DNA of 39,244 nt. It comes from Stramenopiles sp. TOSAG23-3. Its lineage: Eukaryota. The translations under genes and the position numbers were made by a program. The stretch lies in NCBI GenBank assembly GCA_900128585.1, contig LT642184.1, positions 1 through 39,244 of the forward strand, given 5' to 3'. The notes under the pieces were generated by a model. That model did not search any database. It had not been told where the DNA came from and saw only the letters and a list, made by a program, of their open reading frames with translations. Numbering within the stretch: position 1 is the stretch's first letter; every line of letters begins with the position of its first letter. This document shows, piece by piece, positions 1 to 39,244 of this stretch.

Positions 1-2
1 GA

Positions 3-70
<68 letters not shown>

Positions 71-147
71 AAAGAAAGAGTCGAAAAAAAGAAAGAAAGA
101 AAGAAAGAAAGAAAGAGTCGAAAGAAAGAAAGAAAGAGTCGAAAGAG
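1..147 (+). repeat. (GAAA)n microsatellite with GAGTCG interruptions
   Basis: Directly visible tandem GAAA units from base 1, with several GAAAGAGTCGAAA variants. Confidence 0.95.
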
Positions 148-595
148 AATTTTAATTATTTATATATATGTATTAGTATTCTTTCCAGTCTTCCTATAAT
201 GGACAAGTAAAGGTAGGTTATTAGGTTTTAAAGGGATCATAATGTGTATTTACAAAATCCTCTTCTTTTAAATATCTAAAATAATAGGAATTTATTAGTC
301 TTTCTAAGTAAAAATGATTGTATCCTTTCTTCCCTTCCTTCTCCACTATTATATTATATACGTAGGTCTATACTATACCAGTAGTAATAAAATTCAATTC
401 CTATTCCATTCCATTTCAATTCTATTTCTATTAGAATTAACGTTCAGATTCGCCCTAACCCTAACCATAACCGCAGTTTAATTTAAAGTTTTTTTTTAGT
501 TTTAATATGATAGAAGGACATAGCATTAGGGGATGTTGGGTATTTTAAATAATATAATATATATAGTTAATATTGTAAATATACACATAGCATTA

Positions 596-742
596 GGGGA
601 TGTAGCTCAGATGGTAGAGCGCCCGCTTTGCATGTAAGTTTAAGAAGAAACAAGGACACGCACGCTGAGGACAATATCTAACATGAACACATTAATCAAT
701 ATTCCAGGCGGGAGGCATGGGGATCGATGCCCCACTTCTCCA
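596..742 (+). tRNA. trnA-UGC: tRNA-Ala(UGC), interrupted by a 74-nt intron (634-707); exons 596-633 and 708-742
   Basis: Joined exons give a 73-nt cloverleaf: GGGGATG TA GCTC AGATGGTA GAGC G CCCGC TT TGC AT | GCGGG AGGCA TGGGG ATCGATG CCCCA CTTCTCC A. Anticodon TGC is at 629-631. It has the G3:U70 alanine identity pair (598:739), the eukaryotic Ala-type T-loop ATCG and discriminator A73. One U6:U67 mismatch. Confidence 0.93.
634..707 (+). other. Intron within the tRNA-Ala gene with spliceosomal (U2-type) signals
   Basis: Starts GTAAGT (634-639), has branch-point-like CTAAC (678-682) and ends TTCCAG (702-707). Removal restores the anticodon arm exactly. Confidence 0.8.
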
Positions 743-749
743 TTTTTTT
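743..749 (+). terminator. RNA polymerase III terminator (T7)
   Basis: Run of seven T immediately after the tRNA discriminator base. Confidence 0.8.
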
Positions 750-964
750 ATTTTCTTATGCTATTTCTATTCTATCTTTTATTTTATATATTTTTTTTTA
801 TTTTCTTATGCTATTTCTATTCTATCTTTTATTTTCTTGTGCTACATTTCTATTCTATCTTTTATTTTCTTGTGCTATTTCTATTCTATCTTTTATTTTC
901 TTGTGCTACATTTCTATTCTATCTTTTATTTTCTTGTGCTACTGTATTTCTATTCTATCTTTTT
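750..964 (+). repeat. Minisatellite, about six copies of a ~31-37 bp unit
   Basis: Unit ATTTTCTT(A/G)TGCTA(CA)TTTCTATTCTATCTTTT starts near 750, 800, 831, 864, 895 and 928. Confidence 0.9.
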
Positions 965-1024
965 CTAGGAATGATTCCTTCCTTCTTTTTCAAAATTCAC
1001 TAGCTGTACATAGCAACTAGTAGT

Positions 1025-1064
1025 CAGAGTTTCAGAGTTTCAGAGTTTCAGAGTTTCAGAGTTT
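1025..1064 (+). repeat. (CAGAGTTT)5 tandem repeat
   Basis: Five perfect 8-bp units read directly. Confidence 0.95.
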
Positions 1065-1652
1065 CTTGTGAAAATTAAGAAGAAGGAGAATGTGTCTGTC
1101 TTTAAGAGACGTTATAGGAATATATTAATATATACGCACCATTGTATAATATATGTAGTGTTTTGAGTATACAAATATACCCCCTATGAATAATCTGTTT
1201 TCTTCTTCTCTTTTTTTTCTTCTTCTTTCTTTTTTTTCTTCTTCTTTCTTCTTTCTTCTCTTTTTTTTTTTTTCTTCTTCTTCTTCTTTCTTTTTTTCGC
1301 GCAATAATTTTTTTATTATAATAAATATTTATTATACTATACTGCTGTACTAAAAAAAAATAATAATATAATAATTAGTATGGCAGTACAGCAGTAAAGC
1401 AGCCAACGTGTACGTTCGCAGTACGGTAGGAATTATAGAGTGTTGTACCAGGTAATAATAATACAGTGGTGTAACAACAAAAAATAATAATAATCTAAAA
1501 AAAATATAACCCAACTATACTAAGAGTTGGAAACCACATCATTAATTCTTTCTTTAACAACATCTTCTTCAAGACGCGCAATATACGCAAGGCCAAGAAC
1601 CGGAAGGAGGAGAAGAAGAAACGGCGTTCTCGTAATCCCCCCATCCCGAATT

Positions 1653-2846
1653 ATGCCGCTCTCCGAACCGTACTCGTGGAAACAGTGGCGCGGCCGCGCA
1701 ATTCAGAAAGATAGGCGGGAAACGTCAAGGCGCAAAGAAAGCTTTCGGAAGTTTGGTCACGTGAAACGGGGCCCTCATGCGTACACATTTTCAGGCGAAC
1801 GCATGTACCACGAGACGGGGGAACGGTATTGCGGGGAGCTTCACGCACGGGACGGTCGTTTGCCGAACCCCCACGGGAAAGGGACCATGTACAACCGGAA
1901 CGGGGTGAACGTTTACATTGGAGAATACCGCCAGGCGGAAAAGTACGGGCAAGGGACGGTCTTTTACTCGAACGGGAGCCCGCACTACGAGGGTTACTTT
2001 GAGTTTGACCAGATATTAGAGGGATTGATATACCGAAAGAGCGGGGAGGTAGAGTACAAAGGGACGATCGAGAACGGGGTTCCCCACGGGGAGGGAACGT
2101 TCTATTTCCCGGGAGGCCGCAGCCTGTTTTCTGGAGAGTTCGACCAGGGATTTTTCAATGGGAAGGGGACAGAGAGGGTCCAGTGCGGGCGGATGGACCG
2201 GGTCATAGAGGGGGTGTGGAAAGATGGAAAGATGGTTGAGGCGTTAGGGGAGAAACTCATCCGGCGAAACCATGACGATTGGATCAATGTAGACGGCCCG
2301 GCCCCGTCGAACAATGCCTGGTGGCCCGAGGACCCGGCAGAGTGTGCGTTACGAATCCAGCTGGAATTCAGGCGTTACTTTTCCCGGCGCATGGACAACT
2401 TGGTTTTCATTCAGTACTTTTGGCGGCAGTACGTCGTTCGAAAAGAGCGCCAGCGAGCTTTGGCGAGGAAAAAGAAGCTAAAAGCGCTGAAACAGGTCCT
2501 TCTTCCAGCGGAAGCCATGAACAAGATGGAGAAGAAGGCCACGACGGGGGAACTTATCAGCTCAAACATGGCCCTTGCCGATTTAATGTCAGCAGGAAAT
2601 GAGGAAGAACCAGATGCAATGGAGGACGAAGATGCACCAGTTGCAGTGGAGGACGAAGTTAAACCGGGTGCAATCGAGGACGAAGATGAACCGAGTGCAA
2701 TCGAGGACGAAGAAGTACTGGGTGCTGTCGAGGACGAAGAAGTACCGGGTGCTGTTGAAGACGAAGACGAACCCGTCGCAGCAGTTGACGAGGAAGAGGA
2801 ACCCATTGCATCGTCCTCGTCTACGAACAGTACGTATGTGCCGTAG
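1653..2846 (+). CDS. MORN-repeat protein with IQ-like motifs and an acidic repetitive tail
   Basis: Repeated Y-x-G-x-F/W...HG-x-G MORN units (e.g. YKGTIENGVPHGEGTFYF, FSGEFDQGFFNGKG) and IQ-like ALRIQLEFRRY and FIQYFWRQY. First in-frame ATG is 1653; the ORF track start at 1527 is TTG. Confidence 0.85.
   Translation: MPLSEPYSWKQWRGRAIQKDRRETSRRKESFRKFGHVKRGPHAYTFSGERMYHETGERYCGELHARDGRLPNPHGKGTMYNRNGVNVYIGEYRQAEKYGQGTVFYSNGSPHYEGYFEFDQILEGLIYRKSGEVEYKGTIENGVPHGEGTFYFPGGRSLFSGEFDQGFFNGKGTERVQCGRMDRVIEGVWKDGKMVEALGEKLIRRNHDDWINVDGPAPSNNAWWPEDPAECALRIQLEFRRYFSRRMDNLVFIQYFWRQYVVRKERQRALARKKKLKALKQVLLPAEAMNKMEKKATTGELISSNMALADLMSAGNEEEPDAMEDEDAPVAVEDEVKPGAIEDEDEPSAIEDEEVLGAVEDEEVPGAVEDEDEPVAAVDEEEEPIASSSSTNSTYVP
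2616..2807 (+). repeat. Coding 27-bp tandem repeat (~7 copies, A-[IVM]-E-D-E-[DE]-x-P-x)
   Basis: Units such as GCAATCGAGGACGAAGATGAACCGAGT begin at 2616, 2643, 2670, 2697, 2724, 2751 and 2781. Confidence 0.9.
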
Positions 2847-3369
2847 TCTTTATTTAGTTCGATCATCAGCCGTTACTACTTTTCGGGTTTTGGTACATTA
2901 TTACCGAACAGCTAAACAGCACCGACAATAAAAACACAAGGGGGCGGCGGTGGGGGGGGGTGGGGCATCGTCCTATTGTACTTTGCACGATTAGTGCACA
3001 GTACAATATTTAAGTAGCATACCACAGTGTACACCAAAAACCAAATGAAAAAAATATTATTATTATTATTATTATAAAAAAAAAAATTCAAAATAAAAAA
3101 AAAAAGGGGGTTCCCACAACAACAGGACAACAGCTAGCACCACCATTTTTAATTAATATTATTATTGTTGATGATGATGGTGGTGGGGGCAGCGGTAAGA
3201 ATTCAATTAATCATCTCAATCAACAGAACAAGACCACGACAAGAAGATGCAATCAACAAAATTCCTTCCATCCCTGGACGAAGAGGGGGGCGCACCATTC
3301 CATTGCAGCGAGTGAGTAGCACACGATCGAAAGAGAAACGGCATTGCTTACACACACAGTAGAACAAAA

Positions 3370-4035
3370 ATGGCCCCGCAAGGATCCACGGTCGGCGCCA
3401 GTGTTGCGCGGCGGCGCAGGTCAAGGAGTCGGGGTTCCCGTGCTTCGGGAAGCAGTGGTGCCAAGGAAAGGAACATTTACAAAACACCAAGACCTAGACG
3501 GGCGCGGGAAAAGAAGAAGCCCGCGCCACAATCGCGTACCGACGATCCTTTGAACCCGAAAGTACTAAGGCGGTGCTGCGCGAAGGTGTACGCTGCGGTG
3601 TACAATTTTTTTACCTTTCTTGTGATTTTGGTAGTCGGCCGAGAAACGTTTGACTTGTCCTCTGTGAAGAACGAGTTCGAACTCGTCATTAAGGCTTCCA
3701 AGGAGCTGGAATTTTTGCTGGCAAAGCTGATAGACACTGAACCCGACGGGCCAGCGCGCAACGAGAAGCTGCCGACCGGCCTGCACGGAAAATTAAACAT
3801 GGTGCCCCCCGCAAAGCTGAGGGCCAGGCTCGTCCGAGACGTGCGATGGATTGCGACGATGCGGAACAAGCTGGTCCACGAGTACGACTTTAATGAGTTG
3901 ACGGACGGGGAGCGGACCATGGTCCGAGAAAAGTACGAATCGTCCAGGAAGTACCTGGTCGATCTGGTGGAGAAGAGGCTCAGCGCGATCGATCAGGGGA
4001 ATGCGGACGGTGTGTCCACATGCAACATTTGCTGA
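3370..4035 (+). CDS. HEPN/DUF4145-like protein with basic N-terminus, hydrophobic segment and CaaX-like end
   Basis: The helical C-terminal region contains GLHGKL and RWIATMRNKLVHE (R-x4-H HEPN signature, 3862-3879). It ends CNIC-stop. Confidence 0.65.
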   Translation: MAPQGSTVGASVARRRRSRSRGSRASGSSGAKERNIYKTPRPRRAREKKKPAPQSRTDDPLNPKVLRRCCAKVYAAVYNFFTFLVILVVGRETFDLSSVKNEFELVIKASKELEFLLAKLIDTEPDGPARNEKLPTGLHGKLNMVPPAKLRARLVRDVRWIATMRNKLVHEYDFNELTDGERTMVREKYESSRKYLVDLVEKRLSAIDQGNADGVSTCNIC

Positions 4036-4274
4036 AGGAAATAGTAACATATGCCTGTCTGGAAACATGTTTAAAAAGAAATTAATCTAAACAAAGTTAT
4101 ATTTAGACGACCTTTAGATAGACTCACTGTGTAAGCTCGTTCGTAGAGTTTAGAAGCATTTTCGTATTCGTACGGCACATATACCTCTGTTGTTATCGTA
4201 AAATACTGCACGCACCGGGTGTACACGGACAAAACAAAAACGCTCGCTGCTCCCAAGACAGACCTCTCCACTCT

Positions 4275-7200
4275 CTAACATTTCCACGCTTTTCGTACGG
4301 ACTTGACAGTTTCCGGTTTCAGCCCGGCGCTGGCAAGGTGGGCAAAGATGGATTTCACCATCTGCTTCTCGTCGTCCCCCAAGAACATACGGGTCGTGTC
4401 GAACCGGGGCACTTTGCTGAAATACTTCAGAAACGACAGCGCCTTCTCCGCCTTGTTCGGGATAAAGTGGCTGGCAAGAGCCTTTATCGTGGTGCTCAAG
4501 ATCTCCTCCGTGATGGACGTTTTCAAGATCGTCTTCAAGGACTTGGGCTTGATCAGCAGCAGGTACTCGGAAAATTTGGCCAAGTCAAACTGGAGCTCTT
4601 TGCGCACGCGCTCGAACTCTATGAACGACTTGGGGGGATTCGTCGGGACCATAAACTTGCCGACGAGCTTCTGGGCCGCCTTTTCGGCCAACTGGTTTGC
4701 CTGCTCCATCCGCTTTATCCGGGACATCGTGTCGGGGTTCTGGGGCGGCGCAAGGAGCTTCTGGAGGAGCTTCTGCTCTGTCAGCGCACTCGCGTTCGCC
4801 GGCTCGATCGCTATGATGGCCTTGACGTCCGCCGTTGCCGCCTCGTACTTTCCGAGGCCCTTGTTCCCTAGCGACCGGCGGTAGAGAAGCTTGACCTGCG
4901 TCGGGCGGTTCTTCGCCCCGGCCTCCTTCGCTTCGCCGTTCTGCTTCTCCACGGTGGCCAGGCCCTTGGTGCAGTCTTCCACTGCTCCGGAAAAGTCCTT
5001 CAGCTTCAGCTTGCTGATGGCGCGATTGGAAATGGCCGGCAAGCACTCCGCGTCGACGCGGAGCGCCATGCTGTAGGAGACCACCGCGTCGTGGAACTTG
5101 CCCGCTTTGAAGTGCGCATTGCCCTCGTCCTTGTAGTTCAGGGCAGACTTGGACGCGTCGAGCTTTGGGAGCGCCTTCTTCGCCGCCGTTGCTTTCTCCG
5201 CCGCGGCCTTCGCCTTCGCTTTCGCGGCCCGCTCCTTCTCGGCCTTCTCCTTCTCGGCCTTCTCCTTCTCGGCCTTGGCGCGCGCCTTCGCTACGGCCTT
5301 CTCTTTCTTCTTCGCGGCGCGATCCTCCTCCTCCGCCTTCTTGGCGGCAAACTTCTCCTTTCGCTTCTTCTCTGCCGCTGCGGCCTTCGCGCGCTTCTTC
5401 TCTGCCTTCTCAGAGGCCTCCTTCCGCTTCTTCTCCGCCACCTCCTCCGCGGACGGGGCCGGGGCCTCCTGGATTTTCACCAAGAGCCTTGAAATTGCCT
5501 TCGACACGATCTCCCGGGAGGGGTCAATTTTCATGACCGTGCACATGTCGTCCAGGGCCCCTTGAAACGCTCCGGTCTCCTCGCGGGCCGCCCCCCGCCG
5601 GAGCAGCGCCTTGATGTTCTCCGGCGCAACGTCGAGCACCATCGTGCAGTCGCGCACCACGTCCTGGTGCTTCCCCATTCGCATGTTCACCAGGGCACGG
5701 TTGTTCAGACACTTCGCCGTCTCTTCGTGCCCGCTCGGGAACAGATCAATGGCCCGTGAGAACATGCGGTAGGCGTCGTCCAGGTCCCCGCGCTTGAACG
5801 CGGTCCCGCCCGCCGCTTTCGCTTCTAGGCCCGCCTTTTCGCGCTCCTCTGAGGACAGGCTCGAGTCCTTCGACGTGGGGGATTTCAGGTGAACGTAGCC
5901 GTCGCTGGCGACGGACTTTGGCGACGCAGACGACGAGGTCGTGGACTTCTTCTCCTCCTCCTCGTCCTCGTCCTCGTCCTCATCCTCGTCTGTCTCAACG
6001 ATCTGAATTCTGGTCGAAGCCTGCTTCTTACGGGCCCCGTCGCGGTAGTAGCCGAGCCCCTCCGACCCCGCCTTGAAGACGAACCCAGGCTTTCGGCCCG
6101 CAAAAGACGCTGCTTGGACAAAGTCGAGCGAGGCATCGAACGGCTCGGTGCCCTCGTCCTCCTCGTCCTCCTCCTCGTCCTCCACCTCTTCGATCGAAAT
6201 GCGGGACATTTTCTTCCTTGCCGACGCCCCCGATGCGCTCGGGGCGTTCTTCCCACCAGTAACGATCCCGCCGACCTCCTCGTGCATTTTCTGCGAGCTG
6301 GCCTTGAGCTTCTTCAGCTCCTTGTTCTCCGGCTCGCGCTCCAGCGCGGCGGAAAAGTCCTGGACGGCCTCATAGTACTTTCCGCGCTTGTGCCGCGCCA
6401 TCCCCCGCCGGGACAGGGCCTTCACGTACGCGCCGTCGATCTCCAGCGCCTTCGTGCAGTCGTTCTCCGCCTGCTCGTACTTTTTCAAGCGCAAGCACGT
6501 CATCGCACGGTTCGCATACACTATGTGGTTCGCGCTGTCGAAGAACAGGCTCCTCGAGTAGTACATGAACGCTTCGTCGAACTCCTTCGAGCGAAAGCAC
6601 TCGTTGCCCTTCTGCTTCTCCTTCTCCGCCACGACAGTGCGCTTCGTCGTGCTCATGGCCTCGAGCATGTCGGAACGCAGCCCTAGCTTCTTCAGATCGC
6701 GCTCCATCCGCTCTTTCCGCTCCTTCTCCGCGATCTTGGCCTTCTTCGCGCGATCGCGTCGTTTCTGCTCCTCCGCCTTCTCCGCCTCGTCGAGCTTGTC
6801 CATTTCCCCGTCGACGTCGAACTTGTCCCATTCCTTGAAGTAGTCGTAGCTGTACCGCAGCTTCTTCTGCTCCGCCCGGCGCTTTCGGGTCTCCTCGTCC
6901 ATCTCCTCGTCGTCGTCGCTGTCGGACGCCGGCGCTGGCGCCTCGGCCGCGGTAGCACCCCCTGCCCCGACCTGGTTGCGGGGCGGGGGGATGTGGGACG
7001 CGCTTTTCGGGATAATGACGGCCCTGTCCTCGTCGTCCTCGTCCCCGAATATGTTCTCGCCCGCGTAGACACTCTCCGCTTCCTTTCGCTCGGACTTCAT
7101 TTCCTGGCGGACTTCGTCACCGTTCCCGCGGAGCGCCTTGTCCGTGTTTCCGATCGACTCTGCCCAGTCGGACAAGTCCAGCGCGGCCTCGGCCTTCTCC

Positions 7201-7466
7201 TCCTGGGACGGCTCCGTCGTCCGCGCGAGCCACAGCTTCCGCTCCTTCGGGGCCATAAACTTTAGCATTCGCTCCTCCGTGTACTTTTCAAGGTCAAAGT
7301 AGCGGCCTTCTTTCCCACTTGTAAGCACGGTGTAGATGTCGAGAAGCTCCTTCGCATCCTCGCATTTTCCGACGTACTCGTAGTCCATCTTTTCAACGTC
7401 TACCTGGGGCAGGTCAGCCCACCGGTCTTTGGCTTTCTCGCCCTCTGCGCGCGGAGGCTGCGACAT
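4275..7466 (-). CDS. SPAG1: SPAG1/RPAP3-like TPR co-chaperone (dynein arm assembly / R2TP-type)
   Basis: SPAG1-like N-terminus (MDYEYVGKCED..LTSGKEGRYFDL), three carboxylate-clamp TPR clusters (KQKGNECF, KAAGGTAFK, KDEGNAHFK) and a C-terminal RPAP3_C-like domain (PPKSFIEFERVRKEL...VPRFD..MFL). Confidence 0.85.
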   Translation of the reverse strand: MSQPPRAEGEKAKDRWADLPQVDVEKMDYEYVGKCEDAKELLDIYTVLTSGKEGRYFDLEKYTEERMLKFMAPKERKLWLARTTEPSQEEKAEAALDLSDWAESIGNTDKALRGNGDEVRQEMKSERKEAESVYAGENIFGDEDDEDRAVIIPKSASHIPPPRNQVGAGGATAAEAPAPASDSDDDEEMDEETRKRRAEQKKLRYSYDYFKEWDKFDVDGEMDKLDEAEKAEEQKRRDRAKKAKIAEKERKERMERDLKKLGLRSDMLEAMSTTKRTVVAEKEKQKGNECFRSKEFDEAFMYYSRSLFFDSANHIVYANRAMTCLRLKKYEQAENDCTKALEIDGAYVKALSRRGMARHKRGKYYEAVQDFSAALEREPENKELKKLKASSQKMHEEVGGIVTGGKNAPSASGASARKKMSRISIEEVEDEEEDEEDEGTEPFDASLDFVQAASFAGRKPGFVFKAGSEGLGYYRDGARKKQASTRIQIVETDEDEDEDEDEEEEKKSTTSSSASPKSVASDGYVHLKSPTSKDSSLSSEEREKAGLEAKAAGGTAFKRGDLDDAYRMFSRAIDLFPSGHEETAKCLNNRALVNMRMGKHQDVVRDCTMVLDVAPENIKALLRRGAAREETGAFQGALDDMCTVMKIDPSREIVSKAISRLLVKIQEAPAPSAEEVAEKKRKEASEKAEKKRAKAAAAEKKRKEKFAAKKAEEEDRAAKKKEKAVAKARAKAEKEKAEKEKAEKERAAKAKAKAAAEKATAAKKALPKLDASKSALNYKDEGNAHFKAGKFHDAVVSYSMALRVDAECLPAISNRAISKLKLKDFSGAVEDCTKGLATVEKQNGEAKEAGAKNRPTQVKLLYRRSLGNKGLGKYEAATADVKAIIAIEPANASALTEQKLLQKLLAPPQNPDTMSRIKRMEQANQLAEKAAQKLVGKFMVPTNPPKSFIEFERVRKELQFDLAKFSEYLLLIKPKSLKTILKTSITEEILSTTIKALASHFIPNKAEKALSFLKYFSKVPRFDTTRMFLGDDEKQMVKSIFAHLASAGLKPETVKSVRKAWKC

Positions 7467-8964
7467 GGTAGATTGTCAGTTATTCAGGTAGCTGTATTTA
7501 AAAGAAGAAAGCAAACGTTCTCCTGATTGGTAAGACAACACAAAATCGTTCCTTGAATTTTACTGTATAGTTTTGACCTGTTCAGTGCATGTAATAGTTG
7601 GAAGGAATCTTTTTGAATCATTGTTTTAATCCTTTCTTAACTTAGTTTGTTCACATCAAATAATAATCGATAATAAACTAAAAAACTATATATAATAATA
7701 GATGAATGTGATGAATAATAATAATAAATAATCAAATCAAATCAAAAAAGAAAGAAAAAAGAATATCAATCTTTATGCTATGTGTATTTAAATTATAATA
7801 ATAATTAATAAATAAATAATAATCTCCTCCAACTAACTAGACGACTATAATGTACACTACGGGTAGGGAATGAAGAAGATGAAAGAAATTGAATGAGAGA
7901 GAAGAAGATGGTTGGTAAAGAAATAACATCATCATAGCATCATCATTTCCAAAAAGTTATTAAAAAATAATAAATATAATAAAAAATAATAAATATTTAG
8001 ATGCTATGTCCTTCTATTTTGAAAAAACAACAACAAAAGAAGAAAGAAAGAAATGAACGAAGAAATGAACAAAATGAAAAAAGAAGAAGAAGAAAAAATG
8101 AAAATGAAAATGATGAAAAAAAGAAGAAGAGAAGAAGAAAAAAAGAAGAAGAAAGTTTTTCGAAAAGGCCTGCCAATTTTATATGGCTATATAAAGAATA
8201 CGATTGTATTATACAATGAAACATTATAATTAATATGAAATATATCATTCTAGAATGTACAATTGATTTATTAAATATATAATATATAGTGAGAAATACT
8301 GTTATGTATACTTATTGTTTATGAAGTATATAAATAAAACCTTGTTTTTCATTCGATGCCATCCTATACCTATGGTATATAGTAATATACAATTACACAG
8401 CATCAAATAAATTAAAAATGGAATGGACGGACGGACGGACGGAGAAGACAAAAAGTGATTTTTCTTCTTCAGGAAAATGCGTTAACAGATACACAGTAAC
8501 ACAGCATCAAGAACGAATTATTTTTATTTTTTTTCTTCTCCTTTCTTTCTTTTCTTTCTTCTTAAATATTTAATTACAGTATTAAATAACTAACACTTCC
8601 TTCATAATACAATATGAAATGAAAAGGAGGAGGTACCATAGGAGCAAACTAACTGTATTTTATTATTTCCCTTCTACTATTCTATTCTATTATTATTAGT
8701 ACTAGTCTATTATTGCGGGGTGGCGGCGGCGGGGAGGATGGATGATATAATAATATAATAATAATAAAATATTATTATTGTATATTGAATAAACAAAAAG
8801 AAGAAGAAGCATTGATGGATTAACTGAGCAATAAGTTTTACAATTTATGTACAATTGTTTAGGTTGTTTCGAAATGAGTGCATTGATCTTATTGTAAACT
8901 CAAACAAAAGACACGAGGAAGTCGTTTGTTCAAGAAGAAAACGGATTCGTACAAGACAACAAGG

Positions 8965-9207
8965 ATGGGATTTTTTACTGGTGCCGTGTGTGGGCTTGGC
9001 GTGCAACTATACTCGAACACTGTCCGCCGCCTTCCGCTGATGCGACACCCCTGGGAACACGTATTAGCTATGGGTATCGGGGGCTTCATTGCCACCAGAA
9101 TAGTGGCCGTAGAGGAAGACACGAGGGCGGATTTGAACACTATGTTGCTCGATTACAAAAAGTTTGGACTTCCGAAGTTTGCAAAGGCGAAGGAGAGCGA
9201 AGAGTAA
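8965..9207 (+). CDS. NDUFC2: Mitochondrial complex I accessory subunit B14.5b (NDUFC2-like, plant/protist type)
   Basis: MGFFTGAVCGLGVQLYSNTVRRLPLMRHPWEHVLAMGIGG matches the plant/algal B14.5b pattern GLG.Q.YSN..R.LP.MR.PWEH. 80 aa from ATG 8965. Confidence 0.85.
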   Translation: MGFFTGAVCGLGVQLYSNTVRRLPLMRHPWEHVLAMGIGGFIATRIVAVEEDTRADLNTMLLDYKKFGLPKFAKAKESEE

Positions 9208-9392
9208 GCCCATTGCGCCGAAACAAGGTCGGACGACGCGGGGGGGTGGTGCAGCTCCTTTTCGGACTCTCGCCCCTTTTCACGTAGTAATTTAAAAGTT
9301 GGTATGTAATGTTTATTAATGACATTTTTAAAAAATCGTATATGTACATTAAGAATTTTACATAAAAGTGCACGAGCACACGGACCCCCCCT

Positions 9393-10799
9393 CTACACTA
9401 CCGGAAACGTTTCGTCCAGCACTTTGTCCGGGATCAGCTGGAGAGCGTCTTCTACAATTAACCGGAACTCTCCCAACTTCTTTATGTTGGACGATTGGTT
9501 CAAACGGTGCCGCCATTGTTTACCACCAGGCACGCCCGTGAACAGATAAGTCAGCGGTCTCAGGAGCCGCTGGGTGGGGTTTTTCTCTGACGCCGGGGCA
9601 ACGTGCGTAATGTAGTGCTCCCCATACTCGAGGTAGTTCTCGATCGCTTGCCTCCGGGACAGCCCAGGGTTCTTGCCCCCATAAATCACCCGGTCGGCAT
9701 CTGCAAATGCCCAAGGGTTGTGCCAAGCCCCTCTCCCAATCATAACTCCCCGAAGCTTCGTTTTCCTGTCACCCACGCCCCAAGCGCCGCCCGCCGCGTC
9801 CGCCGCCAGGGGCACCCTGTGCCCCAACGCGTCCGCCAGGGTCAAAATCCCACCGTTGATTGAAAAGTCATTCTCGGGGAAATCTTCCGCGATTCTATAC
9901 ACCCGGTCGTACATCAACGGCGGAATGGTCCGGTTCTCGTGGGTTGAGAGACCGTCCAAGATGCACTTGCGCGCGTGGATAATGTAATGTTTCACCCCTG
10001 AGTCGTTAACGACATTTATAAAATTGGCCAAATCCTCGTAGGTGTCCACGTCGTCTGCTCCCAAACGACATTTGACCGTGACGGGGATGCGCACCGCCGC
10101 CCGCATCGCAGCGCAGCAGTCTCGCACGACCTCTGGGTGGAGCATCAGCCGAGCACCGAAGCATCTGCCAGACACGCGACTGCTCGGGCACCCCACGTTC
10201 AAGTCAATCTCTTCAAACCCCCACTCCTCGCAAATCGCTGCCACCTTCGCAAGCTTGCCCGGGTCGTTGCCGCCCAACTGCACGGTCAACGGGTGCGTGC
10301 TTCTATTGTACCCCAAAAACTGCCTCAAGTTCTGCAGCTGGTACAATATCGTGTCGTCCACGATCATTTCAGTGTACAGCCGAGTGCGACGCGTGAACTG
10401 CCGCATCAAAAAATGGTAGTGATAGTCGGTCACTTTCATCATCGGCGCAATGCTCAACTCGAACCCGTCGCGAACGTCGCACGACGACAGGTGAGGGGTC
10501 GGCTCTATTTCCCAAGGCATATTGTTCGAGACGAACTGGTCCACGGTTACCTGTGGTGGGAGTATTACCCTGCTAGGCTTGCCATTTGCTACACTACCGG
10601 CATACTTCTCTTCTTCCTCCAGCACGCATTTTGCTATAGTCGCCATGCTTCGACGGGCCCTCACGCCGCAAAGCCCTCGGGGTAGTCTTGACGCGGAAAG
10701 TGCAGAGCGCTCAGGGCGTGATCCAACAATAGGGTGACGTCCCTTGCGGTTCAATTTTATTAAATTAGTACGTATAAACAATGATCGACTCCAAAGCAT
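9393..10799 (-). CDS. dusA: tRNA-dihydrouridine synthase, DusA-like, probable organellar presequence
   Basis: Motifs SIAPMM, LYTEM, VQLGG, EIDLNVGCPS, FGARLM, PVTVKCRLG, HARK, ENRTIPPL, INGGI and GVMIGRGA. The N-terminal extension is Arg/Ser-rich and acid-poor. Confidence 0.92.
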   Translation of the reverse strand: MLWSRSLFIRTNLIKLNRKGRHPIVGSRPERSALSASRLPRGLCGVRARRSMATIAKCVLEEEEKYAGSVANGKPSRVILPPQVTVDQFVSNNMPWEIEPTPHLSSCDVRDGFELSIAPMMKVTDYHYHFLMRQFTRRTRLYTEMIVDDTILYQLQNLRQFLGYNRSTHPLTVQLGGNDPGKLAKVAAICEEWGFEEIDLNVGCPSSRVSGRCFGARLMLHPEVVRDCCAAMRAAVRIPVTVKCRLGADDVDTYEDLANFINVVNDSGVKHYIIHARKCILDGLSTHENRTIPPLMYDRVYRIAEDFPENDFSINGGILTLADALGHRVPLAADAAGGAWGVGDRKTKLRGVMIGRGAWHNPWAFADADRVIYGGKNPGLSRRQAIENYLEYGEHYITHVAPASEKNPTQRLLRPLTYLFTGVPGGKQWRHRLNQSSNIKKLGEFRLIVEDALQLIPDKVLDETFPVV

Positions 10800-11778
10800 T
10801 CCCTATTCGCCCCCGCACGAACTCGATCTCACTCTCGCCCTCGTACACACTATTTCTCCATGTGCGTATCAATCCACCTGTCCACTTCATCAATCTTTTT
10901 TCATCTTTCTATCCATATACATATATACAATATACAACATATACTACATTTGAATAATAACAAAAAAAAGAACAAAGAAGAAGAAGAAGAACAACAAAAA
11001 AAAACAAAAACAAAAAAACAAAAAATGATGATGAGAGAAAAGAAGAGAAGAAGAAAGCAGAAGGTGATTGGTTGGGGCGGTGGTGATGGGAGGAATAATA
11101 ATAGCACAGCAGGTATATTATTATTTAAGGTAAATTAATATATAATATATATTGTAAGTTATTATATATTATAGTATAAGTGTATGAAATGTTTATTATT
11201 AATATTGGTATACCTTAGCAAAAACAGAAGAAAAGGAGTTTCGAAATACAGCCTATATTTCGTAAGAAGTAAGAAGAAAAGGGGCGGGACCACTTTGTAG
11301 TACAACCTCCTGTGCAGTAGTAGTACTTGGTATAATTAATAATATAATTAGGTGTTATTTATTATTATTTATAGATCAAACGTTTAGGAGTTAGAGCACA
11401 GCACGCACAGAGCAGGACGGATGCTGCCAGTAGTAAAAGAATGTGTTGTGATTATTATTTATTATTATTATTATTATTATTAATTTTTTTTATTTATTAT
11501 TATTATTATTATTTGTCATTTTTTTTGTCATTTTTTTTTTGTGCTTTTTTTGTTTCGTTCTTGTTGCCGGTAGTAACGTATTTTTTCACGTGTGGGACAT
11601 CAACTCCCCACAACATTTCTTTTCCACTATTGCCGATTCGGATTCTAACGCGGTGCATTTCTCGACAAGCAGGATCGTGTGATAGCAGATTCCCGCTGCG
11701 TATATGTACATAGCAGCCAGCCGGAGTGTTTTTAGAACAGACACTTGGGGAGCACCGACGTAAGCCCACGCGTACACA

Positions 11779-12900
11779 ATGTCTTCAAAACTGTTGAAAC
11801 AGGGCGCCTTTAAACTTAAAAAAAACGGAGAAGCGGGCGCCACTTCATTATCGAAACCTCCTACATCGACCTCTCCCAGTAAACAGAACCCGAAACAGAC
11901 CAAGGTGGCACCTTTGAAGCCACCGAAGGGAATTGTTAGAAGCGACACGTTCAAAAAAAAGTCTGCCGCGAAGTCCCTTGCAGCTTTCGCTGGAAAACCA
12001 GCAAAGACCCCGGCGAAGAAAAAAAAGAAGAGGCGCCGCGCCTCCGCATTTACTAGGTGCAAACGAAGGTGCGATCGCCGAAAAAAAGACTGCAGAGAAC
12101 ATGGAAAACAAAGGTGTAAAATATTAATGATTTGTCTGATGTGGCTATCGTCGTTGCTCGGCGTCTTTGCATATTTTTCGTCACTTTCGGGTTGCTCTAT
12201 TGCGGACAAGTTGGTCGTCACAGAGACCGAAACAGGGTTTGGAGACGGTTACTTGAGCTGCCCGGGTCGCTACGGTGGGTATTACGTCTGTGTTGACAAA
12301 GGGGAATGGAATTGCCACCGTCGTTTTGAGCTTTGCAACCCGCACAGCTGGGCAATTGGGATGTATAAGGACCCGACGTGCATAGAGTATGACGATTCTG
12401 TATTACAGCCCAGGATTGCCGCCAGGCGCGACTCTGCTCCCAGCGAGCAAGTTTACGCAAGCAATTTTACGTTCAAAGGTGGCGAAACTATGGAGTTTGT
12501 AAATAATATATGGCTTCCACAACTCGGCGCTGTGCCAGAAAAAGCATACCCGGACTCTCTGTTGGTGGGCTTATCGAAGAACGACGCCGGCCTTGCACAG
12601 GAGGTGCCCCCGGCGTTTTTGAAACACGATTACTTTTTTGGAACTTACATTTTTGGCTTGAATGAAATGGGCACAAACGAAGCACCGAAGAAGTTTTTTG
12701 AAATCAGCATCCTGGAATGTAAGCAACTGACGTTCACTGTAGATGAGGGGGGGGAAGAAGTTGAAAAACGTTTGTACGCGATGATAGAGCCATGGTGCGA
12801 AGAAGGCGAGGTAATTCCTGGCGTACACAAACGAGACGTTCCACCCAGCGATTTGTATATTAAAGTCCCCAAGCGCAGCGCCAACGAACTAGCAATTTAG
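11779..12900 (+). CDS. Hypothetical single-pass membrane protein (Lys-rich N-terminus, Cys-containing C-terminal domain)
   Basis: 373-aa ATG-initiated ORF with coding-like composition and one hydrophobic segment ILMICLMWLSSLLGVFAYF. No family recognised. Confidence 0.7.
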   Translation: MSSKLLKQGAFKLKKNGEAGATSLSKPPTSTSPSKQNPKQTKVAPLKPPKGIVRSDTFKKKSAAKSLAAFAGKPAKTPAKKKKKRRRASAFTRCKRRCDRRKKDCREHGKQRCKILMICLMWLSSLLGVFAYFSSLSGCSIADKLVVTETETGFGDGYLSCPGRYGGYYVCVDKGEWNCHRRFELCNPHSWAIGMYKDPTCIEYDDSVLQPRIAARRDSAPSEQVYASNFTFKGGETMEFVNNIWLPQLGAVPEKAYPDSLLVGLSKNDAGLAQEVPPAFLKHDYFFGTYIFGLNEMGTNEAPKKFFEISILECKQLTFTVDEGGEEVEKRLYAMIEPWCEEGEVIPGVHKRDVPPSDLYIKVPKRSANELAI

Positions 12901-13078
12901 GACCCTCGCCAGGTTTAACGGTGTTAAACTTTAAATTTATGAAATGTTTAAGAATTTGAAGAAGAGATATATTATGTATGCAAGATCCCCCCATAAAATA
13001 AGAATGCGTATTGATACTAGTTTAAGAAGTTAGAACAGACAATCTCCGTTCATAATTCGTAGAGGGCACCACCGTCCT

Positions 13079-14023
13079 TTACCTAAAACTTTTCCCCTTG
13101 TGGGATCGTCTGCTTTCCCGCCTGTTTTTCCTTTCATCGCCTGTGGATCGCTTCTTCTTCTCTTCCTTGGGCTTCTTCTTCTTCTTCTTTGCCTTTTCTT
13201 TTTCCCTGGCCTTCCGCGCCGACGCAAGCCGGCGATTCTTTTCGTCCTCCTTCTCCTTTAACTTTGCCAAGCGCTTTGCTTCCTTCGCTGCAATTCGTGC
13301 GGCAAACGTAGCCCGCTTCCAAAAACAAATCCAATACTGCAAAGCACCCATTCTCCGCTTCACTTCTTTGTCTCTTAGCTTTTGCTTGCGTTCGATTTCT
13401 TTCTGCTTTGCGTCTTCTATTTTCTTTATCTCTCCTAAGCGTTCGTCGTCCAGGTCTCTCTGCTTCCCGATCCACCATTTTGACGAAAGCGTCGCATCCA
13501 TCATCTTCGTTTGCAAACGATAGGCTGGAAAGAGCAACATTGGAAATTCCTGGTCCATAGTAGTGAACTCTCCGAAATCGATCTTTCCATCTCCGTTTTT
13601 ATCGAACTTTTCCATCGCGGACTTTGCGTTTCCACTGAGCATATTATCGTGCAGCAAATCGATCAGCGCTGCCAGCTCGTCGGCTTCTATATATCCATTT
13701 TTGTCTTTATCAAAAATGTAAAAACAGAATTTTCTTATATCCACTCTGCCGAACATACAGTACGTTGATACGACTGTCATAAATTCTGAAAAGTCCAGCT
13801 GAGCGTTGTTATCTATGTCTATCAACTCAAATATAGTATCTCCGAACAGAGATCTTTTTTCCCCAAGCATCTTGTAAAACTCATCGATGTCAATTGCACC
13901 ACTTTTGTCCTTGTCGTAGCTTTTGAAAGCCTTCCATAGCTTGGCAATGTCTTTTTTTTCCATTTTCAACAAATCAATCTGCTTTTGCATCTTATCGTCT
14001 GGAATAGGAATTTTTTGCCCCAT
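13079..14023 (-). CDS. EF-hand calcium-binding protein (calcineurin-B/calmodulin-like) with basic coiled-coil tail
   Basis: Four EF loops: DKDKSGAIDIDE, DIDNNAQLDFSE, DKDKNGYIEADE and DKNGDGKIDFGE. The N-terminal MG is a possible myristoylation site. Confidence 0.9.
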   Translation of the reverse strand: MGQKIPIPDDKMQKQIDLLKMEKKDIAKLWKAFKSYDKDKSGAIDIDEFYKMLGEKRSLFGDTIFELIDIDNNAQLDFSEFMTVVSTYCMFGRVDIRKFCFYIFDKDKNGYIEADELAALIDLLHDNMLSGNAKSAMEKFDKNGDGKIDFGEFTTMDQEFPMLLFPAYRLQTKMMDATLSSKWWIGKQRDLDDERLGEIKKIEDAKQKEIERKQKLRDKEVKRRMGALQYWICFWKRATFAARIAAKEAKRLAKLKEKEDEKNRRLASARKAREKEKAKKKKKKPKEEKKKRSTGDERKNRRESRRSHKGKSFR

Positions 14024-14844
14024 ACTTGTTGCTTGCTCTTGCGGTCACAGATTGGTATGGTGCGTGTGGGTTTGAAAATGCGGAAGATCGAAACGCTTAT
14101 CTGAATACGTACAGTGGTTTCGTAACATGTGAAGTTTGTTGACTTCCGGTAAGTTTGGACAAGTGGGTTTTCCCATACTGGTTTTCAGTCAAGTTTAAAT
14201 CAGTCGAATAGTTATAACCGCTGAAAAAAAAAGAACGAAGAACGACGACGACGGCGACGACGAGGACGACGACAGAAGACAGCTCCGGTACGGTACCATA
14301 CCGGAACCATTCTACAGGTATAATAACTACGTACACTACGGTAGGGTTTGATAGATAATAAGGTGAGCTTCTCATCAATTCCTTTTATTACCGTATTACT
14401 ACTTACTACGTTACGTAGTATCAAACAAGGCAAAAGGCACCAACAAGTAGAGCAAAAAAACGGATAAACATCAACAGGGAGAGAGCATCAGGAACGAGGC
14501 TGACCCTTGCAGTGACTTTGTGTTAACTTTTCAAGTACACCCAGTAGCACCGGAGGAGGAATATGAAAAAAGGATAGATAAAAATAAGTAAAAAATGAGA
14601 TGGTATAAAATAATGTACAATAATTATCTACTCCTTCTTCTACTTGGTGGTACGGTACTCCTCTGCTCCTACGGTATTTTGTCGTTTTTGTTTTGTTTTA
14701 CTTGATTGTTGTATTAATATTCTTAACTTGGTGACTATGACACCAAATCATTGCTTCAAATTTCAAGTGTTGGCAAATGTTTTTTGCGTTCGAAAAGAGA
14801 TTGTGAAGTAAAAAGCAAGGGAATTGTTGGACGCGACGGGGCAC

Positions 14845-15960
14845 ATGAACAATAGAAGGGATTTTAGAAGCGGGACGACATGGGGTCAGTGGAGGATTCC
14901 TCAACTCTCTCCAGCTTACCATAACTCGAAAAGCCTTAGGGCGCCAAAGTATACTGTCAGTAGACTACGTGTGGGTTTTGGATCGATAAACATTGAGCAA
15001 GTTGACATGGCAAGAAAACGGAATATGTATAGAATCCCTAGGTCGTCTGCAAAGGCAGTAAAATCCCATCATAAAGCTTTAAACCCATTAGCGAATAGCG
15101 CAAATTCGAACGATTGGATCCCAGAAAGATCCACGGCTAAGGCGTACGCTAGTAAACGAGGGCAAACGCCCAAACCCAGCAAGTATACGAAAAAACAGTC
15201 GCCAAATACGATTTTGACAGATGCAACCTTAAAGAAACAGCTAAATGCCAAAAGAAGAGCATACCGTGGCACGACAAACAACGGCGCGTATGTCCCCAGC
15301 GGGACTGTCAGGAGGCGACAACGCCCCTTGTCTGCCCCAGCAACACGGAAGAATAAAACACTTTTTCTCTTCTCTCACCATGGCAGCATTGCCGCATCTA
15401 GTACCACAGCGTTCCCAACAAGAAAAATAATTGTCCGCCGACCTCGACCGCAGACAGCCACGATTAGGAATAGCGACAGTGGCCTCAGACTTGGAAACTT
15501 CCCAAAACGTTCTGATGGCGAAGCATCAAAAAGTGCTCGCGAACGTCCATCAAGAACTAGACAGACCATCATCCAAGCGCCATCAGCTACTTCTACCAAC
15601 ACTGGGAACAGACTGACGCTGGACTTACATCTCCCGAAAGACTTAAATGCAGAGGGATCACAGATTCACGAGGACGCAACCATTCAGCCGTGGGGGTCAT
15701 ACGATGATTCGATTATATCGCCAAAGTCAAAAATTCAAACTAGCCAAACGATAGTTAAAGAGAATACTCCGTTGAGTGCAGAAGAGCCTGAAAGCACCTC
15801 GTATGTTGTTGGGGTGTCTTATACTCGATCCTCAAAATCGAAAACAATTCACAGGCGTCCGAAGTCTGCGAGGCAGACCCGGAGGAAAAGATCAGGATCC
15901 AAAAAGAAACAAAGGCGCCCAAAGACTGCTAGCCGTATGCGTCGGAAGAATAGGCCATAA
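14845..15960 (+). CDS. Hypothetical basic, disordered protein with RPx(S/T)A motifs
   Basis: Long ORF, first ATG at 14845. Arg/Lys/Ser-rich with RPLSA, RPQTA, RPKSA and RPKTA. Confidence 0.65.
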   Translation: MNNRRDFRSGTTWGQWRIPQLSPAYHNSKSLRAPKYTVSRLRVGFGSINIEQVDMARKRNMYRIPRSSAKAVKSHHKALNPLANSANSNDWIPERSTAKAYASKRGQTPKPSKYTKKQSPNTILTDATLKKQLNAKRRAYRGTTNNGAYVPSGTVRRRQRPLSAPATRKNKTLFLFSHHGSIAASSTTAFPTRKIIVRRPRPQTATIRNSDSGLRLGNFPKRSDGEASKSARERPSRTRQTIIQAPSATSTNTGNRLTLDLHLPKDLNAEGSQIHEDATIQPWGSYDDSIISPKSKIQTSQTIVKENTPLSAEEPESTSYVVGVSYTRSSKSKTIHRRPKSARQTRRKRSGSKKKQRRPKTASRMRRKNRP

Positions 15961-16779
15961 TTAATAAATATATTTTTCGGATGAGTGGTCTCTATCACTT
16001 TCTTCGTGCGTTGGAGGTTGGTTGATTGGTACCTATAATGCCATACTCTTATAATCAAACATCAGTATGCAAGGTGTGGTGGAATTATTATTATACGAGG
16101 ATGTACGGTTTTGTACCTGTACGTACCTACCGCAGCACGGGAATACAATATAAACACGATGATCCCAGGTACCGTACCTGGTATTAAATACCTGGTATAA
16201 TACTATATTTTACCCATTCCTGTTCCTTACTTGTACCTGGTATAAATATTATTAAATACCTGTGCCTGTCCTGTGCCGGTACCGGTACCGTAATAATAAT
16301 TAATATTATAATTTTTAATTTAAAATATTATTATTGTATTTAAAACTCTAAAGGCACTGACTGAGATAGACAGTTGTTTTTCTTCTTGCGTGGTACATAG
16401 CACTAGCATCGTTACCGAAAATCGTTTTTTAACAATTTTGCACCGGCGGTTCTATATAATAATATACTATTTAATACTACATTATACTAGTATTATACTA
16501 TATCGGTGTAATAATACCTAGTAGTCTACTACCATCACGCCGTTTTTTTCTTCTTCTCTTTCTTCAGAGCAGCTGTGTCGTCTAGCAGTGCCCCGTATAC
16601 GTTAGTTTGGAACGCCCACGTGGACAACTAACAATTGTGATAGTATAGAAAGAAGAATTTTTTTATGTTCCTGGCATCATAATCTTTCATGCAGTAACGT
16701 TCGTATACCAAACAATTTTTTTGGAAAGCTTCGCCCAGGCATAGATAGGCAGGGACCGTCTGCTTTAGCTCTGCGTACC

Positions 16780-18864
16780 ATGCAAAACCAGGTAAAATCT
16801 GAGATCGGCGACTTGGAGTTTTTTCGTCCCGAAGATAGTGGAAATTTCGTTCGGGCCTCGAGGAATCGCGACCGTGGCGAGAACAGTTACAGGGTATGGA
16901 TGAGTCGTGACAACGAGGGCACACGGCACCAACGTGATTTTCGGATGTGGTATTTTTTTGGGATATTCGGAGGTCATAAAGGTCTGAAAATAGAAATAGA
17001 GATAATGAACATAAACCCAATGCTGGCAGTATACAACAGAAACATGGTCCCTGTGTTTTTATCGACGAAAGGAAGGGACGTGCCGATCAACGGGTGGAAG
17101 CCTATTCCCGACGACATTCACATCGAGTATGTAGGGCGCGACCTTCATTTGCGTTTTAGTTTTACGTTTCCACACGAATTTAGCATGGTCTATTTTTGCC
17201 CGTACGCCCCGTTCTCGTACACACAGCTGCAAAACAGTTTAAATCGCATCGACGACATATGTTCGAGCACGCTGAAGGCAAAGGATATTTATTATGCCAG
17301 AGAACATTTAGTCGATAGTTTGGATGGCCATCGTGTGGATTTGCTGACTATTTCTTCGGTCAATCAGATGGCCAATGACGATAGAAGGGAAAAGTGGATC
17401 CCCAATATTTTCCCGATCAGAGCAAATAGAAGACCCCACCTCTTCCCGACAAAGAGGTATGTATTTATTGGTTGTCGAGTCCACCCTGGCGAAAACCAAG
17501 CAAGCTACTGTATGAGAGGCTTGTTGCGTTTTCTTACAGGAAACCACTACGTGGCTAGGCGTCTAAGGGACATATATGTGTTTAAGGTTGTCCCTATGCT
17601 AAACCCCGATGGTGTGTACAGAGGAAACTATAGATGCGATAGCAACGGTGTCAATTTAAATCGTATGTACGGGCACCCAACTCTGTCCTTGCACCCAACA
17701 ATTTATGCTTGGAAGGAAGTGATGAATCAAGCGTCTAAACGGTTCCTAGTAGTGCCAAAATCTGTGACGCCCGACGTTGTAGACGGCTCTGGCCCGAAAG
17801 CAACGCCGATACCTACAAATACATTTTTAGGATCGAAAACGAAACAAATGTGTTTTTACATGGACATGCACGGTCACGCAATGCGGCCTGGGTGCTATAC
17901 TATGACGACCGCCGCTTCGGGCTTCGGCCCAAGCGCTCACAATGAGCAGGCACTGAAATTCATGTTTGCAAAGCTGCTGTCCCAGAAATCTCCACATTTT
18001 AACTTGGATGCGTGCTCCTTTGGCTCGAAAAGATGCAAGAAAAAAAATGATGCATTCGCAAGCGCAGGTATCGCTACCGCAACCGCAAGCCATGCATTGT
18101 TGGAGAGAAAAAAACAGGACGCGGCCGCAATCAAAGACTGGAAACGCATCAAAGAAGAAGCAGCATCGCTTGGGAAAACGACGAACGATACAAACAAAAG
18201 TGGAACGGGAAGGGTGGTAGCATGCACGCAGTTTGGCTTAACACATTCCTACACACTCGAAGCGAGCTGCAACGTTTCTTCTGCTAGTCAAATACTAATA
18301 GGGGGGATGAGGAAGGCGTATTCCCCTTTTGAATATGAATCTGTGGGGAAAGGGGTTTGTGAAGCTTTGCTAGACTTAAACAATACGATCGCAAACCCAG
18401 GCACCATCGCAAATGGCCTGGCGGAGGCTAACAGAAGCCTTTCGGACAAAGTGTACGAGTGGGCAAAAAAGCAGTCGTTAATGACGGAGCGGGAAGCGAA
18501 AGCGTCATCCACTAAGAAATACATAAAAGAATCCGAAACCCTTTTCGAATTCCCGATGAGAAAGCCCTTTTCGAATCCCGAGCGCAGGCTAAAAGTAGCA
18601 AAGGCCCTTTCTAAAAAAATCAGACGTTCGCTGCAAATGCCGTCGTCCAAAAGGAACACAATCTCCGCCGCTTACGACGAAGCGTACGATAAAGAACTTC
18701 TAGAGCTCTCAAAACTCACAAAAGATCGACTGATATTTCCAAAAATGAAGGTCTCCCTTCGGCGAACCAGGATATTGAAGGCGTTGAGGCATAAAAAACG
18801 TTCAAAAACTGTGTCGACGAAAAAGAAGTCTCGGGGCGGTGGTGAACGACGAAAGAAAAGTTAG
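16780..18864 (+). CDS. AGBL5: Cytosolic carboxypeptidase (M14D, CCP5/AGBL5-like tubulin deglutamylase)
   Basis: N-domain DSGN...WYFF, PFSY, RVDLLTISS, zinc ligands RVHPGE and DMHGH, PMLNPDGV, NLNR, and catalytic SYTLE. Confidence 0.85.
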   Translation: MQNQVKSEIGDLEFFRPEDSGNFVRASRNRDRGENSYRVWMSRDNEGTRHQRDFRMWYFFGIFGGHKGLKIEIEIMNINPMLAVYNRNMVPVFLSTKGRDVPINGWKPIPDDIHIEYVGRDLHLRFSFTFPHEFSMVYFCPYAPFSYTQLQNSLNRIDDICSSTLKAKDIYYAREHLVDSLDGHRVDLLTISSVNQMANDDRREKWIPNIFPIRANRRPHLFPTKRYVFIGCRVHPGENQASYCMRGLLRFLTGNHYVARRLRDIYVFKVVPMLNPDGVYRGNYRCDSNGVNLNRMYGHPTLSLHPTIYAWKEVMNQASKRFLVVPKSVTPDVVDGSGPKATPIPTNTFLGSKTKQMCFYMDMHGHAMRPGCYTMTTAASGFGPSAHNEQALKFMFAKLLSQKSPHFNLDACSFGSKRCKKKNDAFASAGIATATASHALLERKKQDAAAIKDWKRIKEEAASLGKTTNDTNKSGTGRVVACTQFGLTHSYTLEASCNVSSASQILIGGMRKAYSPFEYESVGKGVCEALLDLNNTIANPGTIANGLAEANRSLSDKVYEWAKKQSLMTEREAKASSTKKYIKESETLFEFPMRKPFSNPERRLKVAKALSKKIRRSLQMPSSKRNTISAAYDEAYDKELLELSKLTKDRLIFPKMKVSLRRTRILKALRHKKRSKTVSTKKKSRGGGERRKKS

Positions 18865-19223
18865 ATATTATAATTTTTATTGATGAATTTAAAATCTTTT
18901 CATTTTTTTATTGGATTGTTCTAAGTATAAATAATCAATAGTCTAAAAAAGGAGAGGAGGTATTTTTTAACTTTTTGAGGAAGAAAAAAAAGAGGGGGAA
19001 GGGAGGTGTGATGATGATGATGAAACAAACAACAACAATAAAATAATCCAAAATAGTAGGAAGAAGAGAGAAGTTATTTTTTCTTTCATTTCTATTATAG
19101 AAGTGATCGAAGGTTCCCTAATAAAGGGGAAATCTAAAGTTTCCGCGGCTGTTTGCGATGTTAAAAAAAGGAAGGATTCAATTTATATTAAATCGTAACA
19201 CGTGAGAGTATATAAACTTAGCG

Positions 19224-20027
19224 ATGAAAGTCTTATTTTCCGCCGTAGTGGCATTGCTGGTGCTTGCACTAGCGTCTGGGAATATATTTTCCGACAAGGA
19301 CTGTAAGGGTCTTAATAAAAAGGGCAGTATTCGCCGCGATATTGTATTGCGTAGAGTCGCCAAAAAGATAAAGAATGCATTCGAGTCGAAGAAGTTTTTG
19401 GGGATAAAAAAGGTGCTCGAATCGGTTGAAGAATGTGCGGAAGACTGTAGTCTCCAAGTGCTGAAGAAGCTATTTAGCGCCCCCGTGGACGAGGACGCAG
19501 AGAAAAAGGAAGAGGGAAAAGAAGAACACGATGTGGATTGCTCCAAGTTTGATGACGCCAAAGTGTGTGTCAAGCACGAAGGGTGTAGAATGGATTTGTT
19601 GAAGGGCGTTTGCATTCCAGCAGACGGTTCTAATAGTATGCCAGTCGAATGGTTCAGCGCCGTTAAGGATGCCCTGTTCGATTCCAAAAGCTCCGACTCG
19701 CTCGAAGAGGCCCTTGAAGGTCTTCAGAAAATGGAAAAATCCTCCGGCGGATGCTCCATGGAAAGCGAGATTATTCGTTTAACTGGAAAAAAAATCAGGG
19801 AGGCAGAGGCAAAGTCAAGTGTATCTAGTTTGTCAAGTGGCGACTCTACGAAAAAGTTGAAGAAGAAAGTCAAAAAAGTTTTTAAAAAGCAACCAGCTAA
19901 AAAGAAAAATAGAAAACCAAATTGTGGTAAGTATGATGACTATCCAAAAAAATGTGTAAAAGTTGAAGGATGCAAATATAATTTATTAAAAGGTGGATGC
20001 AAAGCTGAAGGTTGGTTTCGTCTTTAA
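19224..20027 (+). CDS. Secreted protein with repeated 4-Cys modules
   Basis: Signal peptide MKVLFSAVVALLVLALASG. C-x8/9-C-x5-C-x8-C modules at 19539-19613 and 19923-20000. Confidence 0.75.
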   Translation: MKVLFSAVVALLVLALASGNIFSDKDCKGLNKKGSIRRDIVLRRVAKKIKNAFESKKFLGIKKVLESVEECAEDCSLQVLKKLFSAPVDEDAEKKEEGKEEHDVDCSKFDDAKVCVKHEGCRMDLLKGVCIPADGSNSMPVEWFSAVKDALFDSKSSDSLEEALEGLQKMEKSSGGCSMESEIIRLTGKKIREAEAKSSVSSLSSGDSTKKLKKKVKKVFKKQPAKKKNRKPNCGKYDDYPKKCVKVEGCKYNLLKGGCKAEGWFRL

Positions 20028-20060
20028 AAGTTAGGAGTGTGTGAGAGAGAGAAGATATAG

Positions 20061-20225
20061 AAGAAGACCGCTAGTAGCCAAGGGTCGTCGCCTGGACCGA
20101 AATGCACCAGGTTTTCGGACTACACTTCATGCACGAGGAGAAAAGGTTGCAAATGGAACGCCCTTAAGGCCAAGTGCCATTCAAACATGAAAGCAAGTTG
20201 GCAAAAGAATTTAAAGACAGCATAG
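20061..20225 (+). other. Orphan in-frame coding segment: third 4-Cys module of the upstream gene (alternative or displaced 3' end)
   Basis: Translates KKTASSQGSSPGPKCTRFSDYTSCTRRKGCKWNALKAKCHSNMKASWQKNLKTA*, in the same frame as 19224-20027. It is not in the ORF track. Confidence 0.7.
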
Positions 20226-20794
20226 AGATCATAATGCAGCATGTGAAGTCTCTTACGTTTTTAATGGGAAAACGGGAAGTAAATTTTAAATGAAACCACA
20301 TAAATAACCGCCAGTATTTTGTTTTTAAATGAAACCACATCTTAGTATATATGTGTGGGGATTCTGGTAATATATAACCGATTGGCCCTTGAACAAGTTT
20401 AACAGCTACGTATGATAGCAAAGGATAAATAAATGGAAGTAGCAGTTGAGTAGTAGTATTATTATATATTACGTAATATTAGTGACATTAAACTCGAAAA
20501 TTAGGAGGCCCTGCCCTGCCCTCCTCCCGTCTCCCGTCTCCTCATTCACATTTATTATTCTACTTTCTTCTCTAAAATATTTTATTATAATATATATTAT
20601 ATAATAAATGGTGATGACTAATATTTTGTAAATGAGATCATATTGATCACGCCTTTGCATTAGATGTGGCAGTAAACACCCAGCAAAACCATATCAGTTT
20701 ATTTTACAATCAAAACAATCACAAGTATCCACAATGTTTATCTAGCTTATTTCGTGGTGGACGGTTGATTTGTGACCGGCCTGTATTGGATTCA

Positions 20795-22042
20795 ATGCCG
20801 CGTGGGCAATTTTCAAAATGTTTGCGCACCCCTGCTGGAGTCCGGAACTTCGCTCGGTCTTGCGCCAAGTTGTGGAGCCCTAGCTTTCTTGTCGATAACA
20901 TGGCAGAGCGGGTGCAGGTGAAACAGAGCGACGCCTCCAAGGCGTTTATGTACAACGAAGGCAACATAGCCCACCTTTTGCCGGATGATATGGGGCTTCG
21001 AGGCGAAACGTCTTTGGTGGACGTTTCTCCAACGGAAATGGTGAAGTTGATGGAAGGACAGGACGTCTCGAGTGGCCCGTGGCACTATTACACCTCCCCT
21101 TTGCAAGATATGGGTGGCGATGATAGCAAAAGACAAACGATATTAGACGCGGCAAAAGGTTGGAAAGATCTAATAGTAGATCCAAACTTAAGCAAAATGT
21201 ACGGTGAGCAAGAATTTATTAGTGCCTGGGTTGGCGGGCCTGGCACAACGACAAAGGCGCATTACGACGTGCTGGACAACATGTTTTGCCAAGTGTATGG
21301 CCGCAAGACGTTTCGATTGTGGGGTCCGGATCATGTGTCACTTTTAAAGGTGTTTCCAGATTTGCACCCGCGCGCGCGCAAATCGCAGTTCAAAGAGTTA
21401 TTTCAGGGCAACGATACCGACGATGACATGGCGTTTCTGGATGTTGAGTTGGGACCTGGCGATAGTCTGTACATACCAGCCTTTGTCTTCCATCAGGTCG
21501 AAGTCGTGGAGGGTGTATCCATTTCCCTGAATGTTTTTTCACCTTGCAATGCTCAATTGTGCGGCTCTAAAATGTTGTCAATTTTTCCTAACTTAAAAAA
21601 TGTCAGTGTCCCAGAGGCGGAGGCAATGGATGAAGCCTCCGCGAATTTTGCGAAAGCAGTGAGCCACGTTTTACCATGTTTCGGTTTACCAGAAAACTCT
21701 GAAGACGCAAGACTTTTTGTCCTTGACCACCTTTTGAACGCACGGTACCGGCCTTTGTACGGCACCAGGGCAGGTACCGGGGCAACAAATCCTTCTAATG
21801 CTTCAAAAACTCTCCGTTTGCTGCAAGTCGATCATTTCGTACGCTCGGAACTGTCAAGAGCGTGGGAAGACATGGGCCGCTGCTTCAAAGCCGACGAATC
21901 CCCATACGCGGATATTGAGAACAGCGTTGAGGGGATCCGCACCATCATTTTGGCGCACCTTCTGGAAAGCTGGTGTCTTACTCTCGTCGGAGACCCTAAA
22001 AAAGTTCACGAATGCTTGGAGCGTTCTCTGGCTGATTTTTGA
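20795..22042 (+). CDS. JmjC / cupin-like 2-oxoglutarate Fe(II) oxygenase (start uncertain)
   Basis: AWVGGPGTTTKAHYDVLDNMFCQVYGRKTFRLW (HxD) and LGPGDSLYIPAFVFHQV (distal His). The ORF is open from 20666; first ATG is 20795. Confidence 0.85.
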   Translation: MPRGQFSKCLRTPAGVRNFARSCAKLWSPSFLVDNMAERVQVKQSDASKAFMYNEGNIAHLLPDDMGLRGETSLVDVSPTEMVKLMEGQDVSSGPWHYYTSPLQDMGGDDSKRQTILDAAKGWKDLIVDPNLSKMYGEQEFISAWVGGPGTTTKAHYDVLDNMFCQVYGRKTFRLWGPDHVSLLKVFPDLHPRARKSQFKELFQGNDTDDDMAFLDVELGPGDSLYIPAFVFHQVEVVEGVSISLNVFSPCNAQLCGSKMLSIFPNLKNVSVPEAEAMDEASANFAKAVSHVLPCFGLPENSEDARLFVLDHLLNARYRPLYGTRAGTGATNPSNASKTLRLLQVDHFVRSELSRAWEDMGRCFKADESPYADIENSVEGIRTIILAHLLESWCLTLVGDPKKVHECLERSLADF

Positions 22043-22340
22043 GGAAATGTTGGCTGACACGGCGCTGTGGCCGCACTTCGTTGCTCGTATAGTACGTAAA
22101 CTTTAGCTTTAATTACTTAAATAACAGCCAATTTTCTTGTTTTTTAATCAATTAGATATCAGCCAATAATTTTTTGTTTCTACTCAACAAATAATTCATA
22201 ATTGTGAAATTACGCGTAGTATCCTAGTACAACATGACAGGTAATTTAAACTTTTTTTGTAAATATATAAACGAAAACGTTTGTATTTTACTTGTTATAG
22301 CAATTATTAAATTATGTACACGCGAGTGAACAAATAAGTC

Positions 22341-25300
22341 TCAAAAATGGGCACAGTCCCCTTTGATATTGCATTGGTGGGCACCATCTTCGTTCACAAT
22401 AATCGGAGGTATATACGGCGGGTCTTCCCGGAGAGACGTAAACTCCCATTCCAGGATGTCATGCACTTGCCACATATTTTCTCCAGTCGCCGCTGTAAAC
22501 CCAACATACGACCGCCCACTTTGGAGATCTAAAGTTGATGCCAAATTCATCGGCACCGTCAAGATAGGAGCCTTAAGGTCATCAACGTAGACGGCCAAAG
22601 ATCCCATACCTGTGGACCAATCTCCTTGCCCACCACTTTTCCAGTCGGCATTCTCTAGAAATTCGACGACATGGGGCGCATCTGGAATAAATGCATTGTC
22701 TGCCGAGAACAGCAGATCCTCGTCAAACGTCGGCGTGTACCGCACACGGGCAAAATGTTCGCCATCGGAAAGGTCTGGGACCGCCGTCGTCGATCCAAAC
22801 TCGTAGGTATGGTTTCCACTGTTTCTAAACCGAAAACCACGACTATGTACGCTAACATGGTTTTCAAAGGGGTCGTAAAATTCATAGTTGTAGTACGTGT
22901 CAAATTCAACGGCAATCGAATTCATGATGCCACCGTACCCCATTTCCATGCCGGCCTTTCCCAAGGCAAGTGGGTCAAAATTTTGAATGACAAAAGCAAA
23001 GCCGTCGGCGCCCCGGGAACGGCAGTTTGTGTAAACATCGTCCATGGTAGTGCACGCCATGCTCGGGTTGCTAATCCTAAACTTGAAGGTGGTATCAAAC
23101 CCTTCACGGACGTTCATGACACGTGGGTACCACGCGCCCCCGGACTTACGGGCAAAAGAGGGAGTCAGCCGCAACGCCCCCCCGCACCTTGCTGTGGCGT
23201 TGTGGGAGCTAAGTTCGTCTACTGTTCCAATGACGATTCCCTCCCCCAAGGAATTGGTCGTTACATTTCTGTTTCTAAAATTGGCAACGTAAAATTCGGG
23301 GATCTTGGCCGTCCCAATGGAACTACAAACCAGCGTGCAGCCGATTGTGTTACGGGTGCCTTTCTCGTAATCGATAACGCTCGACTGGAACCCGTCGCAA
23401 CACGCGAACGATGAGTTGCAGTTTTCTAAGTTGGCATCCCCGACTAGGTTGATCCCATAGTGACCCTCCCCGTGATTGTTGCCGGTTGGACCAAGCATTG
23501 TCCGGTTGTCAACCGCCCCCCCCGTTTTCGGCATCAGGGTAGAATTCGCATCGAATTCGGTAAACCGGAAATCTACATCGCGGGTCCACACTACGTCGCT
23601 CCAGGGGGAGTATACCCCGAACAGAGCCCCCTTCACCGGGGGGCGGCGACCGTACAAGTCGAGCTGCTGCCATTGGCGCCCCGTGCGGGTACCTGTGTTC
23701 TCCCCGGACGTACGGCAGTGTTTGTCTGCGTACTCAGCCTGGCACGGCGTAACGTCCTGGTCCTCCGTAAGTCCGGAGACAGATACCCGGTATGTGCTAT
23801 CGCTGGACAGTCCAATGAGCGTGGTCTTCGTAACGTTCCCCACGGTAACTACGTGGACATCACCCAAGACCCCCGTCGTCGGGTGGGTAAGCCTTTCTAC
23901 TTTAATACTATACCCGGTGACCGTTATGGCGTCCCAGTAGTCAACCGGGGGGAGCCAACTGACGTCGAAGCTTTTCGCGGCCACGTTGGACAGTTGAGGC
24001 TTCGGGCACTCTGGCGGGGGGCGAGCGAACGAGAAATATTTTTGAGTGTCCGAGAGGCCCGGTAATTTTCCGTTGGTGACGATAACTTCCACGTCGTGGC
24101 CTTGTCCCGGTGGAGAGATGCACGTGATCTGCCTTTCTGGGATTGTCATCTTGGCATGCGTGCAGGGGCGCCCACCTATGGTCACCGTGGGCGTTTCTTG
24201 GCTCCAAGCGGGGTCGAACACACCAAAGTTCCGACCCGTTATCGTGATCAGTTCTCCGCCACTCTGCAAACAGTTGTACGTTTTTCCGTACCAAAGTGGG
24301 CTGTGCTGCACGTCAACGGTCTGAATGTAGCTCAGGGACGGTTTGCCCGCGTGGGAATGCACAACGTGAGTCGCCACGGTTGTGTTGTGGGCCCCATACA
24401 CCACTGCCGGATTGGTCGTAGAATTATGGTACCGTTTGTTGATGCACCCCTCGACGGTCATAATAGTCGGCGCTTTCACCACTTTCACAAAGTCAATCGC
24501 GAAGGTTTCCCCCACGTTGGGGACTTCGCGGTAGCTGAACACGACGAGCGTGCCTGACGGCGGGTTGCTCGGGTCTGCGGGGGGGATGTCCTGGCACCGC
24601 GAGTAAAGAATGCACTGTCCGTTGTTGTGTAACGCAGCAACGCACTGGCTGACCTTTTGGCAGAGCTGGTGGCACTCCGACAACGTCGGAATGGCAGTGT
24701 TCGAAATCAGCACTGCGTTCTGGTCTGCCCTGTCGGTGTCAGAGGAATGGCACCGATACCCGGGCTTTTCTGCCCCGTGCTTGCTGTCCGGCAAGACCGG
24801 GTGAAGCCGGAATTGCGATATAATCCCTTTGTATTTTTGCCACAGCGGCACGTAGTAGTTGTGCCACGCACCATCGTTGAATACTTCGTAATCAACGAAA
24901 AAACTGGTCTGGTCCGGGTGCAGGTTTTCCCCCGGGTTTTCACTCAAATAGCTCACTGGCGTGGACCAGGCACGGTGTTCCACCACATCCATCTGGCCAT
25001 CGTATGGGAAGCGGTCTCCCCCAAGCCTCGAGTACAGCCGCCCAGACTTGCAAGCGCCCCGGTACGTCATCCGGAAGACCGCATAATGGCGCGCCAAGAC
25101 TCGGTCGGGGAGGTCATCGGCAAGGATAACAAAAGTTGGCGAGTCCAAATGCGGATATGGGCCACGGACCCGCCCACGAATTTCACCGCCCCTAGCATGC
25201 AACTCTACGTGCAACTCTTCAGACGTTGAGTTTCCCCACCCGTTTGTGTCGTCCTCAAACTCCCAGCTAACCTCTTCCGAATGTATAGTTTCAAACTGGT

Positions 25301-25400
25301 GGGTTCCACCGACAAAACCGGAAAGGAATACCGCCAGGACGGTCCCAGCAAGTACGAAATGGCCCAACACGCCTGGCCGCGGGAACGTTCGCAGACCCAT
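22341..25400 (-). CDS. Secreted multidomain protein: PAN/apple-like, IPT/TIG, fibronectin type III and legume-type (L) lectin domains
   Basis: Signal peptide (FVLAGTVLAVFLSGFVGG), PAN-like ECHQLC..C..C, IPT GGELITITGRNFG..VTIGGRPC..ITCISPPGQG, FN3 VSWLPP..GYSI..GLSSDSTYRVSV, and L-lectin LRLTP..GFDTTFKF..GADGFAFVIQ..AVEFDT..YVGFTAATG..HDILEW. Confidence 0.88.
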   Translation of the reverse strand: MGLRTFPRPGVLGHFVLAGTVLAVFLSGFVGGTHQFETIHSEEVSWEFEDDTNGWGNSTSEELHVELHARGGEIRGRVRGPYPHLDSPTFVILADDLPDRVLARHYAVFRMTYRGACKSGRLYSRLGGDRFPYDGQMDVVEHRAWSTPVSYLSENPGENLHPDQTSFFVDYEVFNDGAWHNYYVPLWQKYKGIISQFRLHPVLPDSKHGAEKPGYRCHSSDTDRADQNAVLISNTAIPTLSECHQLCQKVSQCVAALHNNGQCILYSRCQDIPPADPSNPPSGTLVVFSYREVPNVGETFAIDFVKVVKAPTIMTVEGCINKRYHNSTTNPAVVYGAHNTTVATHVVHSHAGKPSLSYIQTVDVQHSPLWYGKTYNCLQSGGELITITGRNFGVFDPAWSQETPTVTIGGRPCTHAKMTIPERQITCISPPGQGHDVEVIVTNGKLPGLSDTQKYFSFARPPPECPKPQLSNVAAKSFDVSWLPPVDYWDAITVTGYSIKVERLTHPTTGVLGDVHVVTVGNVTKTTLIGLSSDSTYRVSVSGLTEDQDVTPCQAEYADKHCRTSGENTGTRTGRQWQQLDLYGRRPPVKGALFGVYSPWSDVVWTRDVDFRFTEFDANSTLMPKTGGAVDNRTMLGPTGNNHGEGHYGINLVGDANLENCNSSFACCDGFQSSVIDYEKGTRNTIGCTLVCSSIGTAKIPEFYVANFRNRNVTTNSLGEGIVIGTVDELSSHNATARCGGALRLTPSFARKSGGAWYPRVMNVREGFDTTFKFRISNPSMACTTMDDVYTNCRSRGADGFAFVIQNFDPLALGKAGMEMGYGGIMNSIAVEFDTYYNYEFYDPFENHVSVHSRGFRFRNSGNHTYEFGSTTAVPDLSDGEHFARVRYTPTFDEDLLFSADNAFIPDAPHVVEFLENADWKSGGQGDWSTGMGSLAVYVDDLKAPILTVPMNLASTLDLQSGRSYVGFTAATGENMWQVHDILEWEFTSLREDPPYIPPIIVNEDGAHQCNIKGDCAHF

Positions 25401-26722
25401 TCTATTGCACACAGAGACAGACCGGCGCGTCAAACACGAACTCTTTGCTTGCCTTTCCTAACTACAGAAGCGATCGAATCGATATCTATATTGTCTACAT
25501 ACGTACGTAGAAAAGTAAAGACTCTCTATTTTACATGAATAATCTCATTTTGATATTTTGGAATTGTAATAAAAAGTTGTCTAATAATAAATAATTCTTC
25601 TTCTTCTTTTAGATTTACATTATTATTATTACACGTATACTGGTATTATACTCTATATTATTTATATATTATTATTTTATTATTCAAAAAAATCTGTCTG
25701 CGTGGGAGAGGTGTGGGGTGTGGGGGGGGGGGGTTGGTCCCATCCACCACGGCGGCCTTCATATTTTATAGTTGTGTACTTATTACTACAGGTATGATAT
25801 TCTAATAACCCTATTTATTTATATATTAATACACTGTTAATACGAATACTCCTCTTATTGGACTTATATCTATCCAATCAGAAGCATTGAGACAGATGGA
25901 GATAAATATATACGTCGTAGAATACGAGGAGACTACTAATAGTCTAGCTATTATACTAGGCTTTAAAATGAAAAATAAATATTTAAGCCTCGAAATGAGG
26001 TATAATACGTATACCACCCATCAAGTAAACTATTAAGTACAAATAAATGTATAGTCTTTAGTATATAAAATCGGAGGGTACGACGGGCGGGGGTGGGGAT
26101 CTCATCTTCATCATTCCCTCCTTCCTCATTCCTTCCTTTTCCTTCCTTTTCCTTCCTTTTCCTTCCTTTTCCTTCCTTCCTTCCTCCTGCGAAAAAAAGA
26201 TAAAAAAATAATTAAAAAAAACTTTGAATTAAATATTTTTATTACTATTATGACTATGTATACGTAATTCCAATAATAATATTATTAATACCTCTTTGGT
26301 ACATAGAGATAATGTTATGAAAAAAGAAGAAGAAGAAGAGGACGGACTGGAGAGAAGAGATACTGTACTGTAGGAGGAGAGGAGATAATAATAAAATAAT
26401 AATAATAATAATTATTATTATTAAAAAAATAATAATTGAATGATAGATATGATTTATAAATATAGGAATGAATGTGATGATCTATTAATTCAATCAATAC
26501 AAATTGGATTGATAAGAAGTGTGCATGAGGAAAAACAGCGTTTGAAATTTATAGATACAGAAAGGAAGAATTTTTGCCTCCCCCATAGCGTAAGTAAGTG
26601 TAAACAAGAAAGTTCGTATTGTGTTTTAACCGTGACGAAGAGCGTTTGTAGAAGCACCCTACCGTCCTTGTCCCTCTGTGTACGCCGATTTAGAAGCTGG
26701 TCCATTTACCTAGTCTCCAGGC

Positions 26723-29026
26723 ATGAACAACATACCCCAAACGCCGGCGACAGTGCTGGACGCCATGATGGCTGACTTTCTCGCGGAGCGGGGATACGAA
26801 GACATAGCGAAAAAGATAGACCCTCGGAACGGCTCGGCCGGCCAAGGAAGTGGTGAAAACGGCCACGCGGAGGAGTCTCGAAGCGACAGGAAGATATTTC
26901 AAACGATTCCAAAGTCGACGAAGGACGCTGGGATAGAGGACATCCTCCAGAGTTACTCCGAGCTGAGTGAATGGGTCCGCTCCTCTTTAGACTTGTACAA
27001 AAACGAGTTGTTCGGCGTGTTGTTCCCAGTGTTTTCGCACTTTTTTGTGACGCTTGCAAAAATGGGTCGGTTCAAGGAAGCGCACCAGCTTCTCGGCAAG
27101 TATGGGGACTCGTTTATGGCCACGAAAGCCGACGCGGTGTACAACTTAAAGATGATTAACTCCGCAGAACAAGTGGAGAGCCACTGCTCAGTTTCGGCGA
27201 AAAAGACCGTGCTTGCGATGAGCCAGTTCGCGTTTAATCTTCTTATATCGTTCCTGCAAGACAACAACCTCTTCCTCATCCTCACTGCGATCAACCAGAA
27301 CATTTCCGTGCGCATCACGTCCGCGGGCATGGGCGTCGGGAGCACGTCGTTGTCACCGACTCGGCAGCGGCAGGAATTTTATGCGGGGAACGACAAGGGC
27401 TGCAACAAGAAAACGGTTACGTGGGGAGTTATGAAAAAGAGGCTACGCCCAGACTCCGACGAACAGCTGGCTGAGCTCGAGCGCCTGGAAGAGAAGGCCC
27501 GCGAGGCACGACCGGCGCCGGGGACGAAGCCGAAGGTGTTGGCCAAGGAGCAGAGAAAGCAGAACAAGGAACTGAACGCGAAAATCGCGAATCATAAGAA
27601 AGAAATGGAGCAGCACAACAATAGTTCGGTGTGGATCGGTGAGAACAGCCCCCGGTTCGCCCCGGATTACTACAACAAGTACCCCGGGAAGGTGGACTGG
27701 AAAAGTGACCTCGTCAGTAAATTATTGATGCGTGCGACCCCGCTGCAGCAGAAAGCGGAAGAAACCGACTTGAAACGCATGGTCTGCCTGGGGTACACCG
27801 TTGACCATGACCCGAAACGAGCCAACAGGAAGACGGGCGAAAGCAAAACCTTCGTGGAGACCCCTGCGCTGCCGTCGATCGCGTGCTTTACCATGATGAA
27901 CACCGGCGGTATGTTGTCGTCCATGGATATTTCCGCGGACGGCGTCGTTGTTGCCGGTGGGTTCAGCGACAACATCGTTCGGCTTTGGCGACTAGATAAC
28001 GCGGATAACGAGGGCAAGGAGTATGGAGCTGGGCACGAACAGCGGCCGAGGGCACAGTCCAAGGTTGCAAAGGGGGAAGTGCAAGAATCGTACTCCCGTT
28101 TAATTGGTCACACTATGAGCGTGACGGCATGCTCGATATCGCCAGACAACCAGTGGCTGCTGACCTCGTCCCAGGATAGTACTGTGAGAAGGTGGCACAT
28201 TGGGACCGGCGCGATGACATCGAAGTTTACCCTGGCCACTGAGAGTCAGTGCCCCGTGTGGGACGTTTCGTTCGGTCCATACGGTTATTTTTTTGTCACC
28301 GGGTCGCGGGACAAGATGGCCTACTTGTGGAGCCTTGAACGAACGAGTCCCATACGGCATTTTTGGGGCCACAGGAGCGACGTGGGAAAGGTACGCTTCC
28401 ACCCGAATTCCATTTTCGTCGGGACTGGGAGCGTGGATGGCACTGTTCGTTTGTGGGACGTACGCGATGGGAATGTGGCCCGCGTTTTCGGCAAACACAA
28501 CGGGCCCATTCACTCCCTTGCGTTTTCGCCGAATGGGCAATTTATAGCTAGTTCAGGAGAACACAACCAGGTGGTCATATGGGATTTAAGGAAAGGGGCC
28601 CGATTCGGGTCGGTTGAGTGGAAGTCTACTGATGTAAACGCGATATGGTCACTCGATTATAGCTCAGATGGGACTGTCCTGGCCGGTGCAGGAAGTGACG
28701 GCAAAGTTCGCCTTTGGGATGCTGCCCTCATGCAAGGGCAAACCGAAAGGCGAGTAGAGGAATACCGGCCGCTTTTAAAGACGTTCCAAACGAAAAAGAC
28801 CCCGCTTCTGCGTTGTCGGTTTTCTCCCCGATATGGAGAAAAAGGCCATTATGGACAGGAAAGGCACAAATGTCCGTCTGAGCGTTTGCGTTCTAGGAGT
28901 GGGGCAGAATATGCCGACATGTGGTTTACAAAGGAGAATTCTTTCCTGACCCAAGAAAGCCATAGATTGTTCTGTGGGATGGACACGAATGAAGTTCAAG
29001 CGCGTGCGGGAGTATGCATTAGTTAA
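26723..29026 (+). CDS. TAF5: Transcription initiation factor TFIID subunit 5 (LisH, NTD2, WD40)
   Basis: LisH-like ADFLAERGY, NTD2 YSELSEWVRSSLDLYKNEL..LFPVFSH, LPSIACFT, WD40 repeats (GHRSDVGKVRFHPNS..TGSVDGTVRLWD) and terminal TKKTP..F. The last ~64 aa look non-homologous. Confidence 0.92.
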   Translation: MNNIPQTPATVLDAMMADFLAERGYEDIAKKIDPRNGSAGQGSGENGHAEESRSDRKIFQTIPKSTKDAGIEDILQSYSELSEWVRSSLDLYKNELFGVLFPVFSHFFVTLAKMGRFKEAHQLLGKYGDSFMATKADAVYNLKMINSAEQVESHCSVSAKKTVLAMSQFAFNLLISFLQDNNLFLILTAINQNISVRITSAGMGVGSTSLSPTRQRQEFYAGNDKGCNKKTVTWGVMKKRLRPDSDEQLAELERLEEKAREARPAPGTKPKVLAKEQRKQNKELNAKIANHKKEMEQHNNSSVWIGENSPRFAPDYYNKYPGKVDWKSDLVSKLLMRATPLQQKAEETDLKRMVCLGYTVDHDPKRANRKTGESKTFVETPALPSIACFTMMNTGGMLSSMDISADGVVVAGGFSDNIVRLWRLDNADNEGKEYGAGHEQRPRAQSKVAKGEVQESYSRLIGHTMSVTACSISPDNQWLLTSSQDSTVRRWHIGTGAMTSKFTLATESQCPVWDVSFGPYGYFFVTGSRDKMAYLWSLERTSPIRHFWGHRSDVGKVRFHPNSIFVGTGSVDGTVRLWDVRDGNVARVFGKHNGPIHSLAFSPNGQFIASSGEHNQVVIWDLRKGARFGSVEWKSTDVNAIWSLDYSSDGTVLAGAGSDGKVRLWDAALMQGQTERRVEEYRPLLKTFQTKKTPLLRCRFSPRYGEKGHYGQERHKCPSERLRSRSGAEYADMWFTKENSFLTQESHRLFCGMDTNEVQARAGVCIS

Positions 29027-29662
29027 TATCTCTTACATATATGAGTGTAAAACAGTTTTAATATGATAGCGGTATAGATTAGTGCTATATAATTTGTTTT
29101 TTAGATTAGCGCTATATCATTAGTTTTTTTAGATTAGTGTTATTTTCCTATTGTTAGTCTCTATTATATGTTGTCGGCAAAAAAGAAGAAGAAATAATAA
29201 GAGGGAAAAAAAGTAGAATTATAATAATAAAAATAGAAGAAAGAAGAAGCGGCTGCTGTTGGTTGGACTTTTTTTTCTTCGAATAAATTCCAACTACTTT
29301 TGCTAGACTAATAGCTGTGGTGGGCTGTTGTGTCTCTATTAAAATTATATATATCGTATTTTTTGACAACACAAACAAACAAGAACAGAAGAAATCTTTT
29401 TTTAATTAAATCAAATAATTTTTTACATCACGATAGTGTGGTTGCATTTTGTTATTGTCAATAATATAGTTGTTTTGTTGTTCTTTCTTCGAATTCTTTT
29501 CTGTTCTTGTTGATTGTTTAGTTATATTTTGAATCTTCGTTCTCATGTCGATTATTTTCCCCTTTCTTTTGAAAGCGACGAATATTGCCTACCATTAAAC
29601 AACAAATCGCGAAAAAAAAAAGTGTATTACATAGGTGCCATTTCAAAAGAACTTTTACAACG

Positions 29663-31447
29663 ATGGTTTTGTCCCGTTCTCTTCTCTTACTTTGCTCTTT
29701 AGCCGTCGTGTCGGCGGCAGACTCAACATGGTGTCATAACAAGTCGGCAGCTGCGAAGCCTGGTATGTATGGTGACTTAGGCCCATATATTCACCTAGTC
29801 GATAATAAAGATCTTCCGAACAATCCCACTGTGTCTGCCCTTTTCAAACAAGGACTAGCACAATTATATGGTTTTAATTTGATCGAGAGTGACAGGAATT
29901 TTCGAACTGCTGCGCAGCTGGACCCAAATTGTGTGCTTTGTTTTTGGGGCATTGCGGCTGCACACTCGCCAAGCATAAACTATTGGATCCTGGATCAAAA
30001 AAGTCTAAATGATGCAGCAAACACAGCTGTGGATCTTTTCAAGAAACAGAGTAAAACTTTAAGCGAAAAGACAAAACGATTAGTCGCTGCTGCTGCCAAA
30101 CTCATCGCACCCGCGAATCACACAGACTCTCCTAATAGCCCTTTCAGAAAAGCCTGGTCCGACTCGCTTTGCGAAGACAGCAGTGACCCGGATATTAATA
30201 CTTTCTGTGCGGGTTCCTTGATGGCTTTGACTCCATGGAATTACTACCAGGGTGTTCCTAGTGGAGGAAGATTTGATCTCAAGACAATGCTAGTTCCGGC
30301 TAAACAGAAGCTTTTGGATTCCATTGGAGTTGACGGGCGGCCTCATGTGCTTGCGATTCACCTGCTTATTCATTTACTCGAGCCCTCAAATGCGCCACTG
30401 TCGTTCCGTTGGGAAGCACTTAAAGCTGCTAAACTCTTGTTCAATGGATCCAGTTCGCATGGCGAGCTAGTACCTAGCCAGGGTCATCTTACACACATGC
30501 CGGCTCATTTATTTCTACGCACAGGCCTTTACAACGAAGGCGTGGATACTAGTACAGTTTCGACGTCAGTAAACACAATGTATGACGCAAAGTGTTTGGT
30601 GGCGTACTGCCATGGCCACAACCAGAACATGTACCTCTCCCATGCTCGAATGGCAGGACGGTTGAAAGACGGAATGGAAATTGCCACGCATATACTGAAC
30701 CGCAAGACTGCAGGAGATGAACCTGCACTAGGGATGACAGCCCACATCTGTTGCGACTGTGGAGGCCCCGGAAGTGCCGGCGGCGTGATGACTCTAATGC
30801 GATTCGGGAAGTGGGAGGAAATTCTGAAGATGAACGTCCCCGCTCCATCTGCCTTCGACCCAGTGGACCAGAATTGGGCCCAGCAGCAACGTGCTATGTG
30901 GCACTACACACGCGCTGCTGCTTACTGGGCTCTCTCCGACAATGGGGAGAAAGAAGATATGGTGAAATCTGGGGATGCTGAAGCTGTGCTGAGTAAGGCT
31001 GCAGCAAAGAACTGTGCAGACCCAGGAAATTTCGTCAATCTGACTGCGATTATTCCAGCAGAACTCGATGGTCTTCGGTCATACCACATTGATCAAGACT
31101 GGAAAAAAGCAATCCAAAGCTACAGAGCTGCTGTTGCTTACGACGATAATAATCCATATATGGAACCACCCCCGATGTACTACCCCCCACGCCATTGCCT
31201 TGGGGCATTGCTTGCTAACGCACCAGAGGCGGCGGGAGGTAATATTACAGAGGCATTGGAGACTTTTGAATGGGATCTTACTGCGTTTGTTGATAATGGG
31301 TGGTCTCTTTACGGTGCCGCTGATGCTGCACAAAAACTTGGTGAAGTAAGCAAAGCAAAAGATTATCAAACTCGTGCAGACATTGCTTGGGCCCGTGCTG
31401 ACGATAGTTTTGTTTCTCCTTGTCCCCAGTTGTTTGCAAAGAAGTGA
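29663..31447 (+). CDS. Secreted TPR-like helical protein with conserved His-rich motifs
   Basis: Signal peptide MVLSRSLLLLCSLAVVSAA. Motifs FKQGL..YGFN..E..R.F..A..LDP.C..C.WG, HLLIHLLE, GHLTHMPAHLF, LMRFGKWEEIL, Y.EPP..YYP.RH.LGA and NGWSL.G. Confidence 0.8.
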   Translation: MVLSRSLLLLCSLAVVSAADSTWCHNKSAAAKPGMYGDLGPYIHLVDNKDLPNNPTVSALFKQGLAQLYGFNLIESDRNFRTAAQLDPNCVLCFWGIAAAHSPSINYWILDQKSLNDAANTAVDLFKKQSKTLSEKTKRLVAAAAKLIAPANHTDSPNSPFRKAWSDSLCEDSSDPDINTFCAGSLMALTPWNYYQGVPSGGRFDLKTMLVPAKQKLLDSIGVDGRPHVLAIHLLIHLLEPSNAPLSFRWEALKAAKLLFNGSSSHGELVPSQGHLTHMPAHLFLRTGLYNEGVDTSTVSTSVNTMYDAKCLVAYCHGHNQNMYLSHARMAGRLKDGMEIATHILNRKTAGDEPALGMTAHICCDCGGPGSAGGVMTLMRFGKWEEILKMNVPAPSAFDPVDQNWAQQQRAMWHYTRAAAYWALSDNGEKEDMVKSGDAEAVLSKAAAKNCADPGNFVNLTAIIPAELDGLRSYHIDQDWKKAIQSYRAAVAYDDNNPYMEPPPMYYPPRHCLGALLANAPEAAGGNITEALETFEWDLTAFVDNGWSLYGAADAAQKLGEVSKAKDYQTRADIAWARADDSFVSPCPQLFAKK

Positions 31448-31614
31448 TTCAATATGACCATTTGTATTTTGGTTTATCCCTCGAAACATTTGATGGTTTC
31501 CGGGGCCACATATATAAAGTATATAATTTGTTTTTTTATAAAAGTATGGAGAACCGTACCCCGTACAGTGTACGGTAAAAAAAAGTAAAAAACGAAAAAT
31601 ACATTGGTGTGTGT

Positions 31615-32490
31615 TTATCTCATCCAAACACCCTCGTCTCCATCCGAATCTGGTGCAGTGGGCAAGACCCAAATTCCTGGACTGTCATCGCTTTCTGTAG
31701 CCACAACAAAAGGCACTTCCCCATGTACCAATGCGTCAACTGTTATCCCATTTGCTTTCATCAGAATGTCAACAGTATCAAAATTGCCTAACTGTGCGGC
31801 AATGTACAGAGCACTTTGGTTGGCTTTATCTACTTTGTCCACCTTGGCATTATGACGAAGTAACAATTCGACCACTTCAGCATGATCCCCGGCGCTAGCT
31901 TCCATAATCGGCGTCCATCCGTCATTTCCCTCTGTATTGGCGTCACTTCCCTCTCTTAAGAGGCGTGTCACAAGCGAAACATCACCACGGGCACTTGCTA
32001 CGCTTAGCCGAGACATGTGGCACTCGTACACGACACGCCCAGATTGCCCGTCGTTGCGCCTCATCTTGAAAAACAACGACCCGTAATCAACCAGGAGCTC
32101 TTCTCCACGGGAGATTTCTTTAATTGCAACGTAGACAACCTCTCCCGATGACAGACGGTCCATTTTTACGTTTTGGAGGTTACACGTGGCTTCAGCTGCA
32201 ATCGAGTTTACATACAGCAAAGGATTGTTAAGGGGAACACGCGACCCATCACAAGTGTGTGTCTTATTTATACTCCAGGATCTATCATGCTCGGTTGAAT
32301 GAAGTGTTTTGGAAACGTTGACACATTTAAATGTGCCCAACAGTTCTTCTTTTTGAAATGCCCGGTTTGCAAAACACCCGTGTCCTGCACCAACCAACCG
32401 AGATTTCATAACTACAAAGGTAGACTGGGCCCGCAGACAAAACGCCCAAACGATCAGAACAGTGGATACCATGATCCTCCCTTCACGCAT
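31615..32490 (-). CDS. SET-domain plus ankyrin-repeat protein with N-terminal hydrophobic leader
   Basis: SET motifs KSRLVGAGHGCFA, LYVNS and AIKEISRGEELLVDYG. Ankyrin repeats GWTPIMEASAGDHAEVVELLL and QSALYIAAQLG. ATG at 32490 or 32472. Confidence 0.8.
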   Translation of the reverse strand: MREGRIMVSTVLIVWAFCLRAQSTFVVMKSRLVGAGHGCFANRAFQKEELLGTFKCVNVSKTLHSTEHDRSWSINKTHTCDGSRVPLNNPLLYVNSIAAEATCNLQNVKMDRLSSGEVVYVAIKEISRGEELLVDYGSLFFKMRRNDGQSGRVVYECHMSRLSVASARGDVSLVTRLLREGSDANTEGNDGWTPIMEASAGDHAEVVELLLRHNAKVDKVDKANQSALYIAAQLGNFDTVDILMKANGITVDALVHGEVPFVVATESDDSPGIWVLPTAPDSDGDEGVWMR

Positions 32491-33243
32491 TATTGGAAAC
32501 GGCCAACTAATGCAGTTTTTATGGGGACCGACCACAGTCAGAAAAAGTAAATGTAAGGGAAACGCGCACTTGTTAAATTTTCTACCCTCAACCCTGAAAC
32601 TTAATCGGATAAAAAATCTCCCTGATTTTTGTCCATTTGATTGGTATTGCTTTGCTAAGGCGTTGTATACATTAGGGATTATTTGAGAGATTAATGTTTG
32701 AAATTTCAACAATAATAATAATAATATATTTATTACTTTATTTATTAACTTGTTGGTAGAAAATATAATAATTTAAAATATAAATAAAAAGAAGAAGTCG
32801 TCACATCATCATCTTTTCCACTCTTCCACCACCCCCACCAAGACGACGAATATTAATAATACTATGGGCAATACCGATACGGTCAAACGGTCCGATAATA
32901 TAGAATAAATATTTTTTTAATTAATATTAAATAATAAAATAATGTGCCAGTGCTTGAAAGTGTAGTAAAAAAATGCAGTAATTTGGAGTTGCATTACTAG
33001 TATTCCCAATGCCAGTATCGCCAAATAATACATAATGATACGTGCTGCTTGGGGCAGGATCGCATTTGTAACAAAAATTATCATCTCTCAACCGAAAGTC
33101 AAATTACCCCTGGGGTGGAAATCCATGATGTCCAACGATAAATTAATTTGATGTTGAATAAAACGTTTCCTTCGGCCCATACGGTTATTTTTTGCCACTG
33201 GGTCGTGGAACAAGATGGCCGCGAAAATGAATCTGCTTTTAGT

Positions 33244-33948
33244 TTAAGTTTTAAAGCCCTGGTACTTTTCCCCTGTACTTTTCGCCTGCTGTACAGTTAC
33301 CCCGCCCCTGTCTTCCCCCCATGTCTTGGAGTCTTTCAAATCTATATGGTGGTACTTTTCTAGACCTAACATTACCACCGACGCGGCATTGCCACCTTTT
33401 GATGCACTCCAAAGCGCCGTGTTGTACCTCTTATTTCCATTCTTGGTCTTTGGGTTAGCCCCGTTAGTCAAAAGAAGTTCTATGATTGAATCATTCCCAC
33501 AAGACGCGGCAACATGCAATGGTGTGTTCCCTACCTTATCTTGCGCATTGATAGGCACCCCCAAGCTGATCAAGAAGTTTGCACATGCCAAATGTTTCTT
33601 TTTGTCCCCTTTATGAGATGCAACAAGGTGTAACGAATTCTGATTGAAAGGTATCGTCAGTGCTAAATGATCGGATTCATAATAAAGCAATAACTTGAGC
33701 GAATCTAATTGACCTGCTCGAGCGGCCTCGTGAAATGCGGTATGGCCATTATCGGGATTTCGTGCATGGGTCAAAGTCATGTCAGATTGCAAAAGTGATT
33801 CGATCTCTTCGTTGCAACCACTTCTTGCATAGTCTGCCAAAGGTTTATACGGGGAAACTTCCCGTGCACGATTGTTTTGTACGACTGCTTTGGCATGGGG
33901 AGACTTTCTCGGGGATCTCCTTGGTGAGGAAGACTTACGTAACCGCAT
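33244..33948 (-). CDS. Ankyrin-repeat protein
   Basis: GHTAFHEAARAG, QNSLHLVA, GNTPLHVAASCG..LLLTNGANP and NTALWSA. First ATG is 33948. Confidence 0.88.
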   Translation of the reverse strand: MRLRKSSSPRRSPRKSPHAKAVVQNNRAREVSPYKPLADYARSGCNEEIESLLQSDMTLTHARNPDNGHTAFHEAARAGQLDSLKLLLYYESDHLALTIPFNQNSLHLVASHKGDKKKHLACANFLISLGVPINAQDKVGNTPLHVAASCGNDSIIELLLTNGANPKTKNGNKRYNTALWSASKGGNAASVVMLGLEKYHHIDLKDSKTWGEDRGGVTVQQAKSTGEKYQGFKT

Positions 33949-34392
33949 TTGAACACACTTCAAAAACAAAGCGATCTTCTCATATTTTTAAGTTAAATTT
34001 TATAATTGCCAACCACTTCCATCCATTTTTTGTTTGTTTGGAAATCGCATGTTCCCGTATATATCATTTTATTGTTCGTGGTCTCGTGTTTTGTCGGCGT
34101 CACTTTTTGCGACAATCAATATAATAAAAAAAATCTCATTCATTCTTCACACCACCCATCAATCATCACATGTTTTCGTTATTCTTGGTACAGCAGTGTA
34201 CCACCGTATTTTTTTTATTGGCCAATTATTACTATAAAATAATAATATATTTTAATAAATACTTTCGTCAGGTTGTCTCAGCACAGTCAGCAGCTGCTAG
34301 GTACGTGGTACCGAAAAATAAATATAGTGGTGTAATAAAACTTACATTAATATCTTAACAATGTTAAAAGTAAAAAAATATACAAAGTAACC

Positions 34393-35373
34393 TCAAAAAG
34401 CAACAACCCGTAACTCTTGGGTTGGGTATCCTCGTGGCGAGCGTCTTCCTTCAAATGCAAATGCCACTTGGTAATGTTTAGGGCTAAACGCGACAGATTT
34501 CGTGGTGCTTGGGCATGCAAAATGACCTAAGACTTCTCCTGATTTCACACTGTTGACTTGGAGAGGACCCTCCGCTGCAGTTGCCGCAACCAGCAGTTCG
34601 CCATTGTGGTTGAAACTAACCGACTTGACGTTGTTCTGCGCCTCCATAATGGAGTTGGTGCAGACGAGATGTTCTAGATCCCATATCGACACAATCGAAT
34701 CATACGAACCTACCGCAATTTTGCTCCCCCCTGGGCAAAAATCGATGCAGTAACACACGCCCGAATGCCCTGTTATACTCCTCACGTATTCGAGGGAGCC
34801 ATCGTCTGCCATTCGCATGATATCCACTGTGCCACCTCCTCGGGAGGAGCCTTGGTAAGTCGACATGTACAAAAAGTTGGAGTCCGGAAAGTACGGGTTC
34901 CACTTGATCTCGTTGACTTCAAAATCAAAATTGCTTGTTTTTAAGATTCTCAATTTTCTCATGTCTATTATACTTATGCCGTCAGAAATGTCGGATACGG
35001 CGACGTAGTTACCATCAGCTCTCCATGCAATGTGCAAATTTGCTTCTGGGGTAGTTATCTTGTGAGCTTTGCCCCTGCTCCGAGCGTCCAAAACTTGCAC
35101 AACTTTGCCTTGCTCGGCGGCAACAGCACTTGTGGCTTGTGTTGTACTCCATGCGACATCCATCACAGGAGAGGAAAAATTTTTGAACAAACGATTTGAT
35201 TTTAATACCCCGTTTCCGATAGACCATAGCTTCATCGTCTTGTCCGCCGAAGAAGTCGCGACCACCGACCCGTCCGCCGACCAAGTGGTGGAGAGGATTG
35301 GCCCGTTGTGTGCCTTCGAGGCATCGTAATGTTGCTGCTGTGCAAACCGTTCGGTATAATTCGTCGACGCCAT
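34393..35373 (-). CDS. THOC3: THO complex subunit 3 (TEX1), WD40
   Basis: WD40 repeats with THOC3-like segments NLHIAWRADGNYVAV, FDFEVNEIKWN and GHSGVCYCIDF..GSYDSIVSIWDLEHLVC. Confidence 0.85.
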   Translation of the reverse strand: MASTNYTERFAQQQHYDASKAHNGPILSTTWSADGSVVATSSADKTMKLWSIGNGVLKSNRLFKNFSSPVMDVAWSTTQATSAVAAEQGKVVQVLDARSRGKAHKITTPEANLHIAWRADGNYVAVSDISDGISIIDMRKLRILKTSNFDFEVNEIKWNPYFPDSNFLYMSTYQGSSRGGGTVDIMRMADDGSLEYVRSITGHSGVCYCIDFCPGGSKIAVGSYDSIVSIWDLEHLVCTNSIMEAQNNVKSVSFNHNGELLVAATAAEGPLQVNSVKSGEVLGHFACPSTTKSVAFSPKHYQVAFAFEGRRSPRGYPTQELRVVAF

Positions 35374-35734
35374 TGTTTTGCAATTTCTATACACGATCGT
35401 GATCTTGAGGGGCGATAAGATACATATTTGAGATTTTACCTAAGCCCGTGGATTTCGAGTACATTCAAATATCCATTGTTGTGTAATAATAAAATATTGT
35501 GGTCCGTACCGAGGTGGGGGGGAGTGATCGAGATCGGGGATCATCATACCTTGGTACTACTAACTCTTTACATCATCATCATCAGATTTATCCTACCAAA
35601 AATTTCATTTTAAATAGATATAAATTTAAATTAAAAAATACTTTAAATTATAATTTTATCATATAGATAATACAACATAATGATAAAGTACGAATATTGT
35701 ATACTCATTATCTGGTGTTAGGTCTTCTCCTCTC

Positions 35735-38065
35735 CTATCGTCTGCTCAAAAATAAGACACCCAGAACGGTCACGCTAGCGGCTAGTACCACTGCCAAAGT
35801 GGTGTCTAATCGCTCATTTTCTTCTTCGGTGTTCTTGGCACGATCGGCATATTTATCCAAGCCAGTCTGGGCAAAAAATGAAGAAAACATCGTCTCGTTG
35901 TGGCTATCACGGAAGCTCTTTTTCGATGCTTTACTGGATTCGTTCGTCCGTTCGGGAGCATCCCCCATAGATTCTATGCGATCGTCAAGCTCCTCCTCCG
36001 AACTAAAACTGTCGGAGCAACTGCTAAGCTCGCTTGAAGAGGTCGAATCCATGCTCTTCTCGGCGTCGGAAACCATCGATGAAGTGCTGCACCTACGCCT
36101 TCCCGCGCCTTTTTTCCCTCCGTTGCGTGTGTTTCTTGCTCCAGAATTTTGTATCCGCTTTACAGACACCTTTGGGCGCTTGCGTGCCATCGTCTCCTCT
36201 TCATGGCTGCTGCCACTGCTGCTGCTAGCATCGTCTTCGCTATCTTCTGAAAATTCAGACGAAATTGATGAGGTGTCTTCGTTCTTCCTTTCCACAAACG
36301 ATGCCGCTGCGGGGGACATCGCAGGTATGGGGACGTTGGGAGGTTTTGCATCTTCCTTTTGCACGATAACGAGCCTTAGGAACTTCAAACCCCGACCACG
36401 GGCAATGGAGACCGACTCTTTTACATCATCGTCATCAAGCAGAAGAACCATATCGCCATCTTCGTCTTCGTACTTTAAGGACAATTTCTCTTCCTCGGTT
36501 TTCATTCGCACCGCACACTTCCGCAGCAAAGCATCGTACCGATGAGCAGCACTGCGAAAGCGGTGTGTATTCCCATCTTTGTCGGTTAGTTTGAAAACAA
36601 AAGAATTCTCCGCCATGGACACCGACGTGAAATTTGAGATAAAGCTGCCAGCATCGTCGTTGTCCATTCCAGCCACGCTGCGTTGGTCGATCGCATGCCT
36701 GGCATTGTGCGCTTTCAAGTTTTCTGGCGAAAGGCGCGAAATAACGTTCGTGTTCCCGGGCATGACTGGCCTCATTGCGTCTGTTTTTAACCTCGTCCGT
36801 CTAATGTCGTCCTCTATATCGTCAAAAGACGCGCTAACATTGAACTGCTGGCTACTCAATTGCTGAGCGTGCTTTCGCGCGGCGTGAAGACTGGCGATTT
36901 TTTCATTCAAATCTGCGCACACGCCGTAATTGCCAGCGGCCATGGCCTCACCTATCTCCCCCTCAACTTTGGCAATGTGGTTTTCGATGTCGTCGGGACT
37001 GTCGCAACTGTCGAGTTGTAAGATCTTGATAACATCCGCCACAAGCTCGATGTTGGCCTTAGTTTCAGCGCATTTCCCCCAATTCTTCTGCTGAATATGG
37101 CCATTCAGGGTGTCGTTCAATTTTGCGTGCATACTAACGACCGATTGAATATTCTTCGTCGCCTCACGAACCCATTTTTCGTGCTCAATGAGAATATCAA
37201 GGCGGTTTTGGTAGTTTGAACATTTTTCGAACTTCTTTTCTTCGACTGCCGTTTGAATCTGAGCCCTCGTCATCGTCACGTGAGAGCTTATCTTGGATGG
37301 GGCGGGGAAGCCAAGGTGGTTTAAAATGCTTTGCTTTTCCTCCACTTCGCCCAGAATACGCTTCAGATGTTCAAAACCTTCGATCTGCACAGCTGCGACG
37401 AGCGCCTCGTACGATGTGGCAATGCTGGACTTCAGCTCTTCCAGTGACATTTTTTCGTAAGGGTTTGACTGAACCACCTCAAAGCTGAATTCACCGGGTG
37501 TAATGGGCGACAGTTTGATGTCTACAGTAATGGAGGCATTGTCAACATTTTGGTCGTCTCTGCCTGGCAAGAGGTCAATTGCATCTATTGTTTTATCGAA
37601 TATATCGCTAGACCCCCTGAGCTGCTCTCCCTGCGGTGGTGTGGCGTTAAGAATTGTATCCGCCCGGACATGGTAAACACCACCATCAGTTGTCCGAACC
37701 AGAAGCGTACCATTGTCTAAATTATCCCCTACTATTTTTGCAGGGGTCCCGGGTGCCAACGATATATCGTCCCGTTGCATAAGCACTTGCACTACGTCCT
37801 CGCTGGAAATTCTAACGCTGCTCTTCTTACTAGACACTGGGGTCCTTTCGGCTTCGGTAGTATCGCTGGTCTCTTCTCTAGCTTTCACAGCGGATGCCGG
37901 GAGCAGTTTCGCTTTTATATAGTCAAGGCTCTTTCGTCTCTTCGGAGTAGACGACTTCTTTCTGGCAGACCCGTTAGACGCTTGAGGCGCATTCTTTTCT
38001 ACACCCAACGGGTTTTCTGGCACAAACTGGTTGACAACTGACATTTGTGCGTTCTCTTTGTCCAT
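35735..38065 (-). CDS. PB1-domain protein with UVR-like helical motifs and C-terminal tail anchor
   Basis: PB1 with OPCA acidic motif (FVFKLTDKDGNTHRF..LKYEDEDGDMVLL), three UVR-like units (AVEEKKFEKC, IQQKNWGKCA, AMAAGNYGVCA) and C-terminal TM LAVVLAASVTVLGVLFLSRR. First ATG is 38065. Confidence 0.78.
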   Translation of the reverse strand: MDKENAQMSVVNQFVPENPLGVEKNAPQASNGSARKKSSTPKRRKSLDYIKAKLLPASAVKAREETSDTTEAERTPVSSKKSSVRISSEDVVQVLMQRDDISLAPGTPAKIVGDNLDNGTLLVRTTDGGVYHVRADTILNATPPQGEQLRGSSDIFDKTIDAIDLLPGRDDQNVDNASITVDIKLSPITPGEFSFEVVQSNPYEKMSLEELKSSIATSYEALVAAVQIEGFEHLKRILGEVEEKQSILNHLGFPAPSKISSHVTMTRAQIQTAVEEKKFEKCSNYQNRLDILIEHEKWVREATKNIQSVVSMHAKLNDTLNGHIQQKNWGKCAETKANIELVADVIKILQLDSCDSPDDIENHIAKVEGEIGEAMAAGNYGVCADLNEKIASLHAARKHAQQLSSQQFNVSASFDDIEDDIRRTRLKTDAMRPVMPGNTNVISRLSPENLKAHNARHAIDQRSVAGMDNDDAGSFISNFTSVSMAENSFVFKLTDKDGNTHRFRSAAHRYDALLRKCAVRMKTEEEKLSLKYEDEDGDMVLLLDDDDVKESVSIARGRGLKFLRLVIVQKEDAKPPNVPIPAMSPAAASFVERKNEDTSSISSEFSEDSEDDASSSSGSSHEEETMARKRPKVSVKRIQNSGARNTRNGGKKGAGRRRCSTSSMVSDAEKSMDSTSSSELSSCSDSFSSEEELDDRIESMGDAPERTNESSKASKKSFRDSHNETMFSSFFAQTGLDKYADRAKNTEEENERLDTTLAVVLAASVTVLGVLFLSRR

Positions 38066-38872
38066 CGTTGACGAGTGTAGTAGGTATAGGTTAGAATATT
38101 CACACAAGTTTTTTCTCCGCTGTCCTCTCTTCAAAATCTCAAATTACTAAACCGTCTTCATTAACGAATCGCTAAAAATCTTCAAGGCATTAAAATGTAA
38201 CATTCAAGTTGGTAAAGATGTTCTTACAATAAATAAAGGACAAACAACAACAGAAGAAGAACAAACAACAAAAAACAAAAAACAAAAACCACCACCTCCT
38301 CCCTCCTTCTTCTTCTTAGAGATATTAGTATATTATTACTTCAAATAATAATAATATAAAGCAATACAACTGTGTATTCCATCCACCATCTTAACGTTCT
38401 TCAAATTTCAGTCTCTATAAAATAAAGCTAAATAAAATATCAAAAATAGATAATTTTTTGATTTGATAATAATCCTATATATCTCATGAGTATACAAACT
38501 TAATGTACTTACAGGACAACCGTGGCTTCCGGTACCGGGTACCTGTATTAATACCAGGTAACGTACGACCGGATAGCATGTAATGAAATGTGCTGATGAA
38601 TTTGTTGTTGTTGGTCGGTAGTAGTTGTGTGTTGAAGAAGAAGAAAAGAAAATATTATAATAAAGAAACAACACAACGGATAGATTTCTTCTCTCTCACA
38701 CACACTCATTACATTTATATTATATGTCGTAACGAAAATATAGAATGAATAGAATATATTAATTCAGACATACGTACTGAAATGATTTACCTGCGCAGTG
38801 CAACGGTATTTGCCAACGCCTTCAATTGACCTTTCCGACAAAACACTTCCCACTAGTCGGGGGTAGCATGCA

Positions 38873-39244
38873 ATGAAGCGTGCGCAAATTGAAGAGGCCA
38901 GAAGGCATGCGGCTGAATTGCATGACGAAGAAGAGCAGGCAAAGTTGGCCCTACTGCCTCCGAATGAAAATGATTTCAGTGTCACCGCTCATTTGATGCG
39001 AAAGCATTTGGAACGGATGAACGAGTCGTTGGCGGAGACGGCGAAACATGCCAGAAATGCAGTCCTTATACAGCGGCTGGTGGTGGTACCGAAGTTAAAT
39101 ACCATGGACGTGCTGAATGAGTTGCGCTTGGCCACCCACTTTACGAAGGAGCTAGGAGAGGAGACAGATAAAACCGGGAATTCCATTCCCTCCTTTCGGC
39201 AATGGAAGTTCTCGAAGAAAACCCCTACTGCCATGGCATTTGTA
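38873..39244 (+). CDS. Hypothetical protein, 5' part only (runs off the window)
   Basis: ATG 38873 (MKRAQIEEARRHAAELHDEEEQAKLALL...) is open for 124 codons to the window end, with coding-like composition. Confidence 0.65.
   Translation, partial: MKRAQIEEARRHAAELHDEEEQAKLALLPPNENDFSVTAHLMRKHLERMNESLAETAKHARNAVLIQRLVVVPKLNTMDVLNELRLATHFTKELGEETDKTGNSIPSFRQWKFSKKTPTAMAFV

What the first reader, a model, noticed from the sequence alone, without database searches (positions are those of the whole stretch)
596..742. tRNA-Ala(UGC) gene interrupted by an apparent spliceosomal (GT-AG, U2-type) intron
Seen: the 74-nt insert begins with a perfect U1-type donor GTAAGT (634), has a branch-point CTAAC (678-682, branch A 26 nt from the end) and ends in YAG (TTCCAG, 707). 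Removing exactly GT...AG restores the loop UU-UGC-AU and the CCCGC/GCGGG stem, so the insertion is at 38/39. Established: eukaryotic tRNA introns are normally at 37/38, are cut by TSEN and use an anticodon-intron pair between N32 and the third-last intron base. In the 37/38 register (633-706) that base is C704, which cannot pair with U32, and the product would carry an atypical G38. Spliceosomal introns are known in some fungal snRNA genes (including Pol III-transcribed U6) and rRNA genes; I am not aware of them as a recognised feature of tRNA genes. Inference: this pre-tRNA may be matured by the spliceosome, or the intron arrived by reverse splicing or introner insertion. The exons, G3:U70 pair and T7 terminator look intact.
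Basis: partly seen in the sequence, partly recalled or inferred. Interest (0 to 1): 0.92.

Follow-up and report, generated by a model that had tools for sequence, protein, structure and literature searches.

The report
tRNA-Ala gene with mRNA-type intron
An alanine tRNA gene of an uncultured marine protist is split by a 74-base insert that looks like the introns of protein-coding genes and not like a normal tRNA intron, which would be a first for tRNA genes if RNA data confirm it.

Summary
Window 596-742 (+) is a tRNA-Ala(UGC) gene (Rfam 42.2 bits). ARAGORN places a 74-nt intron at 38/39. The insert starts GTAAGT (634), has CTAAC (678-682, A681 26 nt from the end) and ends CAG (707), the first AG after the branch. 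A second, independent metagenome assembly of the same species (L016) carries it as a 69-nt variant with all three signals intact. The marks of an endonuclease-type tRNA intron are missing. There is no anticodon-intron pair and no bulge-helix-bulge. The 37/38 register would give G38, seen in 1 of 110 intronless relatives. All three signals falling exactly on the insert ends has a chance of about 2e-7 to 5e-6 per insert. What is missing is RNA evidence: the single read-laying run failed, no genome is held, and I found no mRNA intron in the window for comparison. My best reading, at 0.42, is a spliceosomal-type intron removed from a Pol III transcript. The rivals are a disabled gene (0.28) and an atypical endonuclease intron that resembles one by chance (0.22). 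Six literature searches found no precedent in tRNA genes.

The parts
596..633 (+). tRNA-Ala(UGC) exon 1, tRNA positions 1-38 (anticodon TGC at 629-631; A-box-like TAGCTCAGATGG at 603-614)
   Evidence: Rfam alignment, ARAGORN -i, coordinates checked. The A-box consensus is recalled.
634..707 (+). 74-nt insert at 38/39. It begins GT and ends AG, is A-rich (A32 T15 C14 G13) and has no run of four or more T.
   Evidence: It is a 69-nt variant in L016.
634..639 (+). 5' splice-site-like hexamer GTAAGT
   Evidence: Identical in L016.
678..682 (+). Branch-point-like CTAAC, with A681 26 nt from the 3' end. Predicted mostly unpaired (0.90-0.94).
   Evidence: Identical in L016.
702..707 (+). 3' splice-site-like TTCCAG. 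This is the only AG between the branch motif and the exon.
   Evidence: Identical in L016.
708..742 (+). tRNA-Ala exon 2, positions 39-73 (B-box-like GGATCGATGCC at 721-731; U70 at 739; U67 at 736 mismatched with U6)
   Evidence: The T-loop ATCGATG/ATCGATA is the commonest in relatives (18 of 40 distinct forms).
743..749 (+). T7 run, a Pol III terminator-like signal directly after the discriminator base
   Evidence: The rule that Pol III stops at T runs is established knowledge (recalled).
518..536 (+). 19-nt direct repeat of 585-603, that is, a second copy of the 5' flank plus the first 8 nt of the tRNA, lying 67 nt upstream
   Evidence: blastn (flank5 18-36 = 585-603, 100%). Also present in L016.

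Best explanation
This is a polymerase-III-type tRNA-Ala(UGC) gene of an uncultured marine stramenopile related to MAST-4. It has acquired a U2-type (GT-AG) spliceosomal-type intron between tRNA positions 38 and 39.

Proposed mechanism. Shown: the gene, the insert, its signals, the absence of endonuclease marks and the second strain. Inferred: every step below.
1. Pol III transcribes the whole 147-nt unit. The insert has no T4 run, and a T7 run follows the gene.
2. The anticodon stem (27-31/39-43) holds the two exon ends together.
3. U1 pairs with CAU|GUAAGU and U2 pairs with the exposed CUAAC.
4. The spliceosome removes the insert as a lariat branched at A681 and joins U38 to G39. This yields a normal 7-nt anticodon loop, UUUGCAU.

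The intron probably arrived by reverse splicing or another form of intron transposition into a site (CAU|G) that resembles a proto-splice site.
For: (1) The signal set sits exactly at the insert ends: GTAAGT, CTAAC with the branch A 26 nt upstream, and YAG as the first AG after the branch. The chance per insert is 2e-7 strict to 5e-6 relaxed.

(2) Only the GT-AG register, or its equivalent shifted by one G, restores U38. Of 110 intronless genes sharing the same 5' half, position 38 is T in 80, A in 28, C in 1 and G in 1. ARAGORN also chooses 38/39.

(3) The endonuclease marks are absent.
- In the 37/38 register, 0 of 4 central-helix pairs form, including the anticodon-intron pair (U32 against C704). 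In the 38/39 register 1 of 4 forms.
- Of 12 other distinct intron-bearing Ala(UGC) forms fetched in the same scan, 11 have a purine at -3 that can pair with U32, and all 12 have T or A at position 38.
- The TSEN review states that introns are invariably at 37/38 and that the proximal anticodon-intron pair is conserved and critical (PMC10485636, passages).

(4) The precursor is no more stable than shuffled sequence (z -0.26 and -0.39). The branch motif is predicted unpaired (0.90-0.94).

(5) A second strain (L016) has identical exons (0 of 73 differ). Its intron is 69 nt, with 5 substitutions and a 5-nt deletion, none of them in the three signals. The intron is 12-fold enriched in differences against the rest of 2158 aligned nt (Fisher p 1.8e-4).

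(6) The gene looks usable. G3:U70 is present, the A- and B-box-like elements and the T7 run are in place, and it scores 42.2 bits against 47.9-48.3 for three other intron-bearing Ala(UGC) genes.

(7) Precedents exist for spliceosomal introns outside mRNA.
- They occur in Pol III U6, in U1, U2 and U5, and in rRNA genes (PMC5855946, passages).
- Within stramenopiles, short rDNA inserts of diatoms are 'usually GTAAGT ... commonly YTAAC ... YAG' (PMC6306197, passages).
Against: - There is no RNA evidence of any kind: no junction read, no lariat, no proof of expression.
- No spliceosomal intron in a tRNA gene is on record in the six searches, so the prior is low.
- tRNA genes are Pol III units, and splicing is normally tied to Pol II.
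- I could identify no mRNA intron among the roughly 18 genes of the window, so a match to the host's own consensus is untested.
- Predicted introns of MAST-4 are described as few but long, with means of 260 and 332 bp (PMC5269757, Table 1 and passage). That is longer than 74 nt.
- The stretch between branch and 3' end is only 50% pyrimidine.
- The 5' and 3' sites are predicted partly paired (unpaired 0.35 and 0.22).
- The acceptor stem has a U6/U67 mismatch, and the Rfam score is the lowest of the intron-bearing genes compared.
- The two strains are so close (0.6% outside the intron) that identical exons prove little.
Confidence: 0.42

Rival explanations
1. Disabled gene. The same insert, whether a transposed spliceosomal intron or other inserted DNA, sits in a tRNA-Ala gene that is no longer matured. 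The Pol III transcript is not spliced, and the locus is a young pseudogene tolerated because other Ala tRNA genes exist.
For: - The acceptor stem has a U6/U67 mismatch, and the Rfam score is the lowest of the intron-bearing genes compared (42.2 against 47.9-48.3).
- The locus lies in a 1.5-kb AT-rich stretch full of repeats, with a 19-nt duplication of the gene's own 5' end 67 nt upstream. This shows local rearrangement.
- A precise insertion restores a perfect tRNA on paper whether or not it is ever removed.
- The strains are too close for exon identity to show selection.
Against: - The exons, the G3:U70 pair, the box-like elements and the terminator are all intact.
- 0 of 73 exon bases differ between the strains, against 5 of 69 intron bases plus an indel.
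- The insert avoids T4 runs on the sense strand although the flanks are rich in them.
- An intron with a complete signal set is more likely than not to be recognised; this last point is inference.
Confidence: 0.28
2. Atypical endonuclease-type tRNA intron. The insert is cut by the tRNA splicing endonuclease and the exons are joined by a tRNA ligase. Cutting would be either at 37/38, giving a G38 tRNA, or at a shifted site through a relaxed bulge-helix-bulge. The GT...CTAAC...AG resemblance is coincidence.
For: - This is the only known way eukaryotes remove tRNA introns (PMC12530127 and PMC10485636, passages).
- In the 39/40 register, which gives the same mature tRNA, 3 of 4 central pairs and 3 outer pairs (two of them G-U) can form.
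- The MFE fold pairs the anticodon UGC with an intron GCA.
- Non-canonical positions and long (~64 nt) tRNA introns are reported in some unicellular algae (PMC13578239, passages).
- One of 12 other intron-bearing Ala(UGC) forms also lacks a -3 base that can pair with U32 (L049).
- The finding was picked out of a very large scan, so rare coincidences are to be expected.
Against: - The coincidence has a chance of 2e-7 to 5e-6 per insert.
- The canonical register fails both conserved features: there is no anticodon-intron pair, and G38 is seen in 1 of 110 relatives.
- No register gives a full BHB.
- The precursor shows no excess structure.
- The changes in the second strain break predicted intron pairs without compensation. 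This was checked by hand and is inference.
Confidence: 0.22
3. Assembly or chimera artefact: the insert does not exist in the organism's DNA.
For: The window seems to come from an uncultured organism, for which assemblies can be error-prone. This is inference.
Against: An independent metagenome contig (L016) carries the same gene and insert with its own variants. These are a 69-nt intron and different copy numbers of two neighbouring tandem repeats.
Confidence: 0.02

Closest known systems
mRNA-type (spliceosomal) introns in snRNA genes, above all Pol III-transcribed U6 of fission yeast and other fungi (Tani and Ohshima 1989, 1991, as cited in PMC5855946)
   Same: A GT-AG intron with a branch motif sits inside a short, structured, non-coding RNA gene transcribed by Pol III. 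The presumed origin is reverse splicing (passages).
   Different: The host here is a tRNA, which has its own dedicated endonuclease pathway and no known contact with the spliceosome's active site. Splicing of the S. pombe U6 intron by the spliceosome is recalled knowledge; PMC5855946 itself says many U6 introns still need experimental validation. Here nothing is shown.
Spliceosomal introns in rRNA genes of ascomycetes and of the diatom family Chaetocerotaceae (PMC6306197; Bhattacharya 2000, cited there)
   Same: The signal set is the same: 'usually GTAAGT', 'commonly YTAAC', YAG end. The inserts are short, occur in a non-Pol II gene, and occur in marine stramenopiles (passages).
   Different: Those are Pol I genes, with inserts of 96-199 bp at many sites. 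Here it is one 74-nt insert in a Pol III tRNA gene. The rDNA cases also rest mostly on sequence features.
Canonical eukaryotic tRNA introns cut by the TSEN endonuclease
   Same: The insert lies in the anticodon loop next to the anticodon and is of a permitted length. A short anticodon-intron pairing (UGC:GCA) is possible.
   Different: The position is 38/39 unless G38 is accepted, there is no anticodon-intron pair at -3, and there is no bulged 3' site. PMC10485636 gives both features as conserved.
Non-canonical bulge-helix-bulge tRNA introns of red algae, nucleomorphs and archaea, and the long introns of Ostreococcus (PMC13578239, PMC3978253)
   Same: They are tRNA introns off the 37/38 position, or unusually long, in small marine or algal genomes (passages).
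   Different: Those are defined by a BHB at the junctions. Here no register that gives a proper tRNA forms one: 0/4, 1/4 and 3/4 central pairs.
Introners (transposon-borne spliceosomal introns of marine protists; Gozashti 2022, seen only as a citation and in search listings)
   Same: A lineage-specific gain of a complete intron in a marine protist.
   Different: There is no second copy in the window or in 670 kb of fetched loci. By eye there is no terminal inverted repeat or target-site duplication. The family definition could not be tested on a whole genome.

Membership tests
U2-type GT-AG spliceosomal intron | 5' splice site GU within a U1-complementary hexamer | tested here: met
   GTAAGT at 634-639. 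With the exon bases CAU this is 8 of 9 matches to CAG|GUAAGU (consensus recalled).
U2-type GT-AG spliceosomal intron | Branch motif YTRAY about 10-50 nt upstream of the 3' end | tested here: met
   CTAAC at 678-682, with A681 26 nt from the end. Predicted 0.90-0.94 unpaired.
U2-type GT-AG spliceosomal intron | 3' end YAG, being the first AG after the branch | tested here: met
   CAG at 705-707. The only AG in 683-707 is the terminal one.
U2-type GT-AG spliceosomal intron | Pyrimidine-rich tract before the 3' end | tested here: inconclusive
   50% pyrimidines in 683-704. T runs would stop Pol III, so a weak tract is expected here (inference).
U2-type GT-AG spliceosomal intron | Agreement with the host's own mRNA introns | tested here: inconclusive
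   No mRNA intron was identified in the window. MAST-4 predicted introns average 260-332 bp.
U2-type GT-AG spliceosomal intron | Removal as a lariat, with a spliced junction in RNA | not testable with these tools
U2-type GT-AG spliceosomal intron | Host transcript made by Pol II | tested here: not met
   The host is a tRNA gene with internal box-like elements and a T7 terminator. U6 shows this feature is not absolute.
Eukaryotic endonuclease-type (TSEN) tRNA intron | Position 37/38 | tested here: not met
   The 37/38 register gives G38, found in 1 of 110 intronless relatives. ARAGORN places the intron at 38/39. The rule comes from PMC10485636.
Eukaryotic endonuclease-type (TSEN) tRNA intron | Anticodon-intron pair between position 32 and the third-last intron base | tested here: not met
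   U32 faces C704 (37/38 register) or C705 (38/39 register). 11 of 12 other intron-bearing Ala(UGC) forms meet the rule.
Bulge-helix-bulge intron (archaeal type, red algae, nucleomorphs) | A 4-bp helix flanked by two 3-nt bulges that hold the cut sites | tested here: not met
   Central pairs are 0/4 (37/38), 1/4 (38/39) and 3/4 (39/40, with a weak outer helix).
Functional cytosolic tRNA-Ala gene | Cloverleaf above the Rfam threshold, G3:U70 identity pair, Pol III elements | tested here: met
   42.2 bits against a threshold of 29. G598 and T739, the box-like elements and the T7 run are present. The T-loop is shared with 18 of 40 distinct relatives.
Functional cytosolic tRNA-Ala gene | Fully paired stems and proof of expression | tested here: inconclusive
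   One U6/U67 mismatch. No expression data are available.
Introner or other mobile-element-borne intron | Many near-identical copies in the genome, with terminal repeats or target-site duplication | tested here: inconclusive
   There is no other copy in the window or the 120 loci and no end repeats by eye, but no genome is held.

The most novel reading that the evidence does not exclude
A eukaryote matures a polymerase-III tRNA precursor with the spliceosome. This would be a GT-AG intron at position 38/39 of tRNA-Ala(UGC), removed as a lariat instead of by the tRNA splicing endonuclease. Standard tRNA finders would mis-file such introns as canonical.
Probability: 0.4. Interest if true: 0.9.

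Novelty: new variant of a known kind. Interest (0 to 1): 0.72.

Why it matters
Textbooks and current reviews treat spliceosomal introns and tRNA introns as unrelated classes with separate machineries (PMC12530127, passages). tRNA introns of eukaryotes are described as invariably at 37/38 (PMC10485636).

A tRNA gene that depends on the spliceosome would blur that division. It would add tRNA to the short list of non-mRNA hosts: U6, U1, U2, U5 and rRNA. It would also give a natural case for studying splicing of a small, highly structured Pol III transcript, and a fresh example for how introns are gained.

There is a practical point too. tRNA finders that force introns to 37/38 would mis-annotate such genes, so similar cases may be hidden in existing genomes.

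Tried and rejected
- **Whole genome.** None is held. I could not survey other tRNA genes, Ala(UGC) copy number, endonuclease or ligase genes, snRNAs or mRNA introns.
- **RNA evidence.** Runs holding the region were found: 20 of 24 listed rows hold part of it, and 6 are on record as RNA. No reads were laid, and expression and junctions remain open.
- **Earlier notes on this genome or sequence.** Nothing was found.
- **mRNA introns in the window.**
  - The 15 GTAAGT sites were examined.
  - A codon-usage map of all open frames was built.
  - A search for GT..branch..AG inserts joining open frames was run.
  - N-termini were checked by eye.
  - None of these gave a convincing intron. The genes look single-exon.
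- **TAF5 as a possible intron example.** The deposited protein continues after residue 703 with 11 conserved residues. These are encoded about 2.65 kb downstream in the window. The inferred junctions have no GT-AG and the frame is broken, so it could not serve as a reference intron.
- **Introner idea.** There is no second copy of the insert.
- **BHB idea.** Not met.
- **Junction searches in other collections.** The junction 21-mer and a generic Ala+GTAAGT pattern had 0 hits in viral contigs and genome contigs.
- **Metagenome scan limits.** Absence of an intronless copy of this exact gene among them is no evidence.
- **Taxonomy.** The protein atlas gave no useful placement. The THOC3 search, which I ran with a strict E-value cut-off of 1e-40, returned only two unnamed relatives.
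- **Supplements.** Supplementary files of the papers, for example the appendix on Ostreococcus tRNA introns in PMC13578239, could not be seen and may bear on the precedent question.

Full report
**What is there**

Window 596-742 (+) is a tRNA gene. Rfam RF00005 matches it end to end at 42.2 bits (E 8.8e-06), with a 76-nt block left unaligned in the anticodon loop. It is the only Rfam match in the 39-kb window, even at E<=1. ARAGORN without its intron option finds nothing. With -i it reports tRNA-Ala(tgc), a 73-nt mature form and a 74-nt intron at 'position 38-39: tgcat-Intron-gcggg'.

- exon 1 is 596-633 and exon 2 is 708-742
- GTAAGT lies at 634-639
- CTAAC lies at 678-682, with A681 26 nt before the end
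- TTCCAG lies at 702-707
- a T7 run follows at 743-749
- G3 and U70 are present
- the intron holds no run of four T, and the only AG between the branch motif and exon 2 is the terminal one.

**Is it more than chance, and is it real DNA?**

The pattern GTAAGT..CTAAC..YAG occurs once in the window, and this is that match. It is expected 0.33 times, and 27 of 100 shuffles have at least one. The motif alone is therefore not remarkable.

The coincidence with the exact ends of the tRNA insert is what matters. For a random 74-nt insert of local composition, the chance is 2.1e-7 to 2.9e-7 for the strict signals and 2.2e-6 to 4.8e-6 for GTRAGT/YTRAY/YAG. The simulation gave 0 strict hits, and 5 and 2 relaxed hits in 400,000 trials each. 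Because the finding was picked from a very large scan, a coincidence cannot be dismissed, but it is not the likely explanation.

The insert is not an assembly artefact. One of them, L016 (2861 bp), is the same locus from another strain.

**The second strain**

Over 2158 aligned bases, the window and L016 differ at 18 positions and 9 gaps.
- Five of the 18 differences fall in the intron (644, 647, 651, 692, 693), and so does a 5-nt deletion. That intron is 69 nt long.
- None of the differences falls in the 73 exon bases.
- The intron is about 12 times richer in differences than the rest (Fisher p 1.8e-4).
- GTAAGT, CTAAC and CAG are untouched, and the TT-to-CC change between branch and 3' end keeps pyrimidines.

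With so few events this does not prove selection on the signals. By my own arithmetic, about 0.28 of random placements would also miss them. Because the strains are 0.6% apart elsewhere, identical exons say little. The result does show that the interior is free to vary in sequence and length, and that changes break predicted pairs without compensation (by hand).

**Does it look like a normal tRNA intron?**

It does not. The TSEN review states two rules: that eukaryotic tRNA introns lie invariably between 37 and 38, and that the proximal anticodon-intron pair is the one conserved, critical feature (PMC10485636, passages).
- In the 37/38 register (633-706), none of the four central pairs of a bulge-helix-bulge forms, including U32 against C704. 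The mature tRNA would have G38.
- In the 38/39 register, 1 of 4 pairs forms.
- In the 39/40 register, which gives the same mature RNA because the intron begins and exon 2 begins with G, 3 of 4 central pairs form. The three outer pairs include two G-U.

The same metagenome scan provides a comparison.
- Of 110 intronless genes sharing the 5' half, position 38 is T in 80, A in 28, C in 1 and G in 1.
- The remaining 22 matches give 19 distinct forms: L016, six degenerate forms I could not parse, and 12 other intron-bearing forms.
- All 12 of those have T or A at position 38. Eleven of the 12 have a purine at -3 that can pair with U32.
- This gene fails on both counts.

The precursor is no more stable than shuffled sequence (z -0.26 for the whole gene, -0.39 for the anticodon arm plus intron). 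With the cloverleaf imposed, the branch motif is predicted 0.90 unpaired, the 5' site 0.35 and the 3' site 0.22.

**Is the gene otherwise sound?**
- The T-loop ATCGATG, with A at position 54, is normal for this tRNA family. ATCGATA or ATCGATG occurs in 18 of 40 distinct intronless relatives.
- Seven comparison loci gave tRNA hits of 47.9-63.9 bits. The three intron-bearing Ala(UGC) genes among them scored 47.9-48.3. This gene scores 42.2 and L016 scores 42.6. That is a little low, as expected from the acceptor mismatch.
- The A- and B-box-like elements and the T7 run are in place (consensus recalled).

**The organism**
- The window carries about 18 compact, apparently single-exon eukaryotic genes, including RPAP3-like, Dus, M14 peptidase, a lectin/TIG protein, TAF5, THOC3, SET-ankyrin and a PB1 protein.
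- Named relatives of the Dus protein are oomycetes and brown algae at 45-49% identity.
- The best named relative of TAF5 is a protein labelled by its source 'Stramenopile-MAST_4', at 51% identity over residues 1-440 and 57% by tblastn.
- The DNA is found in many marine and seawater metagenomes and metatranscriptomes.

It is thus an uncultured marine stramenopile related to MAST-4. MAST-4 assemblies are described as compact with 'few but long introns': 0.36-0.56 per gene, with means of 260-332 bp (PMC5269757, Table 1 and passage).

**What I could not get**
- No genome is held.
- I found no convincing mRNA intron in the window with which to compare the signals.
- The insert has no second copy in the window or in the 670 kb of fetched loci, so an introner family is unsupported, though untestable without a genome.

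**Most likely explanation**

My best reading is a spliceosomal-type intron in a Pol III tRNA gene, removed by the spliceosome to give a normal UUUGCAU loop (confidence 0.42). The steps after transcription are inference.

The reading rests on four things:
- the improbable exact placement of a complete signal set
- the restoration of the conserved U38 only in that register
- the absence of both conserved endonuclease marks
- known precedents.

The precedents are as follows.
- Spliceosomal introns occur in Pol III U6, in U1, U2 and U5, and in rRNA genes. Reverse splicing is the proposed source (PMC5855946, passages).
- In marine diatoms, which are also stramenopiles, short rDNA inserts are 'usually GTAAGT ... 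commonly YTAAC ... YAG' (PMC6306197, passages).
- The insertion site CAU|G resembles a proto-splice site in 3 of 4 positions (consensus recalled).

**Rivals**
- **The same insert in a gene that is no longer matured (0.28).** The acceptor mismatch, the low score and a rearranged, repeat-rich setting speak for it. The intact exons, promoter-like elements and terminator, and the avoidance of T runs, speak against it.
- **An atypical endonuclease intron whose resemblance is chance (0.22).** The universality of that pathway, the 3-of-4 relaxed motif in the 39/40 register and the reports of long or off-position tRNA introns in small algae speak for it (PMC13578239, passages). The probability of the coincidence and the two failed marks speak against it.
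- **An assembly artefact (0.02).** This is nearly excluded by L016.

**Comparison with what is known, and novelty**

The insert works like, and by sequence qualifies as, a U2-type intron. Three defining signals are met. The pyrimidine tract and the host consensus are inconclusive. Lariat formation is untested, and the Pol II context is not met. It fails the two tested defining features of a TSEN intron and the defining geometry of a BHB intron.

Six full-text searches found no paper describing a spliceosomal intron in a tRNA gene. Reviews seen in passages treat the two intron classes as unrelated (PMC12530127; PMC3978253). I rate it a new variant of a known kind, namely spliceosomal introns in non-mRNA genes, if confirmed.

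An earlier, unchecked note of this scan (e1-4091646) describes an alanine tRNA gene of an Ostreococcus-like alga split by an 'mRNA-type' intron. I could not test it, and it is a lead, not support. It does suggest that a systematic search would be worthwhile.

**Verdict**

Interest is 0.72.

Noticed in passing
window 518-536 and 585-603: A 19-nt perfect direct repeat duplicates the tRNA's 5' flank plus its first 8 bases, 67 nt upstream of the gene. It is also present in the second strain (L016). It may be a relic of a local duplication or of an older insertion event.
   Followed up: partly
window 26723-31510: The TAF5 open frame matches the deposited protein P0123 at 100% only up to residue 703 (window 28831). 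The conserved last residues (NILMVSGA..., shared with MAST-4 and other relatives) are encoded about 2.65 kb downstream at ~31473-31507, with a broken frame. A 620-aa ORF (29585-31447, weak TPR hit) lies between. Imperfect 14-nt direct repeats flank the intervening block, and the inferred junctions show no GT-AG. It could be an insertion, a strain difference or an odd long intron.
   Followed up: partly
window 796-963 and 1024-1065: A 33-nt tandem repeat just downstream of the tRNA and an 8-nt repeat (TCAGAGTT) differ in copy number between the window and L016: a 38-nt deletion and an 8-nt insertion in L016.
   Followed up: yes
window 452-473: A short interstitial telomere-like stretch (CCCTAACCCTAACCATAACC) lies 125 nt upstream of the tRNA gene. 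A (GAAA)n microsatellite fills window 1-137.
   Followed up: no
window 1-39244: None of the roughly 18 genes shows a recognisable intron, although related MAST-4 assemblies are reported with 0.36-0.56 predicted introns per gene. Either this region is unusually intron-free or the introns are of a kind my scans miss.
   Followed up: partly
L044, L014/L059/L076/L095, L049, L069, L083, L092, L116 (metagenome loci): Several unrelated eukaryote-type tRNA-Ala(UGC) genes in metagenomes carry short (7-34 nt) canonical introns that start with T and are followed by T38. Alanine tRNA introns are thus not rare in environmental eukaryotes.
   Followed up: partly
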